Source of the DNA: Candidatus Shapirobacteria bacterium
Lineage (GTDB): Bacteria > Patescibacteriota > Microgenomatia > VGLL01
DNA length: 60,671 nucleotides
Reading direction: 5' to 3'
Assembly (NCBI GenBank): GCA_016866735.1
Contig: VGLL01000001.1
Coordinates: 1-60,671, forward strand
Part shown: positions 1-60,671 of the stretch, in pieces
Layout of the letters: the number at the start of each line of letters is the position of its first letter
Numbering within the stretch: the first letter of the stretch is position 1
Position numbers and translations under genes: made by a program
The notes under the pieces: model-generated
Database searches by the model: none
Told to the model about the DNA's origin: nothing
What the model saw: the letters and a program-made list of their open reading frames with translations, nothing else

Positions 1-2
1 AA

Positions 3-614
3 TTTAAAACAAGACTTCTCGGAGAATACAATCAATATAATTGCCTGGTGGCGATTGCCGTGGCGAAAAGTCTGAGAATTGCTGACGAAGTGATTAAAAA
101 GGCCCTGGCTGATTTTTCTGGAGTTTCTGGCCGAATGGAAGAGATCTCCGAGGGGCAAAATTTCGGAGTTATCGTTGATTTCGCCCACACTCCAGCCGCC
201 TTTGAGGCAGTTCTTAGCGCGCTGCGTGGCCGGGTAAAAGGCGGGATTATTCACGTTTTCGGCTGCACTGGCGAGCGAGACAAGAGTAAGCGGCCAATGA
301 TGGGAGAGATTTCCGCTCACCTAGCTGATAAAATAATCTTAACTTGCGAAGATACATATCACGAAGATCCCGAGAGAATTATTAAAGAAATCGGAGTAGG
401 GGTAAAAAGTGGGGGAAAAGTTTTAGATAAGGATTATTGGATTATGACAGATCGAGAGGAGGCCATTGGGCGGGCAATTAAAATGGCAAAAAGAGATGAT
501 TGTGTTCTAGTCACCGGTGTAGGACACCAAAGAACATTGAATCTTGGCGGTCGGGAGACGCCCTGGTCGGATCAAGAAACTTGCAGGCGATTTTTAAAAG
601 AGAGGGTATCATGA
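3..614 (+). CDS. murE: UDP-N-acetylmuramoyl-tripeptide synthetase MurE, C-terminal part (5' end lies outside the window)
   Basis: The frame is open from the window edge (FKTRLLGEYNQYNCLVAIAVA). Mur-ligase C-terminal motifs are present: SGRMEEI, DFAHTP, VFGCTGERDKSKRP, DREEAI. It heads a mur cluster. Confidence 0.8.
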   Translation, partial: FKTRLLGEYNQYNCLVAIAVAKSLRIADEVIKKALADFSGVSGRMEEISEGQNFGVIVDFAHTPAAFEAVLSALRGRVKGGIIHVFGCTGERDKSKRPMMGEISAHLADKIILTCEDTYHEDPERIIKEIGVGVKSGGKVLDKDYWIMTDREEAIGRAIKMAKRDDCVLVTGVGHQRTLNLGGRETPWSDQETCRRFLKERVS

Positions 615-1375
615 AATTGATATTTGGCGAATATAAGGCAAGTTACGAAAAATACTATTTCCCTTACCAGGTTTGGTTGCTGAAGGAAGATAAAGATTCC
701 CTCGAGGAAATTTATAATTTAGGATTTTTGCCGATTAGGAATCTACCGGGTGTTTTTTATCTTTCTAGGAGTGTGCGGGTAAGCCTCGAGAAATTTTCCC
801 CCTCTAGTGAGAACAGGAGAGTTTTAAGAAGGACCTCTGATTTTAACTTTGAATTTATGGCGCTAGACCAATTTGGCTATACATCGGCCGTGCAGAAATT
901 TTGTAAGGATTATATGGATAAGCGCTTTGGCAAAGGGCAAATGAGTGTTGCGGACATAAAGAGCGTTTTTCGAAAAGGAGTTTATAACCGAATTTTTATC
1001 GGGAAGAAAGGCAAAGAAGAAGTTGGATACGCTCTCTGTCTGGCGGCAGAAAACCTAATCCAATATGCCCATGCTTTCTACGATCTAAAATTTCTGTCTT
1101 TGAATTTAGGCGCGAGAATGATGCTCCAGGCGGTAATGTGGGGGAAAGAAAACGGCAAAAAATATGCCTATTTGGGCACGTGCTATGAAAAAAGCGCGCT
1201 CTATAAGACGGAATTTTCCGGCGTTGAGTTCTTTAATGGCTTTCGCTGGTCGGATAACCTGGAAGAGTTAAAGTGTTTAGTCGAGAGAAAAAGCGAAACT
1301 TATCTTTTCAAAGACGAAGATTTCAGAAACAAGTTCTACAGCCAAAGCCTAGAGGAAATGTTTAAGCATCAATGA
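611..1375 (+). CDS. ATE/Bpt-like (arginyl/leucyl-tRNA-protein transferase fold) aminoacyl transferase
   Basis: The ATG at 611 overlaps the murE stop (ATGA). Matching segments are LGFLP...FYLSRSVRVSLEKFSPSSENRRVLRR and YAYLGTCYEKSALYKTEFSGVEFFNGFRW, which resemble the ATE_N/ATE_C signature (RxxxxxF..S.s.RR ; YlGY.i....YK..f.p.E...g.W). The part of the track ORF upstream of 611 overlaps murE and was ignored. Confidence 0.5.
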   Translation: MKLIFGEYKASYEKYYFPYQVWLLKEDKDSLEEIYNLGFLPIRNLPGVFYLSRSVRVSLEKFSPSSENRRVLRRTSDFNFEFMALDQFGYTSAVQKFCKDYMDKRFGKGQMSVADIKSVFRKGVYNRIFIGKKGKEEVGYALCLAAENLIQYAHAFYDLKFLSLNLGARMMLQAVMWGKENGKKYAYLGTCYEKSALYKTEFSGVEFFNGFRWSDNLEELKCLVERKSETYLFKDEDFRNKFYSQSLEEMFKHQ

Positions 1376-2817
1376 AGAAGCACGCCTACTTTGTCGGTAT
1401 TGCAGGCAAGACAATCGCTCCCCTCGCCAAAATGTTTAAGGATTTAGGTTGGCGAGTAACAGGTTCCGATCAGGCCGAAATCTACCCTCCGATTAGTACC
1501 TATCTAAGAAAAAACAAAATTTCTTATTGCCGGGGGTATGCCGAGGAGAATTTAGAGGGACGACCCGATTTAGTAGTGGTGGGCCGGAGCGCACTTCTTG
1601 TCAACCCGCAGAATCCGGAATATCTGAAAGCCAAAAAGCTTGGCCTCAAGGTTCTTTCCCACCCGGAAACATTAAGAGAATATATAGTTAGGAAAAATTC
1701 GGTGGTAGTGGCTGGAACTTACGGGAAAACAACGATTTCCGCGCTAATGTCCTGGATATTAGAAGTAGCTGGGCTTAATCCCTCCTTTATGACGAGCGGC
1801 GTCCCCTTAAATTTTCCCGATGGGGTACGCGGCACTGATTCTCTTTGGTCGGTGATTGAGGGCGATGAGCCACCGGCGATGAAAGAGACCGACCCCTCTA
1901 AATTTATGTTTTATAAACCGAAATATGTCATTTTAACTGCCTGTCGGTGGGATCACCCCGAGGTTTTTCCAAGCGAGAAGGCGTACCTAGGGGCATTTAT
2001 TAAATTTGTTAAATTAATTCCGAAAGATGGTCTTTTAGTGGTCTGTCGGGAGGGGGAAAATAACGAGGTAGTGGCGAAAAAAGCGAATTGCCCCGTAGTG
2101 TGGTATTCAACTAGGGATCATGGGGCGGATTTTTGGATGGAAGATCTCTCCTTTAGGAGCGATTTTACGCAATTTACGGTAGTTAGTAAAAAGAATGGCA
2201 GTATGATTGCTCTCGAATCACCCCTTCTCGGTCTCCATAACGTGCAAAATGTTTGTGGAGCAGTTGCCTTAGCGCTTAATTTTAAAATTGATCCCCTAAA
2301 GATCCAGTCCGCCGTAAAAACATTTAGCGGGGTAAGGACGAGACTCGAGTTTCTGGGAAAGTTTAAGGGGGTAGAAGTATATTGGGATTTTGCCCAGCAC
2401 CCATTTAAGGTAAAAGAAGCATTGGCTGCCCTGCGCACGCGCTATCCGAAGGAAGCCATCTTTTGCGTTTTCCACCCCCACCAAAATATGTTGCAGAGGA
2501 GAGAGAGTCTCTCGTGGTATTCGGGCAGTTTTGATAAGGCAACAGAGGTAATCGTAGCCAGGTTTACTTTCTTCTCGAGGCTTGCCCGCAAAGATAGGGT
2601 AACGGGGAAGGATATTGCCGGCCAAATAGCGAAAACCCAACCAAATGTTCACTATCTCCCGCTTGACAAGGAAGTCATAAATTTTTTAGTGAAAAACTGG
2701 GCAAGGGCAAAAGTGGTGATTTTTATGTCATCGGGCGGACAGAAGGTGCCGGAAATGATAAAGACTTTGGCAAAGAAGTTAGGCGTAGGGATATCGCAGC
2801 TGGACAGCCTATGCTAA
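1372..2817 (+). CDS. mpl: Mur ligase of the MurC/Mpl family (N-terminus is Mpl-like)
   Basis: VTGSDQAEIYPPISTYLRKNKI, PDLVVVG, AGTYGKTT and GVPLNF closely parallel the Mpl N-terminus (VTGSD..YPPMS..L..GI, GTHGKTT, GVPGNF). The ATG overlaps the preceding stop. Confidence 0.65.
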   Translation: MKKHAYFVGIAGKTIAPLAKMFKDLGWRVTGSDQAEIYPPISTYLRKNKISYCRGYAEENLEGRPDLVVVGRSALLVNPQNPEYLKAKKLGLKVLSHPETLREYIVRKNSVVVAGTYGKTTISALMSWILEVAGLNPSFMTSGVPLNFPDGVRGTDSLWSVIEGDEPPAMKETDPSKFMFYKPKYVILTACRWDHPEVFPSEKAYLGAFIKFVKLIPKDGLLVVCREGENNEVVAKKANCPVVWYSTRDHGADFWMEDLSFRSDFTQFTVVSKKNGSMIALESPLLGLHNVQNVCGAVALALNFKIDPLKIQSAVKTFSGVRTRLEFLGKFKGVEVYWDFAQHPFKVKEALAALRTRYPKEAIFCVFHPHQNMLQRRESLSWYSGSFDKATEVIVARFTFFSRLARKDRVTGKDIAGQIAKTQPNVHYLPLDKEVINFLVKNWARAKVVIFMSSGGQKVPEMIKTLAKKLGVGISQLDSLC

Positions 2818-2845
2818 AATTAAAAGCAGAATAAATTTTTTTGAG

Positions 2846-4105
2846 ATGGCAAAATTTATTATCTCCGGCGGAAGACAGCTTAAGGGAGAAATCCGGCCGC
2901 AGGGCAATAAAAACTCTGTCCTTAAGATCATGGCGGCTGCCCTTTTAACCCATGAAGAGTGCCTAATTGAGAACGCGCCAAAGATAAGTGATGTTTTGGC
3001 GCTGGGGGAGATTCTTAAGGAAATTGGCGTTAGGGTAGAGGGCCTAGGCACCGATATTCTCAGGATCCAAGCGAGAGATATTAAAAATACTGTTTTGCCT
3101 CCCGAGTTGGTGGCCAAGTTGCGCGCTTCGGTGGTTTTGATGGGTCCGCTCCTGGCAAGAAATGGCGAGGTGAGTTTTCGTCATCCCGGTGGCTGTGTTC
3201 TTGGCCGGCGGGCGATCGGGACTCATTTTGACGTTGTTAGGTCTTTGGGGGGAGAAGTCGAGGCCCAAGGTGAGAATTACTATGCTAAGATGAGAAAACC
3301 GGGGCCCGCCAGTATTTTCCTTGATGAGGTTTCGGTGACGGCAACAGAAAATGCGCTACTTTTGGCTTCCTCAATTAACGGCGAAACGGAAATTCGCGAT
3401 GCTGCTTGTGAGCCCCACGTTCAAGAACTCTGCGATGTTTTAGAAGAAATGGGGGCGAAAGTTTCCGGGCAAGGCAGCAATCTCCTCAAAATTACCGGCG
3501 TGCAAAAGTTAAAAGGTTTCCACCACAGAATTTGGCCAGACCATATTGACGTGGGTACATTGGCAATTGCCGCGGCCGTGACCGCCGGGCAAATAGAAAT
3601 TAAAGAAATTAGGCCACAAGACCTGGAAATGATACTCCTCTATCTTTCCCGATTCGGCGTGCAGTTTAAAATTAAGGGCAGTACGTTGTCCATGTTACCC
3701 TCAAAGTTAGTTGCCCCTTTGGGCAAAATTCAGACTCGTCCTTGGCCCGGCTTCCCCACCGACTTAATGAGCGCCTTAATCATTTTGGCGACGCAAGCGC
3801 AAGGAACGACTCTTTGTCACGACTGGATGTATGAATCAAGGCTGTTCTTTGTTGACTCCTTAATTACCATGGGGGCAAACATCACCATTTGTGATCCCCA
3901 TCGCGTTTTGGTCAACGGGCCAACTGTTCTTCGCGCAAAGAATCTTTCGAGCCCAGACATCCGCGCCGGCGTAGCCCTATTGGTGGCTGCTCTCTGCGCC
4001 AAGGGGGAGAGCGTCATTGATAACATTGAAATGATAGACCGAGGATACGAGAAAATTGATGAGCGACTGGCCCTTCTCGGGGCGGATATTAAAAGAGTAA
4101 GTTAG
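2846..4105 (+). CDS. murA: UDP-N-acetylglucosamine 1-carboxyvinyltransferase
   Basis: GGRQLKGEIRPQGNKNSVLKIMAAALL; a catalytic-Cys loop RHPGGCVLGRRAIGTHF; length 419 aa. Confidence 0.92.
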   Translation: MAKFIISGGRQLKGEIRPQGNKNSVLKIMAAALLTHEECLIENAPKISDVLALGEILKEIGVRVEGLGTDILRIQARDIKNTVLPPELVAKLRASVVLMGPLLARNGEVSFRHPGGCVLGRRAIGTHFDVVRSLGGEVEAQGENYYAKMRKPGPASIFLDEVSVTATENALLLASSINGETEIRDAACEPHVQELCDVLEEMGAKVSGQGSNLLKITGVQKLKGFHHRIWPDHIDVGTLAIAAAVTAGQIEIKEIRPQDLEMILLYLSRFGVQFKIKGSTLSMLPSKLVAPLGKIQTRPWPGFPTDLMSALIILATQAQGTTLCHDWMYESRLFFVDSLITMGANITICDPHRVLVNGPTVLRAKNLSSPDIRAGVALLVAALCAKGESVIDNIEMIDRGYEKIDERLALLGADIKRVS

Positions 4106-5227
4106 ATGGAGAAAATAAACTTAGCGGTTGTTTTTGGAGGCAAGTCATTAGAACACGAAGTCTCGATTGTTTCGACTTTTCAGGCCTGGGAGTGGATCAA
4201 TCCACAAAAATACAACCGCTACTTAATTTATATTGACCAGAATAACCGTTCTTATTTGTGCCCCTCGCTGAGGAAAGAAAATTATCAGCAATTTATTAAA
4301 AAAGTCCTGGAAGAAAAGAGGGGAATTGAGTTTATCTCCGGAGGCTTTCGTTACTCTCGGTCCTTTTTGAAAAAGGAAGTCGGTATTGATGTTGCCCTGC
4401 TTATTTTGCATGGCGCCTATGGCGAGGATGGCCGAGTTCAGGGGATGCTTGATTTTTACGGAATTCCTTTTACGTGCTCGGGCGTTTTGGGTAGCGCCCT
4501 GGGGATGGATAAGGTAGAACAAAAGAATATATTCGAAAAGCTTGGTTTGCCAATTACTCCCTATTTATGGTTTTATGACTTTGAGTACCAAAGTAGCCCC
4601 CAGAAAATTAAACTAGAGATTAAAAAGTGCCTCAAATATCCCCTTTTCGTTAAGCCCGCTAATGGTGGTTCAAGCGTTGGCGTTACAAAGGTGAAAGAGG
4701 AGCGAGGCTTAGATCAAGCGGTCCAAAAGGTTAGTCAATACGACCACAAGATTTTGGTTGAACAGTCTGTTGGGGGGGTTGATATTAATTGCTCGGTGAT
4801 GGGTGGATATGAGTTGCGAGTGACTCCGTGCGAGCAGCCGCTTTCGGAGGACGAGTTCCTCTCGTTTAGAGAAAAATACCTGAAGGGAGGAAAGACTAAG
4901 GGAATGGCAGGCTTGTCGAGGATTATCCCGGCTCCGATCCCAGACGAGGTGGCCGGCCTCGCTCAAGAAATGGCCAAAAAAGTCTTTAGGGAACTCGGTT
5001 GCTGGGGAATGGCAAGAATGGACTTCCTCTATCAGAAAGAAACGCAAAAGATTTACCTTAATGAAATTAATACCATCCCCGGTTCACTAGCTTTTTATCT
5101 ATGGCAAGCCTATGGCTTGACGCCCAGTCAGATGGTTGACGAGCTGATTAAATTAGCGTTGGAGCGCGAGGAAGAAAGGGCCCGCCTTAATTATCACTAC
5201 CAAAGCGAAATTCTGAATCAGAAATAG
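4106..5227 (+). CDS. ddl: D-alanine--D-alanine ligase
   Basis: VVFGGKSLEHEVSIVS, LHGAYGEDGRVQGMLDFYGIPFTCSGVLGSALGMDK and an ATP-grasp C-terminus (MARMDFLY..IYLNEINTIPG). Confidence 0.9.
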   Translation: MEKINLAVVFGGKSLEHEVSIVSTFQAWEWINPQKYNRYLIYIDQNNRSYLCPSLRKENYQQFIKKVLEEKRGIEFISGGFRYSRSFLKKEVGIDVALLILHGAYGEDGRVQGMLDFYGIPFTCSGVLGSALGMDKVEQKNIFEKLGLPITPYLWFYDFEYQSSPQKIKLEIKKCLKYPLFVKPANGGSSVGVTKVKEERGLDQAVQKVSQYDHKILVEQSVGGVDINCSVMGGYELRVTPCEQPLSEDEFLSFREKYLKGGKTKGMAGLSRIIPAPIPDEVAGLAQEMAKKVFRELGCWGMARMDFLYQKETQKIYLNEINTIPGSLAFYLWQAYGLTPSQMVDELIKLALEREEERARLNYHYQSEILNQK

Positions 5228-6369
5228 TGATCGGGGAGTTCGTTTTCTATGAGAATGACCGTTGGTGGTCGTAAAAGCGGGGTTAAGACAGTCTCGTAGG
5301 TTTGATTTTTTTCTACAAAGATAATTCTCTTAGCGCCTTTGGCACCTCGAGCGAGAGATTCCCTATTAGTTTTACCGACGATTAGAAAAATATCGCAGAT
5401 TTTGGTCGCTTCAGCGGCGATCTCGCAATTGATTTCGTTCTGTTTTTTGCCAAACTCGATCATTCCCGGCGTAATAATAATCTTTTGGTAGGCTTTGTAT
5501 TTAGCCAGTTCATCTAGGGCTTTTCTAAACCCAAGAGGGTTGGAATTATAGGAGTCGTCAAGATAAACCAAATCGCGACTTACCCTCTTCGTGGTTAGTC
5601 GGTGTGCTGGCGGTGCAAATAGTTTAATTCTTTTTTTAATTTGGCTGGGAGAAATATTTAGTTGCGCGCCAATTGATAGACAGACTTTTGCGGGATCGAT
5701 TATTTCGTGGTCTTTTGTTGGCAAGAAGAGCCTTTGTCTGTCGGTAATAAAAGGTACAAGCTCCATCTTAGTTTGCCGAATGTTTTCCAAGGTTTTAAAG
5801 CGTTCTAGGTGCATCCAGCCGATACTGGTAATAACCCCAAAATTTGGCTTAACCAGCTGGCAAATTGCCTTAATATCTCCTCTTTGATAGGCGGCGGCCT
5901 CAATGATGAGGACTTGTTGCCTATTATTAATCTTACGTAAAACCAGAAGGGCGATACCGATTTGGGTATTGATATTGGCTGGCGTTTTGGCTACTTGATA
6001 TTTATGCTCTAAAACGTAGGCGAGCATTTCCTTAAGAGTAGTTTTGCCGTAGCTCCCCGTGATAACTATTTTTATTAGTTTTGGATAAAACATTAGCTTA
6101 ATCTTGGCCAGAAAAATGATAATCTCTTTTGTGGGGCTGGAGATTTTATCAACTAGGGAGTTGGCGAAACTGACTGCTCTTTTCTCCCCGAATAAGGGGA
6201 TAAATAAAAATGAGGCGACGAGGGTAAGAATCGTTCTTGTAGTCCAGCGGAGTTTATTTTTCCTTTCTTCAAGATCCTGAATCCGATACCTTTTTAGCCA
6301 ATCGAGGTAACGCTCGTTTTGGTACTCTTCAAGTTGGAGCAGGTAAAGCAGTTTCCTTAGAGTTTTCAT
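5218..6369 (-). CDS. murF: Mur ligase family protein, MurF-like (atypical hydrophobic N-terminus)
   Basis: ITGSYGKTTLKEM P-loop; a Mur-ligase middle and C-terminal pattern (DDSYNSNP, PPAHRL). It lies in the mur cluster. The N-terminal 100 aa are not canonical. Confidence 0.6.
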   Translation of the reverse strand: MKTLRKLLYLLQLEEYQNERYLDWLKRYRIQDLEERKNKLRWTTRTILTLVASFLFIPLFGEKRAVSFANSLVDKISSPTKEIIIFLAKIKLMFYPKLIKIVITGSYGKTTLKEMLAYVLEHKYQVAKTPANINTQIGIALLVLRKINNRQQVLIIEAAAYQRGDIKAICQLVKPNFGVITSIGWMHLERFKTLENIRQTKMELVPFITDRQRLFLPTKDHEIIDPAKVCLSIGAQLNISPSQIKKRIKLFAPPAHRLTTKRVSRDLVYLDDSYNSNPLGFRKALDELAKYKAYQKIIITPGMIEFGKKQNEINCEIAAEATKICDIFLIVGKTNRESLARGAKGAKRIIFVEKNQTYETVLTPLLRPPTVILIENELPDHYF

Positions 6370-7052
6370 TTATTTATAAAGTTGGCAATTAGATTTGCAA
6401 TTTCTTCTGGGTTTTGCTGAAACACGAAATGGTTACCGGAAACAATTTCTAACCTGCTATTGGGAATTAACTGGTGAATGTTTTCTCCTAAATCTGGGGA
6501 CAATTCATTGTCTTCTTTCCCCCAAATAACAAGAGTAGGAGATTTAATTTTGGCATAAATCGGTCGTAAATCCTCTTTAACGATATTTTTGAAAAGCGGC
6601 CGGAGCCGGCCAGCGTTTTTGTAATCCCGACTGACCAGAAATGAGCGGACGACTCGCTTAATCGGCGTAGGGATAAGCTCTTTAAAGCGATACCAGATTT
6701 TCGGTTCCGGAATCCCGGAGGGGGCGATTAAGATTAATTTGGTAATGATTTTAGGGTTTTGATAGGCAACCAGGGTAGCGATTTTTCCGCCGTATGAATG
6801 GCCAACCAAAGTCACCGGCGTAATTTTTTTCTTTAGAAGCCAGTATTTAACCGCCAAGGCGTAATCTTTGGAGGAACTGATCTTTTGTGGCAGTTCGCTT
6901 TGGCCAAATCCTGGAAGTTCTATTAAAAAGAGCTTGCGCTGTTTGAACAAAAAGGGGACTAGCGGCGTAAAAGAATGACAGTCTTGCTGCCAGCCATGGA
7001 TAAAGACAATCGGAGGTTTCCCTTCTCCGAACTCAAGAAAATTGAGCTCCAT
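6366..7052 (-). CDS. alpha/beta-fold hydrolase
   Basis: IVFIHGWQQD, a nucleophile elbow GHSYGG and a C-terminal GNHFVFQQNPEE. It overlaps the murF-like start by 4 nt. Confidence 0.75.
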   Translation of the reverse strand: MELNFLEFGEGKPPIVFIHGWQQDCHSFTPLVPFLFKQRKLFLIELPGFGQSELPQKISSSKDYALAVKYWLLKKKITPVTLVGHSYGGKIATLVAYQNPKIITKLILIAPSGIPEPKIWYRFKELIPTPIKRVVRSFLVSRDYKNAGRLRPLFKNIVKEDLRPIYAKIKSPTLVIWGKEDNELSPDLGENIHQLIPNSRLEIVSGNHFVFQQNPEEIANLIANFINK

Positions 7053-7093
7053 GGCTTGATTTTAGCATAAAAAGCATCTAATATCTAAATGTT

Positions 7094-8125
7094 ATGGCTT
7101 TGTTTTTGGGACTTTTAATTTTCTCTTTTACCGTTACCAGCATCCTCATTATTCCCTTTATTAACATTCTCTACAAAATTAAATTCTTGCGGGCAGAACA
7201 GAAAACAACCGACTTCCAGGGCACACGAACTTCTATTTTCGACAGGCTTCATAAACACAAGGCGGGAACGCCGGTCGGGGGCGGCTTGCTAATTATTCTT
7301 CTGGTCTTTCTTCTTTATGTTTTTCTTTTCCCCCTTCTCTCTTATCTCGGGGTTTATATTACGGCCGTTTTCCCCATTAAAGAAGAACTAAATATTCTCT
7401 TTTTTACCTTTATCTCCTTTGGTATTTTGGGGCTCTACGATGACGTGATGAAATTCTTTGGTTTCCGGCGGACGGGATTCTTTGGCCTAAAGATGCGCCA
7501 CAAATTCGCTATTCAGTGGATTCTTGGCCTCATCATTGCCGTTCTCTTGGCGCAAAATCTGAAAATTAACTTTATCTATATTCCTTTCTTTGGCGTTTTG
7601 AAGTTAGGATGGCTTTATTTGCCTCTGGCCGCCGCCATCATTGTCGCTTTCGCGAATGCCTTTAACATTACGGATGGCCTGGACGGGCTTTCTTCGGGGC
7701 TTTTGATGATCTGTCTTTTTGCTTTTTGGTTCATTTCCCATACTGTTTTGGACACGCCGCTTTCGGTTTTCTTGGCTCTTTGGATTGGATCTTTGATTGC
7801 CTTTTTATACTTTAACGTTTATCCGGCGCGGCTTTTCCTGGGCGATGTGGGCGCGCTTTCTTTCGGGGCAACGCTGGGAGTGATTGGTCTTTTAATAGGG
7901 AAAGTTGCTGCCTTAGTGGTTATTGGGGGAATCTTTGTGCTCGAGGCCACGACTAGCCTCTTGCAGATGCTTTCCAAAAGATTTTTGGGGAGAAGACTCT
8001 TTGCTTGTGCGCCGCTACACCTTTTCTTGCAGAATAAGGGATGGGAAGAGCCAAAAATCGTCATGCGTGCTTGGTTAGCCGGCATCATGCTGGCCATTTT
8101 CGGTCTATGGCTGGCAGTGATATAA
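7094..8125 (+). CDS. mraY: phospho-N-acetylmuramoyl-pentapeptide transferase
   Basis: Polytopic membrane protein with NAFNITDGLDGLSSG, YFNVYPARLFLGDVGALSFG and a KTPVGGG-like loop (AGTPVGGG). Confidence 0.92.
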   Translation: MALFLGLLIFSFTVTSILIIPFINILYKIKFLRAEQKTTDFQGTRTSIFDRLHKHKAGTPVGGGLLIILLVFLLYVFLFPLLSYLGVYITAVFPIKEELNILFFTFISFGILGLYDDVMKFFGFRRTGFFGLKMRHKFAIQWILGLIIAVLLAQNLKINFIYIPFFGVLKLGWLYLPLAAAIIVAFANAFNITDGLDGLSSGLLMICLFAFWFISHTVLDTPLSVFLALWIGSLIAFLYFNVYPARLFLGDVGALSFGATLGVIGLLIGKVAALVVIGGIFVLEATTSLLQMLSKRFLGRRLFACAPLHLFLQNKGWEEPKIVMRAWLAGIMLAIFGLWLAVI

Positions 8126-8127
8126 GA

Positions 8128-8143
8128 CCTGCCATCGGGCAGG
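8128..8143 (+). terminator. short GC hairpin just after the mraY stop (weak terminator candidate)
   Basis: CCTGCC-ATCG-GGCAGG is followed by AATTTAAAATT. There is no clean T-tract. Confidence 0.35.
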
Positions 8144-8229
8144 AATTTAAAATTCAAAATGGAAAATGTAGAATTGAACACTTTGATAATTTGAATTATT
8201 GAAGTGTTGTGAGATTGAATTAGCGAACC

Positions 8230-8934
8230 ATGATCGAGAAGTCGCCTGCGATTGAACAGCTGCTTTACCAATATACTCATCTTCCGATTGGCGGAAAGAA
8301 GATTAGATGCCCTTATTGGATGGACAAAATAAAAAAGGGGATTTGCGGGCCATCTGGCGGGAAGGGGAGTCCTGAGCAGATTGTTGAGGCCACTTTGATG
8401 GCAGCCAAGAAAGAGGGTATTAATTTAGACGAGCTTTCTACAAAACAAATAAAAGCCTTCATGAAGAGAAACCGGATTGGTATTGATTGTTCGGGTTTGG
8501 CTTTCAATCTTCTCAACGTTCTGGACAAAGAAAAAGGCGGCAAAGGCCTAGCCGAGAAGATTCCGGGAGCAAAAGGGAAATTTCTAGTGAGAGCTAATGT
8601 AAGAATGCTAACCGATCGAAACGTTTCCATGCCGGTTAGTTCGGTTTCCGATATTAAAATAGGCGATATGATTAGGCTCCGAGGCGGCAGGCATATCGCA
8701 GTGGTGGCTGCAGTGAAAAAAAGCCGTAGCGGGAAAATCACCGAAATTACTTACACTCATTCATCACCCAAAACAGCAGTTAGCGGGGTTCACTCGGCGA
8801 AGATCAAGGTTAAGGACGAAGCCAGGAGATTAGAAAATCAGGAGTGGCTGGAGGAAACCAAAGACGACAAAAACTATGGCAAGTTTGCCTTTTCTCCCCT
8901 ACGCGGCGATGGAGTAAGAAGGTTCAAGCTATAA
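8230..8934 (+). CDS. NlpC/P60-like (Cys/His peptidase-like) protein, putative cell-wall hydrolase
   Basis: GIDCSGLAFNLL (candidate nucleophile Cys) and GDMIRLRGGRHIAVVAAV (candidate His) are spaced as in NlpC/P60. It sits in the dcw context. The N-terminal 80 aa are uncharacterised. Confidence 0.4.
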   Translation: MIEKSPAIEQLLYQYTHLPIGGKKIRCPYWMDKIKKGICGPSGGKGSPEQIVEATLMAAKKEGINLDELSTKQIKAFMKRNRIGIDCSGLAFNLLNVLDKEKGGKGLAEKIPGAKGKFLVRANVRMLTDRNVSMPVSSVSDIKIGDMIRLRGGRHIAVVAAVKKSRSGKITEITYTHSSPKTAVSGVHSAKIKVKDEARRLENQEWLEETKDDKNYGKFAFSPLRGDGVRRFKL

Positions 8935-8939
8935 TTTCT

Positions 8940-9092
8940 TTACTTCTCTTCTTCGATCAGCAAGACCCGAGGCGGGTCAAGGCTGACTATCTCCATTTCT
9001 GCCCCACAGTTCTCGCACTCGATAATTTCGCCGACCTCGGCATCTCCGGAGACGAGAACTTCTTTCTGACAGTCAGGACATTTGACAGTCAT
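8940..9092 (-). CDS. LysW-like zinc-ribbon protein (amino-group carrier protein family look-alike, non-canonical C-terminus)
   Basis: MTVKCPDCQKEVLVSGDAEVGEIIECENCGAEMEIVSLDPPRVLLIEEEK aligns by eye with Thermus LysW (CPECGAEL....ELGE.V.CEDCGAELEV..LDP.RL). It ends in EEEK rather than EDWGE. I start it at the internal Met; the 64-aa track ORF would run into the neighbouring gene. Confidence 0.55.
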   Translation of the reverse strand: MTVKCPDCQKEVLVSGDAEVGEIIECENCGAEMEIVSLDPPRVLLIEEEK

Positions 9093-9113
9093 ACTGAATG
9101 GTATAATTGAAGC

Positions 9114-9989
9114 ATGGCTCAAAAAATTAGTCAAGAGGCAAGCTTAGCTTGTCAAGTGGGGAATACCAGAGAAGTTTTAGTCGAAGGAATAATTTTGAAG
9201 AGAGAGGACGAAAATCCCACCGGTTCAATTAAGGACAGGGGAATTTCTTATCAAATTGATCAAGCAGAGGAAAGAGGTTTGAGTGATTTGGTTCTTTCTT
9301 CTTCGGGAAATGCGGCCATCTCCGCGGCCTATTTTTGCAGGCGGGCAGGAATTAATCTATCTATATTTGTTTCCCCTAAAATAAGTAAAGTAAAGCTAAA
9401 GAGGATAAGGGGTTTGGGAATCACGGTTTTTCAAACTCCGCGGCCGATTAGCGGAGCGATAAGATTTGCCAAAGAGAACGGTTTTTTGAATTTGAGACCA
9501 TCCGCTGCCGCAGATGGGCCCGTTGGTTACCAATCTATTGCCGCGGAGATATTTGATAGGTGGGGGAAAATTGATTCGATTTTCTTACCTGTTTCCAGTG
9601 GCACAACCTTGGTGGGTGTCGCCGAAGGGTTTAAAAAACTAGGTTTTCTGCCGCAAATTCATGCCGTCCAAACTGCGGCTATTTGCCCCATTGCCGGTAA
9701 GTTTGACCAAGACTTCGTTCCCGTCAAGTCTAGTCTAACTTCCGCCTTAGTGGCCAAATTCTTGCCCAGAAAGAAACAGGTGTTAGAATTAATCAGAAAG
9801 TCAGGTGGCTGGGGGTGGGCAATTTCCGACGAAGAAATTACCCAAGCCGATGTTTGGCTCAAAGAGAGGGGAATAAGTACTTCCTTTGAGGGGACAGCGG
9901 CCCTGGCTGGAGTTTTTAAGGCAAGACGGAAGCATTGGTCTTTAGGAGAAAAGATTGTTTGCCTTTTAACTGGAAAGAAATATGATTAG
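9114..9989 (+). CDS. fold-type II PLP-dependent enzyme (threonine synthase / cysteine synthase / serine racemase superfamily), short form
   Basis: KREDENPTGSIKDRG (PLP-lysine motif), SSGNAA and a PVSSGTTLVG glycine-rich loop. At 291 aa it is shorter than a canonical ThrC. Confidence 0.65.
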   Translation: MAQKISQEASLACQVGNTREVLVEGIILKREDENPTGSIKDRGISYQIDQAEERGLSDLVLSSSGNAAISAAYFCRRAGINLSIFVSPKISKVKLKRIRGLGITVFQTPRPISGAIRFAKENGFLNLRPSAAADGPVGYQSIAAEIFDRWGKIDSIFLPVSSGTTLVGVAEGFKKLGFLPQIHAVQTAAICPIAGKFDQDFVPVKSSLTSALVAKFLPRKKQVLELIRKSGGWGWAISDEEITQADVWLKERGISTSFEGTAALAGVFKARRKHWSLGEKIVCLLTGKKYD

Positions 9990-11301
9990 CGAACCCATAT
10001 TCTACTTAACTAATGATGTTAGCCACGGAATTGGCGTAGAAAAGTTACTGCCAAATTATCATATTATTTGCATTGACGATCACCCGTTAGTTACCTCTCT
10101 AATAGAGGCTGGGGTAAGGGTTTTGTGCCTCGAGAGACTTTTAAAAAGGAAAAATATAATCTTTCGGAGTAGCGGCAAGCTTTTAGAGCAGCCTGAAGTG
10201 GCAAACTATATAAAAGAAAATTCGGGTAGTAAGACGCCGAATATTCTTTATTTTAAACCCTCACCCAAAATTGACTCGCTTTGTCGAAAAAGGGGTTACC
10301 GGCGACTGGGCAACACGGCGTCATTGAATAGGATTTTTGAAGACAAAATTTCGTTTTACAAGATTTGCCACACCCTTGGGTTAGCTATTCCGCCGGGCCA
10401 AGTGGCTAACTTGGCTAAGGCAGACTTTCGAGATTTAAAAGAAAAGTATGGCCCAAAAGTAGTGATCCAATTTGGTCGGGGTTGGGCGGGATCAACCACT
10501 TTCTTTATTACCGATGCAGACCAGTTTAATAGACTAAAGTGCCGTTTCGGTAATTTGGAAGCGAAAATAACGAAATTTATAAACGGAAAAACTGTTCTTA
10601 ATAATTGTTGCGTCACTAGAAACGAGGTTTTAATAGGCCAGCCAGCGGAGCAGATACCAAGGATTTCGGATTTTACCGCCAAAGAAGGGGCAACCTGCGG
10701 CCGTATTTGGCCGGCGAGCCTTAATCGGGATCAAGTTTTACAGCTTGAAGAGATAACAAGGACCACTGGTGAATATATGCGCCAAAAAGGTTATTTGGGT
10801 TATTTTGGCCTTGATTTTCTTCTTTCCGAAGAGGGGGAAATCTATCTTTCCGAAAATAACGCTCGCTTTACCGCCTCCGCACCGTTTTACAGTAAGCTGG
10901 AGATAAAGAATGGGAGCTTGCCAATGGCGCTCTACCATATTTCGGTATTTCTCGGTGGTCCAGAAAATATGATAAAGTGGCAAAGAAAAGAGGTAACAGG
11001 GAGTGAAATCGTGGTTAGAAATAATCGTTCCTTGCCGATCACGATTAAGAAAGATTTTCAACCAGGGATATATAAGTTATGCAATTCCCTACCAAAGCCG
11101 GTGCGATCGGATTATGATGTTGGCGGCGCAAAGTCTGAGAGCGAGTTTTTCTTAACGGCAGCCGCTTACGGCAGAATCGTCAATCCCGAGATGGAGCTGG
11201 CCCGCCTAGACACTTTTGCATCCGTTAGAGAAAAAGATGGTAAACTTGCTGATTGGGCTATTAATTTGTTAAAACGTCTTAAAAAAGACCTAGCGGGCTG
11301 A
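9982..11301 (+). CDS. ATP-grasp domain protein (unknown ligase)
   Basis: C-terminal ATP-grasp pattern GYLGYFGLDFLLSEEGEIYLSENNARFTAS and a central VVIQFGRGWAGSTTFFI segment. It overlaps the PLP gene by 8 nt. Confidence 0.6.
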   Translation: MISEPIFYLTNDVSHGIGVEKLLPNYHIICIDDHPLVTSLIEAGVRVLCLERLLKRKNIIFRSSGKLLEQPEVANYIKENSGSKTPNILYFKPSPKIDSLCRKRGYRRLGNTASLNRIFEDKISFYKICHTLGLAIPPGQVANLAKADFRDLKEKYGPKVVIQFGRGWAGSTTFFITDADQFNRLKCRFGNLEAKITKFINGKTVLNNCCVTRNEVLIGQPAEQIPRISDFTAKEGATCGRIWPASLNRDQVLQLEEITRTTGEYMRQKGYLGYFGLDFLLSEEGEIYLSENNARFTASAPFYSKLEIKNGSLPMALYHISVFLGGPENMIKWQRKEVTGSEIVVRNNRSLPITIKKDFQPGIYKLCNSLPKPVRSDYDVGGAKSESEFFLTAAAYGRIVNPEMELARLDTFASVREKDGKLADWAINLLKRLKKDLAG

Positions 11302-11306
11302 TGTAG

Positions 11307-12398
11307 ATGGCTATTTTGAAATCGCAGAGAAAAAAAATCGACTGGCCGTTACTGGTTCTTTGTCTGGGAGTAGTTCTCTTCGGACTCTTAGCGATTCTTG
11401 ACGCCTCGGAGGCGATCGCCCTAAGGGACTTTGGCGACAGGTTCTATTTTTTCCGTCTCCAGGCGAGCTGGGCGGCGATAGGCTTTTTTTCCATGATTGT
11501 CTTAAGCAGGATAGATTATCATCTAGTAAGCAAGTTTTCATTTCCCCTACTTCTGGTGGCCACTCTTTTCCTGGTGGCCGTCCTATTGCCCGGAATTGGC
11601 GTTAAAGCTCTTGGCGCTCGGCGATGGCTAGGGCTTGGCCCTATTGGATTTCAGCCTGCCGATCTGGTTAAGCTTAGTCTCGTAATTTACCTTTCCTCGA
11701 TTCTTAGCAAAAGAAAAAGCCTGGCGATGGTTTTAATAATTCTTTTTCTTTTTGGTGGTTTGATAATGGCCCAGCCGGACCTAGGAACAACGGCGATCGT
11801 TTTTGGCATCGGCCTTAGCCTTTTTTTTGTTGCCGGAGGCTCTTTGTCGCATCTTTTTGTTCTGGGCGGCCTAGCAAGTTTTTTTGGCTTAATGATGATA
11901 TTAACCTCGACCTACCGCCGGTTCCGCCTGTTAACCTTTCTCGATCCGACAATTGACCCCCTGGGTATTTCCTATCATTCCCGCCAAATACTTTTGGCTC
12001 TTGGCTCGGGTGGGTTTTTTGGCTTGGGGCCAGGTCAGTCCAGGCAGAAACTTGAATACTTGCCAGAAGTGGCGACTGATTCGATATTCGCGGTGGTTGC
12101 CGAGGAGATGGGATTTTTGGGCGGGGCGATTTTGATATTGGCTCTTTTTCTAATCATTGCGCGGTTGTGGCGGGTTGCCAGCAATGCACCGGACGAGACA
12201 GGCAGGCTTTTGGTTGTGGGCGTGGCCTCTTGGGTGGCGATACAAACTATAGTTAATTTGGGGGCAATGACTGCCCTTTTTCCCCTCACTGGAGTGCCAT
12301 TGCCATTTGTTTCATATGGCGGTTCTTCTTTGGTCCTTCTTTTGAGCGGAGTTGGTATTGCCCTGAACGTTTCAGAAAAGAAAATTAAGCAAAAATGA
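11307..12398 (+). CDS. ftsW: SEDS-family peptidoglycan glycosyltransferase FtsW/RodA
   Basis: Polytopic protein with QPADLVKLSLVIYL, PDLGTT, TDSIFAVVAEEMGFLG and PLPFVSYGGSS. Confidence 0.88.
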   Translation: MAILKSQRKKIDWPLLVLCLGVVLFGLLAILDASEAIALRDFGDRFYFFRLQASWAAIGFFSMIVLSRIDYHLVSKFSFPLLLVATLFLVAVLLPGIGVKALGARRWLGLGPIGFQPADLVKLSLVIYLSSILSKRKSLAMVLIILFLFGGLIMAQPDLGTTAIVFGIGLSLFFVAGGSLSHLFVLGGLASFFGLMMILTSTYRRFRLLTFLDPTIDPLGISYHSRQILLALGSGGFFGLGPGQSRQKLEYLPEVATDSIFAVVAEEMGFLGGAILILALFLIIARLWRVASNAPDETGRLLVVGVASWVAIQTIVNLGAMTALFPLTGVPLPFVSYGGSSLVLLLSGVGIALNVSEKKIKQK

Positions 12399-13579
12399 CG
12401 GACAAAACAATTGTCATCACCGGTGGCCATCTCACTCCTGCCCAGGCAGTCATGGAGGAGTTGCAAAAAGGAGACTGGCAAATTTACTATTTCGGGCGCG
12501 AGTTTTCTCTTGAGGGCAGTCGAATTCCTTCCGTGGAATCGCAAGTTGTTCCTCGAATGGGAGTGAGGTTTATTGGTTTCCCCGCCGGCCGGCTCCAGCG
12601 GCGGCTTACCAGAGAAACTATACCGGCACTTTTGCGCATTCCCGCCGGTTTTTTTAGTGCTTTTTCTAAGCTTTGGCAGCTAAGACCCAGAGTGATCCTT
12701 TCTTTCGGTGGATATGTTTCGGTGCCGGTAGTTCTGGCTGGCTGGTTGCTAAGAATTCCCATTTTGACTCACGAGCAAACAAGAGTGTTCGGTTTAGCCA
12801 GTAAAATCAACTCCTTTTTGTCCAAGAAAGTCTTGGTGTCGTATTCAGAAAGTATAAAATTTTTTTCAAAGAAAAAAGTCATTTTAACCGGCAATCCCTT
12901 AAGGGAGGAAATATTCAACTATCAGCTATCCCGCCAAAGGCCCGCTTCGCAGCGAGACGAGCGAGGCTCGCCAGGGGCGGCGACTATTAGCAATCAGCTA
13001 TCGAGAGAAAAGCTGCCACTAATTTATATTACTGGCGGCAATCAGGGAGGACAGGTTATTAATCGGGCAGTCGAAGAGATTCTGCCACAGCTTTTAATTA
13101 AATATCGCCTTGTCCATCAGGTAGGGGGGCTGGATTATGAAAAGTTCAAAGCTCACCAAGTCGGACTTGGACAAAGTTCAAAGCTCAAAACTCCTCTCGG
13201 GGAGCGATATTTTGTTACGTCATATGTTGAGGCAAAAGATATTGGGTGGGTTTTAAATAGCGCCAGCCTGGTGGTTTCTCGGGCGGGGGCAAACATTACG
13301 AGCGAGTTGGCGGCTCTTGGGAAACCAGCGATTTTAATTCCCATACCCTGGAGCTCTCAAAATGAACAGGAAGAGAATGCCAAAGCCTTAGTTGAAGCAG
13401 GGATAGCCGTTATCCTTGAAGAGGGGCAACTTAGTGGGAAAAAATTATTACGGGCGATTGAGATGATGATGACTAATCTCTCAAGATACGAAAATTGCGG
13501 TAAAAAGACTAAGGCCCTGGCCTTACTTGGCGCGGCGCCGCGAATCGTCGCCGAAATAGAAAAATGTCTAGAGAGATAA
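12395..13579 (+). CDS. murG: UDP-GlcNAc:lipid I N-acetylglucosaminyltransferase MurG (carries a 24-codon insertion)
   Basis: ITGGHLTPAQAV, LTHEQT, GNPLR, ITGGNQGG, VVSRAGANITSELAALGKPAILIP and QNEQEENA. Confidence 0.88.
   Translation: MTDKTIVITGGHLTPAQAVMEELQKGDWQIYYFGREFSLEGSRIPSVESQVVPRMGVRFIGFPAGRLQRRLTRETIPALLRIPAGFFSAFSKLWQLRPRVILSFGGYVSVPVVLAGWLLRIPILTHEQTRVFGLASKINSFLSKKVLVSYSESIKFFSKKKVILTGNPLREEIFNYQLSRQRPASQRDERGSPGAATISNQLSREKLPLIYITGGNQGGQVINRAVEEILPQLLIKYRLVHQVGGLDYEKFKAHQVGLGQSSKLKTPLGERYFVTSYVEAKDIGWVLNSASLVVSRAGANITSELAALGKPAILIPIPWSSQNEQEENAKALVEAGIAVILEEGQLSGKKLLRAIEMMMTNLSRYENCGKKTKALALLGAAPRIVAEIEKCLER
12921..13002 (+). repeat. 10-bp direct repeat (ATCAGCTATC) bounding a 62-bp GC-rich imperfect-palindrome insert, in frame inside murG
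   Basis: ATCAGCTATC occurs at 12921-12930 and at 12993-13002, exactly 72 bp apart. The insert CCGCCAAAGGCCCGCTTCGCAGCGAGACGAGCGAGGCTCGCCAGGGGCGGCG... has complementary ends (CCGCC/GGCGG). Confidence 0.6.
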
Positions 13580-13968
13580 AAAAAAGAAAGAGGATTTTAG
13601 TCGGCTTATGCTTCATCTTCCTAATATTGTCGTGTTTTATTCTTTCCCGAGCAAAGCAACTTAGCCTTTCTTTCAGGGAGGATAAACTGGCTGAACCAAT
13701 TCAAGAAAAGACTCAGGAGGAAAAGTTCTTGGAAAAAATAAGGTTGGGGCTAGCTGATCCGGAACTCACCCTCGTGGGTGAGCCCGAAATAACAGCAAGT
13801 AGTCTCGTGGCAACGTTTTCGGGAGGGCTAGTGGTAATATTTTCTACGAAACGCGAACCGCAAGCTCAGGCCGACTCTTTACAATTTATAATCACCCGGG
13901 CTAAAATAGAAGGCAGAAGTCCAAAGAGGATCGATTTAAGGTTTAACAAGCCAGTGGTGACTTTTTAA
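13564..13968 (+). CDS. small membrane-anchored protein at the ftsQ position (function unproven)
   Basis: It has an N-terminal TM segment (ILVGLCFIFLILSCFIL) and lies between murG and ftsA, where ftsQ/divIB normally sits. No POTRA motif was recognised. Confidence 0.3.
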   Translation: MSREIKKRKRILVGLCFIFLILSCFILSRAKQLSLSFREDKLAEPIQEKTQEEKFLEKIRLGLADPELTLVGEPEITASSLVATFSGGLVVIFSTKREPQAQADSLQFIITRAKIEGRSPKRIDLRFNKPVVTF

Positions 13969-13970
13969 CT

Positions 13971-15293
13971 ATGGCCCATTCTAAAATTATTGCCGGAATC
14001 GACATAGGCTCTTCCAAGATTGCAACTATTATTGCTCAGGCTGGCCCCGACGAAGAACGGGTAAGTGTTATTGGGGCCGCCTCCGCCCCGTCGGCCGGGA
14101 TTCGGAAAGGACAGGTTATTGACATCGAGGGGGCCAGCTCAGCCATTATTGCTAGCGTGGAAGCTGCCGAGAGAATGGCTGGCTACTCGCTTAGTCGCAC
14201 TCTCGTTTCCGTGGGAGGGGCTCACATCAGTTCGCAAAATTCGCATGGGGTAGTAGCCGTTGCGGAGCCCGAAGGCGAGATTACTCCTAGCGATGTGGAG
14301 CGAGTTATCGAGGCGGCTCGGGCCGTTTCTCTCCCTTCCTCGAGAGAAATAGTTCACTGCATTCCTCGTCAGTTTACAGTGGATGGCCAAGAAGGAGTTT
14401 CTGATCCTCTCGGAATGAACGGCGTCAGATTAGAAGTCGAAACGCACATTGTTTCTGGTTCTGCCACAGCGATGCGTAATCTAGAGAAGTGTATCGCTGA
14501 AGTGGGGGCTGATATTGAAGGATTGGTTTTTTCCGGGCTGGCAGCGGCCGAAAGCGTGCTCACTCCTACGGAAAAGGAACTGGGAGTAATCCTGGTCGAT
14601 TTGGGAGGAGGGACCACCGATTTGGTCATTTTTGTTGAGGGATTTCCGGTCTACTCATCGGTTTTACCGATTGGGGCAAAAAACGTTACGAATGATTTAG
14701 CAATTGGCTTGCGTCTTTCTTTAGAGAGCGCCGAAAAATTAAAAGTTGCCTTATCGCAGAAGAGGAAAGAAGTCGTCTCTTTGCCAGACACAGAACAATC
14801 AGAAGAAAAAAAGGCAGAGTCTGCCAAGAAAGAAGACGAAATTGACCTGAACTCCTTGGGTATTTTTGAGGAGACGAGAACGGTTTCGCGAAGAACACTT
14901 ACAGAAGGAATAATTAAGCCGCGGTTGAATGAGATTTTTACGATGGTGGGATTAGAAATAAATAAAAGCGGCTTTGCCGGGATGACGCCTTCGGGAATTG
15001 TCATCTGCGGCGGCGGGGCAGAGACCGTAGGTTTGATAGAGGCCGCCAAGAGGACGCTTTCCCTACCGGCGAGAGTAGGTATCCCCGTCGGTTTTGCCGG
15101 ACTGGTTGACGATATTCTGGCGCCTGCGTACGCCGCCTCTTTGGGTCTTGTTGCCTATGGCATTAAGGGGGAAGAGAGGACCAGTCGTTTTCCCAGGCTT
15201 CCTTTGTCTTCAATTGGCGAGATCGGAAAGCACCTCCCCGTCAAGGGAGTCCTTGGCAAAATTGTCAACCTCGCCAAGTCTTTCCTCCCCTAA
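13971..15293 (+). CDS. ftsA: cell division protein FtsA
   Basis: Actin-fold motifs GIDIGSSKIATII and VDLGGGTTDLVIF, plus GGGAETVGL. It has an acidic insert and a C-terminal amphipathic tail. Confidence 0.9.
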   Translation: MAHSKIIAGIDIGSSKIATIIAQAGPDEERVSVIGAASAPSAGIRKGQVIDIEGASSAIIASVEAAERMAGYSLSRTLVSVGGAHISSQNSHGVVAVAEPEGEITPSDVERVIEAARAVSLPSSREIVHCIPRQFTVDGQEGVSDPLGMNGVRLEVETHIVSGSATAMRNLEKCIAEVGADIEGLVFSGLAAAESVLTPTEKELGVILVDLGGGTTDLVIFVEGFPVYSSVLPIGAKNVTNDLAIGLRLSLESAEKLKVALSQKRKEVVSLPDTEQSEEKKAESAKKEDEIDLNSLGIFEETRTVSRRTLTEGIIKPRLNEIFTMVGLEINKSGFAGMTPSGIVICGGGAETVGLIEAAKRTLSLPARVGIPVGFAGLVDDILAPAYAASLGLVAYGIKGEERTSRFPRLPLSSIGEIGKHLPVKGVLGKIVNLAKSFLP

Positions 15294-15295
15294 GG

Positions 15296-15366
15296 AGCGG
15301 GATAGCGGAATCGAACCGCCTTCTCCACCTTGGGAAGGTGGCATACTACCGGTGTACTAATCCCGC
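15296..15366 (-). tRNA. tRNA-Gly (anticodon CCC)
   Basis: The reverse complement GCGGGAT-TA-GTAC..GTAT-G-CCACC-TTCCCAA-GGTGG-..-GGCGG-TTCGATT-CCGCT-ATCCCGC-T folds as a cloverleaf. No CCA is encoded. Confidence 0.9.
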
Positions 15367-15377
15367 GATAACCGAGA

Positions 15378-15995
15378 TTATCTAACTAATTTTAGCACAT
15401 TTCCCGGATGGATTAGGTTGGGATTAGCGAGCTTATTGGCTTTGGCAATTTGTGACCATTTAAAGCCATCCTGATAGGCCCTAACGGCAATTTTCCAAAG
15501 ACTGTCTCCCTTAACCACGGTGTATTCCGTACCGCCTATCGGCTCGGCAGCTAGTAAGCCGCCCTTAGCTGTCTCTGTAGCCTGGACTACTGGCTGGCGA
15601 ACTTCTGCTTTAGGAATTCTCAGCTCCTGTCCTGCCAAAATTTTTTCCGGTCCTTTGAGGCCATTTTCCCGGGCGATGTCAACCCAATTATATCCCGAGC
15701 CATAAAACCTTAGGGCGATCTTCCAAAGACTATCACCCTTTTCGGTTTTATAGGTAATGGGCAATTCAGAGGAAACCGGCGATGGTGTGTTAGCAGGAGT
15801 AATGCTCGATGGCGTTTCTGGCCTTAGAAATGGTAAGCTCGGCCCCGTTATGCGGTTGATGCCGCGAAAATAGTTGAATAGCAAAAGACCGATTACAACA
15901 ACGACCAGAGTGCCCAAAACCACGCTTATGGCGCCCTCGGCTAACTTAAGACCCTTCAAAATATTTTTAATTGTCATGATACCTGCCTTATTCAC
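15378..15995 (-). CDS. membrane-anchored protein with two LysM domains
   Basis: It has an N-terminal TM segment and two LysM repeats (YKTEKGDSLWKIALRFYG...LAGQELRIP ; YTVVKGDSLWKIAVRAYQ...IHPGNVLKL). Confidence 0.85.
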   Translation of the reverse strand: MNKAGIMTIKNILKGLKLAEGAISVVLGTLVVVVIGLLLFNYFRGINRITGPSLPFLRPETPSSITPANTPSPVSSELPITYKTEKGDSLWKIALRFYGSGYNWVDIARENGLKGPEKILAGQELRIPKAEVRQPVVQATETAKGGLLAAEPIGGTEYTVVKGDSLWKIAVRAYQDGFKWSQIAKANKLANPNLIHPGNVLKLVR

Positions 15996-16044
15996 CCCCT
16001 TTCGGGCAGATTTTTTGGGCAGGTTTTGATAACCAAGTCAGAAT

Positions 16045-16206
16045 TGGCGGACCCGGCCGGACTCGAACCGGTGATCTCCCGCCCAAATTTGCGGGGCCGA
16101 CGAGACTTGAACTCGCGGCCTCTTCCGTGACAGGGAAGCGCTCTAGCCAACTGAGCTACGGCCCCAAATTTTTGGCGGGCTATGTTGACCGCTACACCAC
16201 GCGTCC
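16045..16206 (-). tRNA. tRNA-like gene whose anticodon region is interrupted by the complete tRNA-Asp gene (split, intron-containing or disrupted tRNA; identity unresolved)
   Basis: The minus-strand 5' half is GGACGCG-TG-GTGTAGCGGTCAACAT-A-GCCCGCC (acceptor plus a D-arm with an AGCGG loop). The 3' half is GGCGGGA-GATC-ACCGG-TTCGAGT-CCGGC-CGGGTCC-G-CCA (a T-arm with a canonical GTTCGAGTCC, an acceptor and an encoded CCA). The halves pair with each other except for one G-G and one A-C mismatch. Confidence 0.45.
16092..16165 (-). tRNA. tRNA-Asp (anticodon GTC)
   Basis: The reverse complement GGGGCCG-TA-GCTC-AGTTGGCTA-GAGC-G-CTTCC-CTGTCAC-GGAAG-AGGCC-GCGAG-TTCAAGT-CTCGT-CGGCCCC-G folds as a cloverleaf. 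No CCA is encoded. Confidence 0.92.
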
Positions 16207-16216
16207 ACGCAACTTC

Positions 16217-16246
16217 ATACTATCACATGATTGAGGTTTTAGTCAA
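16217..16246 (-). promoter_or_regulatory. sigma70-like promoter for the tRNA transcription unit
   Basis: The minus strand reads TTGACT (16246-16241), an 18-nt spacer, then TAGTAT (16222-16217). The predicted start lies a few nt upstream of the outer tRNA-like 5' end at 16206. Confidence 0.45.
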
Positions 16247-16267
16247 CCGGATGGTATCATTGCAAGT

Positions 16268-18070
16268 GTGACAAATAGGGAAATTGCAGAACTCTTACGA
16301 AGTATCGCAGCGGCCTATATAGTTAGAGGTGAAGATAGATTTCGAGTAATGGCATATCAGCGAGCGGCCGAGTCGGTTGATCACGCCACTAGCGAGGTTA
16401 AAGATTTATGGGATGACGGCAAGCTGAAAGAGCTAGCAGGCGTTGGTTCCGCGATTGCCTCGCATCTTGATGAGCTTTTCAAAACAGGGAGAGTAAAACA
16501 CTTCGATGAGGTTAAATCCGGATTGCCGCCAGCAATGTTTGCGCTTCTGGATATTCCCGGGATTGGCCCGAAGACTGCTTTTAGGCTCTGCCAAGAGCTT
16601 CAGCTAAAAGAAGAAAAAACCGCTATTTCCCAGCTAGAGAAAGCCGCCAGCGGCGGATTAATTAGAAAAATTGAGGGTTTTGGCAGTGAGTCGGAAAAAA
16701 GGATTCTAAGCGGCCTGAAAGCCCTTAAAAGGGGTCAAACCAAGGAGAAGAGGATGTTGCTGCCGTACGCTTTTGCGTTGGCGAAAGAGGTGATTGAGTA
16801 CCTTGCGGAATGCCCTGCCGTAATACGGGCTGACCCGCTGGGGTCGTTACGAAGAATGGTGGCGACCATAGGGGATATTGACATTGCCGCATCTACTAAA
16901 AATCCCAAGGACGTCATTCGCCATTTTATTAACTATTCTAAGATTAGGCGCGTTCTTAGCCGGGGAGAGGAAGCCCTAGCGAGAGTAATTTTACAAAGCG
17001 GCCGGCAAGTTGATCTGCGCTTGCAGCAACCAGAAGCATATGGGGCGATGCTTCAATATTTTACCGGAGGAAAAAGCCACAACATTGCCCTGCGCGAATA
17101 CGCGTTACAAAAAGGATTTTCTCTCTCCGAACACGGAATTAAAAACCTTAGAGATACAGACAAGAAAGTAAAAAAATATGCCGCGGAAGAAGATTTTTAT
17201 CGCGATTTGGGACTGAAGTGGATCCCTCCGGAGTTGCGGGAAAATATTGGCGAGATAGAGGCTGCCCTTCGCTCCGCCCAGGGTAAACCAGGCGGGCTTC
17301 CAGAACTTGTTAACTCCGGGGATATTAAAGGAGATCTGCACGTGCACTCAAATTTTCCGATAGAGACAAGTCACGATGAAGGGGAGAATTCCCCCGAGGA
17401 GATTCTGGCTAAGGCAAAAGATCTTGGTTACGAGTATCTTGGTTTTGCCGAGCACAACCCTTCGGTGAGCCAGCATAGTAAATATAAAATAATTGACATA
17501 TTAAAGCGTAAACAAGAAGTAATAGAACACTTAAAATACTCAAGAGTAAACAAAATATTCGTAAACCCAATTAATGGGCTTGAAATAGACATTAAGGCTG
17601 ATGGAACGTTAGCAGTTCCGGAAGAGGGGTTGGTTTTATTGGATTATGTTATTGCTTCAATACATTCAAGTTTTAATCTTAGCCGCGAGGAGATGACGGC
17701 ACGGGTATTGCGTGCGCTAGATCACCCGAAAGTGAGAATTTTTGGGCATCCTACAGGCAGAAAGATAAGTACCAGAGAGGGATATGAGCTTGACTGGGAA
17801 AAAATATTTGCATTTTGTAAGAGAAGGAATATCTGGTTGGAAATAAACGCCTGGCCAGATCGACTGGATTTACCAGATACGCTTGTGCGCGAAGCTGTGA
17901 AATATGGTGTGAAAATGATTATTTGCACCGATGCCCATGCCGTTAGTCACTTACCTTTAATCACTTATGGCGTGGCCGTTGCCAGAAGGGGTTGGGCGGA
18001 GAAGGAAGATATTATTAACGTTTTGGGGTATAATAAGTTTATGGAAATGATAAGGAAAGGGGGTGAATAG
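16268..18070 (+). CDS. polX: family X DNA polymerase with a C-terminal PHP domain (PolX)
   Basis: N-terminal HhH/8-kDa-like segments (NREIAELL..AYQRAA, IPGIGPKTA), a pol-beta nucleotidyltransferase motif (GSLRRMVATIGDIDI) and a PHP domain (GDLHVHSNFP.., FAEHNP, GHPTGR). It has a GTG start. Confidence 0.88.
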   Translation: MTNREIAELLRSIAAAYIVRGEDRFRVMAYQRAAESVDHATSEVKDLWDDGKLKELAGVGSAIASHLDELFKTGRVKHFDEVKSGLPPAMFALLDIPGIGPKTAFRLCQELQLKEEKTAISQLEKAASGGLIRKIEGFGSESEKRILSGLKALKRGQTKEKRMLLPYAFALAKEVIEYLAECPAVIRADPLGSLRRMVATIGDIDIAASTKNPKDVIRHFINYSKIRRVLSRGEEALARVILQSGRQVDLRLQQPEAYGAMLQYFTGGKSHNIALREYALQKGFSLSEHGIKNLRDTDKKVKKYAAEEDFYRDLGLKWIPPELRENIGEIEAALRSAQGKPGGLPELVNSGDIKGDLHVHSNFPIETSHDEGENSPEEILAKAKDLGYEYLGFAEHNPSVSQHSKYKIIDILKRKQEVIEHLKYSRVNKIFVNPINGLEIDIKADGTLAVPEEGLVLLDYVIASIHSSFNLSREEMTARVLRALDHPKVRIFGHPTGRKISTREGYELDWEKIFAFCKRRNIWLEINAWPDRLDLPDTLVREAVKYGVKMIICTDAHAVSHLPLITYGVAVARRGWAEKEDIINVLGYNKFMEMIRKGGE

Positions 18071-18073
18071 TAA

Positions 18074-18667
18074 ATGTCAGCTTTATTAATTTTAATAGGA
18101 ATAGTCGCGGTCATTGTTTTTTATGTCTTGTCCCTATATAACCAATTCGTCACGATTAAGACTCGGGTCGGAGCCTCGATTCAGGAGATTGGGAACCAAT
18201 TAAAGCGTCAAGCCGACTTAATTCCCAATCTTGTTGCTTCAGTAAAAGGCTATATGAAGCACGAAAAGGCCATTTTCGATGAGTTAACGGAGGCAAGAAA
18301 AGCGGTGATGAAGGCAGTTGACTTAGGCGATCCGCAAAAAATGATTGATGTTGGGAATCGCCTGCAAGCAGCCCTGGCCCCGATTCGTGCCGTATTCGAA
18401 TCAACACCACAGTTGCAAGCGGCTGGGCCGACCAGCAAGCTAATGGATGAACTGCGGGACACGGCCGATAAAGTAATGTACGCCCGCAGGACATTGATAG
18501 ATTTAGCGGCCGACTATAATATTAAAGTGGTTACCTTTCCTTCAAATATCGTGGCCATGATTTTTGGCTTTAAGGCCGAAGCAGGGTTGAAAATGCCCTC
18601 CGAATCGGAGGGCGACTTTGCCGCAGTTAGTGCGGAGAGCACAAAGGCTCCTGGGGTCGAGCTTTAA
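18074..18667 (+). CDS. lemA: LemA family protein
   Basis: An N-terminal TM segment followed by YNQFVTIKTRVGASIQEIGNQLKRQADLIPNLV...FDELTEAR, a typical LemA sequence. Confidence 0.85.
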   Translation: MSALLILIGIVAVIVFYVLSLYNQFVTIKTRVGASIQEIGNQLKRQADLIPNLVASVKGYMKHEKAIFDELTEARKAVMKAVDLGDPQKMIDVGNRLQAALAPIRAVFESTPQLQAAGPTSKLMDELRDTADKVMYARRTLIDLAADYNIKVVTFPSNIVAMIFGFKAEAGLKMPSESEGDFAAVSAESTKAPGVEL

Positions 18668-18687
18668 TTTTCTGTCAAGGAGGGTAG

Positions 18688-19587
18688 ATGATCAACGTAT
18701 ACGAGCAGCAAGACAGGAATAAGCGCCGAAGTCTGCTGGTCATTGTTTTATTTACAATTTTTATTACTGGTGTTAGCTGGGTTTTTTCCCGGGCTTTTAG
18801 CTATGGCCCTGGAACTGTCGGGCTGGCACTAGTACTTTCCGGTCTGATGGGTTTTTCCAGCTATTGGTGGGGAGACAAGCTGGTTTTGGCTATTTCAGGA
18901 GCGCGCCCCGCAAGCAAAAAGAATGATTTTAATTTTTACACGGTTGCGGAAAATTTGGCACTTGCCGCCCGAATCCCTGTCCCGCGGCTTTACGTTATTG
19001 AAGATTCTGCGCCCAACGCCTTTGCTACCGGCCGAGACCCGGAGCATGCCACTGTTTGCGCCACGACTGGTCTTTTGCAGAAGCTTGACAGAACCGAGTT
19101 GGAGGGCGTGATTGCCCACGAGCTTTCCCATGTTAAAAATTACGATACGCGGTTAATGAGTATCGTGACGATTTTAGTAGGAATGGTAACACTTTTGGCA
19201 GACTGGGCCTTAAGAGGAATGCGTTTTGGCAATCGCAGTCGGGAAGGCCGGGGGGGAAATCTGGGCTCTTTCTTGCTTATCGTCGGCATAGTTTTGGCGT
19301 TAATTTCGCCCCTTATTGCCAAACTTATCCAGTTGGCAATTTCCCGCAAAAGGGAGTTTTTGGCAGATGCTTCAGGAGTGATGTTAACCCGTTTTCCCGA
19401 AGGACTAGCCAGAGCACTGGAAAAAATTTCGGCTGATAGGGAACCTCTCGAGGCAGCTAATAAAGCCACGGCGCACCTCTACATTGTCAATCCGCTTAAG
19501 GGGCAGAGTTTTGTGGGTTGGTTTGCCAATTTTTTTAATACCCACCCGCCCGTCGCGGAGCGTGTTAAAGCATTAAGAGAAATGTGA
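18688..19587 (+). CDS. htpX: M48-family zinc metalloprotease HtpX
   Basis: HELSHVKN zinc motif, four TM segments, EFLADASG and HPPVAERV. Confidence 0.88.
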   Translation: MINVYEQQDRNKRRSLLVIVLFTIFITGVSWVFSRAFSYGPGTVGLALVLSGLMGFSSYWWGDKLVLAISGARPASKKNDFNFYTVAENLALAARIPVPRLYVIEDSAPNAFATGRDPEHATVCATTGLLQKLDRTELEGVIAHELSHVKNYDTRLMSIVTILVGMVTLLADWALRGMRFGNRSREGRGGNLGSFLLIVGIVLALISPLIAKLIQLAISRKREFLADASGVMLTRFPEGLARALEKISADREPLEAANKATAHLYIVNPLKGQSFVGWFANFFNTHPPVAERVKALREM

Positions 19588-19907
19588 TGGAAAAAAAGTC
19601 AAAAGTCAAAAGTCAAAAGTCAAAATTAACGGAAGGAGAAGTGGTTCATGTTGCGAATTTGGCCCATCTAGCTCTCGCGCCAAAAGAGATTAAAAAAATC
19701 CGAGATCAGCTCTCGGAAGTTTTGGACTATGTAAAAATTTTACAGCAAGTAGATACGGTCAAGATTGTGCCCACAAGCCAAGTGACCGGACTAAAGGATG
19801 TTTTTCGGGAAGATAGTGTCCAGCCTTCTTTGTCGGTGAAAGATTCTCTCTCTGAGTCAAAAAATAGCGAGGGGGAAAAGTTTAAAGTGAAATCAATTTT
19901 TCAATAG
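19584..19907 (+). CDS. gatC: Asp/Glu-tRNA amidotransferase subunit C (start codon uncertain)
   Basis: The conserved core is LTEGEVVHVANLAHLALAPKEIKK...LDYVKILQQVDT, and it lies upstream of gatA and gatB. The Lys/Ser-rich first 15 aa are encoded by the 7-nt repeat and may be 5' UTR. Confidence 0.8.
   Translation: MMEKKSKVKSQKSKLTEGEVVHVANLAHLALAPKEIKKIRDQLSEVLDYVKILQQVDTVKIVPTSQVTGLKDVFREDSVQPSLSVKDSLSESKNSEGEKFKVKSIFQ
19598..19625 (+). repeat. heptanucleotide tandem repeat (GTCAAAA)x4
   Basis: GTCAAAAGTCAAAAGTCAAAAGTCAAAA was read directly. It lies 11 nt after the htpX stop, inside the annotated N-terminal extension of gatC. Confidence 0.9.
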
Positions 19908-19934
19908 TTATACCAATTATTCGAATAATCGAAC

Positions 19935-21356
19935 ATGAAGCTAAACGAGCTGACTATTAAAGAAGCCCACGAGGGTTTAAGACAGAAGAAGTTTTCTTCG
20001 TTAGAGTTAGTTAGGGCCTGTCTTGGACAAATAAAAAGGCTTGATCCCAAGATTAATGCCTTTATTACCGTTTGTGAGAGGGAAGCGGCCAAAGAGGCCG
20101 AGAGAGCCGATAAAATTCTTGGCCAAAAGCCGACGGATATTAGTGCCCGGCCGCTCTTGGGTATTCCGGTTGCGGTTAAGGACAACTTCTGCACTAAAGG
20201 CCTGAAGACGACAGCATCCAGTAATGTTTTGGCTGATTTTATTCCTCCGTACGATGCTACCGTGGTGACTAAAATTAAAGATGCTGGTGCGGTGATTTTG
20301 GGAAAGACGAACATGGATGCCTGGGCTCATGGTTCTTCAACCGAGACATCGGATTTTTTTACCACGCATAATCCCTGGAATTTTAATCGCCTGCCGGGAG
20401 GCTCCTCCGGTGGATCAGCGGCGAGTATTGCCGCAGACGAAACGATTGCCAGTCTCGGTTCCGAAACTGCCGGTTCGATTCGCCAGCCATCATCTTGGTG
20501 CGGGACAGTCGGCTTTAAGCCCACCTACGGCCGCGTAAGTCGCTACGGACTGATCGCGATGGCCTCTTCTCTGGATTGCCCCGGTCCCATTGCTAAGACA
20601 GTGAGCGATGCCGCTATTCTATTGAGGATAATTGCCGGAAAGGATCCTTCTGATGCCACGACATCGTCTTATGCGGTACCGAATTATCTGGAAAAGATTA
20701 ATAAGGGAACAAAAGGAATCAGGGTTGGTGTTGCAAAAGAGTACCTTGCTGTAGCCGAAAATGAGATTAAAGAGGCGGTTTTGGCGGCGGTAAAGACGCT
20801 TGAAAAAATGGGGGCTAAGGTTAAAGATATTTCTTTGGTTGATCCAAAGTATGCCATTGCCGTCTACACTATTTTGCAAAGATCAGAAGTTTCCTCCAAT
20901 TTGGCCAGATATGACGGGATACGTTTTGGGTTCGGGAGGGAAAAATTTGGCCAGGAGGCAAAAAGAAGAATAATGCTCGGAACATACTATCTTTCGGCGG
21001 GGTATTACGAAGCCTATTACCTAAAAGCCCAAAAAATGAGAAGTATTATTTGTAGAGATTTTGAGAAAGCATTCAAAGACGTAGATGTTATTTTGGGGCC
21101 TTCAGCGCCTACAACCGCTCTTCCTTTGGGAGCAAGTAAAGACCATCCCATGTTTGGAGAAATGATGGATATCCTTTTTGAACCATCGGCCATTGCCGGA
21201 TTACCTGGCTTAAGTCTTACCTGCGGTTTCTCGGCGGAAGGCTTACCTATTGGAATGCAGATCCTGGGCCCCCAGTTTAGCGAGGAACTCTTATTTCAAG
21301 TTGGTTATGCCTTTGAGCAGGCAACTGATTGGCATAAAAGAAAACCGAAGTTATGA
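19935..21356 (+). CDS. gatA: Asp/Glu-tRNA amidotransferase subunit A
   Basis: Amidase signature GIPVAVKDNF, GGSSGGSAASIA and GSETAGSIRQPSSWCG. Confidence 0.93.
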   Translation: MKLNELTIKEAHEGLRQKKFSSLELVRACLGQIKRLDPKINAFITVCEREAAKEAERADKILGQKPTDISARPLLGIPVAVKDNFCTKGLKTTASSNVLADFIPPYDATVVTKIKDAGAVILGKTNMDAWAHGSSTETSDFFTTHNPWNFNRLPGGSSGGSAASIAADETIASLGSETAGSIRQPSSWCGTVGFKPTYGRVSRYGLIAMASSLDCPGPIAKTVSDAAILLRIIAGKDPSDATTSSYAVPNYLEKINKGTKGIRVGVAKEYLAVAENEIKEAVLAAVKTLEKMGAKVKDISLVDPKYAIAVYTILQRSEVSSNLARYDGIRFGFGREKFGQEAKRRIMLGTYYLSAGYYEAYYLKAQKMRSIICRDFEKAFKDVDVILGPSAPTTALPLGASKDHPMFGEMMDILFEPSAIAGLPGLSLTCGFSAEGLPIGMQILGPQFSEELLFQVGYAFEQATDWHKRKPKL

Positions 21357-22720
21357 TGAGACAAATTGGTCAAATTAGTCAAATTCGTAGAGCCAATTAT
21401 CAGCCCATTATCGGCCTGGAAATCCACATCGAGCTTAAAACAAAAAGCAAGATGTTTTGCGGTTGTCCGGCTGATCATTTTGGCAAGCCGCCCAATACGC
21501 AAACTTGTCCGGTCTGCCTCGGTTTGCCTGGCGCGCTACCAGTACCCAATCGTAAGGCGGTTGAATGGACAATTATGGCCGGCCTAGCCTTAGGTTGCCA
21601 GATACCCGGGGAAAGTAAATTTGACCGAAAGAATTATTTTTATCCCGACCTGCCGAAAGGTTACCAGATAAGTCAATATGATCAGCCGCTGGCCATAAGC
21701 GGCAAGCTAGGAAATATTGGGATTTGCCGAGTTCATCTGGAAGAAGATACCGGGAAACTGGTTCACGTTGAGAAAGCGACATTAATTGATTTTAATCGAA
21801 GCGGAGTGCCATTAATGGAAATTGTAACCGAGCCCGATCTAACCTCGTCTGACGAGGCGAAGGAGTTTTTACAAAACCTGCAAAGAATTATCAAATATTT
21901 GGGAATCTCGGAAGCGGACATGGAAAAGGGGCAAATGCGCTGTGAGCCAACGGTTAATTTGGAAATAAAGAAGGGGAATCTTACAGTTTACACGCCTTTA
22001 GCGGAAATTAAGAATATTAATTCCTTTAGATTTGTTAAGCGGGCCATTGACTTTGAAGTACAGCGCCAGTTTGAGGAGTTTGAAAGGACAGGAATTGAGA
22101 AACAGGCGGGAAACAAAGTCACTCGTGGCTGGAATGAGCAGAAAGGAATAACTATTTTACAGAGAGAGAAGGAGGAGGCGGCGGACTATCGCTATTTCCC
22201 CGAGCCGGATATTCCGCCAATGCGTTTTGAAAGGAAAAATATTGAAGATTTGCGAAAGAAATTGCCGGAGTTGCCCGAGAAAAGAGCGCGACGGTTTATT
22301 CGAGAATACGGCGTGTCCGAATACAACGCGGCCATCTTAATTGAGAACAAAGGAAAAGCTGATTTCTTCGAGGAAGCAGTTAGTTATGCGAGGGAGCTCG
22401 AGAAACCCCCGGGGACTAAAGCGATTGGCGACTGGATTGTTAATAAGCGTGTTGATTTGGCCAAGACTTCTCCGGAAAATCTTCTCAAGGCCATTTTGGC
22501 CAAAGCCGGGGCGGCGACGCTAGATGACTCAGAGTTAATCGCTGCTATTACAAGCGTTCTGGGTATTAATCAAAAGGCAGTTATTGATTATAATAATGGC
22601 AAAGAACCGGCCTTAATGTTCTTAGTGGGACAGGTGCTGCGCAGAACGAAGGGGAAGGGTGACCCTGGGCAGATTAGACTTTTATTAGAGAAAGAACTTC
22701 ACGATGATAAGAAAAGATAG
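21353..22720 (+). CDS. gatB: Asp/Glu-tRNA amidotransferase subunit B
   Basis: IGLEIHIELKTKSKMFCGC, VCLGLPGALP, RKNYFYPDLPKGYQISQ and NRSGVPLMEIVTEPD. Confidence 0.93.
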   Translation: MMRQIGQISQIRRANYQPIIGLEIHIELKTKSKMFCGCPADHFGKPPNTQTCPVCLGLPGALPVPNRKAVEWTIMAGLALGCQIPGESKFDRKNYFYPDLPKGYQISQYDQPLAISGKLGNIGICRVHLEEDTGKLVHVEKATLIDFNRSGVPLMEIVTEPDLTSSDEAKEFLQNLQRIIKYLGISEADMEKGQMRCEPTVNLEIKKGNLTVYTPLAEIKNINSFRFVKRAIDFEVQRQFEEFERTGIEKQAGNKVTRGWNEQKGITILQREKEEAADYRYFPEPDIPPMRFERKNIEDLRKKLPELPEKRARRFIREYGVSEYNAAILIENKGKADFFEEAVSYARELEKPPGTKAIGDWIVNKRVDLAKTSPENLLKAILAKAGAATLDDSELIAAITSVLGINQKAVIDYNNGKEPALMFLVGQVLRRTKGKGDPGQIRLLLEKELHDDKKR

Positions 22721-23960
22721 CCAAAACCATTTCTCCCAGTTGCTTGGCAATAAGGATTTTCTGAAGATTTGGATCTGTCAAGGTTTTTCGACAACCACCA
22801 TCAACCTGGTTAGTTTTGCCCTGATCATGAAGATTTTTGAGACCACGCTTTCCACGATTACCGTCTCTTTTGTTTTTATCTTTTTGGCAATTCCCGCTAT
22901 TTTAATTGGGCCCTTTTCCGGTGTGGTGATTGATATGGTTGACCGGCGGAAAGCATTGGTTTTTACCAGTTTGGCTGAGGCCGCGATAGTTTTTTGTTTT
23001 TCCCTGGTGGGAGCCAAGATTTGGCCCGTCTATGGCCTGATATTGCTTTTCTCGTCGTTACAGCAATTTTATGTGCCTGCTGAAGGAGCATCTTTAACCA
23101 CGGTTGTGGAGAAGAAAAATTTGCCGGCGGCCAACAGTCTCTTTCTCTTCACGGTGTACGGCGGCTTATTGGCTGGGGCGGGTTCGGCAAGCCTTCTCCT
23201 AAGGGTCTTTGGACGAAGAGTGCCCTTTGTAATCGGCTCATTATTTCTTCTTATTGCTGCTCTAGCGAGCTACCTCCTTCCCCGGGAAAAATTTATGACT
23301 CCACCCAGAATTAGGGGGTGGGAGAAATTCTTTCAGGAGTTGTATGCCGGTTATCGCTTCATTAGCCAGCAGCAACTCGTCCTTTTCCCCATTCTTCTTT
23401 TAGTTTTTATCCAAATGACTTTGTCGATTTTGGCGATTTTGTTTCCCTCCTTTGCGGTTCAAGTTTTGAAGATTGAAGTTATTGATGCGGGAACTTTTCT
23501 TATTTTACCGGCCGCGATTGGCGCAATATTGGGGGCAGTATTAGCCACCAGGCTTCTAGGGAAGTTAAGAAAGAAGAGGGTGATCTGCGCCGGGCTTTTC
23601 GGCTTTAGCGGCTGCCTGCTTTCTCTCTCGCTGGTCCTTCCCCTCCTTTCCGATTTTAGAGTTCCGCTGGCATTTACGCTGATGTTTTTTGCAGGAACTG
23701 CCTTTGTCGCGGTGATTATTCCCACCCAAACGCTTATTCAGCAGCATACACCGTCAACTTTGCGCGGGAGAGTATTTGGCGTATTGGGTTTTTTGGGAAT
23801 GGTGGTATCTTTGATTCCCACTTTTTTGACGGCGGCCTTGGCCGAAGTGATTGGAGAAACATGGGTAATTTTCCTCATCAGCTTAATAATTCTGGGCCTA
23901 GGGATTTATGGGAGCAGGGGCAGATATGCCCTGTCGGCCAACGCAAACCATAAACTATGA
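22704..23960 (+). CDS. MFS transporter
   Basis: About 12 predicted TM segments, with a GVVIDMVDRRK loop (an MFS motif A-like D-R-x-x-R-R/K). Confidence 0.75.
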   Translation: MIRKDSQNHFSQLLGNKDFLKIWICQGFSTTTINLVSFALIMKIFETTLSTITVSFVFIFLAIPAILIGPFSGVVIDMVDRRKALVFTSLAEAAIVFCFSLVGAKIWPVYGLILLFSSLQQFYVPAEGASLTTVVEKKNLPAANSLFLFTVYGGLLAGAGSASLLLRVFGRRVPFVIGSLFLLIAALASYLLPREKFMTPPRIRGWEKFFQELYAGYRFISQQQLVLFPILLLVFIQMTLSILAILFPSFAVQVLKIEVIDAGTFLILPAAIGAILGAVLATRLLGKLRKKRVICAGLFGFSGCLLSLSLVLPLLSDFRVPLAFTLMFFAGTAFVAVIIPTQTLIQQHTPSTLRGRVFGVLGFLGMVVSLIPTFLTAALAEVIGETWVIFLISLIILGLGIYGSRGRYALSANANHKL

Positions 23961-26900
23961 CGGACTTTGTTCACCTACATACTCATTCCGAATATTCCCT
24001 TCTCGACGGACTGGCCAAGATTCCCCACCTAGTGGGACAGGCGATTGGGTTTAAGCAGAAGGCGCTCGCCTTAACCGATCATGGCGTAATGTACGGCACA
24101 ATTCCCTTTTACCTTGCCTGTCGAGAGGCCGGCATTAAACCAATTATTGGTATTGAGGCCTATATGGCTCATCGCTCTCGTTTCGACAAGCAGCCGAAGA
24201 TCGACGCCGACCAGTACCATTTGCTTCTTTTGGCCAAGAACACGCTCGGTTACAAGAACCTGATGCGGCTAGCGACCATCGGGCACTTAGAAGGATTTTA
24301 CTATAAACCAAGGCTGGATCTGGAAGTTTTGAAGAAATACTCCGAGGGACTAGTTTGCCTAAGCGCCTGCCTCCAAGGCGAAATTCCGAGCTTAATCGTG
24401 GAAAACCGCCATAAGGATGCCGAAAGCCGTGCCCACGAATTTTTAGAGATTTTTGGTAAGGATTTTTATCTCGAGATTCAAGAACACCCGAAGATTCCAG
24501 AGCAGGCCAAAGCCAATAAGGGCCTTGTGGAAATTTCCCGAAGACTCGGGATCCCCCTTGTTGCCACGAATGATATTCATTACGCTGAGGCCCAGGATGC
24601 CGAAGCCCAAGATATCCTCTTGGCTCTGCAAACGCAGAAAAAGTTAGCTGATAAAGATAGGCTGACTATGATGGATTCACCTGATTTCTACCTTAGAAGC
24701 TCCGAAGAAATGGCGGCACTCTTCAAAGAACAACCGGATGCTCTGAAAAATACGGCCGCAATCGCCGAAAAGTGCAATCTCGAAATTGAGATGAACAAGT
24801 GGATTTTGCCCCACTATCCTCTGCCAGCAGGTGAGACGGCCGAAAGCCATTTGAGAAAGATGGTTTCAGAGAGACTATCTGACCGTTTTCCCGAAGTGAC
24901 CAAAGAAATAAAAGAAAGGTTAAGCTATGAAATGGATATAATCTGCCAAAAAGGCTTTGCCACCTACTTTCTTATTGTGCAGGAGTTTGCCAATTGGGCG
25001 AAGCAGCAAAAAATAAGAGTTTCTTGCAGGGGGTCGGCGGCTGGCTCGCTGGTCTCGTATGTCTTACGGATTACTTCAATTAACCCCCTGGAGCATAACA
25101 TTCCCTTTGAACGTTTTTTAAATCCCTGGCGACCTACCCCGCCCGACATTGACCTTGATTTTGCCGATGACCGCAGAGACGAAGTCATTAACTATGTGAC
25201 CAAGAAGTATGGCCAAGACAAAGTCTCGCAGATTATTACTTTTGGAAAGATGGAGGCGCGGATGGCAGTCCGAGACGTAGCGCGCGTTTTGGGTTATTCT
25301 TATTCTACCGGAGATAGACTTGCCAAGATGATTCCTTTTGGGCCCCAGGGCTTTGAGACGACAACCGAGTGGGCGATGGAGTCTAATCCGGAACTTAAGG
25401 CTGCTTACGAGAACGAAGAGGAAACAAAAAAAATACTGGATTTGGCCCATCGGCTGGAGGGGGTATCCCGCCAGGCGTCAACTCACGCCGCCGGCCTAGT
25501 GATTGCCGATTGCCCACTAACCGAATATGTTCCCCTTCAGTGGGATACCAAAAGAGAAAAAGTAATCACGCAATATGATATGTATGCTCTGGACCTTAAT
25601 GTCTCCGAGCAGGCAATTGGACTTTTGAAGATGGATTTCTTGGGAATTCGCAATTTAACGATTTTGGGAAGGGCGGTTGAGTATGTCAGGTCGACCAAAG
25701 GCAAGGAAATTGACCTTTCCGAAATTTCCCTCGAAGACCCCCGGGTTTATAAGTTAATTTCAGAAGGCGAAACGACCGGCGTTTTTCAGCTTGAGTCGGC
25801 GGGAATGAGACGGCTGGGTAGGCAGCTTAAGCCGTCGCGGTTCTCTGATATTGCCGCCATGGTGGCCCTTTTTAGGCCCGGGCCGATGCAATGGATAAAT
25901 GAATTTATTTCCGGGAAGAATAATCCAGCCGGTGTCCGTTATTCCCATCCTGCCTTGAAGCCTATTTTAGAAGAAACATATGGCATCGCCGTTTACCAGG
26001 AGCAATGCCTACAGATAGCCGTGACTATAGCTGGTTACAGCTGGGGGGAGGCTGACGGGTTGAGGAGGGCGATAGGGAAGAAGAAAAAAACCTTGATGCA
26101 AAAAGAGAAAGATAAATTCATTGCGAAAGCAATCGACAACGGTTACAAGAAGGACGACGCGGAGAAAATCTTTTCTTTGATTGAACGTTTCGTTGGTTAC
26201 GGCTTCAATAAGGCCCATTCTACCTCCTATGCCATGATTGCTTATCAAACGGCCTGGATGAAGGTTAATTATCCGGTTGAATTTATGGCTGCTTTTCTGA
26301 CAGCAGAATCGGGTAATGCTGATAAAGTTGCCTTGGGGGTAGCCGAGTGCCGGCGGATGGGAATTGTTATCCTCCCGCCTAATATTAATAAATCGGAAGT
26401 GGGTTTTTCTATTGAAGCGCACGCGGGTTCCCTGGAGGATTGCGCGATTCGTTTTGGCCTCTCGGCAATTAAAAACGTAGGCGAGGCGGCCATCGTGGAG
26501 ATAATAAAGGCAAGGCAGCTTGCGGGCGAGTTTAAATCTCTGGGAGATTTTTTCCAGAGAGTTGATGCCCAGAAAGTTAATAAAAAAGTTTTAGAAAGTT
26601 TAATCCGGGTTGGGGGGATGGACAGTTTCGGGAAAAGGGCGGCGATGCTAGCCGGACTCGATAAGTTACGGGCTCAAAATGAGAGTTTGCAGAAACAAAG
26701 AGCCGCTGGCCAAGCCAGTCTTTTTCAGGAAGATAATGAGGCCCATGGCAAGATTATTGCCGAGGATGATTTGCCTAAGATAGAAGAATTTTCCAGGCAA
26801 GAGCTGCTTCGGCTGGAACAGCAGCTTTTAGGTTTCTATTTGACAGAACATCCTTTAATGCCACTTCTTTCTCTTCTGGGGGAGGAAGTCACGCATAAGC

Positions 26901-27412
26901 TCTATGAAGTTTCTCCGGAAACCATCGAGGTTGACCAGAAGATTAAAGTGGGCGGTATTCTTTCCTCAATTAGAATCGCAATGACTAAAAATGGCGTTTC
27001 AGAAATGGCGTTTGCCACCATTGAAGATGACACGGGCAAGCTTGAAGTGGTAGTTTTCCCCCGGGTTTTTTCGGCGACGAGGAGCATCTGGGCCAAAGAC
27101 CAAGTTCTTTTAGTTGATGGTCGCCTGGAGGCTCGCCAAGGAGGAACATCCTTAATTGCCGATAGTGCGATTTCGCTTTCCACTCTTAATCAGGATCAGC
27201 CAAGCTTTGATTTTACGGTGAGGGTTCCTCGTGGCGTTCATGCCCAGGCGCTTGTTAAACTTAATAAGCTGTTAAAAGATAGTCCGGGAGAAAAGAGGGG
27301 GATTTTAATTTTTGAGACAGAAAACGGGAAACAGCGCAAACTGGCATTAAATTTTGGGGTTGATTATAATGATGGCCTGGAAAAGCAAATCAAGAAAATT
27401 TTGTCAGAATAG
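23957..27412 (+). CDS. dnaE: DNA polymerase III alpha subunit
   Basis: PHP N-terminus (FVHLHTHSEYSLLDG), GSAAGSLVSYVL, PDIDLDF, QLESAGM, FNKAHS and a C-terminal OB fold. Length 1151 aa. Confidence 0.95.
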   Translation: MTDFVHLHTHSEYSLLDGLAKIPHLVGQAIGFKQKALALTDHGVMYGTIPFYLACREAGIKPIIGIEAYMAHRSRFDKQPKIDADQYHLLLLAKNTLGYKNLMRLATIGHLEGFYYKPRLDLEVLKKYSEGLVCLSACLQGEIPSLIVENRHKDAESRAHEFLEIFGKDFYLEIQEHPKIPEQAKANKGLVEISRRLGIPLVATNDIHYAEAQDAEAQDILLALQTQKKLADKDRLTMMDSPDFYLRSSEEMAALFKEQPDALKNTAAIAEKCNLEIEMNKWILPHYPLPAGETAESHLRKMVSERLSDRFPEVTKEIKERLSYEMDIICQKGFATYFLIVQEFANWAKQQKIRVSCRGSAAGSLVSYVLRITSINPLEHNIPFERFLNPWRPTPPDIDLDFADDRRDEVINYVTKKYGQDKVSQIITFGKMEARMAVRDVARVLGYSYSTGDRLAKMIPFGPQGFETTTEWAMESNPELKAAYENEEETKKILDLAHRLEGVSRQASTHAAGLVIADCPLTEYVPLQWDTKREKVITQYDMYALDLNVSEQAIGLLKMDFLGIRNLTILGRAVEYVRSTKGKEIDLSEISLEDPRVYKLISEGETTGVFQLESAGMRRLGRQLKPSRFSDIAAMVALFRPGPMQWINEFISGKNNPAGVRYSHPALKPILEETYGIAVYQEQCLQIAVTIAGYSWGEADGLRRAIGKKKKTLMQKEKDKFIAKAIDNGYKKDDAEKIFSLIERFVGYGFNKAHSTSYAMIAYQTAWMKVNYPVEFMAAFLTAESGNADKVALGVAECRRMGIVILPPNINKSEVGFSIEAHAGSLEDCAIRFGLSAIKNVGEAAIVEIIKARQLAGEFKSLGDFFQRVDAQKVNKKVLESLIRVGGMDSFGKRAAMLAGLDKLRAQNESLQKQRAAGQASLFQEDNEAHGKIIAEDDLPKIEEFSRQELLRLEQQLLGFYLTEHPLMPLLSLLGEEVTHKLYEVSPETIEVDQKIKVGGILSSIRIAMTKNGVSEMAFATIEDDTGKLEVVVFPRVFSATRSIWAKDQVLLVDGRLEARQGGTSLIADSAISLSTLNQDQPSFDFTVRVPRGVHAQALVKLNKLLKDSPGEKRGILIFETENGKQRKLALNFGVDYNDGLEKQIKKILSE

Positions 27413-27436
27413 TTGAAATATGCTAGAATATTGATT

Positions 27437-27733
27437 ATGGCAATAAGCGCACAGTGGCAAGACGTAAAATTTAAAGTCGGCGACACGATTAAGATTCAGC
27501 ACCGCATTAAAGAGGGCGGCAAAGAAAGACTAGTCGCCTTTTTGGGAGTGGTGATTGCCATCAAGGGAAGAGGGGAAAACAAGATGTTTACCGCCAGGAG
27601 AATGGGCGCGCAGGGCGTCTGGGTTGAGCAGATTTTCCCCCTCTCGTTGCCGTTAATTGCCAAAATCGAGGTGAAAAAGAAGGCGACCAAAGTAAGAAGG
27701 GCCAAGCTTTACTACTTAAGAAAGACCTCTTGA
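27437..27733 (+). CDS. rplS: 50S ribosomal protein L19
   Basis: FKVGDTIKIQHRIKEGGKERLVAFLGVVIAIKGRG...KVRRAKLYYLR. The ATG at 27437 is preferred over the TTG at 27413 used in the track. Confidence 0.88.
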   Translation: MAISAQWQDVKFKVGDTIKIQHRIKEGGKERLVAFLGVVIAIKGRGENKMFTARRMGAQGVWVEQIFPLSLPLIAKIEVKKKATKVRRAKLYYLRKTS

Positions 27734-28092
27734 TGGGGAAATTAAGCGTTGGGAAATTCGGCGAAGGGCTGGCGGCCGAATTTTTGGCCCAAAAAGGCTA
27801 CCAAATCATTGAGCGGAATTTTAGAAAAAGATACGGAGAAATTGACCTCGTGGCCCGGGAGGGCAAGACCCTGGTTTTTATCGAGGTAAAAACAAGATTA
27901 ACAGACAAATACGGCCTGCCCGAAGAAGCGATAACTCCGTGGAAGCTGAAAGCTTTGGTCAGATCCGCTAATTATTATAAAATGCTTCATCCGGAACTGC
28001 CTGAACTTTTGCGGATTGACCTAGTGGCTATAGACTACGTGAATTCTTCCGATCACCCCGAAATCAGGCTAATAAAAAATATAAGTGGTTAA
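27730..28092 (+). CDS. yraN: YraN-family (UPF0102) endonuclease-like protein
   Basis: GEGLAAEFLAQKGYQIIERNFRKRYGEIDLVAREGKTLVFIEVKTR is the YraN signature. Confidence 0.85.
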   Translation: MMGKLSVGKFGEGLAAEFLAQKGYQIIERNFRKRYGEIDLVAREGKTLVFIEVKTRLTDKYGLPEEAITPWKLKALVRSANYYKMLHPELPELLRIDLVAIDYVNSSDHPEIRLIKNISG

Positions 28093-28115
28093 TTTTTGAT
28101 TTTGCCGTTTCGCAA

Positions 28116-28865
28116 CTACTTTGTTTTTGGCCTTAAAAGTAGAATGAGACCCAAAAGAATAGCCACTAAACTTAAAACTTGAGCGACTTTGACGCCTTGG
28201 ATTTGCCAGGTGTCAAAGCGGGCAAATTCGGTTAAAAAACGGATGGTGCCAAAAAGAAGAAAATAGACACCGCTAGCAAACCCAATTTTTTGCCCTTTTC
28301 TTTCGAGTAAAAGCAAAATAAGAAAAACGGCGAGCATGGCCAGGAATTCGTAAAGAAAAAGCGGGTGGAAAGAGGTATGGTTTTGCCAACTGCTAGGCCG
28401 GCGAGACGGGTCAATGTAAACTTTCCACGGCAAGTCAGTTGGCGGCCCAAATGCTTCCTGATTAAAAAAATTGCCGATTCTGCCGATTGCTTGAAGTATA
28501 GCGGCGGATGGAAGAAGGAGATCAGTTAATTGCCAAAAAGAATAATGTTTTATTTTGGCATAAATTGCCAAGGCAGAAATGCCGGCAATGAGGGCCCCGA
28601 AAACACCCAGCCCCCCTTGCCATAAAAGGAAAATTTCTCCTGGATGGTTAAAATAGTAGGCTTTGTAGTGTAAGACATGGTAGGCCCTTGCCCCCAAAAC
28701 ACTACTGGGAATGAGTATCAAGAAAATGCTTTCGACAGTCGAATTTGTAACCTGGTACAACTTTGCCCTAAGTCTTGCCACCAAAAAACCTACCAATACG
28801 CCCAGGGCCATAAGTCCTCCATAGATGTAGAAATTGACTGGCCCGATTGCAACCATTGCCAGCAT
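28116..28865 (-). CDS. lgt: prolipoprotein diacylglyceryl transferase
   Basis: YGGLMALGVL, ARAYHV, GGLGVFGALI and GRIGNFFNQEAFGPPTDLPW. Confidence 0.88.
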   Translation of the reverse strand: MLAMVAIGPVNFYIYGGLMALGVLVGFLVARLRAKLYQVTNSTVESIFLILIPSSVLGARAYHVLHYKAYYFNHPGEIFLLWQGGLGVFGALIAGISALAIYAKIKHYSFWQLTDLLLPSAAILQAIGRIGNFFNQEAFGPPTDLPWKVYIDPSRRPSSWQNHTSFHPLFLYEFLAMLAVFLILLLLERKGQKIGFASGVYFLLFGTIRFLTEFARFDTWQIQGVKVAQVLSLVAILLGLILLLRPKTK

Positions 28866-28918
28866 ATTGTAAGATATATTAGTGGCAAAACATAGTGCAG
28901 GGAAAGGGGGTGAGATAA

Positions 28919-29173
28919 ATGCCAGATTTTAAGGTTGGAGTGATTACCCACTACTACGATAAAATTGGGGTAGCTGTCCTTGAGTTATCTGACGAACTTG
29001 CCGCGGGTGACACTATAAAGATTTCCGGCCACGGTCGGGAATTTACCCAGGTGGTCGCCTCAATGCAGGTTGAGCACGAACAAATCCAGTCGGCCAAGCG
29101 AGGCCAAACGGTGGGCATGAAGATTGACCAGGAAGCGAAGGAGGGCGACGAGGTTTATAAAGTTACTGCCTGA
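28919..29173 (+). CDS. small EF-Tu-domain-2-like beta-barrel protein
   Basis: VITHYYDKIGVAVLELSDELAAGDTIKISGHGREFTQVVASMQVEHEQIQSAKRGQTVGMKI resembles the family usually annotated as translation elongation factor-like. Confidence 0.45.
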   Translation: MPDFKVGVITHYYDKIGVAVLELSDELAAGDTIKISGHGREFTQVVASMQVEHEQIQSAKRGQTVGMKIDQEAKEGDEVYKVTA

Positions 29174-29547
29174 TGATGGAGTGGTTTCCGGCTGACGATA
29201 TTAGAAACGAGATAATTTTTCTCTTGCAAAAACTGGGCTTTTCCCACATAGATCCGGCCAGGATATTTTGCTTCCGCTCTACCGGCTCAAAGTCCAAAGC
29301 CAGGGCAAGAATTTGGTCCTTACCGCGCATTTGGCAAAAAGCCCTGGCTGTCCCGCCCGGGTATTGTATCGAAATTATTGCGGAGAGGTTTGATCATTTG
29401 CCAGCGGAAGATAAGAAAAAAATTTTAATTCACGAACTATTACATATTCCGAGGAATTTTTCCGGCAGTTTGCTTTCCCACCGCGGAAAGTACCACTCAA
29501 TTAACACCAAGGTGGTGGAGATTCTTTGGCAAAAAATACAATGCTAG
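29173..29547 (+). CDS. putative HExxH zinc metallopeptidase-like protein
   Basis: ILIHELLHIP is an HExxH motif. The protein is small (124 aa) and translationally coupled to the upstream gene. Confidence 0.4.
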   Translation: MMEWFPADDIRNEIIFLLQKLGFSHIDPARIFCFRSTGSKSKARARIWSLPRIWQKALAVPPGYCIEIIAERFDHLPAEDKKKILIHELLHIPRNFSGSLLSHRGKYHSINTKVVEILWQKIQC

Positions 29548-30236
29548 TTCTTCTTCACGGAGAAAATACCGTTTCCAGCCGAAAGCGCTTAGCCGAACTG
29601 GTTCGCCAGGCCGAGGAAAAGGGATTAACCGAGAAAATTACTCTCGAGGGAAAAACGTTAACTCTCACCGATCTGAAGCAGGCCCTAGAGGCAAAATCGC
29701 TTTTTGGCGAGGGCAAAATAGTGGTCGTGGAAAATTTTCTATCTTTGCGAACTGGTAAAGAAAAGGAACAAATCATAAATTATCTTGTTCAATTGAGGGG
29801 CGAGGTTTCTTTATTACTTTGGGAGAATAAGCAATTAACCCAGGCAGTTATTGCTAGGCTTACCCCCACTCTTACCATCGAAATATTTAAGGTTGAGCCA
29901 TTGGTTTTCCGCTTCCTCGATTCGCTTAGGCCCAAGAATGCTAAAGAGATGTTGAATTTGCTTCACCTTAGTCTTAGGCAAAAAGAGCCCGAGCTGATTT
30001 TCTATCTCTTAATAAAGCGATTCCATTACCTTATCCTGGCAAAAGATCTTCAAGGTGACGGGCTCGACAGTCTTCCTTCATGGCAGCAAAGAAAAATTTT
30101 AGGCCAGGCAAAGCACTTTACCTTGGCGGAACTTCGGTCGGGCTACGCGCGCCTCTTAGAGATAGACTTTCGTCGCAAGACGTCGGCAGCGCCTTCTTTC
30201 CAAACCCTGCTTGATCTTTTTATTATTAGTCCTTAG
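29526..30236 (+). CDS. possible DNA polymerase III delta subunit (HolA-like, short)
   Basis: The N-terminus LVLLHGENTVSSRKRLAELV and the overall alpha/beta-then-helical layout resemble HolA. The match is weak. Confidence 0.3.
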   Translation: MAKNTMLVLLHGENTVSSRKRLAELVRQAEEKGLTEKITLEGKTLTLTDLKQALEAKSLFGEGKIVVVENFLSLRTGKEKEQIINYLVQLRGEVSLLLWENKQLTQAVIARLTPTLTIEIFKVEPLVFRFLDSLRPKNAKEMLNLLHLSLRQKEPELIFYLLIKRFHYLILAKDLQGDGLDSLPSWQQRKILGQAKHFTLAELRSGYARLLEIDFRRKTSAAPSFQTLLDLFIISP

Positions 30237-30247
30237 AATTGATTTTG

Positions 30248-32542
30248 ATGAGAGGAAAATTCGTTGTTTGGTTTTCGGAGGTTGGTAAAGATGACATTTC
30301 CCTTGTCGGCGGGAAAGGGGCTAACTTGGGAGAGATGGTTTCCTTTGGTATCCCGGTGCCGCCGGGCTTTATCGTTACTTCTGGGGCGTATTTTGATTTT
30401 CTGCGCGAGAATAATCTTACCGATAAAATTAAAAAAGAATTGCAAAAGCTGGACGAGAACAACCCCCAGTCTTATTCAGTCGTCTCCGCAAGAATTAAAG
30501 AAGCTTTGTTGGCGAAAAAGGTGCCAAAAGACACAGGAACAGAGATAATAAGAGCGTATCTTGATTTAGGGGGAATTTTAGGCCAGAGGGTTTTAGTGGC
30601 AGTTCGTTCCTCGGCAACGGCGGAAGACTTACCCACCGCCTCTTTTGCCGGCCAACAGGTCACCTTTCTAAATGTCAGCGGAGAAGCTAATGTGGTTGAG
30701 AAAGTTAAAGAATGCTGGGCCTCTCTTTTTGAACCAAGGGCTATATTTTATCGCCAGGAAAGAAATTTCGATCACCTGAAAGTGGGTATCGCCGTGCCGG
30801 TTCAAAAAATGATTCAATCGGAAACTTCGGGCGTGATGTTTACCTGCGATCCCGTTACGGGCGCAAAGAACAGAATCGTTATCGAGGCAATTTATGGTCT
30901 GGGCGAACTGATTGTCCAGGGCGAAGTAGCACCCGACAACTATGAAATCGGAAGTAAGTCCTTGAAAGTTCTCACTAAGAAAATATCTAGCCAGCCAGTT
31001 CAATTAATTAAACTAAATGGCCAGACCAGTCTTAGACCAGTTCAGTCTAATAAACAGTCAAGACAAAAAATAACGGATAGCCAAATTATGGAGTTGGCGA
31101 AGTTAGGCAATAGGATTTACCACCATTATTTCTTTCCGCAGGATATCGAATGGGCCATTGAGAGAGGAAAGATCTATATTTTGCAAACCCGGCCGGTTAC
31201 CACTCTAGAGCAGGCCAAAAAAACAGAAGAAAAAAGAACGCAGTCGTTTACCAAAGACCTAACGGTGCTGCTTAGAGGTATGCCGGCTTCGCCAGGAGTC
31301 GCTACCGGTGTTGCCAGAATAATTCATTCGGCCAAGGAAATTAATAAAGTAAGAAGCGGAGAGGTTTTGGTTGCGCCGATGACCTCTCCTGATTATGTGC
31401 CGGCGATGAAAAAAGTGGTGGGTATTGTTACCGATAGCGGCGGCCAAACATCACATGCCGCCATCGTTTCCCGCGAACTGGGAATTCCCTGCGTCGTTGG
31501 CACAAAAGAAGCAACAAAGACCCTGAAGAATAGCCAGATAATCACGGTTAACGGGACAAAAGGGGAAATTCTAAAAGGCGGATTTCGGTCCGCAGAAAAC
31601 CTAAAAGTTTCTTCAAGCTCTTTTCTCCGTACTCCGAGCAGAGTCTCTCTCAATACGGCTACCAAAATCTATGTTAACCTGGCGGAGCCGGAAATCGCCG
31701 CCGAGGTTGCCAAGCGCGATGCGGATGGCGTTGGGCTTCTCCGGGCCGAGTTTATGATTGCCCAGATGGGACTTCACCCCAAAAAAATTATCAGGGAAAA
31801 AAAGGAAAAATTATTTATCAAGCACTTAAGCGACAATCTGGCCATTTTCTGCGAGAGTTTTAAGCCAAGGCCGGTAGTTTACCGGGCGACTGATTTTAAG
31901 ACAAACGAATATCGGAACTTATCGGGAGGAAGAGAGTTTGAGCCCGAGGAGCCTAATCCGATGCTTGGTTTCCGCGGGGCCGCCAGATATATCAGAGACG
32001 CCGAAGTTTTTGAGCTTGAACTGGCGGCGATAAAGGAAGTACGTGCCAAAAAGGGGCTAAAGAATTTGTGGTTGATGATCCCCTTTGTGCGGTCACCACA
32101 GGAACTCCACGAGGTGAAAAAGATCATCGTTTCCTCTGGCCTGATGCGTTCCTCGACTTTTAAGCTCTGGATGATGGTGGAGATACCGACTAATGTTATT
32201 ATGCTCGAAGATTTCCTGGAGATCGGAATTGATGGGGTATCTATTGGGTCGAACGATTTGACAATGCTTATTTTGGGCGTTGACCGCGATAACAATGAAG
32301 TAGCACCGTCTTTTAACGAAGAAGATCCGGCTGTCTTGTGGGCCTTAGAGAGAGTCATTAAAACTTGTCATAAATATAGTGTTACCTCCTCGATTTGTGG
32401 TCAGGCGGCTTCTTCTCGGCCAGCCTTAGTGGAAAAACTGGTTGAATGGGGAATTACCAGCGTATCCGTTAATCCGGATGCAATTGAAGCGTGTCGCGGA
32501 CTGGTTCACCAGGCCGAGGAGAAATTAATTTTAAAAAAATAA
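30248..32542 (+). CDS. ppsA: phosphoenolpyruvate synthase / pyruvate, water dikinase
   Basis: VGGKGANLGEM, VAVRSSATAEDLPTASFAGQ, a phospho-His motif GGQTSHAAIVSRELGIPCVVG and a C-terminal PEP-utilising TIM barrel (GSNDLT). Confidence 0.9.
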   Translation: MRGKFVVWFSEVGKDDISLVGGKGANLGEMVSFGIPVPPGFIVTSGAYFDFLRENNLTDKIKKELQKLDENNPQSYSVVSARIKEALLAKKVPKDTGTEIIRAYLDLGGILGQRVLVAVRSSATAEDLPTASFAGQQVTFLNVSGEANVVEKVKECWASLFEPRAIFYRQERNFDHLKVGIAVPVQKMIQSETSGVMFTCDPVTGAKNRIVIEAIYGLGELIVQGEVAPDNYEIGSKSLKVLTKKISSQPVQLIKLNGQTSLRPVQSNKQSRQKITDSQIMELAKLGNRIYHHYFFPQDIEWAIERGKIYILQTRPVTTLEQAKKTEEKRTQSFTKDLTVLLRGMPASPGVATGVARIIHSAKEINKVRSGEVLVAPMTSPDYVPAMKKVVGIVTDSGGQTSHAAIVSRELGIPCVVGTKEATKTLKNSQIITVNGTKGEILKGGFRSAENLKVSSSSFLRTPSRVSLNTATKIYVNLAEPEIAAEVAKRDADGVGLLRAEFMIAQMGLHPKKIIREKKEKLFIKHLSDNLAIFCESFKPRPVVYRATDFKTNEYRNLSGGREFEPEEPNPMLGFRGAARYIRDAEVFELELAAIKEVRAKKGLKNLWLMIPFVRSPQELHEVKKIIVSSGLMRSSTFKLWMMVEIPTNVIMLEDFLEIGIDGVSIGSNDLTMLILGVDRDNNEVAPSFNEEDPAVLWALERVIKTCHKYSVTSSICGQAASSRPALVEKLVEWGITSVSVNPDAIEACRGLVHQAEEKLILKK

Positions 32543-32546
32543 CTCT

Positions 32547-33605
32547 ATGATTAAGATTGCAAGCCTTGCGGCCAGGGAAATATTTGATAGTCAGGGAGGC
32601 AAGACGATTGAGGCGGAACTTTTTTTGGCCGACGGAAAGAGCGGGCGCGCCTCCGTCCCTGCCGGAATTTCTACTGGTCAGTGGGAGGCAAGGAAAGTTA
32701 GCGCGGACCAAGCTGTTCGGGAAACTCAAGGAATTATTTACCCGGTTATATCAAAAAGAGAATTTATTGGCCAGGAAGACTTTGATAAAGAACTGGAAAA
32801 CTTTCCTTGCGGCGCAAATGCCACCTTGGCGGTTTCCCTGGCTTTTTCCCGCGCGGCGAGCACTCTTTCATACCCCCAAGAACTTGTTTTTCCCAAGCTG
32901 ATGGTGCTTCTTTTTGAGGGAGCGAAGCATGGCAGTAAAAACCTAACCATTCAGGAATTTTTGTATATTGCGGAAACAGTCGAACAAGGACAAGAGGCGT
33001 ATCAAAAGATAAAAGACTATCTGAGAAACTCGAATTACCCCACGACAGTCGGTGCCGAGGGAGGATTTTCGCCGCCGGGATTAAATGACGAGCAAGTGCT
33101 TGAGATTATTACCAAGGTCCTGGGTAAAAATAGCCGTATCGCGCTAGATATTGCCGAGTCGTCAAGGGAAAATCAGCCTCCCTTGGATTACGAGCGGCTA
33201 GTCAAAGATTTCCCAATTATTTCTCTTGAGGATCCCTGCCTTGACGACGACTGGGACAGTTGGATTAGGTTAACAGCATCTCTACCAGACACTATGATTG
33301 TCGTTGATGATTTAACGGCCACGAACGCGGAAAGAATCAAAAAAGCAGCCGAACTAAAAGCCGGTAATGCAGCAGTAATTAAGCCGGACCAAAGGAGCAC
33401 GCTTACCCGAGTTCTAGAGGCGGTAAAAGTGGCCAAAAATTGCGGGCTGAAGACTGTTGTTTCCCACCGCGGTCAGGATACCAATGATCCATTTGCGGCC
33501 GACTTCGCGGTGGCCATCGGAGCAGATTATGTAAAATTCGGCGGCTTTGCCCGCGGAGAAAGGATTGCCAAATATAATCGCCTCCTGGAACTTAAAAATG
33601 CTTAA
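32547..33605 (+). CDS. eno: enolase, compact and divergent (352 aa)
   Basis: AREIFDSQGGKTIEAEL..ASVPAGISTG, QEF, GAEGGFSP, LDIAES, SLEDPCLDDDW, VVDDLTATN, IKPDQ, SHRGQDTND and GERIAKYNRLLEL. All canonical catalytic and metal positions appear to be present, but the protein is about 80 aa shorter than typical enolases. Confidence 0.75.
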   Translation: MIKIASLAAREIFDSQGGKTIEAELFLADGKSGRASVPAGISTGQWEARKVSADQAVRETQGIIYPVISKREFIGQEDFDKELENFPCGANATLAVSLAFSRAASTLSYPQELVFPKLMVLLFEGAKHGSKNLTIQEFLYIAETVEQGQEAYQKIKDYLRNSNYPTTVGAEGGFSPPGLNDEQVLEIITKVLGKNSRIALDIAESSRENQPPLDYERLVKDFPIISLEDPCLDDDWDSWIRLTASLPDTMIVVDDLTATNAERIKKAAELKAGNAAVIKPDQRSTLTRVLEAVKVAKNCGLKTVVSHRGQDTNDPFAADFAVAIGADYVKFGGFARGERIAKYNRLLELKNA

Positions 33606-35109
33606 AAAACCTCTTGTTTTGATTATTTTAGACGGTTGGGGATTAGCACCAGCCGGACCCGGAAACGCCGTTACCCAAGCTAAGACGCCAACGATGGAAT
33701 ATCTTTGGAGGAATTATTTTCATACGCAGCTTTTGGCTTCCGGAGAGGCAGTCGGTTTGCCAAAAGGAGAAATGGGAAGTTCAGAAACGGGCCATCTTAA
33801 TTTAGGGGCGGGCCGGATCGTTCCTCAAGATCTACCACGAATAAGTAAGGCGATCAGCGATGGCTCTTTCTTTCAAAACAAGGCCTTTTTGGCCGCCATC
33901 AGCCACGCTCGTTTCCACCGTTCATCCTTGCATATAATGGGGCTTCTAAGCGATGGCGGAGTGCATTCTGGCTTTGATCACCTGCTTGCCCTTTTGGAAC
34001 TTTGCAAGAAGGAAAATTTCACCCATGTTTTTTTGCACCTTTTTACGGACGGAAGAGATATGCCGCCAAAATCGTCGCAAAAGCTGCTTTTCCAATTGGA
34101 TAAAAAAATGAAAGAGCTGGAAGTAGGGAAGATTGCCACCATTATGGGCCGCTACTATGCCATGGATCGCGATCTTCGTTGGGAAAGGACCGAGAGGGCC
34201 TATCGGGCAATTCTTGAAGGGATTGGGAAAAAGGCGGAAGACGTGTTTAAGGCAGTGGAGAATTCTTATCGAGATGGAATAACCGATGAGTTTATCGAGC
34301 CAGTTGTGATTACGGAAAAGCAAAGACCCGTTGGCAGAATTTTGGATAACCATGCCGTAATTTTTTTTAATTTTCGAGTTGACAGACCTCGCCAATTAAC
34401 CAAGTCCTTTCTCACCAATGGTTTTAAAAATCTTTTTTTTGCCACGATGACTGAGTACGAGAAGGGCTTACCTGTTTCCGCAGTTGCCTTTTCCCCCATT
34501 GTTGTTGCTTCTCCTTTAGCCCAGATTCTTTCGGGCCAGGGCGTTAGTCAATTACATCTCTCCGAGTCGGAGAAAGAGCGATTTGTCACTTATTATTTTG
34601 ACGGACAGCGGGAAAAACCTTTTTTCGGCGAGAGTTGGCTTGAAGTGCCTTCCCCAAAGGTTACGACTTATGACTTAAAGCCAGAGATGTCAGCCGAAGG
34701 GGTTTATGGGGCCTTTTCGGAAACTCTTCTTCACGGCGCGACCAACTTTTTCTTACTTAATTTTGCCAATCCAGATATCGTTGGCCACACCGGTGTACTT
34801 TCGGCAGGCATAAAAGCCTGCGAAACGGTTGATTTTTATCTAGGCAAAATTGTTGAGGAAATGCTTCGCGCAGAAGGAATAGTTATTGTAACCGCTGACC
34901 ACGGCAACGTAGAGGAAATGCTTGATTTAAAAACTGGCGAAGTAAATACGGAGCACTCGACCAATCCCGTGCCGTTTATTCTGGTTAGCAAGGAGTATGC
35001 CAGCCCAAAAATCCTCTCCCCTGGGATTTTGGGTGACGTTGCCCCTACCATTTTGAAAATAATGGGTATTCCCAAACCAAGAGAAATGACAGGGCAAAGC
35101 CTTATTTGA
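33598..35109 (+). CDS. gpmI: 2,3-bisphosphoglycerate-independent phosphoglycerate mutase
   Basis: LIILDGWG, SSETGHLNLGAGR, GGVHS, FTDGRD, MGRYYAMDRD and TADHGN. The start is moved to the ATG at 33598, because the track ORF start overlaps eno. Confidence 0.9.
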   Translation: MLKKPLVLIILDGWGLAPAGPGNAVTQAKTPTMEYLWRNYFHTQLLASGEAVGLPKGEMGSSETGHLNLGAGRIVPQDLPRISKAISDGSFFQNKAFLAAISHARFHRSSLHIMGLLSDGGVHSGFDHLLALLELCKKENFTHVFLHLFTDGRDMPPKSSQKLLFQLDKKMKELEVGKIATIMGRYYAMDRDLRWERTERAYRAILEGIGKKAEDVFKAVENSYRDGITDEFIEPVVITEKQRPVGRILDNHAVIFFNFRVDRPRQLTKSFLTNGFKNLFFATMTEYEKGLPVSAVAFSPIVVASPLAQILSGQGVSQLHLSESEKERFVTYYFDGQREKPFFGESWLEVPSPKVTTYDLKPEMSAEGVYGAFSETLLHGATNFFLLNFANPDIVGHTGVLSAGIKACETVDFYLGKIVEEMLRAEGIVIVTADHGNVEEMLDLKTGEVNTEHSTNPVPFILVSKEYASPKILSPGILGDVAPTILKIMGIPKPREMTGQSLI

Positions 35110-35172
35110 AATCTAGCAAGTACATCTCTCGACACACCGCTTGAAATTTCTTTTTTGAACTGTGAGTTTTTC

Positions 35173-35201
35173 TTGCAAAATAATAGATCATGCTCTATAA
35201 T
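35173..35201 (+). promoter_or_regulatory. sigma70-like promoter upstream of nrdJ
   Basis: TTGCAA (35173-35178), a 17-nt spacer, then TATAAT (35196-35201). Confidence 0.55.
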
Positions 35202-35206
35202 ACGGT

Positions 35207-35228
35207 TTATGGCGCAACGGCGCCATAA
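35207..35228 (+). promoter_or_regulatory. 9-bp stem-loop in the nrdJ 5' leader
   Basis: TTATGGCGC-AACG-GCGCCATAA lies immediately downstream of the -10 element and 16 nt before the ATG. Confidence 0.5.
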
Positions 35229-35243
35229 TATACCGAGAAAACT

Positions 35244-37018
35244 ATGAGAGAAGCATATTGCGGCGAATCCAAATCTACCTTTAAATCCAGTTTTCTGCCT
35301 TCACCTCTGGCTGAAAAAGTTCTCAGAGAAGGCCGTATCATAGGTGCCTCCGAGACACCTCAAATGATGATCAAAAGGATGGTCGAAGCGCTTTTTGTCC
35401 CCGAAACCTGCTTTGGGACCTCCACCGCCGAAATCCAGCGGTTAATCGAAGACTTCGGATTTTTTTTAGATGGAAAGTACTGCGTGATGAGTACGCCTGT
35501 CATGACAAATGCAGGCCGATATACAGATAGACCGTTATCTGCATGCGCTGTTCCGCCGCTTGATCTTCGAGGAGATCTCCGAAAAGTGAAACAAGTTGTT
35601 GATGAATTTCATCAAGCTGGTATGGGTACCGGCTTTAACCTTAATGATACCGAAAACCCAGTTGAGATTCTCGGATTTCTTAACGGTGTGGCCGTCGATG
35701 GTGCCAATAGCGGAAAGGAAAATCGTCCTGTTGGTAACATGGCAATTTTAAGTATCCACCACCCTCGCATCTTAGAGTTCATTGAGACGAAGGTTGGATC
35801 AGATGAGCGAGGAGAAAATTGGAAGTTTAATATCTCTATTGATGTAAGTCCAGAATTTATGTGTGCCGTTGGGGTAGGAGAGCATTATAGGCTAAGTGAT
35901 GGTACTTACCTAAATGCACGAGAAGTAATGTACCGCATTGCAGAAAGTGCTGTTGCCTGTGGAGACCCCGGATTGGTCTTTCTTGACCGTTTTGATAGAG
36001 ATAATCCCACGCCTGGGGTTGGAGCATATGTGGGCTAGCTCCTTGCGCAGAAGTGGGGCTCGTGGCTGGCGAATCATGCCAATTTGGGTATATCAACGTT
36101 GGTAAGTTTGTTGATCCGTTATCTGGTATTAACTATAGCCAGCTTGAAAAATTAATAAGATTAATGACTCGTGTTCTTGATAACGCTCTCGAATTTAGTA
36201 TTGAACATTACGCCCACCCACTTAATCAACAAGTAATGAGAGCAAAACGAAAAATCGGAGTAGGTATTTGCGGACTAGCTGATATGTTACTTCAACTTAG
36301 GTTACCATATAGCGATCTAAGATCAAGGAGAGTTGCGAAAGATGTTATAGCTTTCATTAACTACGTGTCCAAACTTGAATCTCATGAGCTTGCAAAACAA
36401 AGAGGCTCATTTGGGGCGATGGGCTTCGTTTCGGGTTGTCGATACAACGACAACCCTGGTTTTCTTGAGGAAAAATATGGATCTCTTGAAACAAGAACCG
36501 TTACTCCTATTATGTGGAGGGACCTTGCCTCTAAAATACGAGATACTCGGCTATTAAGAAATGCATCTACTGTTGCTCTACCCCCAACGGGAAGAAGTGG
36601 ACTCGTGATTGATGCATCTACAGGAATAGAGCCGATATTCTCGTTAGTTGGATACGGAGGAGAAATTAATCCATATCTTAAGCGAGAACTCGATAAAAGA
36701 CGGCTGCTTAACGAAGCTTTATGCCGACAAATTTTTGGACTCGGTCGTGTGGGAAGTATGGGAGGGGTTCCTCATGACATCAAAGCCGTCTATCAAACTG
36801 CGCTTGAGATAGAGCCGCAAGAACACCTTCTCATGGCTGGTGAAATTGAGAAAGCAGTTGACGAATCAATCGCGAAAACAGTAAATATACCAGGCGCATC
36901 AACTACCGACGATGTTGTGAAAATCTATCTTCAGGCGTATAAATTGCGTCTTAAGGGTATCACTATTTTTAGAACAGGAAGTAGAAAGATCCAGCCAAGA
37001 AAATTGGCAAATCTATGA
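35244..37018 (+). pseudogene. nrdJ: class II (adenosylcobalamin-type) ribonucleotide reductase interrupted by one frameshift near 36035
   Basis: ORF 35244-36038 ends ...GDPGLVFLDRFDRDNPTPGVGAYVG*. The frame shifted by -1 continues ..LAPCAEVGLVAGESCQFGYINV (the NPCGE..ESCNLGSINL active-site region) to 37018. Other RNR motifs are MSTPVMTNAG, LSACAV and HHPRILEFIETK. Confidence 0.75.
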
Positions 37019-37047
37019 AAGAAGTAAGGGGACACTATTAACCCGAT

Positions 37048-37674
37048 CTAAAATTGCGCTTCTTCTCTCATTAGCATATTTGTAACACTCTTTGGAACAA
37101 TTTGTTGACTTGAGATACCTAATTCTCGCAAAAAATCTTTAATCCTTGTCTTCGCCTCTTCGATTTTGTCTTTGGGAGTAATGATTTCAGCTTCAAGAAT
37201 TGGTCCGAAATCAACGATATCTTCAAAAACAAGGGCCATTCCTTCTACAGAATAGGTTGAGCGGTCTTTCTCTAATGTAAAGTATGGCTTGAAGCTCATC
37301 GTTTGCAAAATAGCTTTAGCCTCGTCAAAAGAATCAACTGCTATCTCATGCTCTTCCCAGGCATTGTGATCTCCGTATTGGGTAATCATTTTAGTGTTTA
37401 TTTCGATACGAGTTTTACCGTTTTCCACTTTTTGGCGAAGTCTCAAACTAAACGAGCCCACTGTGTTCATCTCGATTTCCGGAAAAGACTTAATATTTAT
37501 GGGGCAAAAATACGCATCTTTGAGGTGTTCTGTTTTCTCTAAAGTTGCACCCCTGGCTTCTAACAAATGGGTTAGTTCCCTTTTCTGTCTCGCCTTCAAC
37601 AAGGCTCTTATTTCAACCTCATGTAACCCTTTATCCTCTTTTGTAGGGAGTTCTCTTCCTATAGATCCTTTCAT
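37048..37674 (-). CDS. CYTH-domain protein (class IV adenylate cyclase / triphosphate tunnel metalloenzyme family)
   Basis: HEVEIRALL (ExExK motif, here ExExR), SFSLRLRQ, EINTKM, EEHEIAV, LEKDRSTY and ALVFEDIVDFGPILEAEI follow the CyaB-like CYTH strand pattern. Confidence 0.65.
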   Translation of the reverse strand: MKGSIGRELPTKEDKGLHEVEIRALLKARQKRELTHLLEARGATLEKTEHLKDAYFCPINIKSFPEIEMNTVGSFSLRLRQKVENGKTRIEINTKMITQYGDHNAWEEHEIAVDSFDEAKAILQTMSFKPYFTLEKDRSTYSVEGMALVFEDIVDFGPILEAEIITPKDKIEEAKTRIKDFLRELGISSQQIVPKSVTNMLMREEAQF

Positions 37675-37706
37675 ATACCTATTACCGTCGTAACTATTTT
37701 TTCATT

Positions 37707-37722
37707 TTGCTATAATTAGCAA
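37707..37722. promoter_or_regulatory. operator-like palindrome in the divergent CYTH / RHH-gene intergenic region
   Basis: TTGCTA-TAAT-TAGCAA is a 6-bp perfect inverted repeat that overlaps a TATAAT hexamer (37711-37716). It lies 43 nt upstream of the RHH-containing ORF. Confidence 0.5.
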
Positions 37723-37764
37723 TAGGAAACAAGAGCCATTATACTATAGAAAACATCTAAAGTC

Positions 37765-38373
37765 ATGTTTTATATGCGATATAAAACTCAACCGCCAAAA
37801 AACAAGAGAACAGTTTTTGTTACGTTTTCAAGTAAAAGACTTAACCCAGAATCAGGTTTCTCATACAAAGACTTTATCAAAGTTATTGAAGAAGATTGTA
37901 ATTTACACATCAAATATCGCTGGTTTGCGCGAAAACGGAAACATGATCCAGATAAAATTCATTATAATGCAGTGGTGGCTATAAACGAGGCAGATTTTTT
38001 TATTGCCGAAGTCTCGGTCGCTTCAATAGGAGTTGGACAACAAATCGCACATGCACTTCAGAAACAAATCCCAACATTCTTATGTTTGAGAACGGAGCTT
38101 AAAGATACGAATAACTTATCCTTCCTTAAGGGTACTAAATCAAGAAATCTTCATTTTATCTATTACACCGGCAGTGATGATCTTAAGAGAGAATTGTCTA
38201 AAAAAGTAAGCGTGGTCAAAAGAGATAACTTGGAAAAATTTAATTTTCTTGCGACACGCGAATTGAAACAACTTTTGAAACAAGAAAGTGAGAAACGTAG
38301 ACTTTCTCAATCAGCATTATTGAGGGAAATTATTGAAGAATGGGCAAATAATAAAAAAAAGAGTACAGCTTAA
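37765..38373 (+). CDS. fusion of a nucleoside 2-deoxyribosyltransferase-like (Rossmannoid) domain and a C-terminal ribbon-helix-helix DNA-binding domain
   Basis: TVFVTFSS...AINEADFFIAEVSVASIGVGQQIAHALQKQIPTFLCL matches the NDT-like pattern (..aD.viA....pS.G.G.EiG.A...g.Pv..l). The C-terminus FNFLATRELKQLLKQESEKRRLSQSALLREIIEEW is a CopG/Arc-type RHH. Confidence 0.5.
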   Translation: MFYMRYKTQPPKNKRTVFVTFSSKRLNPESGFSYKDFIKVIEEDCNLHIKYRWFARKRKHDPDKIHYNAVVAINEADFFIAEVSVASIGVGQQIAHALQKQIPTFLCLRTELKDTNNLSFLKGTKSRNLHFIYYTGSDDLKRELSKKVSVVKRDNLEKFNFLATRELKQLLKQESEKRRLSQSALLREIIEEWANNKKKSTA

Positions 38374-38391
38374 TAGTCCGCACACTAGAAT

Positions 38392-39071
38392 TTATAAGTG
38401 GAAAAGAACAGTTATTTCCCCTTTTGGCGGATTGTTAGAATAAAAAGCCTGAAATTCTGAAAGTTTTCCTCTCCTGGCCTCTTCGTAAATTTTTGTTAGT
38501 TCTCGGGCAATTACAATTTCGAGCTCACCGAAAATCATTTTAAGATCAACGAGGGTCTTTACCAGCCGGTGCGGGCTTTCAAAAAAGATTATCGTCCCTC
38601 TGAAAAATTTACTTACTGAGCGAAGATTTCGAGAAATCTGGAGCCATTTACCCTCTTTTTCGGTAGATAACCAAGAAATAGAAATTTGTCGGTAGGCAAT
38701 CCAGAGCAGACAAGGGAAGCTAAAAGTGCCGACGGGCCGGGAATTGCCTTGACTTTTGTCCCTTGTGAGAGACACTCCCTCACCAATTTATACCCAGGGT
38801 CAGAGATAGTAGGCGTGCCGGCACTGGAAACTAAGGCGACATTTTTACCACCCTTTAAATCTTCAATGAAAGGCGAGATGCGCTGGAGCCCATTTTGCTC
38901 ATAATAGGAAATTAGTCTTGCCTTTTTGACCACTCCTAGCTTTTCTAAAAGGAGGCCGGTTTTCCGCGTATCTGCAGGCAATAAGATCAACCTCGCCCAG
39001 CACTCTTAGCGTCGGACAGTAATATCTTCAAGGTTGCCAATTGGCGTCGAAACGACATATAAAGTGCCCAT
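38392..39071 (-). pseudogene. rsmI: 16S rRNA (cytidine1402-2'-O)-methyltransferase RsmI, disrupted by at least 3 frameshifts
   Basis: The minus strand from 39071 reads MGTLYVVSTPIGNLEDITVRR*. A second frame reads TLRVLGEVDLIAC. A third reads DTRKTGLLLEKLG...SAGTPTISDPGYKLV...IPGPSA..LPKK. A fourth reads ..TIIFFESPHRLVKTL..ARELTKIYEE. Together these are all the RsmI motifs, spread over four frames. Confidence 0.75.
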
Positions 39072-39111
39072 AGTTTTAATCTCTTGACAAATGCCTTATA
39101 ATAATTATTAG

Positions 39112-39146
39112 GAATGAGGGACTGGGGCTTTCCCGGGCCCTCATTC
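39112..39146. terminator. strong GC hairpin immediately after the DUF3800 stop (terminator candidate)
   Basis: GAATGAGGG-(17 nt containing a GGGG..CCC inner stem)-CCCTCATTC, with TTTT on the plus-strand side. Confidence 0.55.
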
Positions 39147-39148
39147 TT

Positions 39149-39895
39149 TTACGGAAATATCTTCAGTCCGTAGTTTAAGAAATCTTTGCTATTAGGTCTT
39201 CGGTGAAGCTTTTTTTGAACAATGGCAAATGCCTTATTCTCAGCCCCACTATTTAGCACCCACTTTCCTAAAGGGTAGGCGACTAGGTCAGCTATTTGCA
39301 TACCGGCAATGTTCTGCATTTTCTGACTAAACGAAAGATCGGCTAACTTTCTTTGAACTTCGGCGGCAGTAATATAACGGTGGTTATTTTCTTTAAATTT
39401 TTCATAAATCTTCGCTAATTTCTGATCGTTATGAGTTTCTCGCGATTCTATTTTTAACATCATTTTCTCTCTGGAGGCCCCAAGGTACATAACGGCACGC
39501 TCTAGTATAAACTGAAAACATAAGTGGTAGGGATTATCTGGAGCAGAATATTGGTTTTTGAGCTTATTCTTTTCGATGGCGGCTGAAATTACTTTAAATT
39601 CGAGTCTTTTAACAAGATTATCTAGGGCCTGGTAGAATTCTTCCCTTCTCTTTCTATCTACCAGACAGGCAAAATCACTCTTCTGCTTGCGAATATCATA
39701 AGAGCGGAGAATGAGATTGTTTTTGCCAAAAAAGCATATTTTCAACTCATTGACTTGTTTTTCTGCCTTTTCGAAGTAATAATCAAAATCGAAAATACAA
39801 CCAGCAAGAACAAACATAGGATAAGATTGATCAATCTTATCTAGACTGTGATCTCCTGACTCGTCAAGAAACATTATTTTCATCTGTGGCATCAC
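39149..39895 (-). CDS. DUF3800-family protein
   Basis: The N-terminus KIMFLDESGDHSL...MFVLAGCIF carries the characteristic DUF3800 D-E-S-G start. The gene is isolated on the minus strand between the rsmI pseudogene and uvrB. Confidence 0.6.
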   Translation of the reverse strand: MMPQMKIMFLDESGDHSLDKIDQSYPMFVLAGCIFDFDYYFEKAEKQVNELKICFFGKNNLILRSYDIRKQKSDFACLVDRKRREEFYQALDNLVKRLEFKVISAAIEKNKLKNQYSAPDNPYHLCFQFILERAVMYLGASREKMMLKIESRETHNDQKLAKIYEKFKENNHRYITAAEVQRKLADLSFSQKMQNIAGMQIADLVAYPLGKWVLNSGAENKAFAIVQKKLHRRPNSKDFLNYGLKIFP

Positions 39896-39984
39896 TAGCT
39901 TCAGTCGCTTTCAAAATATCCTCGAGCTATTTTTGAATCATTTCGGACTTTATTATACACTGAAATTACCTTAAAATTTAGGTA

Positions 39985-41997
39985 ATGAAATTCAAGCTAA
40001 CCTCTGATTTCGAGCCGACCGGAGACCAACCGGAAGCGATCCAAAGATTGACTTGGGGTGTTGAAGAGAACCTGAAACATCAAGTTCTCCTGGGCGTTAC
40101 CGGCAGCGGAAAGACATTTTCCGTAGCGGAAGTTATTGAAAAGACGCGGAAACCAACCTTAGTTATTTCTCATAACAAGACTCTAGCCGCCCAGCTTTAC
40201 CAAGAATTTCGCGATTTTTTCCCTAAGAACGCCGTCTGTTTTTTTGTCTCCTATTATGACTACTACCAACCGGAAGCTTATATTCCAAAGACCGATACCT
40301 ATATTGAGAAAGAAATAGAAATTAACGAAGAGATTGACAAGCTTCGTTTGGCAGCGACGACTAACATTTTAACTCGACCAGATGTGATTGTCGTTGCCTC
40401 AGTTTCCTGCATCTATAACCTCGGCAGCCCGCGAGAATATGGCCACTTTGTAATCGAACTGAAGGAGGGAGAAAGAGTTAGCCAGGAAGACATTTTAAGA
40501 AGGCTGGTTAATCTCCAGTATGATCGAGCGGACTATGATTTCAGGCGAGGAACTTTTCGGGTTAGAGGAGAAATGATTGATCTTTTTCCTGCTTACCAGG
40601 ATGAGGCCATTCGTATTGAGATAGAAGGAGGAAAGATTAAGAAAATCAAAAAACTTGATCCCTTAACCGGAAAAATTTTAAATTTTGAGTTTTCAATTTT
40701 AAACTCAGTAGTGATCTACCCCGCCAAGCATTATTTAACTGACCCGCGTGGCTATGAAGATATTTTTGAGGAGATAAAAAGCGATCTTAAGGCAAGGGTG
40801 GCGGAGCTAAAGGCAAGAGGAAAAGAGTTAGAGGCCCATCGGCTCTTGCAGCGGGTAAATTATGATTTGGAGATGATTAAAGAGATGGGTTATGTCAACG
40901 GCATCGAGAATTATTCCCGTTATTTTGATGGGCGTAAGCCGGGTGAGCCGCCTTTTACCTTACTTGACTATTTTCAGGAAGCCTATCAGGATAAGTGGCT
41001 CGTAGTAATTGACGAGTCGCATATGACCATTCCCCAGATTCGGGGAATGTATAACGGTGATCATTCGCGTAAAGAGGTTTTAATTGACTATGGCTTTAGA
41101 TTGCCCGCCGCTCTGGATAATCGGCCCCTTCGGTTTGATGAGTTTTTAAGAAGAGTGCCGCAAGTAATTTATACTTCCGCTACCCCTGACGAGTGGGAGA
41201 AAAGTCAGGCGGGCGGGGCGATCGTGGAGCAATTAATCAGGCCAACCGGTTTGGTTGATCCAGAGATTTTGGTTCGACCGACGGAGAACCAGATTCCTGA
41301 TTTAATAAAAGAGGTTCTTCTGCGAATTAAACGAGGCGAGAGGGTACTAGTGACTACTTTGACGAAAAGAATGGCCGAAGATTTAGCAGAATATTTAACT
41401 GAGCACGAAAAAGAAATTAAAGTGGCTTATTTACACAGCGAAATTGAAACGCTCAAGCGCCAGGATCTTTTGGACGATTTGAGGCTTGGCAATTTCGATT
41501 GCTTGGTGGGCATAAATCTCTTGCGGGAAGGTTTAGATTTGCCAGAAGTTTCTTTGGTAGCAATTCTCGATGCCGACAAAGAAGGGTTTTTGAGATCAGA
41601 AACCTCCTTGATTCAAGTGATGGGTCGGGCGGCCAGGCACATAAATAGCCAGGTAATTATGTATGCGGATAATATTACCGGCTCGATGAAGCGGGCTATG
41701 GCGGAAGTGGAAAGAAGAAGGGCGATTCAGGTTGCCTACAATAAAGCCCACGGAATTATCCCGCGGTCGATCATTAAACCAGTGAGGAAAAAACTAGTGG
41801 AAAAAGAGGAAAGAGCAAGTGAGCAATTAGCAATTGAGGGATTGGAGAAAGAGAAAATTGAACAAATGCTGCCGGAAGATAAGAAAAGATTGGTTAAAGA
41901 GCTGTCAAAAAGAATGCGCCTCGTCGCCGATGATCTCAACTTTGAACTCGCGGCAAAAATTAGAGATAAAATAAAAGAGATAGAAGGGATAAAATAA
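39985..41997 (+). CDS. uvrB: excinuclease ABC subunit B
   Basis: PTGDQPEAI, GVTGSGKT, VSYYDYYQPEAY, DESH and a C-terminal UVR domain (LNFELAAKIRDKIKEIE). Confidence 0.95.
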   Translation: MKFKLTSDFEPTGDQPEAIQRLTWGVEENLKHQVLLGVTGSGKTFSVAEVIEKTRKPTLVISHNKTLAAQLYQEFRDFFPKNAVCFFVSYYDYYQPEAYIPKTDTYIEKEIEINEEIDKLRLAATTNILTRPDVIVVASVSCIYNLGSPREYGHFVIELKEGERVSQEDILRRLVNLQYDRADYDFRRGTFRVRGEMIDLFPAYQDEAIRIEIEGGKIKKIKKLDPLTGKILNFEFSILNSVVIYPAKHYLTDPRGYEDIFEEIKSDLKARVAELKARGKELEAHRLLQRVNYDLEMIKEMGYVNGIENYSRYFDGRKPGEPPFTLLDYFQEAYQDKWLVVIDESHMTIPQIRGMYNGDHSRKEVLIDYGFRLPAALDNRPLRFDEFLRRVPQVIYTSATPDEWEKSQAGGAIVEQLIRPTGLVDPEILVRPTENQIPDLIKEVLLRIKRGERVLVTTLTKRMAEDLAEYLTEHEKEIKVAYLHSEIETLKRQDLLDDLRLGNFDCLVGINLLREGLDLPEVSLVAILDADKEGFLRSETSLIQVMGRAARHINSQVIMYADNITGSMKRAMAEVERRRAIQVAYNKAHGIIPRSIIKPVRKKLVEKEERASEQLAIEGLEKEKIEQMLPEDKKRLVKELSKRMRLVADDLNFELAAKIRDKIKEIEGIK

Positions 41998-42797
41998 TGG
42001 GAATTGATCCCGATTTTCTTTTAGGAAAATTTTACCAGCTTCAAGCGGGAATTTATTTTAATAAACCGATTAATTTGGGTTGGGTGAAGGTTTATACACA
42101 TGATCTTTTAGATGATGAATTTAATAATCACGCCCTGATTTATTCTTTAGAAGGTGATTGTCGAGAGGGAGTTGAAACGATAGAAGAGTTGTTAAGAGAA
42201 AGAAATAGAAAACCAGCATTGTACATTGCTCCTTTTTCAAAACCCCAAGATGTAAGAAGAGTTATAACTGACTTTGGCTATAAGCTATCCTTTTCTGATG
42301 CGTGGATGATTTATAAGAACACGAAAGACATAAAAATCGAAAGATTGGCAGCCGAAGTTGTTAAGATTAAAACGGGTGAAGAGATAAGGGCTTATGGCGA
42401 AGTTATTCGCTTGGGTTATTCAGGCCCGAAATCATTTGATAGCCCTTACGGCGGTGTTCCGATGGAAAATTTTATTATCGTGTCGCAGAAAGCGCTGCGC
42501 GATCAGCAATTTAAAAATCGCTTAGAAGGGTATTTGATTAAGAGCGATAAGAGATATGTTGCTGCCGGCCTACTACTTCGTGACGGAAAGTGCGGCTATG
42601 TTGCCGGCATTGCCAGCATTCCGGAGGCGAGAGGGAAAGGTTTTGGCAAACTAATCTCGCAGTTTATTACCAACCGATCGCTAGAACTCGGAAATGAGGT
42701 GACGTTTCTCGGAACTGAATTATCTTCGCGGAATGAAGAATTTTATCGGCGGCTAGGCTACAAAACCATTTTTACCGGCCACTGTTGTGTAAAGTAA
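41997..42797 (+). CDS. GNAT-family N-acetyltransferase
   Basis: YVAGIASIPEARGKGFGKLISQFI (acetyl-CoA binding R/Q-x-x-G-x-G/A motif) and EEFYRRLGYK. The start overlaps the uvrB stop. Confidence 0.7.
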   Translation: MGIDPDFLLGKFYQLQAGIYFNKPINLGWVKVYTHDLLDDEFNNHALIYSLEGDCREGVETIEELLRERNRKPALYIAPFSKPQDVRRVITDFGYKLSFSDAWMIYKNTKDIKIERLAAEVVKIKTGEEIRAYGEVIRLGYSGPKSFDSPYGGVPMENFIIVSQKALRDQQFKNRLEGYLIKSDKRYVAAGLLLRDGKCGYVAGIASIPEARGKGFGKLISQFITNRSLELGNEVTFLGTELSSRNEEFYRRLGYKTIFTGHCCVK

Positions 42798-42811
42798 GCG
42801 TGAAGTTATTT

Positions 42812-42837
42812 TGTATCATATATTAATATATGATACA
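42812..42837. promoter_or_regulatory. perfect 26-bp A+T-rich palindrome between the GNAT gene and uvrA
   Basis: TGTATCATATATT|AATATATGATACA is exactly self-complementary. It begins 15 nt after the GNAT stop. Confidence 0.5.
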
Positions 42838-42948
42838 TTGATCAGAGAGGGAATAGCTCAGGCCTTAATTATTCCTCGCGAAGAAAACTCAAGGCTTAGT
42901 GAAGATTGTTTTAAATCTTTTGCAGTCATTAACTTAATTTTTGTCATA

Positions 42949-42977
42949 TTGCTTTGCAAAATGTCAAATCATATAAT
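42949..42977 (+). promoter_or_regulatory. sigma70-like promoter upstream of uvrA
   Basis: TTGCTT (42949-42954), a 17-nt spacer, then TATAAT (42972-42977). Confidence 0.5.
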
Positions 42978-42993
42978 ATCCCTACCACGGGTA

Positions 42994-43035
42994 ACCCTTC
43001 GACTTCGCCGAGTCAAACTCGGCTTCGCTCAGGGT
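42994..43035 (+). other. GC-rich imperfect hairpin in the putative uvrA leader
   Basis: An outer stem ACCCT..AGGGT encloses an inner 7-bp stem GCCGAGT-CAA-ACTCGGC (43007-43023). Confidence 0.45.
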
Positions 43036-43060
43036 AAACGGTTTTAAGTTAAAAAATTTT

Positions 43061-45709
43061 ATGGATAAAATTATTATAAGGGGGGCAAGAGAGCATAACC
43101 TTAAAAATGTTGATCTGGAGATTCCGAAGAATAAGCTGGTGGTTTTCACCGGTGTTTCGGGCAGTGGCAAATCTTCCTTAGCCTTCGACACCATTTATGC
43201 CGAGGGCCAGCGGCGCTATGTGGAGTCGCTTTCGGCCTACGCCCGCCAATTCTTAGGTATTATGGATAAGCCTGACGTTGATTCCATCGAGGGCCTGTCG
43301 CCGGCGATTGCCATTGACCAAAAAAGCGTTTCCCATAACCCGCGGTCAACGGTGGGGACAATCACCGAGATTTATGATTACCTACGCCTTCTTTTTGCCC
43401 GCATCGGCCACCCTCACTGCCCCAATTGCGGCAAAGAAATTAGCACCATGAGTGTTGGGCAGATTAGAGAGCAGGTGCTTAAGTTTAAATTTCCCAGCCG
43501 GCTCTTGATTCTTGCGCCCCTTGTGCGCGACCGCAAAGGTGAGTTTGCCCAGCTTCTTGATAATTTACGCGTGAAGGGATTTACCCGGGTGAGAATTGAC
43601 AGGCAAATCTTTGGTCTTCACGAAGATCTTTATCTAATCAAAACTAACAAGCACACCATTGAGGCTGTGGTTGACCGAATTAGCTTTCCGAAAAAGGAAA
43701 GTGAGGCAAAAGATCCCGCCTTTGCCAGAAGACTTGGCGATTCAATCGAACAGGCCCTGAAGCTTTCCGATGGCCAGGTAATTGTGGCTGAAGTGCAAGA
43801 TTCGTCTTTCGATTTTCCCGAAAAGCCGAAAGAAATGACCGATCATCTTTTTTCGCAAAAGTTTGCTTGCCCAGCGTGTAATCTCTCTTTGCCGGAGATT
43901 GAGCCGCGCACTTTGTCATTTAATTCTCCGCATGGCGCCTGCCCTACCTGTTCGGGAATTGGCACTTTGATTAAGGTTGACGAGGAGTTGGCGGCTAAAT
44001 TTGGCCTTTCGCGCGAAGAGTTAGAGTGGCGCTATTGGCGGACGGATTCGGAGTCTGTGCGGGAAAGAATTGAGCGGTTTATGAAAAGGGAAATCTGTCC
44101 CGATTGTCAAGGAGCGAGGCTTAAAAAGGAGGCTTTGGGAATAACGATTGACGGAAAATCGATTAGCGACGCAACAAAGTGGTCAATTAAAGAAACAATT
44201 TCCTGGCTAAAGAGCTTGACCCTTGCTAATGAGAGGGAAAAGACAATCGCCGAACCGATTCTTAAGGAAGTCATTACGCGCTTAGAGTTCTTACTTTCGG
44301 TCGGCCTTGATTATCTTTCTCTTGATCGGCCCTCGGCGACTCTAGCTGGTGGTGAGAGCCAAAGGATTCGGCTGGCTTCGCAAATTGGGTCTGGACTAAG
44401 CGGCGTTTGCTATGTTTTGGATGAGCCGACTATCGGCTTACACCAAAGGGACAATCGGCGCCTGATCGAGACACTAAGAAAATTGCGTGATTTAGATAAT
44501 ACCCTGATTGTAGTGGAGCATGATCGGGAAATGATGGAGAGTGCGGATTGGCTGGTTGATTTTGGGCCAGGAGCAGGGGATGGCGGAGGAAAAATTATTA
44601 GCTTTGGTAGTCCGAAAGAGGTAAAAAGCGATCACGATTCTCTTACCGGAGCATACCTTTCCGGGAGAAAAAGAATTCAGCTAATGAATTCTACTCATCC
44701 ATTCGTCAACTCCTCTAATCATCTCGTTCTCAAAGGCTGTTCCCAGTTTAATCTCAAAAATATTGATGTCCGTTTTCCTCTAGGCAAGTTTATCGGGGTA
44801 ACGGGCGTTTCCGGCTCGGGCAAATCAACCCTGGTGGTGGAGACACTTTATCAGGCTCTAGCCGCTAAATTTAACCCTTATCATCGGGAAAAGCCGGGGC
44901 GTTTCACCGAGATTCTAGGCTTAGAACATATAGACAGGGTGATTTTGGTGGACCAGTCGCCGATTGGCCGCACCCCTCGCTCTAATCCGGCCACCTATAC
45001 CGGCACGTTTACCTTTATTCGCGATCTTTTCGCGCAACTGCCAGAGGCAAGAATCCGCGGTTATAAGCCGGGCAGGTTTTCTTTTAATGTTCGGGGAGGC
45101 CGCTGTGAAAATTGCCAGGGTGGTGGTCAAATAAAGGTCGAGATGCAATTTTTGCCAGATATCTATGTCACCTGCGAAGTTTGTCAAGGAAAGCGCTATA
45201 ACAGTCAAACTTTGGAAATCGAATTTAAGGAAAAAAATATCAGCGAGATTTTGAATTTAAGTATTGATGAAGCCGCCCATTTTTTCCAAAATTTCCCCTT
45301 AATCTTAGCCAAGCTTAATATTCTTCAGGAGGTTGGGTTGGGCTATATCAAGCTTGGACAGCCCGCGCCGACTCTGTCTGGGGGAGAGGCGCAAAGAGTG
45401 AAGCTGGCGACGGAACTGGGGAAAAAAGCGACCGGAAAAACCTTTTATATTCTTGATGAGCCGACTACTGGCCTACACTTTGCTGATTTAGAGAAGCTCT
45501 TAGTAGTTTTAAGAAAACTGGTTAGTCGGGGAAATACGGTGGTGGTGGTGGAACACAATTTGGATGTTATCAAAAATGTGGATTGGGTGATTGATCTTGG
45601 GCCAGAGGGGGGAGATGAAGGCGGATTTATCGTCGCCCAAGGCGCCCCCGCGCAAATCTCCCGCTCCCAAAACTCCTACACGGGGCAGTTTTTGAAGAAG
45701 GTTCTTTAA
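43061..45709 (+). CDS. uvrA: excinuclease ABC subunit A
   Basis: Two ABC ATPase modules ([10 protein letters not shown] ; [10 protein letters not shown]), zinc-finger CxxC pairs and LSGGE signatures. At 882 aa it is somewhat short. Confidence 0.95.
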
Positions 45710-45742
45710 TGTTCTCCCAAAATAGCGTAGAATGGAAGTAAG

Positions 45743-45907
45743 ATGGTAAAAGCAAAATCAAAGATTATGCGGCGAACCTGTGCTGTCTGCGGTAAGAAAA
45801 TTGAAGCGATTCTTTATTCTGACCGCAGTTATCGTGGCGGCCACTATTTCGGCAAAGTTCCCGATAAAAAGCTTGAATACTGGGAATGCCCGAAGTGCTA
45901 TTGGTAA
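45743..45907 (+). CDS. 54-aa CxxC...CxxC zinc-ribbon protein (below the ORF-track size cutoff)
   Basis: My own translation gives MVKAKSKIMRRTCAVCGKKIEAILYSDRSYRGGHYFGKVPDKKLEYWECPKCYW*. It lies between uvrA and mod. Confidence 0.4.
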   Translation: MVKAKSKIMRRTCAVCGKKIEAILYSDRSYRGGHYFGKVPDKKLEYWECPKCYW

Positions 45908-45994
45908 AACTAAATTCTTCTGGTGAACGAAATTAAGAGATGGTAGAATTGGTGCAGAAAGGGAAAATCCCTACAGGATCTCTAAAATCAAAAG

Positions 45995-48025
45995 ATGGGG
46001 AACATATTAGATAATTTAAAAACTTTGCTCCAAAAAGACGAACGGTTAGTGAGCGAAGGTGAGCTTTTGAAGAATAAAATAATTGAACTTGTTCTGAAGC
46101 TGGATAAAGACCTCATTAAACTCCTTTTATCTGATAAAAGAATGCGGGGGGTATTTTTTCTTGAAATTGACGGGGTGCTTATTTTTGATAAAGACAAGTT
46201 TATTAAATTTGTTTCTAGTAAGGATTTTCTGCCGGATTCTTATACTGCTTTCAAGAATAAGATTGGCTTAACTATTGGTGATGAATTTCTTAGCGAGAAA
46301 AAAGAAGTCGTACTTTCTTGGCCGTATAAGGATTGTGTCTTGGAAGGTGGGATGACTAAAGAGGACCAAAAGCGGGACGAAGTTTTTTGGAATCAAACCC
46401 TAGCGCCCGATGAAATCAGCCGCCTTTTAGATTCAAAAGTTTTTACCAATGCCAGAAGAATTGACGTTAAAGGTGAACATGAACCGGATAAATTCAAAAC
46501 TGATGAGAAAGGCGACATTAAAGACAATCTTATTATCAAGGGCAATAATCTTTTAGCTCTCTACTCCCTCAAAAAACGCTTCGCCGGAAAAGTAAAACTC
46601 ATCTACATCGACCCGCCATACAACCGTGAAGATGAGAATTTCTACAACGATAGTTTTAGGCATTCTACATGGTTGATTTTTATGAAAAATAGGATAGAAA
46701 TAGCCAGAAAATTATTGAACAATGATGGTGTCATTTTTGTGCAAATTGACTTTAGGGAATTGGCATATTTAAAAGTTTTAATGGATGAGGTTTTTGATAG
46801 AAAAAATTTTATTGGACAAATCAACTGGCAAAGAGTGCCAGAGGGGAGGACACTACTTGGTCAAGGGGAAAGTGACTTAAAGATCTCAACAGAATATCTT
46901 TTAGTTTATGCCAGAGACAAAAAGCCCGACATTTTAAATAGCAGTGTTAAGAAATTGATTGATGCCACTGAGAAGATAATTCAACAATATTCCTATGTCC
47001 TTAAGACAAATTCTAAACCAATAGAGGTAAAAAGACTTAAAGATAGTAAGGGCAGAGACGTTATTTTTTATAAAGTCCAAGATTTTGAGTTGCGACCATT
47101 GCGAGATAAAAGTATAGAAAATTATATTAGAAATTATGAAAATATGGTACAGTCTGTTGGTATACAAGAGGAAAGTACTTTCCAACAAAGACTTCTTTTT
47201 GAGACTAAAAAGATAGATACTCTGTGTATAGTGGAGTATGTTCCCGCTAAAGGAAAAAGAAAGGGGGAGAAATTGAGAGATTATTTTATTAAGGATAGGA
47301 AGTTGTTATTTGCAAAAGAATTTTCTGTTTTTAAAAATGAAAGACTATATAGAGAGGGCGATATTAATGACTTTTGGAGCAATAGTGAAATCCAAGTTAC
47401 AGATATTGCTGGAGAGGGTGCAGTGTCCCTGCGAAGAGGGAAAAAGCCCGAAGAACTATTACGTCGAGTTATAGATTGGACAACGTATAAAGATGAGATT
47501 GTTCTAGATTTCTTTATGGGCACCGGAACTACTTGCGCTGTGGCTCACAAAATGGGTCGGCAATATATTGGAGTTGAGCAGCTAGACTACGGGGAAAATG
47601 GCGCAGGGGTAAGATTAAAAAATGTCATCAACGGTGACCAAACCGGTATTTCAAAATCCGTTGGCTGGAAAGGTGGCGGGGATTTTGTTTATTTAGAACT
47701 GATGAAATGGAATGAAAATTTTGTCGGGAAAATCCAGCAAGCAAAAACGAAAGATGAATTAAAAAAGTTATGGGAGGCGATGAAAGAACGGGCGTTTTTG
47801 AGTTATAAAGTTGATGTTAAAGCGATTGATGCACAGGCTCCCGCCTCCGCTAAAGCTACGGCGGGCAAGGAAGATTTTGCGGATTTATCGCTTGAAGACC
47901 AAAAAAGATTTTTACTGGAGTGTTTAGATAAAAACCATCTCTATGTCAATTACAGCGAAATTGAGGATGAAGAGTATGGAGTGAGCGAAGAAGATAAAAG
48001 TTTAAATAGGGATTTTTATTTATGA
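45995..48025 (+). CDS. mod: type III restriction-modification system methyltransferase (Mod, N6-adenine, beta-class motif order)
   Basis: LIYIDPPYN (motif IV) precedes FFMGTGTTCAVAHKMGRQYIGVE (motif I). The N-terminus LLQKDERLVSEGELLKNKI is typical of Mod proteins. A res gene lies downstream. Confidence 0.88.
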   Translation: MGNILDNLKTLLQKDERLVSEGELLKNKIIELVLKLDKDLIKLLLSDKRMRGVFFLEIDGVLIFDKDKFIKFVSSKDFLPDSYTAFKNKIGLTIGDEFLSEKKEVVLSWPYKDCVLEGGMTKEDQKRDEVFWNQTLAPDEISRLLDSKVFTNARRIDVKGEHEPDKFKTDEKGDIKDNLIIKGNNLLALYSLKKRFAGKVKLIYIDPPYNREDENFYNDSFRHSTWLIFMKNRIEIARKLLNNDGVIFVQIDFRELAYLKVLMDEVFDRKNFIGQINWQRVPEGRTLLGQGESDLKISTEYLLVYARDKKPDILNSSVKKLIDATEKIIQQYSYVLKTNSKPIEVKRLKDSKGRDVIFYKVQDFELRPLRDKSIENYIRNYENMVQSVGIQEESTFQQRLLFETKKIDTLCIVEYVPAKGKRKGEKLRDYFIKDRKLLFAKEFSVFKNERLYREGDINDFWSNSEIQVTDIAGEGAVSLRRGKKPEELLRRVIDWTTYKDEIVLDFFMGTGTTCAVAHKMGRQYIGVEQLDYGENGAGVRLKNVINGDQTGISKSVGWKGGGDFVYLELMKWNENFVGKIQQAKTKDELKKLWEAMKERAFLSYKVDVKAIDAQAPASAKATAGKEDFADLSLEDQKRFLLECLDKNHLYVNYSEIEDEEYGVSEEDKSLNRDFYL

Positions 48026-48720
48026 ATGAAATTATAAAATCTCTACATGAGATAGTTGCCGTATTGAAAGATCCTAAAGACTTTTGGGTAAATATAACTT
48101 TAGCAATATCTACTTTTATAGCGGTAATAGTAGCTTTATTTCAGGAAAAAATAAAAAAACATTGGAATAAAGCTACATTAGATCTAAGAATAGACTTAAA
48201 TCCTCCTGATTGCCATCAAATTTCGTTAATAGACCTTCGTACGGGAAAGTTTGTGGGTCAATCTATTTACATTAGGATAAAAGTTATTCACAGAAAAGGA
48301 GGGGCCGGCGAGAATGTTGAAATTATGCCGATTAACTTTTTCCGCATTAAAGGTGATGGGAAACTGGAAAAGTTAAAACATTTTTTACCAATAAGTTTGG
48401 CCTGGAGTCATTTTCAGCCGCGTACGAATCTTAGTCGTATTCCCGTTAATTTATTTAGACATTGCGATTTTGGACACTTTGTTAAGGATCTAAAAGATAA
48501 CAATAAAGCCGTTTTAATTTTAGATACCATGGTGCAACCTAATCCGGTGGCAGAAAGCGAAGTTCCAAACATTATTAAACCAGGAAAATATCAGTTTGAA
48601 TTATTACTTAGTGGCGATAATGTTAAGCCTATTAAAAAGGAATGGAAGCTAGAATTTGATAAATGGAGCGAGGATGAAAAAGAAATGCTAACCAAAAATA
48701 TTAGCATAGAAGAAATTTGA
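48022..48720 (+). CDS. uncharacterised single-pass membrane protein, translationally coupled to mod
   Basis: The ATG overlaps the mod stop (ATGA). It has one TM segment (WVNITLAISTFIAVIVALF). No motif was recognised in the 180-aa C-terminal domain. Confidence 0.55.
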   Translation: MNEIIKSLHEIVAVLKDPKDFWVNITLAISTFIAVIVALFQEKIKKHWNKATLDLRIDLNPPDCHQISLIDLRTGKFVGQSIYIRIKVIHRKGGAGENVEIMPINFFRIKGDGKLEKLKHFLPISLAWSHFQPRTNLSRIPVNLFRHCDFGHFVKDLKDNNKAVLILDTMVQPNPVAESEVPNIIKPGKYQFELLLSGDNVKPIKKEWKLEFDKWSEDEKEMLTKNISIEEI

Positions 48721-48742
48721 TTTTTTCTTATTAATGGATGGT

Positions 48743-48768
48743 ATGCTCTACGAAACTTTTAATTCAAT
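48743..48768 (+). repeat. copy 1 of a 26-nt direct repeat identical to the first 26 nt of res (25/26 match)
   Basis: ATGCTCTACGAAACTTTTAATTCAAT is followed directly by the ATG of the next ORF. It forms the mini-ORF MLYETFNSI*, whose TGA overlaps that ATG. Confidence 0.9.
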
Positions 48769-49020
48769 ATGAAAGACAAGAAGATACAAACTCCAACTAA
48801 AATTGCCATTTTCAGAGGCAGAAGAGTGCGGAGAACTATTTATAAAGATGAATGGTGGTTTTCTGTCAGCGACATTATTGAAGCTTTAACCGGTACAGAT
48901 AGACCGAGAAAATATTGGCATGATCTTAAGAAAAAGCTCATCGACGAAAGGTATTCCGAGGTGTCCGAAAAAATCGGACAGTTGAAATTACAATTTAACT
49001 ATGCTCTACGAAACTCTTAA
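48769..49020 (+). CDS. BRO-N-like DNA-binding domain protein (possibly truncated)
   Basis: IAIFRGRRVRRTIYKDEWWFSVSDIIEALTG fits the Bro-N pattern (f.g..vR.....ge.wF.a.Dv..aLg). The last 6 codons are supplied by repeat copy 2. Confidence 0.45.
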   Translation: MKDKKIQTPTKIAIFRGRRVRRTIYKDEWWFSVSDIIEALTGTDRPRKYWHDLKKKLIDERYSEVSEKIGQLKLQFNYALRNS

Positions 49021-49026
49021 CTAAAT
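49001..49026 (+). repeat. copy 2 of the 26-nt res-5' repeat (23/26 match to copy 1)
   Basis: ATGCTCTACGAAACTCTTAACTAAAT is followed directly by the ATG of the KTSC ORF. It forms the mini-ORF MLYETLN*. Confidence 0.9.
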
Positions 49027-49239
49027 ATGCACAGAATTCCCGTAACTTCATCGAATATTCGCTCAATTGGCTACGATCCGGAATCGCAAATTTTGAAGGT
49101 GGAGTTCAATTCAGGAGAAGTTTATCAATATTTCGATGTTCCCGAGCATCTTTATCAAGAGCTTATGAAAGCCTCATCGCCTGGACGTTTTTTGAATGAT
49201 TATATTAAATATAGTTATCGTTACCAAAAAATTACTTAG
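49027..49239 (+). CDS. KTSC domain protein
   Basis: VTSSNIRSIGYDPESQILKVEFNSGEVYQYFDVPEHLYQELMKASSPGRFLNDYIK is the KTSC signature (s.i..igYd.....L.v.F..G..Y.Y..VP...y..l..a.S.G.yfn..Ik). Confidence 0.75.
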   Translation: MHRIPVTSSNIRSIGYDPESQILKVEFNSGEVYQYFDVPEHLYQELMKASSPGRFLNDYIKYSYRYQKIT

Positions 49240-49242
49240 TGT

Positions 49243-50028
49243 ATGTTTAGTCCCAAAACTGAAAAAATAAAAAAGATCACCGAAAGAAACCAAGAGGCAG
49301 TCGAACGATTAGAAAAGCTTCTTGGAAACTCTACGAGAGTTTATATTGATTACGCCAATGTGCGACCGTGGAGCACAAAACTGCACTGGCACATTGACCT
49401 TAGGCGGCTAAAACAGTTTTTGGATTCTTTTGACACAGTGGGAGCGGTAAGTTTTTACGGTGGCTATATCAAGGGTGACGAACGATCGGAGAGAGAAATA
49501 AAGCAGGTTGAAGATCTGGCATATATTGTGCGGACTAAGCCAGTGAAATTTTTGCGATTTTCCATCAACGCTTCTAGCATTTCGGCAGATTCTACTGCCT
49601 TACTAAAACCATTTATCCGGCGAGCCCTGTTACGAAAGTATGAGGTCTCCACTATCGAATATCTCAACGAACGTTTTGCTGATATGAACAAGAAGGGAGA
49701 ATATTACATTGAAGACAGAAAATGCAATTTTGATGTTGAGATTAGTACCGATATGCTTCTTGATTCTGAACGCAAAAATGGGGAGATTTTTGTTTTATGG
49801 AGTGGCGATAGCGATTTTGCGGAGCCTGTAAAGAAGTTATTGGAGGCAGGCAGAAAGGTGGTATTATGCGCAACGGCGGGGAAAATTTCCAGCGAGCTTA
49901 ATACTCTAAGAGTAAAAGGACTAGAAGTATTTGATATCTTTCACATTAAGGACTTAATTTGCTGGAACAGGGAAATAAATAAAAGGTTAGATAAAAGCAC
50001 AAAGGACTCCGTTTCCGGAGCCCCTTAG
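49243..50028 (+). CDS. NYN-domain (LabA/DUF88-like PIN-fold) putative RNase
   Basis: VYIDYANV at the N-terminus, CNFDVEISTDML and VLWSGDSDFAEPVKKLLEAGRKVVL match the NYN acidic motifs. It starts 3 nt after the KTSC stop. Confidence 0.65.
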   Translation: MFSPKTEKIKKITERNQEAVERLEKLLGNSTRVYIDYANVRPWSTKLHWHIDLRRLKQFLDSFDTVGAVSFYGGYIKGDERSEREIKQVEDLAYIVRTKPVKFLRFSINASSISADSTALLKPFIRRALLRKYEVSTIEYLNERFADMNKKGEYYIEDRKCNFDVEISTDMLLDSERKNGEIFVLWSGDSDFAEPVKKLLEAGRKVVLCATAGKISSELNTLRVKGLEVFDIFHIKDLICWNREINKRLDKSTKDSVSGAP

Positions 50029-50098
50029 CACTAGAGTTAGTGATCTTTCGATCAAGGCAAAGTATAGCGCAAAGAAGACAAAAGTCAAGGATCAATTT

Positions 50099-50124
50099 AT
50101 GCTCTACGAAATTTTTAATTCAAT
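50099..50124 (+). repeat. copy 3 (the resident copy) of the 26-nt repeat, equal to codons 1-9 of res
   Basis: ATGCTCTACGAAATTTTTAATTCAAT was read directly. Confidence 0.9.
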
Positions 50125-52705
50125 TAAGGATTCATTTGGAGCGGATTATTTTACCTCGCGAGTTAGTAATGAAATAGTCCAAAATCTCAATCCAAAGTTT
50201 GAACTGCGAGAATATCAAAAAGAAGCGCTAGGAAGATTCGATTTTTATTTTAATGGCTACCAAAAAAGAAAATTTCCAGCGCAATTACTTTTCCATATGG
50301 CCACCGGTAGTGGCAAGACGCTGATTATGGCCGCCAATATTTTGTCTCTCTACAAACTTGGCTACCGCAACTTCATCTTTTTTGTCAATAGTGTAAATAT
50401 TATTGAAAAAACGCGAGATAATTTTTTAAATCCCCTATCGGAAAAATATCTTTTCTCTCCTACCATTAGGTTTGGCGAAAAACAAATTGAGATTAGAGAA
50501 GGCAAAAATTTTGCGGCCGCAAGCCCCGAAGATATAAATATTCTTTTTACCACAATTCAGGGATTGCATGTTCGCTTGAATTACCCTAAGGAAGATGCTC
50601 TAACCTACGAAGATTTTGCCGACAAAGAAATTATTTTAATTTCTGATGAAGCCCACCACTTGCAGACAATAACAAAAGGCAATAGGGAAGAAATCGAATT
50701 AGAAAAAAGCTGGGAGCATACAGTTGAACGTGTCTTTAGAAGTAATTTTAAAAATATTTTATTGGAGTTTACGGCCACAATTGATTTGGGTAATGAAAAT
50801 ATAAGGCAGAAATACGAAGACAAAATTATCTTTCAATACGACTTAAAGCAGTTCAGGTTAGATAAATACTCAAAAGAAATAGAAGTTTTGCAGGCAGACT
50901 TAGAACCGGTTGACCGGGCCTTACAGGCGGTTATTTTAAGCCAGTATCGCCGCAAGATAGCTGAAAAATACAAGTTGCGCTTAAAGCCGGTACTACTTTT
51001 CAAGTCCAAAAGCATTAAAGAATCAAAAGAAAATTATGATGATTTTTTGGAAAAGATGAAAAACTTGAAGTCAAGCGACTTGCAGGAAATATGTTCCCGA
51101 TCCCAAGGAACAGATATAGAAAAGGCATTTAATTATCTTAAAAAAGAAGACATAACTTTTGACAATTTTATTAAAGAATTACAAGAGGATTTTGCTGAAG
51201 AAAAATGTATGCTTTTGGATTCAGAACATGTAGATGAAGAAAAACAATTAAAACTCAATTCCCTGGAGAACAAAAACAACGAGATAAGGGCAATATTTGC
51301 GGTTAATATGTTAAATGAAGGGTGGGATGTGCTAAATCTTTTTGATATCGTCCGGCTCTATGACACACGCGACGGCAAATACGTTCATGGTAAATATAAG
51401 CCGGGCAACACGACAATGGGAGAAGCCCAACTTATTGGTAGAGGAGCAAGATATTTTCCATTCCAATTAGATGAAGTTCAGGATAAATATAAAAGAAAAT
51501 TTGATGAGGATGCCGAGAATGAATTGCGAGCAGTAGAAACATTATATTATCACAGCGCCCATAACCCCGATTATATTAGTGAGATAAAAAGTGCCCTGAC
51601 GGAAATAGGAATTTTGCCAGAAAAGTATTCTCAATTAGAAATGAAAATTAAAGATGATTTCAAGAAAACGGATTTTTGGAAAGACGGAGTGATTTTTATA
51701 AATGATAGAATAGCGAACCCAAGAACAGAAATTTTTAGTTTAGAAGACGCAAAAGTTGAGCGAAGCTACGCGCATAAATTAAAAACAGGAGAGATAAGAG
51801 AAAAGGTTATTCTAGACGAAGATGAAGAGATTAAGCCAAGAGACGTTGTGCGTAGTAAAATGAAATATAAACTTTCTGATTTCGGAGAAAATATAGTTAG
51901 AAGTGCTTTAGACAAGCTTGAGTTCTATCGATTTGAGACACTAAGAGAATATTTTCCCCACATAAGGTCGGTGAAAGAGTTTATTGCCTCTAATAATTAT
52001 TTAGGTGGAATTGAGATAGAGGTTTCTGGGCCAAAAGATAAACTGAATAAACTACTACCGATTGAGAAATTGGAAATGGCTTTATTTGTAGTTAGAAATG
52101 TAGCGGAAAAGGCAAGGATTAATACCTCGGATTTTGTAGGAACTAATCTATTTAAGGCGAGGTTGTTGCGGCAAGTTTTCAAAGATAAAAAAATCAAAAT
52201 AGACATCGATGAAGTGAAGAACCAAAAATTAGAGAATGTTAATTTGGTCGAGAAAGATTGGTATGCTCAAAATGAATTTTATGGCACGGATGAGGAGCAA
52301 AATTTCATCAACTTCCTCGATGGATTTATAGAGAAATTGAGACAAAAATATTCAGATATGGCCTTACTTCGCAATGAAAAATTTTTTCAAGTTTTTGACT
52401 TTAGTGAAGGTAGAGCGTTTGAGCCGGATTTTTTGATGTTATTAAAGAGAAGAAACCACAAAATTAGTATTTACCAGATTTTTATTGAGCCGAAGGGAGA
52501 TCTATTTAAAGATGGCCAAGGCAGATTTGAAAATTCAAAAGAGGGATGGAAGCAAAAATTTTTGCTTGAGGCGGAAAAACGAGTAAAGATTGACCTAAAA
52601 CTTGAAAGCAAAAACTTTAAACTCATCGGGTTGCCTTTTTACAATGAAAAACTGAAAAGAGAATTTGAAGAAGCTCTTGAAAATAAAATTTTATCTGATC
52701 TGTGA
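50099..52705 (+). CDS. res: type III restriction enzyme Res subunit (SF2 helicase plus C-terminal PD-(D/E)xK nuclease)
   Basis: HMATGSGKT (motif I), LISDEAHH (DEAH), TATI, NMLNEGWDV and a C-terminal FEPDFLML...IFIEPKG nuclease motif. Confidence 0.88.
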   Translation: MLYEIFNSIKDSFGADYFTSRVSNEIVQNLNPKFELREYQKEALGRFDFYFNGYQKRKFPAQLLFHMATGSGKTLIMAANILSLYKLGYRNFIFFVNSVNIIEKTRDNFLNPLSEKYLFSPTIRFGEKQIEIREGKNFAAASPEDINILFTTIQGLHVRLNYPKEDALTYEDFADKEIILISDEAHHLQTITKGNREEIELEKSWEHTVERVFRSNFKNILLEFTATIDLGNENIRQKYEDKIIFQYDLKQFRLDKYSKEIEVLQADLEPVDRALQAVILSQYRRKIAEKYKLRLKPVLLFKSKSIKESKENYDDFLEKMKNLKSSDLQEICSRSQGTDIEKAFNYLKKEDITFDNFIKELQEDFAEEKCMLLDSEHVDEEKQLKLNSLENKNNEIRAIFAVNMLNEGWDVLNLFDIVRLYDTRDGKYVHGKYKPGNTTMGEAQLIGRGARYFPFQLDEVQDKYKRKFDEDAENELRAVETLYYHSAHNPDYISEIKSALTEIGILPEKYSQLEMKIKDDFKKTDFWKDGVIFINDRIANPRTEIFSLEDAKVERSYAHKLKTGEIREKVILDEDEEIKPRDVVRSKMKYKLSDFGENIVRSALDKLEFYRFETLREYFPHIRSVKEFIASNNYLGGIEIEVSGPKDKLNKLLPIEKLEMALFVVRNVAEKARINTSDFVGTNLFKARLLRQVFKDKKIKIDIDEVKNQKLENVNLVEKDWYAQNEFYGTDEEQNFINFLDGFIEKLRQKYSDMALLRNEKFFQVFDFSEGRAFEPDFLMLLKRRNHKISIYQIFIEPKGDLFKDGQGRFENSKEGWKQKFLLEAEKRVKIDLKLESKNFKLIGLPFYNEKLKREFEEALENKILSDL

Positions 52706-52851
52706 TTACGCGCCAAAAGGTTTAAGTAATATAAAGTTTTACGAATAAAAATGATTAATAGCAAAAGTGATTTTGAGAAATCATATAAAAAGAGAGCGAA
52801 AATAGCCCTAGGCCTAAAGGTTTAAGTATAAAGTTAAAAAAATAGAATCGA

Positions 52852-53049
52852 ATGGAACGCACTTATTGTCCATGGTGTGTCGGGAAGGAGGAATCCCTAA
52901 AGCGTCAGGGAGCTGGTGAATCAGGCGGGATTTGTGAACGCCACCTTAGAGAGCTTTTGGGGGAGGAAAGATACGATCAATATCGCAAACAACATGCCGA
53001 AGGCCAGGCTTTACCAACAGGGGACGAAAGGAAAGAAAATCAGCCTTAA
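52852..53049 (+). CDS. 65-aa Cys/His-containing hypothetical protein (coding status uncertain)
   Basis: CPWC...CERH may bind metal. The ORF is visibly more GC-rich than the flanking A+T-rich DNA and is bracketed by imperfect direct repeats. Confidence 0.3.
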   Translation: MERTYCPWCVGKEESLKRQGAGESGGICERHLRELLGEERYDQYRKQHAEGQALPTGDERKENQP

Positions 53050-53103
53050 GCAGATTTAGAACCCTAGGCCCTAAGGATTTAAATGCCACTGTATACAAAT
53101 TAG

Positions 53104-53119
53104 TATACTGATCAGTATA
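53104..53119. promoter_or_regulatory. 16-bp perfect palindrome upstream of the transglutaminase-like gene
   Basis: TATACTGATCAGTATA is preceded by a related CTGTATAC element (53089-53096). Confidence 0.4.
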
Positions 53120-53195
53120 TGGATTTTAATGAGCGAGGGAGAATTGCCAGCCGAACTTTGCTAAATTTACTCCCCTTTTGCTAAACTGATGGTTA

Positions 53196-55052
53196 GTGAT
53201 TAGGCGAATTTTTTCCTCTTTAGTCTATTTGCTATTAGCGGTTATCTTCGGTTGTGTTTTAGCCCTTACTGGCCCACAATTTAATTTGGCCTATGCCGCC
53301 GGGGAGTTTGCCACGACTTATGATATTACCTATGAGGTAAATGAGCAGGGAAAGGCGGTGGTGGTTTCGGATATTTCGCTCATTAATAAGCTTTCCAATA
53401 TTTATGCCACCCAATACCAACTAACTTTGGAAAGGGGAGATATCAGCGGCATTTTAGCCTGGGACAATAAGGGGGCGATTAAGACCGAGGTGGAGAAACA
53501 GGACGAGGCAACGCTGATCCGCTTAAAATTTAACGACCAGATCGTCGGCGTTGGCAAAAACTTACGCTTTACCCTAAAATACGAAATTTCCGATTTTGCC
53601 AAAAAGAACGGTCAAATATGGGAGATCGCGGTTCCGAGAATTTTGGACTTAAAAGAAAGCGAGGTCGCGACGGTGGCCGTCAAGGTTCCTCTCTCTTTTG
53701 GCTCGCCCGCCTTTATTAGTCCTTTGCCAAATTCTACCTCGGAAACAAAATTCTTTCAGATATTAAATTTTAGTAAGGAGAGAATTGGCGATAAGCCGAT
53801 AATTATTGCCCTGGGGGAGTTTCAAATTTTCGACTTTAGCCTAACCTATCATCTCTCCAACTCCAAAGCTGCCCCCGTTTTTACTAAAATTGCCTTTCCC
53901 CCGGATACCAATTACCAGAAGATTGCTTATAACGGCATTCAGCCAAAACCAGAAAATATTGAAGTTGATGGCGACGGCAACTGGCTGGGCACCTATACGC
54001 TTTCTCCCCTGGAAAAAAAGATAGTTAGAGCCACCGGTAAGGTTAAAATTTGGGCTAATCCAAACACCGAGAGAGGAGCAAAACAAGATTTGAAAAAATA
54101 TTTGACACCCCAAAGTTATTGGGAGGTTGAAGATCCGGAGATTAAGAAACTGGCGGCATCGCTAAAGACACCGGAGGCGATATATAACTATGTGGTCGAC
54201 AATCTAAATTATGACTTTAGTAAGGTTGGTTTAAGCAACGAACGGTTGGGCGCGCAGGCCGTTCTAAAAAAGAAGAACAACGCCATTTGCCTGGAATTTA
54301 CTGATCTTTTCATTGCTCTGGCGCGGGCAGCGGGGATTCCCGCTCGGGAGCTAAACGGTTTTGCCTACACGGAAAACCCGAAGCTTAAGCCCTTAAGCGC
54401 CGCCACCGATATTTTGCATTCCTGGCCGGAGTTTTATGACACGAATAAAAGGCTTTGGGTACAGATTGATCCGACCTGGGGCAAGACTTCGGGTGTTGAT
54501 TTCTTTCACAAGCTTGATCTTTCTCACTTTGTTTTTGCCATTCATGGCGCTGATAGCCGTTATCCTCCCGCCGCCGGGTCTTACCGGGAAGAGAATGCCG
54601 TTGGTAAGGATATTAAGGTTAGTTTCGGAGAATATAAAGAGGAGAAAATTCCCGAAATCAATGTTATTTTTAATTTGCCTAAGGCTATATTCCCAGGACA
54701 AAATGTTTCCGGGAGTATCTTAGTAACAAATTTAGGCCCTGGAGCCCTCTATAACGTACCAATCAGCATCGAAAGCCGAAGCCTTTCACTTAGCTCACCT
54801 GTCGAGATGACGATTGAAAGCCTGGTTCCATTTGCCCAGAAGGAAATTCCGGTAAGTTTTAACAGGAGGATTTCCCTCAAGGCGGAAACAGCGAAAGTGG
54901 ATGTTTTGGTAAACGGGGAAAATTTTAGCTATAATTTACAGATTGAGCCAATCCTGTTTCAGTTGCTGCTAATATTATTAATCAGTGCGTCCCTTATTGT
55001 CATTATCGTCTTATCCGCAAAAGCCAGGCGTTTATCTCTTCCGCAACAGTAA
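53196..55052 (+). CDS. membrane-anchored transglutaminase-like (Cys-His-Asp) domain protein
   Basis: It has N- and C-terminal TM segments. The core is AICLEFTDLFIALARAAGIPARELNGFAY ... HSWPEFY ... WVQIDPTW (C, H, D). It has a GTG start. Confidence 0.75.
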   Translation: MIRRIFSSLVYLLLAVIFGCVLALTGPQFNLAYAAGEFATTYDITYEVNEQGKAVVVSDISLINKLSNIYATQYQLTLERGDISGILAWDNKGAIKTEVEKQDEATLIRLKFNDQIVGVGKNLRFTLKYEISDFAKKNGQIWEIAVPRILDLKESEVATVAVKVPLSFGSPAFISPLPNSTSETKFFQILNFSKERIGDKPIIIALGEFQIFDFSLTYHLSNSKAAPVFTKIAFPPDTNYQKIAYNGIQPKPENIEVDGDGNWLGTYTLSPLEKKIVRATGKVKIWANPNTERGAKQDLKKYLTPQSYWEVEDPEIKKLAASLKTPEAIYNYVVDNLNYDFSKVGLSNERLGAQAVLKKKNNAICLEFTDLFIALARAAGIPARELNGFAYTENPKLKPLSAATDILHSWPEFYDTNKRLWVQIDPTWGKTSGVDFFHKLDLSHFVFAIHGADSRYPPAAGSYREENAVGKDIKVSFGEYKEEKIPEINVIFNLPKAIFPGQNVSGSILVTNLGPGALYNVPISIESRSLSLSSPVEMTIESLVPFAQKEIPVSFNRRISLKAETAKVDVLVNGENFSYNLQIEPILFQLLLILLISASLIVIIVLSAKARRLSLPQQ

Positions 55053-56241
55053 CGGTAAGGTAATTTACGTCGGCAAGGCAATCAATCTTAGAAATAGAGT
55101 CAGCTCCTATTTTTCCGGCCTTGATCTTGGCCCGAAAACGCGCCTGCTTGTTTCCCAGATTGCTAAAATCGAGACTCGTCTGGTTGAGTCGGAGCTCGAG
55201 GCGCTTTTGCTGGAGGCCGCCCTAATTAAAAAGTATCAACCGAAATACAATATTAAGGCTAAAGACGATAAGAGCCCGCTATACATAAAGGTTACTCGAG
55301 AAAAAGTTCCCTTGGTGACTACCGCCCGCCAAATTGGAGACGGCTCTATTTTTGGCCCATTTCCGCAAGCCCGGACGGTCAAAATGGTTTTAAAGACTTT
55401 GCGCAGTATTTTTCCCTACCGGACCAGCAGGCACCACCAAAAAGGCAAATGCTTGTATTGCCACCTTGGCCTTTGCCCGGGGCCGCTTTTGTCTAATAAG
55501 GAAAAAAAGGAATACGGCCGCTCCGTCCGTCTGCTGCGCCAATTCCTAGGGGGACAAAAAAAGAGCGTCTTGCGGGCGCTTGAAAAAGAGATGAAGGCTG
55601 GCGCGAAGGCAGAGGATTTTGAAAAAGCAGCCCAAATTCGTGATCAAATATTGGCTATTAAAATTGTGACCAGCCCGCGGCGAAAAGTAAGCGACTATCT
55701 CAAAAATCCCAACTTAGTAGAAGATCAAAGGCGGCAAGAACTTAGAGAGTTAGAAAGCATTCTGGGGGTAGCCGTTAATACGATTGAGGGTTATGACGTT
55801 TCCAACCTTGTCGGTAAGCAAGCTACGGGAGCAATGGTCACTTTTTCTGCCGGCGAACCGGTAAAAAGCCTATATCGACGGTTTCGCATAAAATTTTCCG
55901 CGCGACCTAACGACTTAGTTATGATCAGCGAAGTTTTGAAAAGAAGATTGGCCCATTCCGGGTGGCCACTTCCTGATTTAATTTTAGTTGACGGAGGAAA
56001 AGCCCAGGTTAAAATCGGCTTAGCGGTTTTAAAAGAACATAATTTTCAAATTCCCGCGATTGGCTTAGCGAAGAGAATGGAGGAAGTCGTTATTTTTAGA
56101 GAAAAGGAAAAGGCATGGGTGGTGAGGCGCTTACCCCAAGATTCACCTGCCCGGAAACTTTTAGAACGCGTCCGTGATGAAGCGCACCGTTTTGCCCGAA
56201 CCTACCATTTGCTTTTAAGGAAAAAAATGAGTATGCTTTAG
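54985..56241 (+). CDS. uvrC: excinuclease ABC subunit C, short form lacking the C-terminal (HhH)2 domain
   Basis: GIY-YIG (KPGVYLFRNSNGKVIYVGKAINLRNRVSSYF), a Cys motif (CLYCHLGLCPGP), a UVR domain (EDFEKAAQIRDQILAI) and an endonuclease domain (IEGYDVSN, LVDGGKAQ, GLAKR, VRDEAHRFA). It ends 13 aa after the last motif. It overlaps the upstream gene by 68 nt if the GTG at 54985 is used. Confidence 0.85.
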   Translation: MRPLLSLSSYPQKPGVYLFRNSNGKVIYVGKAINLRNRVSSYFSGLDLGPKTRLLVSQIAKIETRLVESELEALLLEAALIKKYQPKYNIKAKDDKSPLYIKVTREKVPLVTTARQIGDGSIFGPFPQARTVKMVLKTLRSIFPYRTSRHHQKGKCLYCHLGLCPGPLLSNKEKKEYGRSVRLLRQFLGGQKKSVLRALEKEMKAGAKAEDFEKAAQIRDQILAIKIVTSPRRKVSDYLKNPNLVEDQRRQELRELESILGVAVNTIEGYDVSNLVGKQATGAMVTFSAGEPVKSLYRRFRIKFSARPNDLVMISEVLKRRLAHSGWPLPDLILVDGGKAQVKIGLAVLKEHNFQIPAIGLAKRMEEVVIFREKEKAWVVRRLPQDSPARKLLERVRDEAHRFARTYHLLLRKKMSML

Positions 56242-56244
56242 CAA

Positions 56245-56646
56245 GTGAAATCAATAATCCGCTCACTCGCGATTAATTTTTTTACCATTTGGTTTTTTAG
56301 CCAAGTATACCCCGGGGTTAAAATTGAGGGCGGTTACCTAACTATTTTCTGGGCGGCCGTTGCCTTTGGCCTGCTTAACCTCATCGTCAGACCAGTCTTG
56401 AGCCTGCTGCTTTTGCCCATTAACCTTCTTACCTTAGGCGCATTCCGTTTCGTCATCGGGGTAATTATTCTTTTTCTTCTCGCCGTTATTGTACCCGGCT
56501 TTTCCCTGCAATCCTTTTCCTTCGGCGGGTTTTCCAATAGCGGCATTGTTCTTCCCGCCGCCCATATCTCTCTCCTCTGGTCTTATGTCATCGGATCGTT
56601 TATAATTAGCATCATCAACTCTTTTATCGTATGGCTTTTACAATAA
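56245..56646 (+). CDS. YvlD/DUF360 (phage holin family 4-like) membrane protein
   Basis: Four TM segments, with GLLNLIVRPVLSLLLLPINLLTLGAFRFVIGVIILFL, the typical LPi..lTLGlF signature. Confidence 0.65.
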   Translation: MKSIIRSLAINFFTIWFFSQVYPGVKIEGGYLTIFWAAVAFGLLNLIVRPVLSLLLLPINLLTLGAFRFVIGVIILFLLAVIVPGFSLQSFSFGGFSNSGIVLPAAHISLLWSYVIGSFIISIINSFIVWLLQ

Positions 56647-56861
56647 AGGACATCCTAACCATCATTCAAATCGTCATTTCCCTCTTGCTTATCGTGGTGA
56701 TTCTGTTGCAGGCGCAGGGAGAAGGCCTGGGGGTGTTGGGCGGCCAGGGAGGCGAATTTTTTCAATCCAAAAGAGGAATTGAGAAACTTCTTTTTCGGAC
56801 CACCATTGTCCTGGCCAGCCTTTTCTTTGTTTCTTCCATCATCCAGCTTCTAATCAAGTAG
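56631..56861 (+). CDS. secG: preprotein translocase subunit SecG
   Basis: It has two TM segments, and IVVILLQAQGEGLGVLGG is the SecG hallmark. Confidence 0.8.
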   Translation: MAFTIKDILTIIQIVISLLLIVVILLQAQGEGLGVLGGQGGEFFQSKRGIEKLLFRTTIVLASLFFVSSIIQLLIK

Positions 56862-56862
56862 A

Positions 56863-58221
56863 ATGGCGGTTTTTATGAAGAAAGCAAGATTTGTCTTTAG
56901 GTTATTTTTTGCCTTCGTAAAACAGCACTTCAACCTGATTGCTCTTGGTTTTCTGGTGGGCTTAGCTACATTTTTTTCCTTAAGCACTTTTCGGAAACAT
57001 TTGCCGCAGAAAAAACTCGTAAAAATAGGCATTGTCGGCCAGTTTACGGCAGAAGAGCCGCCCCCAGAGATTAGCCAGCTTTTGTCCCGCGGCCTGACGA
57101 GGCTTTTGCCTGACGGTACCGCGACGGGCTCTTTAGCCTTGGATTGGGAAGTTTTGGACCAGGGCAAAACTTATAAATTCTTTCTTCGCGACGACGCTTT
57201 TTGGCATGACGGAAAAAGAGTTACGGCCAAGGACATAGCTTACGATTTTAAAAATGCCCTGGTAGAGCCTGCGGGAGATTTCCAAGTTAAGGTTAGCCTC
57301 AAAGAGCCTTTTTCTCCTCTTCCGGTGGTGCTTTCCCGGCCCGTTTTCAGGAAGGGCAATCTGGGTAACGGAACTTATCGGACCAAAAAAATAGAGAGAA
57401 CGGGAAGGTTTCTAAGGCGCCTTGATCTTGCTCCGGCGAAAGAGGGTCTGGCCAGCTTAAGTTTTCGCTTTTATCCCACTGAAGAATCCGCCAAAATCGG
57501 TTTTAAGCTTGGCGAAGCTGATATTTTGCAGAGCATGAGCGATCCGGGCGAACTGGCCAATTATAGGGGGGTAAGAATTAGGTCGGAGATTCGGCAAAAC
57601 CAATACTCGGCGATTTTTTTTAATACCAAGAAGGCCGGACTAGAAGTAAAAAGTTTTCGTCAAGCCCTGGCTTACGCGCTCAAAAAAGAGAAGGGGGCCA
57701 TAAGGGCCATTACTCCCATCAGCGGCCTATCCTGGGCCTTTAACGCCAACGTCAAACCTTACGAGCAGGATCTGGGTTGGGCGAAGAAAATGATCGAGAA
57801 GGAACGCCCAACTGACAATATCGAGCTCTCCGTGTTTCCCTCTTTGATTCCCTTAAGCAACGAGGTGGTGAAAGATTGGGAGGCGCTAGGGGTAAGAACA
57901 GACATAAAGGTGACCAACTCTGTGCCTGAAGACTTTCAGGCTCTACTTGCGACCTGGGAAATACCGCCGGATCCTGATCAATACTCATTTTGGCATTCCA
58001 CTCAAACGGGAAACCTGACCGGCTTGGTCAACCCCCGAATTGATAAGCTTCTAGAGGAAGGGCGCAAGATTGCCGAGCGAGCCGACAGGCGGTCTCTTTA
58101 TTTAGATTTTCAAAAATTCTTAGTTGAGGAATGCCCCGCTGTTTTTCTGCGCCACCCCCTGCTTTACACCATAAGCCGTGAGGGATTACCCGAGGAACTT
58201 GACAAGAATTTAGAGTTATGA
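56863..58221 (+). CDS. ABC-transporter family-5 solute-binding protein-like (peptide/nickel type), membrane anchored
   Basis: YKFFLRDDAFWHDGKRVTAKDIAYDF matches the SBP_bac_5 signature region. It has an N-terminal TM anchor. No permease or ATPase genes are adjacent. Confidence 0.6.
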   Translation: MAVFMKKARFVFRLFFAFVKQHFNLIALGFLVGLATFFSLSTFRKHLPQKKLVKIGIVGQFTAEEPPPEISQLLSRGLTRLLPDGTATGSLALDWEVLDQGKTYKFFLRDDAFWHDGKRVTAKDIAYDFKNALVEPAGDFQVKVSLKEPFSPLPVVLSRPVFRKGNLGNGTYRTKKIERTGRFLRRLDLAPAKEGLASLSFRFYPTEESAKIGFKLGEADILQSMSDPGELANYRGVRIRSEIRQNQYSAIFFNTKKAGLEVKSFRQALAYALKKEKGAIRAITPISGLSWAFNANVKPYEQDLGWAKKMIEKERPTDNIELSVFPSLIPLSNEVVKDWEALGVRTDIKVTNSVPEDFQALLATWEIPPDPDQYSFWHSTQTGNLTGLVNPRIDKLLEEGRKIAERADRRSLYLDFQKFLVEECPAVFLRHPLLYTISREGLPEELDKNLEL

Positions 58222-58234
58222 CAATATTTAAGTA

Positions 58235-58807
58235 TTGACTGTGAATCATAAGCTTGTCCGGAAAATATCATTGTGCCTTTTCTTTTTTACCCTGGCGCCG
58301 CTAATTTTGGCCTTGAGTTTGCTTTCCCTGCGCGGCGGGAAAAAGCAATTTGGGGTGATTGCCCCTTCTCTCTACGCGGCGGTTCCGGAGTCAGCCGGTC
58401 AGGTTAGCGGGGTTTTTGCCACCGATGATGCTCGTCCGGTAATGGTGAGAAAATATTTGGAAAAATATAACTCGCCCCTTTTGCCTTATGCCAAGCTCAT
58501 CCTTAGTCTTTCAGAAAAATATCAGGTTGACTTTCGTTTGCCTCTGGCGATTGCCCAATGCGAGTCTAATGTCTGCAAGAAGATTCCCGAAGATTCCTTC
58601 AATTGCTGGGGCTTCGAGAATGGCGCCACCAAATTTAATTCCTGGGAACATGCCCTGGAGAGAGTCTTTGCCACCCTAAAGACCGGCTATATCGATAAGG
58701 GCTTGGTTACCCCCGAACAGATTATGCCCAAATATGCCCCGCCAAGCGTCGAGAAGGGTGGGCCTTGGGCCAAATGCGTCAGCCAATTTTTAAAGGAAAT
58801 GGAGTAA
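58235..58807 (+). CDS. membrane-anchored putative muramidase/glucosaminidase-like protein
   Basis: It has an N-terminal TM segment. LAIAQCESN...NCWGFENGATKFNSWEHALE resembles lysozyme-like or glucosaminidase catalytic regions. The match is weak. Confidence 0.35.
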   Translation: MTVNHKLVRKISLCLFFFTLAPLILALSLLSLRGGKKQFGVIAPSLYAAVPESAGQVSGVFATDDARPVMVRKYLEKYNSPLLPYAKLILSLSEKYQVDFRLPLAIAQCESNVCKKIPEDSFNCWGFENGATKFNSWEHALERVFATLKTGYIDKGLVTPEQIMPKYAPPSVEKGGPWAKCVSQFLKEME

Positions 58808-59553
58808 TGAATAGTGGTTATGACAAGTTTGATTACCCGGAATATTGGGTAGGCAGAGAGTATGAAGACGGGGCGGAAAAAATTGCTTTAAGAAAACTTT
58901 TCTCTTTAATTCCCCAAAGAGAATCCCTTATTGACATCGGTGCCGGTTTTGGCCGACACGCGCCGGCCTATGCGCCATTATTCAGAAAATGCCTTTTAGT
59001 TGATCCTGCTAAAGAGCTTCTGGGGTTGGCAAAAAATGAGCTTTCGTCTTTTGGTAATTTGGAATATGTGGTTGGCGGGGGACAAAAAATTCCTGCCCCA
59101 AGCGAGTCGTTTTCCGCCGCTCTTTTAATTAGAGTCATCCATCATTTAGAAAAACCTGAAGAAACTTTTGCCGAAATTAAGCGAATTTTAAAACCCGGCG
59201 GTTATTTCGTTTTGGAATTTGCCAACAAACTTCATTTTTTGGCTCGAATAAGGGCGTATCTTCGCGGCAATTTCGATTTTGCAGAGGAGATTGGCCCGAT
59301 TGAGCAGCGAAGCCGGGATGAAGATATTCACTTCTTAAACTATCACCCCCTGATGATTAAAAATTTGCTTGGCCAATCAGGGTTTAGCGTTGTTAAAACT
59401 CTCTCCGTTTCCAATTTTCGCTTTTCCCTGTTAAAGAAAGCAATTCCTTTAGGCGCGCTGCTTCATTTAGAAAAGACTTTTCAGAAGCCACTGGCGCGAA
59501 ACTATTTTGGCCCGAGCATCTTCTTTTTAGCCCATAAAAAAATCCCAGAGTAG
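58807..59553 (+). CDS. class I SAM-dependent methyltransferase
   Basis: LIDIGAGFGRH (motif I) and LKPGGYFVLEF. The start is set at the ATG at 58807, which abuts the upstream stop. Confidence 0.75.
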   Translation: MNSGYDKFDYPEYWVGREYEDGAEKIALRKLFSLIPQRESLIDIGAGFGRHAPAYAPLFRKCLLVDPAKELLGLAKNELSSFGNLEYVVGGGQKIPAPSESFSAALLIRVIHHLEKPEETFAEIKRILKPGGYFVLEFANKLHFLARIRAYLRGNFDFAEEIGPIEQRSRDEDIHFLNYHPLMIKNLLGQSGFSVVKTLSVSNFRFSLLKKAIPLGALLHLEKTFQKPLARNYFGPSIFFLAHKKIPE

Positions 59554-59679
59554 GCCTTTTACGGCAACCCCAGGATCTAGTCGGTATTATAACACAGTCT
59601 TATAGTCTTGTCAAGTCCCGCGTTATGGGTTGGCTTGAATCTTTGTTTGGCTCTTGTTATACTCATAACTAGTAAGCTT

Positions 59680-59761
59680 GCCAGGGTGGTGAAACTGGTA
59701 GACACGCTAGGTTTAGGACCTAGTGCCGTAAGGCTTGCAGGTCCGAGTCCTGTCCCTGGCA
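59680..59761 (+). tRNA. tRNA-Leu (anticodon TAG), class II with a long variable arm
   Basis: GCCAGGG-TG-GTGAAACTGGTAGACACG-CTAGG-TTTAGGA-CCTAG-TGCCGTAAGGCT-TGCAGG-TCCGAGT-CCTGT-CCCTGGC-A. Confidence 0.9.
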
Positions 59762-59763
59762 CA

Positions 59764-60021
59764 GTGTATTTTCTCTATATTTTAAGAAGTCTTAAGGACG
59801 GAAAGCTGTATATTGGCGTTACGAATAACATAGATAAGCGCCTTAAGCAGCATAATAATGGAAACACAAAATCCACTAAATTTCGCAGACCATTTATTTT
59901 GCTGTATAAAGAGTCCTTCAGTACGAGGAGTGAGGCAATGAAAAGGGAGTGGCATTTTAAGAATACTGGGGAAGGAAATAAGTTAATGAGGGTGCTTATT
60001 GATGACGCAAAATTCGCTTAA
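59764..60021 (+). CDS. small GIY-YIG nuclease-superfamily protein (YhbQ/UPF0213-like)
   Basis: VYFLYILRSLKDGKLYIGVTNNIDKRLKQHNNG...SRSEAMKREWHFK. The GTG start lies 2 nt after the tRNA-Leu 3' end. The upstream part of the track ORF overlaps the tRNA and was rejected. Confidence 0.75.
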   Translation: MYFLYILRSLKDGKLYIGVTNNIDKRLKQHNNGNTKSTKFRRPFILLYKESFSTRSEAMKREWHFKNTGEGNKLMRVLIDDAKFA

Positions 60022-60029
60022 GGTGTAGA

Positions 60030-60069
60030 GGCCCTGAGAGGGTGCCTTCGGCCCTGAGAGGGTGCCTTC
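60030..60069 (+). repeat. perfect tandem duplication of a 20-bp unit
   Basis: GGCCCTGAGAGGGTGCCTTC occurs twice in tandem. Each unit contains the hairpin CCCT-GAG-AGGG. Confidence 0.9.
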
Positions 60070-60097
60070 GGCGCATTCGAGTCCTCTCTGCGGCACA
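60062..60097 (+). other. remnant resembling the 3' third of a class II tRNA (variable arm, T-loop and acceptor)
   Basis: GTGCCTTCGGCGCATTCGAGTCCTCTCTGCGGCACA compares with the tRNA-Leu 3' part GTGCCGTAAGGCTTGCAGGTCCGAGTCCTGTCCCTGGCACA. The two share GTGCC, TCGAGTCCT/TCCGAGTCCT and GGCACA. No matching 5' half was found. Confidence 0.4.
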
Positions 60098-60146
60098 ATC
60101 TACCTGAAGCAAAGGATTTATATTTAAATAAATCAATGAATTTGTT

Positions 60147-60560
60147 ATGATTAAATGTCAGAAGCAAATGATGGGAGATTCAAGCATAGCTAATTACTGG
60201 AAAAATAGCGCAACCGATGCCCTTGATACAGCTGATAAGCTTTTTGCGTCTAAAAAGTATCATCACTCTTTATTTTTTCTTCATTTAGCAGTAGAAAAAT
60301 TACTCAAAGCGATTTATGTTCAACGTAAAAACGAAGCGGCGCCCGTTGGTCATGATTTAATACGACTGGCCGAAAAGGCAAAAATTGCACTAGACGAAAA
60401 AATGATGCGCGAGTTGGCAGAGATTTCTACTTTTAATGTTGCTGCCCGATATGATGATTATAAATTTAAGTTCTATAAGAAGGCTACCTACGAATTTACT
60501 CTCAAGTGGCAGGAAATTGGCAAGCGCTTATTTAAACAATTTTCATTATTAAATCCATGA
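60147..60560 (+). CDS. HEPN domain protein (toxin-like partner of the downstream nucleotidyltransferase)
   Basis: HHSLFFLHLAVEKLLKAIYV....GHDLIRLAEKA matches the HEPN (PF05168-type) helices. Its stop overlaps the next ATG. Confidence 0.7.
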   Translation: MIKCQKQMMGDSSIANYWKNSATDALDTADKLFASKKYHHSLFFLHLAVEKLLKAIYVQRKNEAAPVGHDLIRLAEKAKIALDEKMMRELAEISTFNVAARYDDYKFKFYKKATYEFTLKWQEIGKRLFKQFSLLNP

Positions 60561-60671
60561 AAAACATTCATTTAAAGGCCCTACAATTTATACAACTTTT
60601 AAATAAGGCGGGCATACCAGTATCTAAGGCCTACTTGTTTGGTTCTTACGCCAGGGGAACGGCTGATGAAA
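60557..60671 (+). CDS. minimal nucleotidyltransferase (MNT) domain protein, N-terminal fragment (runs off the window)
   Basis: My own translation gives MKNIHLKALQFIQLLNKAGIPVSKAYLFGSYARGTADE, containing the pol-beta NTase G-S-x-A-R-G motif. Confidence 0.65.
   Translation, partial: MKNIHLKALQFIQLLNKAGIPVSKAYLFGSYARGTADE

Follow-up and report, generated by a model that had tools for sequence, protein, structure and literature searches.

In a Candidatus Shapirobacteria genome, the position between mraY and ftsW that usually holds murD is taken up by a conserved four-gene module that encodes a LysW-fold zinc ribbon, a fold-type-II PLP enzyme, an ATP-grasp enzyme and, upstream of these, a 234-aa Cys-His-His protein. 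From the window (the whole 60,671-nucleotide stretch analysed) and a survey of 301 genomes from the class Microgenomates, we establish which genes these are, the families to which they belong, that they are conserved together, and that their distribution is complementary to that of MurD, a near-universal enzyme by which D-glutamate is attached to the peptide of the cell wall. Judging from sequence, we put at about even the chance that these genes stand in for the MurD step or supply it, and the module suggests that a group of ultra-small uncultured bacteria begins the peptidoglycan peptide by an undescribed mechanism; no paper describing such a pathway was found in the literature.

Features of the window discussed in the text, in order of position
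Feature	Coordinates	Strand	Properties
murE, 3′ part	3..614	+	TIGR01085 216.8 bits across 193 model positions
ATE/Bpt-like aminoacyl-tRNA transferase homologue	611..1375	+	254 aa; coupled to murE and the MurC-like gene
Divergent MurC/Mpl-type ligase, named MurC*	1372..2817	+	481 aa
Separate ordinary Ddl	4106-5227		
mraY, left border of the murD slot	7094..8125	+	PF00953 104 bits; 54-75% identity in syntenic loci
Cys-His-His cytoplasmic protein	8230..8934	+	234 aa; invariant Cys87, His155, His177
LysW-fold zinc-ribbon mini-protein	8940..9092	-	50 aa; four Cys; pI 4.05; tail ...LLIEEEK
Compact fold-type-II PLP enzyme	9114..9989	+	291 aa; motif NPTGSIKDRG
ATP-grasp carboxylate-amine ligase, uncharacterised family	9982..11301	+	439 aa
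ftsW, right border of the murD slot	11307..12398	+	PF01098 299 bits; syntenic in related loci
murG, downstream of ftsW	12395-13579		

The arrangement described in the earlier note, a zinc ribbon, a divergently transcribed PLP gene and an overlapping ATP-grasp gene between mraY and ftsW-murG, was borne out in all its details by the open reading frames and by Pfam. The ribbon is encoded from an internal ATG (9090-9092) of the reverse-strand reading frame 8940..9134, giving a protein that runs MTVKCPDC...LLIEEEK, and because the PLP gene starts at 9114, 21 nt (9093-9113) separate its start codon from that of the divergent ribbon gene. The overlap between the PLP and ATP-grasp genes is 8 nt. The mraY-ftsW interval is fully assembled in the source genome and is occupied by the module, and the 5′ part of murE, carrying the Mur_ligase_M portion, lies on contig C29.

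Judged by its ATP-grasp orthologue, the module is present in 51 of the 301 genomes, and the PLP orthologue was found in 49 of those 51 and in none of the remaining genomes. These genes recur, with their order and orientation relative to one another unchanged, at more than 30 loci in at least eight families (31-60% protein identity), so the arrangement of the locus is not due to chance. Three gene orders occur, each of which keeps the four genes together and beside mur genes, and the Cys-His-His gene adjoins the other three in most loci. Synteny in related genomes, which the earlier note had proposed as a check, shows the trio to be co-conserved and tied to peptidoglycan-precursor genes: across the class it is kept together beside mur genes. 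The view taken there that this is not the classical LysW pathway to lysine or arginine also holds, the neighbours being mur and fts genes.

The source genome (96% complete) has three Mur-ligase genes only, encoding the MurC-like protein, MurE and MurF. Canonical MurD (TIGR01087, cut-off 212) is absent from it, the top match being the MurC-like gene at 74.3 bits; this absence had been overlooked in the earlier note. Canonical MurD was found in 0 of the 51 module genomes, which include the single-contig genome G286, and in 211 of the 250 others (Fisher p = 3e-33, although p-values of this kind overstate independence because few evolutionary events underlie the pattern: the module version with a divergent MurD is one family, and MurC* is one clade). 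About 39 further genomes have neither canonical MurD nor the module; G050 and G041, which are among them, still have mraY-ftsW, MurE and MurF, and in G050 all that is left of the module is a homologue of the Cys-His-His gene, next to murE. It follows that the lack of MurD is solved in other ways as well, or else is a sign of dependence on a host. MurI, Dat and Alr were not found in the source genome, which is not discriminating because these genes are sparse across the whole class. Since the genome distribution points to the core position-2 (MurD) step, the unusual stem-peptide or cross-bridge residue that had been suggested as the product is not the best fit.

The module comes in two versions. 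A gene pair 7 kb upstream of it (611-2817), overlooked in the earlier note, has the same genome distribution. The ATE/Bpt-like member of this pair occurs in exactly 33 of the 301 genomes, the source genome among them; these are all of the module genomes outside one family, f36 (33 with the gene and 0 without), and no genome has the gene without the module. None of the 18 module genomes inside f36 has the transferase; 15 confirmed members (13 by HMM, at 4e-44 to 3e-57, and two by tblastn) carry a divergent MurD between the hydrolase-candidate and carrier genes, and canonical MurC is retained in the six f36 genomes examined. The divergent MurD reaches 188 bits in the one member scored, with its ligase motifs intact; it has all the MurD motifs and may just use free D-Glu. 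The ATE-like protein is a remote relative of its family, at 52 bits (E 4.7e-14) against the NCBIfam arginyltransferase model NF002346 (cut-off 170) and 24.5 bits against Pfam ATE_C (cut-off 25), where two orthologues score 29.3 and 17.8.

In all 11 loci that show both, the ATE-like gene is adjacent to a MurC-like gene, and in the ATE-bearing genomes whose loci were examined this adjacent MurC falls below the murC model cut-off and leans to Mpl. The protein from the window, MurC*, reaches 244.6 bits against TIGR01082 murC (cut-off 335.1) and 213.1 bits against TIGR01081 mpl (cut-off 388.7), and four of its orthologues score 242-288 and 195-249 bits, respectively; in the divergent-MurD family and in canonical genomes, MurC gives 345-432 and 184-198 bits on the same two models. 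Twelve MurC* sequences form a clade with 100/100 support and a stem of 0.92; one of them comes from a Woesebacteria genome, of which a family-mate carries MurC and MurD of the ordinary kind. JGI labels many MurC* members Mpl. The existence of MurC*-MurB fusion proteins ties MurC* to UDP-MurNAc. The divergence of MurE is not above expectation, with 45% identity to canonical genomes versus 29% for MurC.

That the zinc ribbon is related to LysW, as the earlier note held, is supported by Pfam PF21344 (53.4 bits, cut-off 27) and by its PDB matches, of which Thermus LysW 3wwl is the best (E 8.5e-9, residues 3-46) and 5k2m and 3vpb are also near the top. The proposed HMM comparison with LysW/ArgW was positive to this extent, but the curated NCBIfam lysW models, which are stricter than Pfam, were not reached: TIGR01206 gave 43.2 bits against a cut-off of 53.2 and NF041070 gave 42.1 against 75, with model positions 1-42 and 1-44 aligned, that is, the globular part only. 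Across 23 loci the CPxC...CxxC pattern is conserved, and the tail reads ...[LIVP]-x-E-[ED]-K in 22 and EEKG in one, so that the protein closes on Lys in 22 and has one residue after the Lys in the remaining locus; the LysW tail EDWGE with its C-terminal Glu was seen in 0 of the 23. This tail, and the lack of any RimK/LysX match for the ligase, speak against the loading of a C-terminal Glu by a LysX-type ligase that had been envisaged. We regard the ribbon as a putative carrier with its C-terminal Lys as the proposed attachment point. The basic character of its partner enzymes is not specific evidence for this, because many proteins here are basic.

The PLP enzyme belongs to the PALP family of Pfam (167.5 bits) and carries the fold-type-II S-x-K-D Schiff-base lysine (K40, within the motif given in the table). 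It is far under the cut-off of every NCBIfam ThrC, dehydratase and CysK model, the best ThrC model giving 107.6 bits against 358. Aligned with Aquifex, Thermus and M. tuberculosis ThrC, it lacks the N-terminal ~48 residues and has RPSAAADGPVGYQ in place of the ThrC segment N-S-V-N-P-x-R-x-E-G-Q-K, which we take to be the phosphate site. With this segment lost and the ThrC score so low, identity as a threonine synthase was rejected. Invariant positions include K40, S62-S63-S64-G65-N66, N126-L127 and P159-V160-S161, with R128 nearly so. We propose that the enzyme epimerises a tethered Glu, whose alpha-amino-acid end is free; we know of no fold-type-II PLP glutamate racemase.

The ATP-grasp enzyme passes Pfam ATP-grasp_3 (PF02655; 26 bits, cut-off 23.2), and no RimK/LysX model of Pfam or NCBIfam matches it. 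Foldseek of its AF2 model (pLDDT 94.3) against the PDB places biotin carboxylase, PurK, PurT and PurD at the top, with query-normalised TM-scores of 0.54-0.66 at 11-15% identity, and neither LysX nor RimK is among the top 50 matches. The comparison with LysX/RimK that had been proposed thus came out negative, and the nearest folds are biotin carboxylase, PurK and PurT. Membership in the biotin carboxylase/PRK06524 group was rejected, the score against NF005096 'biotin carboxylase' being 109.6 bits with a cut-off of 684 and the structural similarity being at superfamily level only. The enzyme falls in no characterised family, its homologues all being Microgenomates proteins named 'hypothetical' or 'ATP-grasp domain', and the predicted fold is generic and uninformative on substrate.

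The upstream 234-aa protein had been called NlpC/P60-like, and its membership in the module had been overlooked. Its motifs recall that family and its residue layout may do so, but no family HMM matched: it has no Pfam, NCBIfam or PDB sequence match, and structural comparison likewise gave no significant match to NlpC/P60. The invariant motifs are PYW, GKG, GxDCSG, GxH and YxHS(S). In the AF2 model (pLDDT 92.3), Cys87 begins a helix (87-101) and His155 and His177 lie on successive strands, a residue order like that of papain or an NlpC/P60 enzyme. A profile search against the PDB returned only MepS/Spr (E 0.16-0.35, covering the Cys motif), and Foldseek returned weak papain-like protease matches, the best being IdeS/Mac-1 (E 8e-3, TM-score 0.23). 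We propose that this protein is a hydrolase that frees the product from the carrier.

We suggest a pathway in which every catalytic assignment is putative and draws on superfamily membership and distribution. The ATP-grasp enzyme would load Glu onto the carrier, activating the gamma-carboxyl of L-Glu and coupling it to the epsilon-amine of the C-terminal Lys, and the PLP enzyme, working through the free alpha-amine, would epimerise the tethered Glu to D-Glu. The ATE/Bpt-like enzyme would then use Ala-tRNA to attach L-Ala to this D-Glu at its alpha-amine, which resembles the N-terminal Glu accepted by ATE/Bpt enzymes. Cleavage of the gamma-glutamyl-lysine bond by the Cys hydrolase and ligation of the preformed L-Ala-D-Glu to UDP-MurNAc by MurC*, comparable with what Mpl does with a tripeptide, could follow in either order, after which ordinary MurE and then MurF would act as usual. 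In Gottesmanbacteria-type genomes, canonical MurC and the module-encoded divergent MurD would take the place of the tRNA-dependent transfer and the MurC* ligation. The whole route would substitute for the MurC/MurD/MurI steps. Its lysine-tether details are tentative and, on present sequence evidence, rather doubtful.

A simpler arrangement, in which the ATP-grasp enzyme alone displaces MurD, the PLP enzyme is a free D-Glu racemase, the ribbon and hydrolase are accessory or regulatory and the ATE-like protein is a FemX-type branch adder, would draw on the acyl-phosphate chemistry that ATP-grasp enzymes and Mur ligases share, on the fact that the murD slot is exactly where the PLP and ATP-grasp genes lie, and on the lack of MurD in 51 of 51 module genomes, with MurI and Dat not found. 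We consider it unlikely, since one family has both a MurD-derived ligase and the ATP-grasp enzyme, and since it gives no account of why the ATE-like gene and the divergent MurD strictly exclude one another, of the MurC divergence specific to ATE-bearing genomes, or of the Lys-ending tail and the co-conserved hydrolase. Conventional LysW chemistry, with the substrate amine on the gamma-carboxyl of a tail Glu, the PLP enzyme making an unusual diamino or cross-bridge residue and the hydrolase freeing it, would be in keeping with the LysW fold, the acidic tail, the load/modify/release gene logic and the cell-wall gene context. It seems quite improbable: the EDWGE tail ending in Glu is missing in all 23 loci, the ligase is not LysX-like, a blocked alpha-amine would leave no PLP handle unless there were a second alpha-amino centre, MurE appears ordinary, and the MurD gap and the ATE/MurC* pattern are not accounted for.

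Two further explanations move the module away from de novo synthesis of the stem peptide or from the precursor pathway altogether. If these bacteria are episymbionts that import host muropeptides, the hydrolase might trim L-Ala-gamma-D-Glu-X to L-Ala-D-Glu and MurC* might re-attach it, with the carrier, PLP and ATP-grasp genes editing or repairing the salvaged peptide. The leaning of MurC* to Mpl, the NlpC/P60-like motifs of the hydrolase (compare YkfC, a recycling enzyme with such motifs), the retention of only the hydrolase homologue beside murE in the MurD-less G050, and the general lack of racemases in the class would all suit such salvage. However, it leaves no role for the strictly co-inherited ligase, PLP enzyme, carrier and tRNA-dependent transferase, and the divergent-MurD family, with canonical MurC and a MurD-like ligase, is laid out for de novo synthesis; we accord salvage as a whole only a small chance. 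On the last reading, which is very improbable, the mini-protein would be a regulator or a ribosomal peptide that the ATP-grasp enzyme tails in the manner of graspetides or RimK, and it would lie in the dcw cluster by accident. Modification of peptide tails is a known activity of ATP-grasp enzymes, and paralogues of this one within the class lie in unrelated settings of peptide modification, such as beside 7TM-transglutaminase and ATPgrasp_ST proteins, but three different rearrangements have left the module linked to mur genes, its distribution and that of canonical MurD are perfectly complementary, and its carrier is a folded LysW domain rather than a leader-core peptide.

The carrier-based route that we favour can be set against several known systems. 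An alternative D-Glu route, MurD2/MurL of Xanthomonas (PMC8788868), resembles the divergent-MurD form of the module in placing a divergent MurD beside novel partner genes. MurL works on the UDP-linked dipeptide as an ATP-dependent epimerase, and the module partners are unrelated to it; that system has no carrier protein, PLP, ATP-grasp or tRNA-dependent enzyme. The window is without any MurD-type ligase. The LysW/ArgW systems (Thermus, Sulfolobus and Thermococcus, and AmCP in Streptomyces) likewise use a small acidic LysW-fold zinc ribbon, whose gene is accompanied by those for an ATP-grasp ligase, a modifying enzyme and a hydrolase, following the same load/modify/release logic. They differ in their EDWGE tail with a C-terminal Glu, in contrast to -E-E-K here, in their LysX/RimK-like ligase, in the LysZ, LysY, LysJ and LysK that are not found near the module, and in serving lysine or arginine synthesis rather than peptidoglycan synthesis. 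The proposed tether would also be of opposite polarity, a carrier amine holding a substrate carboxyl.

For the later steps, a close parallel is Mpl (UDP-MurNAc:L-Ala-gamma-D-Glu-meso-DAP ligase), a MurC-family enzyme that attaches a preformed peptide to UDP-MurNAc, as proposed for MurC*, whose mpl-model score nearly equals its murC-model score; the substrate of Mpl is a recycled tripeptide, and that of MurC* would be a carrier-made dipeptide. Making a dipeptide off the nucleotide also has a precedent in Ddl/MurF, where an ATP-grasp enzyme makes D-Ala-D-Ala and MurF then adds it. The ATE-like protein is a remote ATE_C/Bpt homologue, of a family that, like FemX-type enzymes, draws on charged tRNA to aminoacylate an amine. 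Proteins that begin with Asp or Glu are the preferred acceptors of Bpt and ATE1, whereas the acceptor here would be a gamma-tethered D-Glu, and the ATE-like protein differs from them further in scoring below or at the family cut-offs and in being encoded inside a mur operon. The same combination of parts is seen in the butirosin AHBA pathway, with its carrier BtrI, ATP-grasp gamma-glutamyl ligase BtrJ, PLP enzyme BtrK, which works on the tethered amino acid, and gamma-glutamyl-removing enzyme BtrG, although the protein families are unrelated and BtrI, an ACP, holds its substrate as a thioester and does not have the LysW fold. The proposed bond itself resembles that made by Aslfm, an ATP-grasp D-Asp ligase that acts with its racemase and couples the omega-carboxyl of a D-acidic amino acid to the epsilon-amine of Lys. 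The products of these last two systems are a secondary metabolite and a cross-bridge, whereas that of the module would be the core stem peptide.

Canonical MurD, taken as a protein that passes the TIGR01087 cut-off of 212 bits, was found in none of the 51 Microgenomates genomes, among 301 compared, that carry an orthologue of the module's ATP-grasp enzyme, vs 211 of the 250 others (p = 3e-33, for a distribution that reflects few evolutionary events). The PLP orthologue accompanies the ATP-grasp gene in 49 of the 51, and the two exceptions are fragmentary assemblies. Homologues came from Candidatus Microgenomates, namely Shapiro-, Gottesman- and Woesebacteria. The genome that holds the window (G000; 1.0 Mb, 127 contigs, 96% complete) has three Mur-ligase genes, for a MurC-like protein, MurE and MurF, and a search of it for MurD gave nothing beyond cross-matches of at most 74 bits. 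MurC and MurD count as essential for cell-wall synthesis in all bacteria and serve as antibiotic targets; here MurD appears to be missing from a large uncultured clade, and from 33 of its genomes canonical MurC too. That a MurD-less clade strictly co-inherits an unrelated gene set implies a different start of the stem peptide. Our literature search turned up no account of either the module or a MurD gap in these bacteria.

The earlier note had singled out a LysW-like zinc ribbon, a PLP enzyme and an ATP-grasp enzyme lying among the cell-wall genes, and the ORF table and raw sequence bear out every detail of that description. The divergent start codons of the ribbon and PLP genes are 21 nt apart. 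The gene for a 234-aa putative hydrolase upstream is a fourth member of the unit. A promoter and terminator scan of 8100-11400 gave nothing in excess of shuffled sequence. Elsewhere in the window, an alpha/beta-hydrolase gene overlaps the start of murF, whose product is N-terminally short, the model matching only from position 76; the same pair also follows the ATP-grasp gene in a Woesebacteria locus (L050 11283-13543).

Genes of the module and its surroundings in the window
Feature	Position	Strand	Remarks
murE, 3' part			further upstream of the trio
Small ATE-like gene	611-1375		further upstream of the trio
MurC-like gene	1372-2817		further upstream of the trio
murA			further upstream of the trio
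ddl	4106-5227		further upstream of the trio
murF	5218-6369	minus	further upstream of the trio, on the other strand; pair with next gene spans 5218-7052
Alpha/beta-hydrolase gene	6366-7052	minus	
mraY	7094-8125		upstream of the trio
Putative Cys-His-His hydrolase gene	8230-8934		upstream of the trio; 234 aa
Zinc-ribbon (putative carrier) gene	8940-9092	minus	internal ATG 9090-9092; 50 aa, ends LLIEEEK
PLP gene	start 9114	plus	291 aa; NPTGSIKDRG
ATP-grasp gene	9982-11301		439 aa; 8-nt overlap with PLP gene
ftsW, murG, ftsQ-like gene, ftsA			downstream of the trio

In related genomes the module recurs in three arrangements. In the first, found in the window and in families f14, f20, f24, f38 and f52, the order between mraY and ftsW is hydrolase, carrier (opposite strand), PLP and ATP-grasp; the ATP-grasp gene lies elsewhere in G005 and the hydrolase gene is not adjacent in G158. 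The second, in the Gottesmanbacteria family f36, is located away from mraY and ftsW and runs hydrolase, divergent MurD-like ligase, carrier (opposite strand), PLP, ATP-grasp. The third, in one Woesebacteria genome, runs ATE-like gene, MurC-like gene, hydrolase, carrier, PLP, with the ATP-grasp gene 5 kb further, before murF, and mraY directly adjoining ftsW. The carrier gene is antiparallel to its neighbours in every locus, so that in the window and in all related loci (L026-L053) it opposes dcw genes that otherwise run in one direction. In Gottesmanbacteria the 3' ends of the carrier and divergent MurD genes overlap. This orientation may matter for regulation, by antisense effects or by collision of transcription.

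In G035 the divergent MurD of f36 reaches 188 bits, short of the cut-off of 212. Thirteen members of the family match at 4e-44 to 3e-57, all under the cut-off, and tblastn confirmed another two. The protein retains the P-loop, HLD, SK(S/A)T and LSPA motifs, and its top PDB matches are MurD. Among genomes with canonical MurD, five (G120, G178, G180, G245 and G292) have a murD open frame of 730-950 aa, which appears to be a fusion with another domain.

Some 39 genomes have neither canonical MurD nor the module; G050 and G041 among them keep MurE, MurF and mraY-ftsW. G050, a family-mate of a module genome, is without MurD and without the ATP-grasp, PLP, carrier and ATE-like genes. A Cys-His-His homologue (37% identity) persists there (C8; L054 6714-12015), flanked by a methyltransferase-like gene and by a murE without its N-terminal domain, and mraY directly adjoins ftsW. 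Four genomes that combine an ATP-grasp match with canonical MurD (G136, G196, G113 and G030) are only apparent exceptions, for they hold stand-alone paralogues of 24-29% identity, without carrier or PLP genes. G268 and G280 were likewise rejected as module genomes. Their ATP-grasp paralogue of ~780 aa lies beside an ATPgrasp_ST/Zn-protease protein and a 7TM-transglutaminase-type membrane protein (C4, L092 5795-10097; C10, L093 1189-5655), and in G268 a GNAT acetyltransferase adjoins it too; the cluster is a different peptide-modification system, and both Woesebacteria genomes are also without MurD.

The likeness of the ribbon to LysW held up in the HMM check, in which it passed the Pfam model of the LysW globular domain (53.4 bits vs a cut-off of 27). 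It fell below the cut-offs of both curated lysW models (43.2 vs 53.2; 42.1 vs 75), with only the first ~43 residues aligned, and its closest solved structures are the LysW proteins of Thermus, Thermococcus and Sulfolobus (E 8.5e-9 to 5e-5), again with the tail not covered. That tail, which the earlier note had described as departing from LysW, ends in -E-[ED]-K in 22 of 23 loci and in EEKG in the remaining one. Across these loci the four cysteines are conserved and the tail lysine is the sole invariant lysine. A homologue search with the 50-aa ribbon, insensitive to such short proteins, returned at least 11 close relatives. The carrier is strongly acidic (pI 4.05, net charge -9.5), and its pairing with partners of basic isoelectric point is consistent with the mechanism proposed below and not specific to it.

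The PLP protein is a minimal fold-type-II enzyme nearest to short ThrC proteins (2zsj, E 6e-18). A threonine synthase is ruled out by scores far under all NCBIfam cut-offs and by the missing ThrC N-terminal segment and segment NSVNP-x-R-x-EGQK, which we take to be the phosphate site. An in-frame stop suspected in one orthologue is its natural stop codon. A second, weaker PLP relative (107-121 bits with the module profile) occurs in genomes of f36 and f8 and in one of f13 (e.g., G163:C39:21097-21954), in most of them inside ORFs of ~620 aa (one is 312 aa), which suggests a fusion protein. The ATP-grasp family is uncharacterised, its members being called only "hypothetical" or "ATP-grasp domain" proteins. 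Identity with LysX or RimK was dismissed, since no model of these matches and neither is among the top 50 structural matches of the predicted fold (pLDDT 94), which most resembles those of biotin carboxylase, PurK, PurT and PurD, with query-normalised TM-scores of 0.54-0.66 at 11-15% identity. In PDB sequence searches neither this enzyme (E > 0.1) nor the putative hydrolase found a match, and the latter also has no family match. It is conserved, with invariant motifs PYW, GKG, GxDCSG, GxH and YxHS(S). In its predicted structure (pLDDT 92) a helix begins at Cys87, and two consecutive strands carry His155 and His177, which would fit the arrangement of papain or NlpC/P60; a Foldseek search with the model gave weak papain-like matches, none of them significant. 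The protein is probably a cytoplasmic cysteine hydrolase.

Judged by its sequence, the small gene preceding the MurC-like gene appears to be a remote homologue of ATE/Bpt aminoacyl-tRNA transferases. Exactly 33 of the 301 genomes have it, namely all the module genomes outside f36; it is absent from f36 and from every genome without the module. Wherever both are visible, in 11 loci of which three are unplaced and the rest span six families, it adjoins the MurC-like gene. This MurC-like ligase scores 242-288 bits on the MurC model, under its cut-off of 335, and 195-249 on the Mpl model, compared with 345-432 and 184-198 for the MurC of divergent-MurD and canonical genomes; many such proteins are named "Mpl" by JGI. 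In a maximum-likelihood tree, 12 of them form one 100/100 clade with a stem of 0.92, which takes in the Woesebacteria genome with the third arrangement, whose family-mate's ordinary MurC falls elsewhere. MurE has not diverged to a similar degree (45% identity to canonical genomes vs 29% for MurC). Among 120 listed homologues there is no fusion with the ATE-like protein, only fusions of the MurC-like ligase with MurB, from metagenomes (726-786 aa; P0181, P0210, P0230, P0231, P0234, P0237 and P0240).

No glutamate racemase (MurI), alanine racemase (Alr) or class-IV D-amino-acid aminotransferase (Dat) was found in the whole of G000, despite the presence of ddl and murF. These enzymes are scarce class-wide (MurI in 15, Dat, PF01063, in 8 and Alr in 14 of 61 genomes, some module genomes having Alr); finding none of them in G000 therefore fits the model given below without discriminating, and complementarity with the module is not informative. 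The module PLP enzyme could take part in D-Ala supply in G000.

As the ATE-like gene and the divergent MurD occur on an either/or basis, we suggest that each forms the L-Ala-D-Glu bond in place of the other, in which case the four common genes would provide D-Glu. Because canonical MurD never co-occurs with the module, we infer that this D-Glu is probably supplied in a non-standard, tethered form. MurD links UDP-MurNAc-L-Ala to the amine of D-Glu, and an aminoacyl-tRNA transferase would link Ala to the same amine; the MurC-like ligase would then have to add a dipeptide, and this would account for its having diverged in the direction of Mpl. A tether between the gamma-carboxyl of Glu and the epsilon-amine of the carrier lysine satisfies all constraints. 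It would call for an ATP-grasp ligase, would leave the alpha-amino-acid end accessible to PLP chemistry and would require a gamma-glutamyl-lysine hydrolase for release. Bpt and ATE1 recognise N-terminal Glu-like acceptors, which the tethered Glu would mimic. We speculate that the first two stem-peptide residues are made off the nucleotide, in a carrier- and tRNA-dependent replacement of the MurC, MurD and MurI steps: glutamate would be hung on the carrier's C-terminal lysine by a gamma-glutamyl-epsilon-lysine link and epimerised in place by the fold-II PLP enzyme, L-alanine would be brought from Ala-tRNA by the ATE/Bpt-like transferase, and the finished L-Ala-D-Glu would be passed to UDP-MurNAc by the Mpl-like ligase. 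No rival considered accounts as well as the tether model for the joint pattern of the ATE-like gene, MurD and the MurC-like ligase; taken jointly, the four steps form a tentative scheme that we consider rather unlikely to be correct throughout.

The minimal claim, a conserved module complementary to MurD, still helps annotation and metabolic reconstructions, which now score these walls "incomplete". The D-glutamate source of racemase-less candidate phyla radiation (CPR) bacteria is now testable with six small soluble proteins. If the full scheme is true, ATE/Bpt-type tRNA transferases gain a part in core peptidoglycan assembly, there is a PLP-dependent route to D-Glu, and LysW-type carriers extend to cell-wall synthesis with the tether reversed, on a carrier lysine and not a carrier glutamate. 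The proposed steps have precedents in Aslfm, in butirosin BtrI/J/K/G and in Mpl. A further precedent is MurD2/MurL (PMC8788868).

Follow-up and report, generated by a model that had tools for sequence, protein, structure and literature searches.

Among the genes that surround the tRNA locus described here are ftsW, murG, ftsA, a lysM-domain gene, polX, lemA, an M48 peptidase gene, gatCAB and dnaE, all found in the window (the whole stretch of DNA that was analysed, 60,671 nt). This gene content, together with the names carried by the PolX homologues (Microgenomates, Shapirobacteria, Woesebacteria, Gottesmanbacteria), places the host within the Microgenomates, bacteria of the candidate phyla radiation; the closest PolX homologues from other organisms are only 66% identical. 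As read from the sequence, the locus runs from 16206 to 16045 on the minus strand and consists of two tRNA halves that enclose a complete tRNA-Asp(GTC) gene (Table 1). This nesting had been reported in a preliminary description of the locus, and it was confirmed by the sequence, in which both ARAGORN and the Rfam model RF00005 call the enclosed gene. The sigma70-like promoter that the same description had placed upstream of the outer 5' half was recovered by a consensus scan, and relatives have a TTGAC..-10 box at the corresponding position before their intact tRNA-Asp genes. The promoter/terminator consensus scan found no terminator-like site after the locus.

Table 1. Features of the nested tRNA-Asp locus, in the order of transcription
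Feature	Coordinates	Strand	Basis
Promoter-like site TTGACT-18-TAGTAT	16217..16246	-	Consensus scan; ~10 nt upstream of outer G1
Outer (resident, type B) tRNA-Asp, positions 1-26	16181..16206	-	Sequence and alignment to relatives
Extra G, CCCGC (outer anticodon stem 5' strand, positions 27-31) and C32	16174..16180	-	GCCCGCC; stem homologous to L133 TCCGC/GCGGA
5' linker AAAAATTT (8 nt)	16166..16173	-	Last six bases pair with the 3' linker
Inner (type A) tRNA-Asp(GTC), 74 nt	16092..16165	-	Complete cloverleaf, G73, CCA not encoded
3' linker CAAATTTG (8 nt)	16084..16091	-	Sequence, fold
G38 and GCGGG (outer anticodon stem 3' strand, positions 39-43)	16078..16083	-	Aligns to L133 GCGGA-AGATC-GCCGG
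Outer tRNA-Asp, positions 44-76	16045..16077	-	Sequence and alignment

The 5' half of the outer gene is composed of the acceptor strand GGACGCG, the dinucleotide TG, the D arm GTGT-AGCGGTCA-ACAT and A26, and its 3' half of the variable loop AGATC, the T arm ACCGG-TTCGAGT-CCGGC, the acceptor strand CGGGTCC, G73 and CCA. The acceptor stem, D arm, anticodon stem, variable loop, T arm, G73 and CCA are all retained and the anticodon loop is replaced. Specifically, C32 pairs with G38, positions 33-37 alone are substituted, and one extra G precedes the anticodon stem. Both imperfections noted earlier in the outer fold are present, namely G5.G68 in the acceptor stem and A49.C65 in the T stem. The insert is bordered by a 9-nt direct repeat, AAATTTGGG, at 16171..16163 and 16090..16082. 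The helix proposed in the preliminary description, CCCGCC/GGCGGG plus AAATTT/AAATTT, was recovered in the minimum-free-energy fold of the whole nested stretch, where the outer acceptor stem closes around everything; in the predicted folds the flanks form 6 bp, an AA/G internal loop, another 6 bp and a GC bulge.

Comparison with relatives demonstrated that in Microgenomates the gap between the lysM-domain gene and polX houses a tRNA-Asp(GTC) gene behind a conserved promoter, and that this slot holds two sequence types across lineages: type B, with the D arm GTGTAGCGGTTAACA and a usually encoded CCA, versus type A, with the D arm GCTCAGTTGGYTAGAGC and no encoded CCA. In a tree of the PolX N-terminal region, the type B lineages form one clade that includes the window, and all lineages outside this clade have type A genes; the window and L132/L152 are separate branches inside the type B clade. 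Each of the relative loci fetched (a few kb around the slot) had one tRNA-Asp gene, and the resident tRNA-Asp appears to be the sole one of the host, of whose genome 60.7 kb were covered.

The inner gene belongs to type A. ARAGORN identifies it as tRNA-Asp(GTC), it scores 70 bits against RF00005 (gathering score, 29), it has the canonical features of a bacterial tRNA, and it is 97% identical to the free-standing type A gene of L167. A metagenome scan with its anticodon-arm and T-arm sequence returned 39 loci, in many of which type A is the only tRNA-Asp and lies in the same slot (promoter, tRNA, CTGCCYGGAAAGGAGG motif, lysM gene). Type A fills this slot in most other Microgenomates and is also found in other settings within the candidate phyla radiation, e.g., adjoining thrS and dprA. 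The lack of an encoded CCA is normal here, since the tRNA-Gly and tRNA-Leu genes of the window do not encode it either. We therefore regard the inner gene as a working tRNA-Asp, whose expression and processing can be expected from its sequence and from general knowledge of tRNA maturation. Viral contigs scanned for the inner tRNA and for the junction patterns of the insert contained nothing relevant, and a blastn search of phage sequences in GenBank returned only generic tRNA-Asp similarity (74-82%).

Nested genes of one isotype could in principle be produced by misassembly, in which two tRNA-Asp alleles of co-existing strains are wrongly joined. Two observations are compatible with such a chimera: the contigs of a second nested locus (L142, see below) all break inside the outer D loop, and one Logan contig of the window organism terminates within the inner tRNA. 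Nevertheless, three independent data sets, namely the window (an NCBI MAG), L001 (Logan SRR16108674) and L209 (JGI 3300020221), agree at every base of the 286-nt interval that contains the whole locus, both junctions are spanned, and the outer and inner genes of the window have no long repeat in common. L002 (SRR7052952) contains the 5' junction as well, and no polymorphism was seen among the copies of the window organism that were compared, all of them being identical. Since the same interval recurs unchanged in independent data sets, the nesting is real DNA and not a mis-join, and we consider an artefact to be extremely improbable.

The identity of the outer gene follows from its relatives. 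A single intact type B tRNA-Asp(GTC) occupies the corresponding place in each of the loci L003, L008, L129/L130, L131 and L133, on the same strand and behind the same kind of promoter; for example, the gene of L131 reads GGACCCG TA GTGT AATGGTTA ACAT G TCGCC CTGTCGA GGCGA AGACT GCCGG TTCGAAT CCGGT CGGGTCC G CCA. An alignment of the joined outer halves with the syntenic tRNA-Asp genes of five relatives runs from one end to the other (positions 1-26 and 44-76) and lacks only the anticodon arm. In a local alignment, the 3' flank matches L133 already from position 39 (GCGGG-AGATC-ACCGG versus GCGGA-AGATC-GCCGG), and therefore CCCGC/GCGGG is the outer gene's own anticodon stem. Two other readings of GCCCGCC...GGCGGG, as the terminal part of an adjacent tRNA in an array or as the hairpin of a repeat element, were rejected for the window after this alignment. 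The outer gene is recognised by ARAGORN as tRNA-Asp(GTC) if it is supplied with the anticodon arm of a relative. The gene also has the identity features of tRNA-Asp (G73, G10, and a D arm and variable loop as in the syntenic Asp genes), and in a scan of unrelated genome contigs its D arm, GTGTAGCGGTNAACA, belonged to tRNA-Asp in 119 of the 120 Bacillota matches listed. Because of the synteny, the alignment, the ARAGORN call with the restored arm and the Asp-typical D arm, we infer that the outer halves are the ortholog of the resident type B tRNA-Asp(GTC), and not of a tRNA-Gln, tRNA-Glu or tRNA-Lys.

These last three identities had been raised before, with a UUG (Gln) anticodon considered conceivable if the 3' flank supplied the loop. 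ARAGORN returns Gln(TTG) only for hand-picked artificial joins, and Asp is indicated by the orthology as well as by G73, the D arm and the variable loop; as to Glu and Lys, a UUC or UUU anticodon in a 7-nt loop is likewise a product of arbitrary joins only, and the homology is again with Asp. In a set of 196 artificial joins of the two halves, ARAGORN accepted many, the anticodon being set by the join (Phe, Lys, Gln, Ile and others). Such a test therefore cannot assign an identity. In its natural context the outer gene receives no call from the Rfam tRNA model at E<=10; it lacks positions 33-37 and with them the contiguous cloverleaf with an anticodon loop that RF00005 describes; across 15950-16300 the E-value mode gave no second tRNA and only two sub-threshold chance matches on the opposite strand. 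The intron-tolerant search proposed earlier for the locus, run with the ARAGORN intron modes and lowered thresholds, found the inner tRNA but did not call the outer one. A genome-contig scan for the outer D arm followed by the outer T arm produced only pairs of adjacent normal tRNAs from tandem arrays of Bacillota (120/120 matches listed). Hairpins similar to GCCCGCC...GGCGGG were also seen in L178, L003, L155 and L148.

It should be noted that the outer gene, hereafter the shell, is still in a good state of preservation. Neither its D arm nor its T loop is damaged, and its identity to the orthologs is ~77-85%, so that either the event is recent or some weaker selection acts on the shell. In 52 different functional tRNA-Asp genes, of types A and B and from Bacillota, the acceptor and T stems had no mismatch, whereas the shell has two, one in each of these stems. 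As no anticodon loop is left, the outer halves cannot decode, and we interpret them as a probable relic that would serve as leader and trailer of the inner tRNA. This corresponds to one of three alternatives offered in the preliminary description, a tRNA gene destroyed by precise insertion of a tRNA-Asp, which the comparative data support with the addition that the destroyed gene was itself the resident tRNA-Asp(GTC).

According to another of these alternatives, the inner tRNA is an intron-like unit, excised by RNase P and RNase Z, after which the outer exons are ligated into a functional tRNA, e.g., Gln(UUG). The promoter, D arm, T arm, acceptor stem and CCA kept by the outer gene are in line with this proposal, as are the many artificial joins, including Gln(TTG), that ARAGORN calls tRNAs. 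Cleavage by RNase P and RNase Z leaves 3'-OH and 5'-phosphate ends, and the outer products would bear such ends while the helix holds them together. However, cutting at the ends of the inner tRNA and joining the pieces would produce a long arm without a 7-nt anticodon loop, and a Gln loop would require cut positions that no known enzyme would choose. The orthology with tRNA-Asp and the two stem mismatches further argue against a functional Gln product, and comparable shells elsewhere have lost the 5' half or acquired insertions in the T loop (see below). As had been stated before, a bulge-helix-bulge (two 3-nt bulges with a 4-bp helix between them) is not found at the borders in the predicted folds, and the insert is not a group I intron, since no Rfam intron model matches at the locus and 74 of its 90 nt are tRNA. 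An archaeal-type tRNA intron was likewise rejected, the host being bacterial by its gene content and homologue names. Taken together, these data make the excision and ligation of a functional outer tRNA highly improbable.

The third alternative was a functional two-piece tRNA. Split and permuted tRNAs were rejected as descriptions of the locus, whose halves are colinear behind one promoter and have no anticodon loop remaining. A weaker version holds that the outer pieces stay annealed after release of the inner tRNA and have some non-decoding function; it is in agreement with a predicted cofold of -32 kcal/mol that has a cloverleaf-like shape with a long nicked arm, and with the better preservation of the shell relative to the linkers between the shell and the inner gene. 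On the other hand, the shell has no anticodon, its mismatches are uncompensated, the copies from the window organism are all identical, and shells are decaying elsewhere, the unit not being conserved in L132/L152, L155, L162 or L148. We therefore find a two-piece molecule with a function of its own quite unlikely, albeit slightly less so than the ligated tRNA.

The relatives contain both a second nest and several stages of decay, as revealed by the comparison across related bins that had been suggested for this nesting. In L142 (of which L173-L176 are further assemblies), the anticodon loop of one type A gene encloses a second, complete type A gene, in the order ...CTCAGTTGGTTAGAGCGCTTCCCTG, CTCGCCCGCCACAATGA, full type A tRNA-Asp, CTCATGTAGGCGGATAAGA and GAAGAGGTAGCGGGTTCGAGTCCCGTTCACCCCG. 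A relative, L183, has an intact, uninterrupted ortholog of the L142 outer gene with the same downstream sequence, from which it follows that the insert replaced TCACG at positions 35-39. All four contigs of the L142-type locus begin at the same base of the outer D loop. The 9-nt repeat AAATTTGGG that borders the insert of the window is absent from the L142 junctions. In a collection of metagenome contigs that does not include the window organism, no outer D arm closely followed by an inner D arm was found (0 matches).

Three further type A loci retain type B 3' remnants. In L132/L152, whose PolX is 90% identical to that of L133 with its intact type B gene, the type A gene is preceded by only GGGT of the old gene and followed by CA and a type B 3' half, in which the variable loop is shortened and a 38-nt hairpin is inserted in the T loop. 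In L162 and L155, a type A gene is followed by a more decayed type B 3' half (alignment scores of 35 and 27, versus 14-18 for control trailers). In addition, the working gene of L148 is preceded by the 5' fragment of a type A gene in a decayed state. Finally, clean replacements also exist, as the type A gene of L151 and the type B gene of L008 share a similar promoter and similar downstream flanks. The lineages thus display a full nest, a 3' relic and a clean swap, and from this series we argue that the shell is a relic. The right-hand junction with the resident gene always falls at approximately positions 38-44 (window, L132, L162, L155 and L142), and the 5' relic of L148 ends at position 38; the position of the left-hand junction is not fixed, and donor trailers differ in length among loci.

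The explanation that we favour, and hold to be likely, is a self-complementing insertion, in which the inner gene supplies the working tRNA and the outer halves are the dead shell of the resident type B tRNA-Asp, a relic leader and trailer. The insertion would be self-complementing because only an insert that supplies tRNA-Asp survives in what is apparently the sole tRNA-Asp gene. On the basis of the sequence and standard bacterial tRNA maturation, a single precursor would be transcribed from the resident promoter, with the outer 5' part and its linker as the leader of the inner tRNA and the other linker and the outer 3' part as its trailer. RNase P would cleave at the inner G1 (the -1 base is U), and a 3' endonuclease such as RNase Z after G73, whereupon CCA would be added to yield the tRNA-Asp of the cell. 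The two outer pieces would be a by-product, which could cofold with the predicted energy given above and would at most persist for a while base-paired. As to the origin, about which we are less certain, DNA carrying type A may have recombined into a type B anticodon loop by recombination or break repair, and the type A tRNA, together with the type B anticodon arm whose loop it now occupies, may since have been passed between lineages as one unit. The allele of the window may itself have come from an already nested lineage via ordinary homologous recombination through the outer halves. Within the window, no recombinase, transposase, integrase or phage genes, no target-site duplication and no element body were found.

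How the arrangement arises and spreads is the only point on which a further explanation competes with the self-complementing insertion. It invokes a mobile, non-autonomous element of ~100-115 nt, consisting of a tRNA-Asp gene flanked by GC-rich stem strands (G-CCCGC-C ... G-GCGGR), whose insertions are directed specifically at the anticodon loop of the resident tRNA-Asp and which is tolerated because the replacement tRNA is carried on the cassette. The inserts of the window and of L142 indeed share their ends, both having G-CCCGC-C and then 7-8 nt before the tRNA, and C, 7 nt and G-GCGG(G/A) after it. The linkers are homologous (GCCCGCC-A.AA.T.. before the tRNA and C..AT.T.-GGCGG after it), and GCCCGCC occurs with a frequency of only 4.7e-5 per site in these genomes. 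The genes that house the two inserts differ in type (B and A, respectively) and belong to distant lineages, with only 46-50% identity between the PolX N-terminal regions of the L142 lineage and the type B clade. Beside the inner acceptor stem, the window has the helix AAATTT/AAATTT and L142 has ATGA/TCAT, in the same register and with three compensatory pairs. The flank duplexes of the two nests are outliers (-15.3 and -13.8 kcal/mol, versus a median of -2.3 for ordinary loci and -2.1 for cross-locus controls); pairing of leader and trailer is not a general trait of these tRNA-Asp genes, as ordinary loci are close to the cross-locus controls (Mann-Whitney p=0.09). The constant right-hand and variable left-hand junctions also fit a loop-specific element.

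Against a mobile element of this kind, only two full cassettes were found, a free or donor copy with these arms was not seen in the 39 type A loci or in the viral contigs, and the window has neither a target-site duplication nor an associated transposase or recombinase. Moreover, the arms look like an ordinary type B anticodon stem, so that transfer between type B genes could be plain homologous recombination through the outer halves; those of L142 resemble an L133-like type B stem carried into a type A gene. We thus consider the mobile element doubtful, although far from negligible. The same tentative standing applies to the wider proposition that a module, a tRNA-Asp in the loop of an anticodon-arm hairpin, repeatedly invades the anticodon loops of tRNA-Asp genes across distant Microgenomates, takes over the function of these genes and persists as a structured precursor. 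The compensatory changes hint that the structure of the precursor may matter, and a view of the flanks as pure relics does not explain why the helix would be kept.

Several known systems resemble parts of this arrangement. The closest published precedent for its logic is the tRNA-dependent lysogeny of actinobacteriophages (Guerrero-Bustamante & Hatfull 2024), in which the phage enters an essential, single-copy host tRNA gene that is not rebuilt and brings along a tRNA of that isotype to compensate for the loss (PMC10865867); among mycobacteriophages, attB at the anticodon loop is common (PMC10865867). In both cases a resident tRNA gene is disrupted without reconstruction and the insert supplies the tRNA. 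In contrast, the phage case involves a prophage of tens of kilobases with a tyrosine integrase and a compensating tRNA elsewhere in the phage (PMC10865867), whereas the insert of the window is ~90 nt long, is essentially the tRNA alone and sits exactly in the loop, with no integrase or phage genes found. Where genomic islands occupy tRNA and tmRNA genes, the target is regenerated and a fragment is displaced (Islander, PMC4383910; tRNA gene fragments, PMC9897764), and such islands illustrate that tRNA genes are recombination hot spots where partial tRNA scars lie beside a functional copy (PMC4383910; PMC9897764). Such a classic signature was found in L129/L130, where an 18-nt direct repeat of the tRNA 3' end surrounds a 104-nt insert. 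Unlike these islands, the window has no duplicated fragment but complementary halves of one gene with a different allele between them as the functional tRNA. An integration scar of this type was considered for the window and rejected, the neighbours being lysM, polX, ftsA and lemA, with neither an integrase nor a duplicated fragment.

A functional small RNA within a tRNA gene is known from Archaea, where the intron of pre-tRNA-Trp contains a box C/D RNA. Disrupted archaeal tRNA genes comprise bulge-helix-bulge introns as well as split and permuted tRNAs (reviewed in PMC4390854); like the nest of the window, they can house a functional small RNA, and the flanks of the interruption form a helix. 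They differ in that archaeal and eukaryotic exons are made into a working tRNA through a splicing endonuclease and a bulge-helix-bulge, whereas here the host is bacterial, that motif is missing and the outer gene is non-functional. Bacterial group I introns also interrupt tRNA genes at the anticodon loop; they are self-splicing ribozymes of ~200-400 nt upon whose removal the loop is restored (bioRxiv 10.1101/2020.01.27.920355), while the insert of the window is a tRNA with no match to a group I model, and the loop is not restorable. Our literature search found no paper on a bacterial tRNA gene nested in a tRNA gene, which, with incomplete coverage, is absence of evidence only. By comparison with the systems above, the locus is a new form of tRNA-gene disruption that is compensated by an insert-borne tRNA of the same isotype.

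Automatic annotation of such a locus gives one normal tRNA-Asp and misses the shell, while intron-tolerant searches could mis-call nested loci as exotic tRNAs. If a mobile cassette is indeed involved, it would be a very small piece of mobile DNA whose sole cargo is the gene that the cassette destroys. If the same module has invaded repeatedly, selection would act on the helix that adjoins the inner acceptor stem, and the module would represent a selfish, self-complementing tRNA cassette or a tRNA-gene-replacement drive that acts by loop-targeted recombination. Irrespective of the route, an essential and apparently single-copy tRNA gene can be replaced in place, by insertion of a new copy inside the old one, and such a replacement keeps the old promoter and turns the old halves into the leader and trailer of the new tRNA. 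With lineages at different stages of this process, the slot between the lysM-domain gene and polX provides a good natural system for the turnover of tRNA genes in bacteria of the candidate phyla radiation.

Several tRNA-Asp loci of relatives carry traces of insertion. In two loci, L129 and L130, a 104-nt insertion lies 3' of an intact type B tRNA-Asp, the type that usually has an encoded CCA, and is bounded at both ends by the 18-nt direct repeat AATCCGGTCGGGTCCGCC, which spans the tRNA from the T loop to the 3' end. This insertion is lacking in a close relative, L131, and looks like an att-type scar of an integrative element that was small or has degraded. A large serine recombinase is encoded in the lineage of the second nest, in which a type A tRNA-Asp gene (without encoded CCA) lies in the anticodon loop of another. 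Its gene on contig L173 adjoins or overlaps tRNA-Gly(CCC) directly 3' of the lysM gene, and a mobile element has apparently integrated beside this tRNA-Asp/lysM locus.

All four contigs with this second nest (L173-L176) start inside the locus, and the upstream half of the outer gene is absent from each of them. Three, from three different assemblies, share an identical start base inside the outer D loop, and the fourth, L176, starts 48 nt further into the locus. The initial 25 nt exactly repeat a stretch of the inner gene.

Short repeats are also present near tRNA-Asp. The type B relic of L132 and L152, a 3' half of the old gene located 3' of a working type A gene, is split between T stem and T loop by the 38-nt hairpin CTCGCCCCGTGAACTGAGCGAAGCGAAGTTTTACGGGG. 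Similar hairpins of the GCGAAGCGA type, as well as tandem repeats of about 33 nt, were found downstream of tRNA-Asp in L184, L148, L155 and L162. These hairpins and repeats may be members of a Microgenomates family of small repeats. L184 belongs to the type B clade (its PolX N-terminal region is 69% identical to that of L133), and its tRNA-Asp combines a type A-like body with the L133-type anticodon arm TCCGC-CTGTCAC-GCGGA, a mosaic that may reflect recombination between types A and B.

Coordinates of features in the window and in related loci
Feature	Location	Remarks
Intact type B tRNA-Asp followed by 104-nt insertion	L129 606-906; L130 357-657	minus strand of loci
Large serine recombinase gene, 530 aa	L173 1031-2630	domains Resolvase, Recombinase, Zn_ribbon_recom
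38-nt hairpin in type B relic	L132 ~1290-1360; L152 ~10185-10255	
tRNA-Asp, type A-like body, L133-type anticodon arm	L184 1228-1510	minus strand
Ribonucleotide reductase region, two ORFs	window 35244-37018	
Low-GC stretch	window 45995-52705	GC 0.35-0.39 vs ~0.45 elsewhere
Mod, type III restriction-modification	window 45995-48025	
NYN-domain protein	window 49243-50028	
Res, type III restriction-modification	window 50099-52705	

Among the viral contigs, L177, L179, L180 and L181 contain phage tRNA-like genes with a normal start (GGGGTGGTAGCTCAGTTGGTAGAGC...), long insertions past the D arm or anticodon region and then a normal T arm, possibly representing intron-containing phage tRNAs. On L178, a pair of tRNAs is accompanied by regular AAATTTA spacers and by a GCCCGCCA leader similar to the 5' linker of the window.

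Elsewhere in the window lies a possibly split or interrupted ribonucleotide reductase gene. Only the C-terminal half of the barrel (profile positions 226-522) is matched by the ORF at 36053-37018, which is preceded by a separate 264-aa ORF. Finally, the low-GC stretch encodes a type III restriction-modification system, with Mod, Res and the NYN-domain protein, and is probably an acquired defence island.

Follow-up and report, generated by a model that had tools for sequence, protein, structure and literature searches.

The window, i.e. the whole 60,671-nucleotide stretch of DNA that was analysed, carries a gene for a 208-aa CYTH protein on the minus strand and, transcribed divergently from it across a 90-bp spacer, a gene for a 202-aa protein that is referred to below as the transcription factor (TF). 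The ORF coordinates and the Pfam CYTH match agree with the original prediction in all these respects. On the other side of the CYTH gene lies nrdJ, the gene of a class II (B12-dependent) ribonucleotide reductase (RNR), which in the window consists of two pieces (35244-36038 and 36053-37018) as a result of a 1-nt deletion near 36030-36036. The two frames are 60-64% identical to an intact orthologue in tblastn, and the orthologue scores 366 bits with TIGR02504 NrdJ_Z; the nrdJ enzymes found here have no ATP-cone. An rsmI-like gene (38392-38990) is also spread over two frames, i.e. the decayed genes that had been suspected around the pair are these two frameshifted neighbours. The pair had further been placed by eye in an A+T-rich patch and close to a DUF3800 gene, and both observations hold, as the G+C content is 34-38% over about 36900-38700 versus 44-48% in the flanks, and a DUF3800 gene is found at 39149-39895 (E 5.8e-17). 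Since nrdJ carries a frameshift, the circuit discussed below may be defunct in the window, or else the assembly may be wrong at this point.

Table 1. Features of the CYTH/TF pair and of the neighbouring nrdJ gene (positions are those of the window).
Feature	Position	Strand	Remarks
nrdJ promoter, sigma-70-like, TTGCAA-17-TATAAT	35173..35201	+	10/12 matches; equivalent -35/-10 at other loci
Candidate TF operator, tandem 8-bp boxes ATGGCGCA ACGGCGCC AT	35209..35226		conserved at nrdJ promoters
Class II (B12-dependent) RNR gene nrdJ, presumed regulated target	35244..37018	+	tblastn, TIGR02504, Pfam
CYTH gene	37048..37674	-	ORF, 208 aa
CYTH/TF spacer, divergent promoter region	37675..37764		90 bp
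Palindrome TTGCTA-TAAT-TAGCAA of the original prediction, TTGCTATAATTAGCAA	37707..37722		zero mismatches; overlaps TATAAT
202-aa TF gene	37765..38373	+	ORF; alternative start Met4 at 37774
Sensor domain, residues about 14-150	37804..38214	+	DNPH1/MilB-type nucleoside-5'-monophosphate N-glycosidase fold; family profile and Foldseek
RHH DNA-binding domain (predicted), residues about 154-197	38224..38355	+	strand EKFNFLAT, helix A, turn LSQS, helix B

The family of the 202-aa protein occurs in candidate-phyla-radiation (CPR) bacteria and, when clustered at 50% identity, numbers 815 clusters with E <= 1e-3; nearly all of its members are 185-200 aa long and are matched from end to end. In the databases they are labelled either 'hypothetical protein' or 'nucleoside 2-deoxyribosyltransferase' (NDT), and the latter label is probably wrong for members of this family. 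Our literature search found no account of NDT/DNPH1-RHH fusions, of RNR regulators in CPR bacteria or of the box sequence described below. The search for related loci with alignment A1 gave 4 loci from genomes and 9 from metagenomes, and all the compared loci (designated L in the following) were retrieved via homology to the TF. More distant members of the family are found in unrelated gene contexts.

The window protein, when searched alone, has no Pfam match in its N-terminal domain; PF05014 is matched by five out of six close homologues, with a best E of 1.7e-5. When the family profile was compared with the PDB, DNPH1/Rcl was found at E 2e-19 and the CMP N-glycosidase BcmB at 8e-7, whereas the classical NDTs were reached only at 2e-4 to 0.15. 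The AF2 model of the 202-aa protein (pLDDT 91, pTM 0.80) was used in a Foldseek search, which returned MilB (2.8e-6) and DNPH1, the latter at target-normalised TM-scores of 0.7-0.82. The NDT-like character originally assigned to this domain is thus correct for the superfamily, and the profile and the Foldseek results place the domain more precisely in the DNPH1/MilB branch.

The C-terminal part of the protein had been read as a clear domain of the ribbon-helix-helix (RHH) type, and we arrive at the same assignment, an Arc/Mnt/CopG-like one, from several concordant but individually weak matches. The Pfam matches of the window protein are RHH_1 (E 0.038) and RHH_3 (E 0.13), and RHH_1 matches all six close members weakly (best E 0.016, below the gathering score). 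The C-terminal profile found CopG, AvtR, VapB, MazE, ORF56 and Arc chains in the PDB, with weak E values of 0.025-0.75, while hhalign gave Mnt at E 2e-4, with the FNF strand aligned, and Arc at E 2e-3; the PHROG family 'Arc-like repressor' also matches the TF weakly (E 0.009). The strand-helix-helix pattern is present, i.e. there is an N-terminal strand of alternating polar and hydrophobic residues, and helix B is preceded by an S/T/N cap; the AF2 helices 165-178 and 182-201 flank the LSQS turn. Near-invariant residues of the domain are K/R158 (142/142 representatives), N160 and R187 (131/142 each), and also S183. Taken at the level of sequence, the C-terminus is most likely an RHH-like DNA-binding domain.

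Where such a domain could bind was originally sought in the spacer between the two genes. The spacer contains promoter-like sites in both directions, TTAGCA-18-TATACT (+) and ATGACT-17-TATAAT (-), which are consensus-level hexamers only. The palindrome that had been taken as a shared operator is present with the sequence, the position and the -10 overlap that were described, but its operator role did not withstand comparison. When this 90-bp spacer is shuffled, 22% of the shuffles contain an inverted repeat whose arms have 6 nt and are at most 6 nt apart, no counterpart of the palindrome exists in the other loci, and the six orthologous CYTH/TF spacers have no common motif above shuffled controls. 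Being at chance level and not conserved, the palindrome is probably not the operator, and we rejected it as a candidate. The 'TAATTA' cores that can be seen by eye in several spacers were also set aside, as they are indistinguishable from the A+T-rich background.

A better candidate is found upstream of the TF gene, 2.5 kb away, at the promoter of nrdJ. It consists of tandem 8-bp boxes with the consensus ATGGCGCC ATGGCGCC AT, i.e. it is GGCGCC-based and has an 8-bp period. In the window the -10 of the nrdJ promoter is followed 8 nt later by the start of the box, which therefore lies over the nrdJ transcription start; the tandem arrangement is unique within the 60.7-kb window, where 0.05 would be expected by chance. 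The tandem box was found at all of the 8 distinct nrdJ-operon promoters examined, in seven of them 4-8 nt past the -10 and in L008 abutting or overlapping it, and with 1.54 bits per position it has a higher information content than its flanks (0.3-0.4). L026 and L033, two contigs that are independent of each other, have the same box as well, here 38-46 nt upstream of the start codon of the TF gene. Their TFs share 27-28% identity with the window protein, the strand being QKFNFIAN, and in each contig the TF gene stands at the head of a mevalonate operon, with no RNR nearby. Loci in which the TF has a differing recognition strand, VRFN[FL], have no box. As far as the compared sequences go, the box travels with the TF family and not only with nrdJ. 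Neither the promoter of the TF gene itself nor that of CYTH contains the box in the window, so autoregulation and control of CYTH are not supported there. GGCGCC motifs or 8-bp boxes that stand singly are scattered without a pattern over other parts of the window and over loci that lack an RNR, and a scan of viral contigs for the box gave 6 matches, all of them in G+C-rich DNA with no family member nearby.

An RNA hairpin or riboswitch in the nrdJ leader was considered and rejected, since there is no Rfam match and the covariation of the pairs equals that of shuffles. The energies of the predicted leader hairpins vary from -15.9 to -2.3 kcal/mol. In L009, which has four tandem 8-bp copies, the direct repeat is kept and the hairpin is lost, and the position of the box upstream of the -10 in L026 and L033 also counts against an RNA element.

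It is conceivable that the TF is real but that the GGCGCC tandem box belongs to some other, unlinked regulator or to an RNA, in which case the TF would control only its own promoter and that of CYTH, through unconserved sites such as the palindrome in the spacer. Divergent pairs of TF and target often have a common operator, the spacer does contain an extended imperfect inverted repeat (19-nt arms, 79% complementary), and the link between TF and box is a comparative one throughout. We nevertheless consider this possibility unlikely, since the box is also found ahead of the genes of a distant TF branch, with no RNR in the vicinity, and is missing where the strand is VRFN[FL], while the spacers have no motif in common and no covariation backs the RNA hairpin.

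The residues of the putative ligand pocket can be compared with those of human DNPH1, where Y24, D80 and E104 are catalytic, S98 and S128' bind the phosphate, the E104Q mutant is inactive and traps the substrate, and a Phe at the position of Y24 represents a MilB-like, ribose-tolerant state (PMC10603095). The window protein, whose residues 76-98 read ADFFIAEVSVASIGVGQQIAHAL, has F18, A69, S87 and Q93 in place of Y24, D80, S98 and E104, respectively. Among the 142 family representatives the position of the nucleophile Glu (E104 in human DNPH1, E93 in rat Rcl) is occupied by Q in 85, by L in 27 and by E in 16, i.e. 89% of the members have a residue other than Glu. The column of the general acid D80 contains S, A, I, V or N, and a conserved Asp is absent from the family alignment. 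The position of the phosphate-binding S98, on the other hand, is Ser in 131 of the 142 representatives; in the nrdJ-linked subfamily Q93 is present in 21/25 and S87 in 25/25 members. Judging from these residues, the sensor domain is most likely a catalytically dead relative of DNPH1 and MilB that is predicted to bind a nucleotide and not to cleave it. Since the catalytic residues are gone and the phosphate-binding Ser is retained, a nucleotide-sensing transcription factor, one of the two possibilities named in the original prediction, is the best reading of the protein. The Phe at the Y24 position corresponds to the ribose-tolerant state, so both a ribo- and a deoxyribo-ligand are possible.

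Because 16 of the 142 representatives keep the Glu, some members of the family may still be enzymes. The protein might even be a bifunctional enzyme-repressor like PutA or BirA, i.e. an active N-glycosidase or transferase in salvage or pool sanitation whose RHH domain merely autoregulates, and the clear DNPH1/MilB homology and the nucleotide-salvage context would agree with this. Such a reading is improbable given the replacement of the nucleophile in the large majority of members, by a Gln in the window protein that is the very substitution which inactivates DNPH1, and given that the general-acid Asp is conserved in no member. Moreover, L017 has a stand-alone DNPH1-like gene with an intact Glu beside a TF fragment, which suggests that the enzyme function is supplied separately.

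The gene neighbourhood connects the putative nucleotide-sensing TF to the synthesis of deoxynucleotides. The TF gene has nrdJ beside it or close by in the window and likewise in L001, L003/4, L005, L007, L008, L009, L011 and L015/16. CYTH is the divergent neighbour of the TF in the window, L001/2, L008, L009, L012/13 and L014, i.e. the co-occurrence on which the original prediction had made itself dependent is confirmed by five other independent loci; in L012/13 the pair is found with neither nrdJ nor the box within 10 kb. A MutT-like NUDIX protein adjoins the TF in L003/4/11, L005 and L010, and in L008 it is fused in frame to the TF. The conserved neighbourhood, found in several CPR lineages, comprises nrdJ, nucleotide kinases, NUDIX and Tmk, and the context is that of deoxynucleotide metabolism, not of defence.

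The CYTH protein itself matches Pfam CYTH with E 2.3e-12 (47.5 bits versus a cutoff of 23.2). With TIGR00318 cyaB it scores 48.6 bits and does not reach the equivalog cutoff of 57.95. The ExExK-type strand that had been recognised by eye is present within HEVEIR at residues 18-23, with an Arg for the Lys, i.e. as ExExR where the family consensus is ExExK. The conserved tunnel motifs are ExExR, RxR, K, ExE, KxR, ED and ExE, and the residues E19, E21, R23, R78, R80, K95, E108, E110, K136, R138, E151, D152, E161 and E163 are invariant in the 6 CYTH orthologues. The nearest relatives in the PDB are 1yem, the class IV cyclases 2fjt and 3n0y, and the Saci_0718 TTM. By these motifs the protein is an intact, CyaB-like short-form triphosphate-tunnel metalloenzyme (TTM). 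From its genomic association with nrdJ and nucleotide kinases, and from its exchange for a MutT-like NUDIX at other loci, we infer that it is more likely an NTP or PPPi hydrolase than a cyclase.

These results bear on the conflict or defence framing in which the pair was first presented, i.e. a second-messenger module where a CYTH cyclase would make the signal and the NDT-like/RHH protein would act as an effector or autorepressor via the shared palindrome. Although the CYTH protein is CyaB-like, the divergent pairing is kept in 6 distinct loci and the pair lies in a low-G+C patch with a DUF3800 gene nearby, we regard this framing as very improbable. No family of PADLOC-DB v2 matched the CYTH or the TF protein at E <= 1, the PHROG search was empty save for the weak Arc-like repressor, the CYTH protein falls short of the cyaB cutoff, an effector gene is lacking, and DUF3800 is missing from all related loci. 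In addition, a MutT-like NUDIX can stand in for CYTH, the palindrome is an unconserved, chance-level one, and the pair sits in a housekeeping deoxynucleotide cluster that is conserved in several CPR lineages. A toxin-antitoxin-like pair with CYTH as the toxin is hardly credible even though RHH domains are frequent in antitoxins and VapB and MazE are among the weak matches, since, in difference to type II systems, the two genes diverge and are not transcribed together, a sensor domain of 150 aa precedes the RHH, the partner can be either CYTH or NUDIX, the synteny with nrdJ and kinases is conserved, and no PADLOC or TA-family matches were found.

The reading that we prefer, with a confidence only a little above even, is that the 202-aa protein is a ligand-responsive one-component TF, with the tandem box of nrdJ as its candidate site, that exerts feedback control on deoxynucleotide synthesis. 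That the TF binds the box is inferred from the comparisons given above, as are the direction in which it regulates, the nature of its ligand and the activity of CYTH. According to this one-component model, the DNPH1-like pseudoenzyme domain, with its pocket for the nucleotide phosphate retained, would act as the sensor, and the RHH domain would bind DNA. DNPH1 and RHH domains are obligate dimers, so we would expect one dimer of the TF per 8-bp box and a dimer of dimers on the tandem boxes. The cognate site would be the box upstream of nrdJ, not the spacer palindrome, and its occupancy would block the initiation of nrdJ transcription. Responding to a nucleotide ligand, the TF would thereby feedback-regulate deoxynucleotide synthesis, which would be the logic of NrdR realised with unrelated components, for an RNR lacking an ATP-cone. 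CYTH would most likely hydrolyse (d)NTPs, either for the sanitation of the pool or for making the monophosphate that is read by the sensor, and in other genomes CYTH is replaced or accompanied by a MutT-like NUDIX hydrolase, or the NUDIX is fused to the TF.

The general features of the TF can be compared to those of several known systems. The proposed logic is like that of NrdR in as much as a nucleotide sensor is fused to a DNA-binding domain, tandem boxes lie over RNR promoters and the synthesis of dNTPs is under feedback control. There is, however, no kinship in sequence or fold, since NrdR consists of an ATP-cone and a zinc ribbon while the TF consists of a DNPH1-like domain and an RHH. 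Profile searches found neither zinc-ribbon nor ATP-cone domains in the TF, and tblastn with E. coli NrdR found no homologue in the window or in the compared loci. The sites are also different, as the NrdR box is an AT-rich, 16-bp element and the candidate box of the TF is GGCGCC-based with an 8-bp period.

Among the RHH proteins, Arc and Mnt are similar to the TF in the FN[FL] recognition strand. MetJ binds tandem 8-bp metboxes in variable copy number and requires a small-molecule corepressor, and the candidate operator of the TF, with its 2 to 4 copies of tandem, near-palindromic 8-bp boxes, resembles these metboxes. In contrast to MetJ, omega, Arc, Mnt and CopG, the TF is predicted to bind its ligand in a separate N-terminal domain of 150 aa, the RHH being C-terminal, and the sequence of the box is unrelated. 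Fusion of an RHH to a sensor or enzyme in one polypeptide, with oligomerisation via both domains, is known from NikR (RHH and an ACT-like domain) and from PutA (RHH and enzyme domains); in the TF the order of the domains is reversed, the sensor is a Rossmann-like pseudoenzyme of the NDT superfamily, and a nucleotide, instead of a metal or proline, is the presumed ligand. With DNPH1/Rcl, MilB and BcmB (PF05014) the TF has in common the fold, the ADxxIAE...PSxGVG motif, the phosphate-binding Ser and, probably, the dimeric state, but it is without the nucleophile Glu and the general-acid Asp, carries an appended DNA-binding domain and is predicted to bind without cleavage. As for the partner, the window CYTH is like CyaB and the archaeal TTM triphosphatases, i.e. 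short and single-domain with the full set of acidic and basic tunnel residues, and it differs from CyaB in being under the cyaB cutoff, in having ExExR for ExExK and in its linkage to nrdJ and kinases.

Beyond this locus we put forward a wider proposal, which is tentative and which we hold to be possible rather than probable. There may be in CPR bacteria a large class of one-component regulators, as yet undescribed, that join a nucleotide sensor of the DNPH1 type to an RHH for recognising TGGCGCCA boxes in tandem. One branch of this class would be a functional replacement of NrdR for class II RNRs without an ATP-cone, and another would control the mevalonate pathway. The adjacent CYTH or NUDIX would turn (d)NTPs into the sensed monophosphate, i.e. 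enzyme and TF together would form an enzyme-coupled gauge of the dNTP pool.

CPR/Patescibacteria depend on salvaged nucleotides. To our knowledge, the control of RNR expression is poorly known outside NrdR, and the TFs of these bacteria and their sites are almost uncharted. The present analysis results in a concrete candidate circuit, in which a protein family, a site of 18 bp and the promoter to be regulated are named, together with a few candidate ligands. It would also be a case of a pseudoenzyme recruited as a sensor, where the natural change from E to Q is the one that crystallographers use to trap the substrate in human DNPH1.

The two open reading frames, the 90-bp spacer between them and the palindrome within it were confirmed exactly as first described by ORF calls and a sequence check (see the table for coordinates). 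The window is a CPR contig of Candidatus Shapirobacteria. On its own, the 202-aa plus-strand protein (TF) gave only weak RHH matches in Pfam. A word-indexed search found five relatives at about 47% identity, and an exhaustive HMMER search with the alignment of all six returned 815 clusters (defined at 50% identity) at E <= 1e-3, 137 at <= 1e-10 and 20 at <= 1e-30. Since nearly all members are 185-200 aa long and the match spans the N-terminus through the RHH, the two-domain architecture defines a substantial family. Its members are named 'hypothetical protein' or 'nucleoside 2-deoxyribosyltransferase' at the source; the hosts that were identified are Shapirobacteria, Kerfeldbacteria and Dojkabacteria.

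The N-terminal domain had been called NDT-like, and this holds, as PF05014 is matched by five of the six sequences, but the kinship to DNPH1 and MilB is closer. With a 72-sequence profile DNPH1/Rcl is the best match (E 2e-19), followed by the BcmB/MilB CMP N-glycosidases, while classical NDTs are marginal. An AlphaFold model from the same alignment (pLDDT 91, pTM 0.80) matched MilB and DNPH1 in Foldseek with target-normalised TM-scores of 0.7-0.82; a shallower first model (pLDDT 71.6) had the same hits. ADFFIAEVSVASIGVGQQIAHAL of the window TF aligns to ADVVVAEVTQPSLGVGYELGRAV of rat Rcl. In human DNPH1 the catalytic triad is Y24/D80/E104, the phosphate is held by S98 and S128', E104Q is an inactive, substrate-trapping mutant, and a Phe in place of Y24 corresponds to the MilB-like, ribose-tolerant state (PMC10603095). 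Of 142 family representatives, 85 have Q, 27 have L and 16 have E at the E104 position, 131 keep Ser at the S98 position, and a conserved Asp was never found at the D80 position. The window TF has F18, A69, S87 and Q93; in the nrdJ-linked subfamily (members at least 38% identical to it) 21 of 25 have Q93 and all 25 have S87. A domain homologous to these enzymes but lacking their catalytic residues is most economically read as a putative nucleotide-binding pseudoenzyme. F18 is MilB-like and fits ribose tolerance, so the ligand may be either deoxy or ribo. Contig L017 has a TF fragment and, after it, a free-standing DNPH1-like gene in which the catalytic Glu is retained (GLGIEIG).

The last 45 or so residues of TF read EKFNFLAT - helix - LSQS - helix. 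The RHH predicted here is backed by weak but concordant matches to the Arc/Mnt/CopG class, an apparent assignment that is cumulative, with no single significant test. Taken together, TF is very likely a pseudo-DNPH1/RHH transcription factor.

Gene context was compared on 20 contigs with clear full-length or partial family members, all reached via TF homology, neighbours being labelled by phmmer and Pfam/NCBIfam. A class II RNR gene (nrdJ, about 590 aa) is adjacent or close to the TF gene on every nrdJ-linked-subfamily contig with enough flank except L012/13, i.e. in the window, L001, L003/4, L005, L007, L008, L009, L011 and L015/16. Its product matches NrdJ_Z at 366 bits, and no ATP-cone domain is on record in it. 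The usual order is nrdJ - NMP-kinase - kinase - CYTH(-) - TF(+), to which L009 adds HIT, HD, Tmk, DUF1846 and NUDIX genes. The original prediction had framed the pair as a conflict or defence module; a PADLOC search gave no match, and the island is one of deoxynucleotide supply rather than of defence. Distant members (25-30% identity) occur as tandem paralogues, with dCMP deaminase and NUDIX, at mevalonate operon heads, with PfkB and a radical SAM gene, or with GHMP kinase and a Ham1-like gene. On L022 and L023 two to three paralogues with the strand VRFN[FL] lie side by side, on L023 adjoining the dCMP deaminase and NUDIX genes; no GGCGCC box was found at either array, which suggests that several specificities have evolved within the family.

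The minus-strand gene does encode a CYTH protein, as predicted (Pfam E 2.3e-12, above the gathering score); against the class IV adenylate cyclase equivalog it scores 48.6 bits, under the cutoff of 57.95. The closest solved structures are P. furiosus 1yem, the Yersinia class IV cyclase, PH1819 and the Sulfolobus TTM Saci_0718. Every charged tunnel residue is retained in six orthologues of the related loci (46-55% identity); the strand described as ExExK-type is present, but it is an invariant ExExR. The proposed co-occurrence also stands, CYTH being the divergent neighbour of the TF gene in six distinct loci. In nrdJ-linked loci without it, a MutT-like NUDIX fills the adjacent position, and on L008 the DNPH1-like domain, RHH and MutT-like NUDIX share a single uninterrupted 329-aa frame, which is, on sequence, a Rosetta-stone link of TF to the NUDIX that substitutes for CYTH elsewhere. 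The intact CYTH, interchangeable with a MutT-like NUDIX, most plausibly hydrolyses (d)NTPs; that it makes the TF ligand is speculation, and we consider it unlikely.

Every nrdJ-operon 5' region contains a G+C-rich element within otherwise A+T-rich, unalignable DNA. Its consensus, ATGGCGCC ATGGCGCC AT, consists of two tandem near-palindromic 8-bp boxes, with 1.54 bits per position as compared to 0.30-0.42 in the 40-nt flanks. In the window it begins 8 nt past the -10 of a TTGCAA-17-TATAAT promoter and thus covers the transcription start. This geometry recurs in 7 of 8 distinct nrdJ promoters, including L007, where a Tmk-nrdJ operon follows the box; on L008 it abuts or overlaps the -10. Contigs L026 and L033 are independent and encode members of a distant branch (27-28% identity, with the strand QKFNFIAN). 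Their TF gene is the first of an HMG-CoA-reductase/mevalonate operon, no RNR is nearby, and the tandem box is found about 20 nt ahead of a -10-like TGCTACTAT common to both, centred near -41.5 relative to it. Members with the strand VRFN[FL] have no box. The box thus goes with the KFNF[ILV]A-type RHH and not just with nrdJ; mainly on this ground we think that it is probably the operator of the family. Neither the window TF promoter nor the CYTH promoter contains it.

Several results speak against the box being an RNA element: its left unit is degenerate in L003/4, shuffled sequences show as much pair covariation, and an Rfam search gave no match. The four consecutive boxes of L009 (ATGGCGTA ATGGCGTA ATGGCGCA GTTGCGCC) keep the direct repeat, not the hairpin. 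This array runs into the called nrdJ start codon, and the true start may be further downstream. The spacer palindrome, originally proposed as a shared operator, is probably not one, as 22% of spacer shuffles yield an equivalent inverted repeat, no counterpart occurs upstream of other TF genes, and the six CYTH/TF spacers have no common k-mers above shuffled controls. Its arms can be lengthened to 19 nt with imperfect pairing (79% complementary), and across the TF start codon there is an 11-nt inverted repeat (91%); neither showed conservation.

Coordinates of the features in the window and in related contigs
Contig	Feature	Position	Strand	Remark
Window	box ATGGCGCAACGGCGCCAT	35209-35226		sole match in 60.7 kb (0.05 expected)
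Window	nrdJ	35244-37018		
Window	1-nt deletion in nrdJ	36025-36040		beside GGG run
Window	nrdJ-CYTH stretch	35244-37674		
Window	CYTH gene	37048-37674	-	208 aa
Window	CYTH/TF spacer	37675-37764		
Window	palindrome TTGCTA-TAAT-TAGCAA	37707-37722		
Window	palindrome with 19-nt arms	37694-37735		
Window	11-nt inverted repeat	37746-37775		
Window	TF gene	37765-38373	+	
Window	rsmI-like TP_methylase gene	38392-38990	-	directly 3' of TF gene; broken, two overlapping frames
Window	DUF3800 gene	39149-39895	-	G+C also low, 36-39%
L008	TF-NUDIX fusion	5288-6277		
L009	four-box array	3205-3238		
L017	TF fragment and DNPH1-like gene	175-845		
L022	tandem paralogues	8001-9176		
L023	tandem paralogues	7419-9163		
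L026	box ATGGCGCCATGGCGCCAC	4188-4205		38-46 nt upstream of TF start codon
L033	box GTTGCGCCATGGCGCCAT	2641-2658		38-46 nt upstream of TF start codon; zero matches expected (200 shuffles of L033)

The A+T-rich patch noted by eye is real (G+C 34-38% vs 44-48%), and so are the decayed flanking genes, nrdJ and the rsmI-like methylase, both of which are frameshifted. The deletion splits nrdJ into ORFs of 264 and 321 aa; restoring one base gives ...AYVG-LAPCAEVG..., as in intact orthologues, and the change may reflect either genuine decay or an error in the assembly. The AAA_18-type and AAA_28/adenylate-kinase-like NMP-kinase genes that lie between nrdJ and CYTH in L001, L008 and L009 are absent from the window; there CYTH comes straight after nrdJ, and the G+C content falls at this junction. 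The DUF3800 gene was also correctly identified, but it is found in no related locus and so appears unrelated to the pair.

The closest functional analogue of TF is NrdR; closest in architecture are MetJ and NikR, RHH proteins with small-molecule input, and PutA, which joins RHH to enzyme domains, whereas the TF sensor is by descent a DNPH1/MilB homologue. No description of the fusion or the box was found in Pfam, NCBIfam, PADLOC or the literature. Ligand-sensing RHH regulators and RNR feedback repressors are known kinds; the sensor and the site are new. The DNPH1 and RHH folds are both obligate dimers, so TF would bind as dimers, presumably one per 8-bp box, and two or more adjacent dimers would cooperate like MetJ on metboxes. 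A box centred near -41.5 has the geometry typical of activators, and at the mevalonate operons it would fit either activation or an occluded -35. At nrdJ, occupancy would occlude the transcription start and repress. A nucleotide in the retained phosphate pocket would set this occupancy and thereby provide transcriptional feedback for an RNR without an ATP-cone, a full statement towards which, from the sequence comparisons, we lean slightly.
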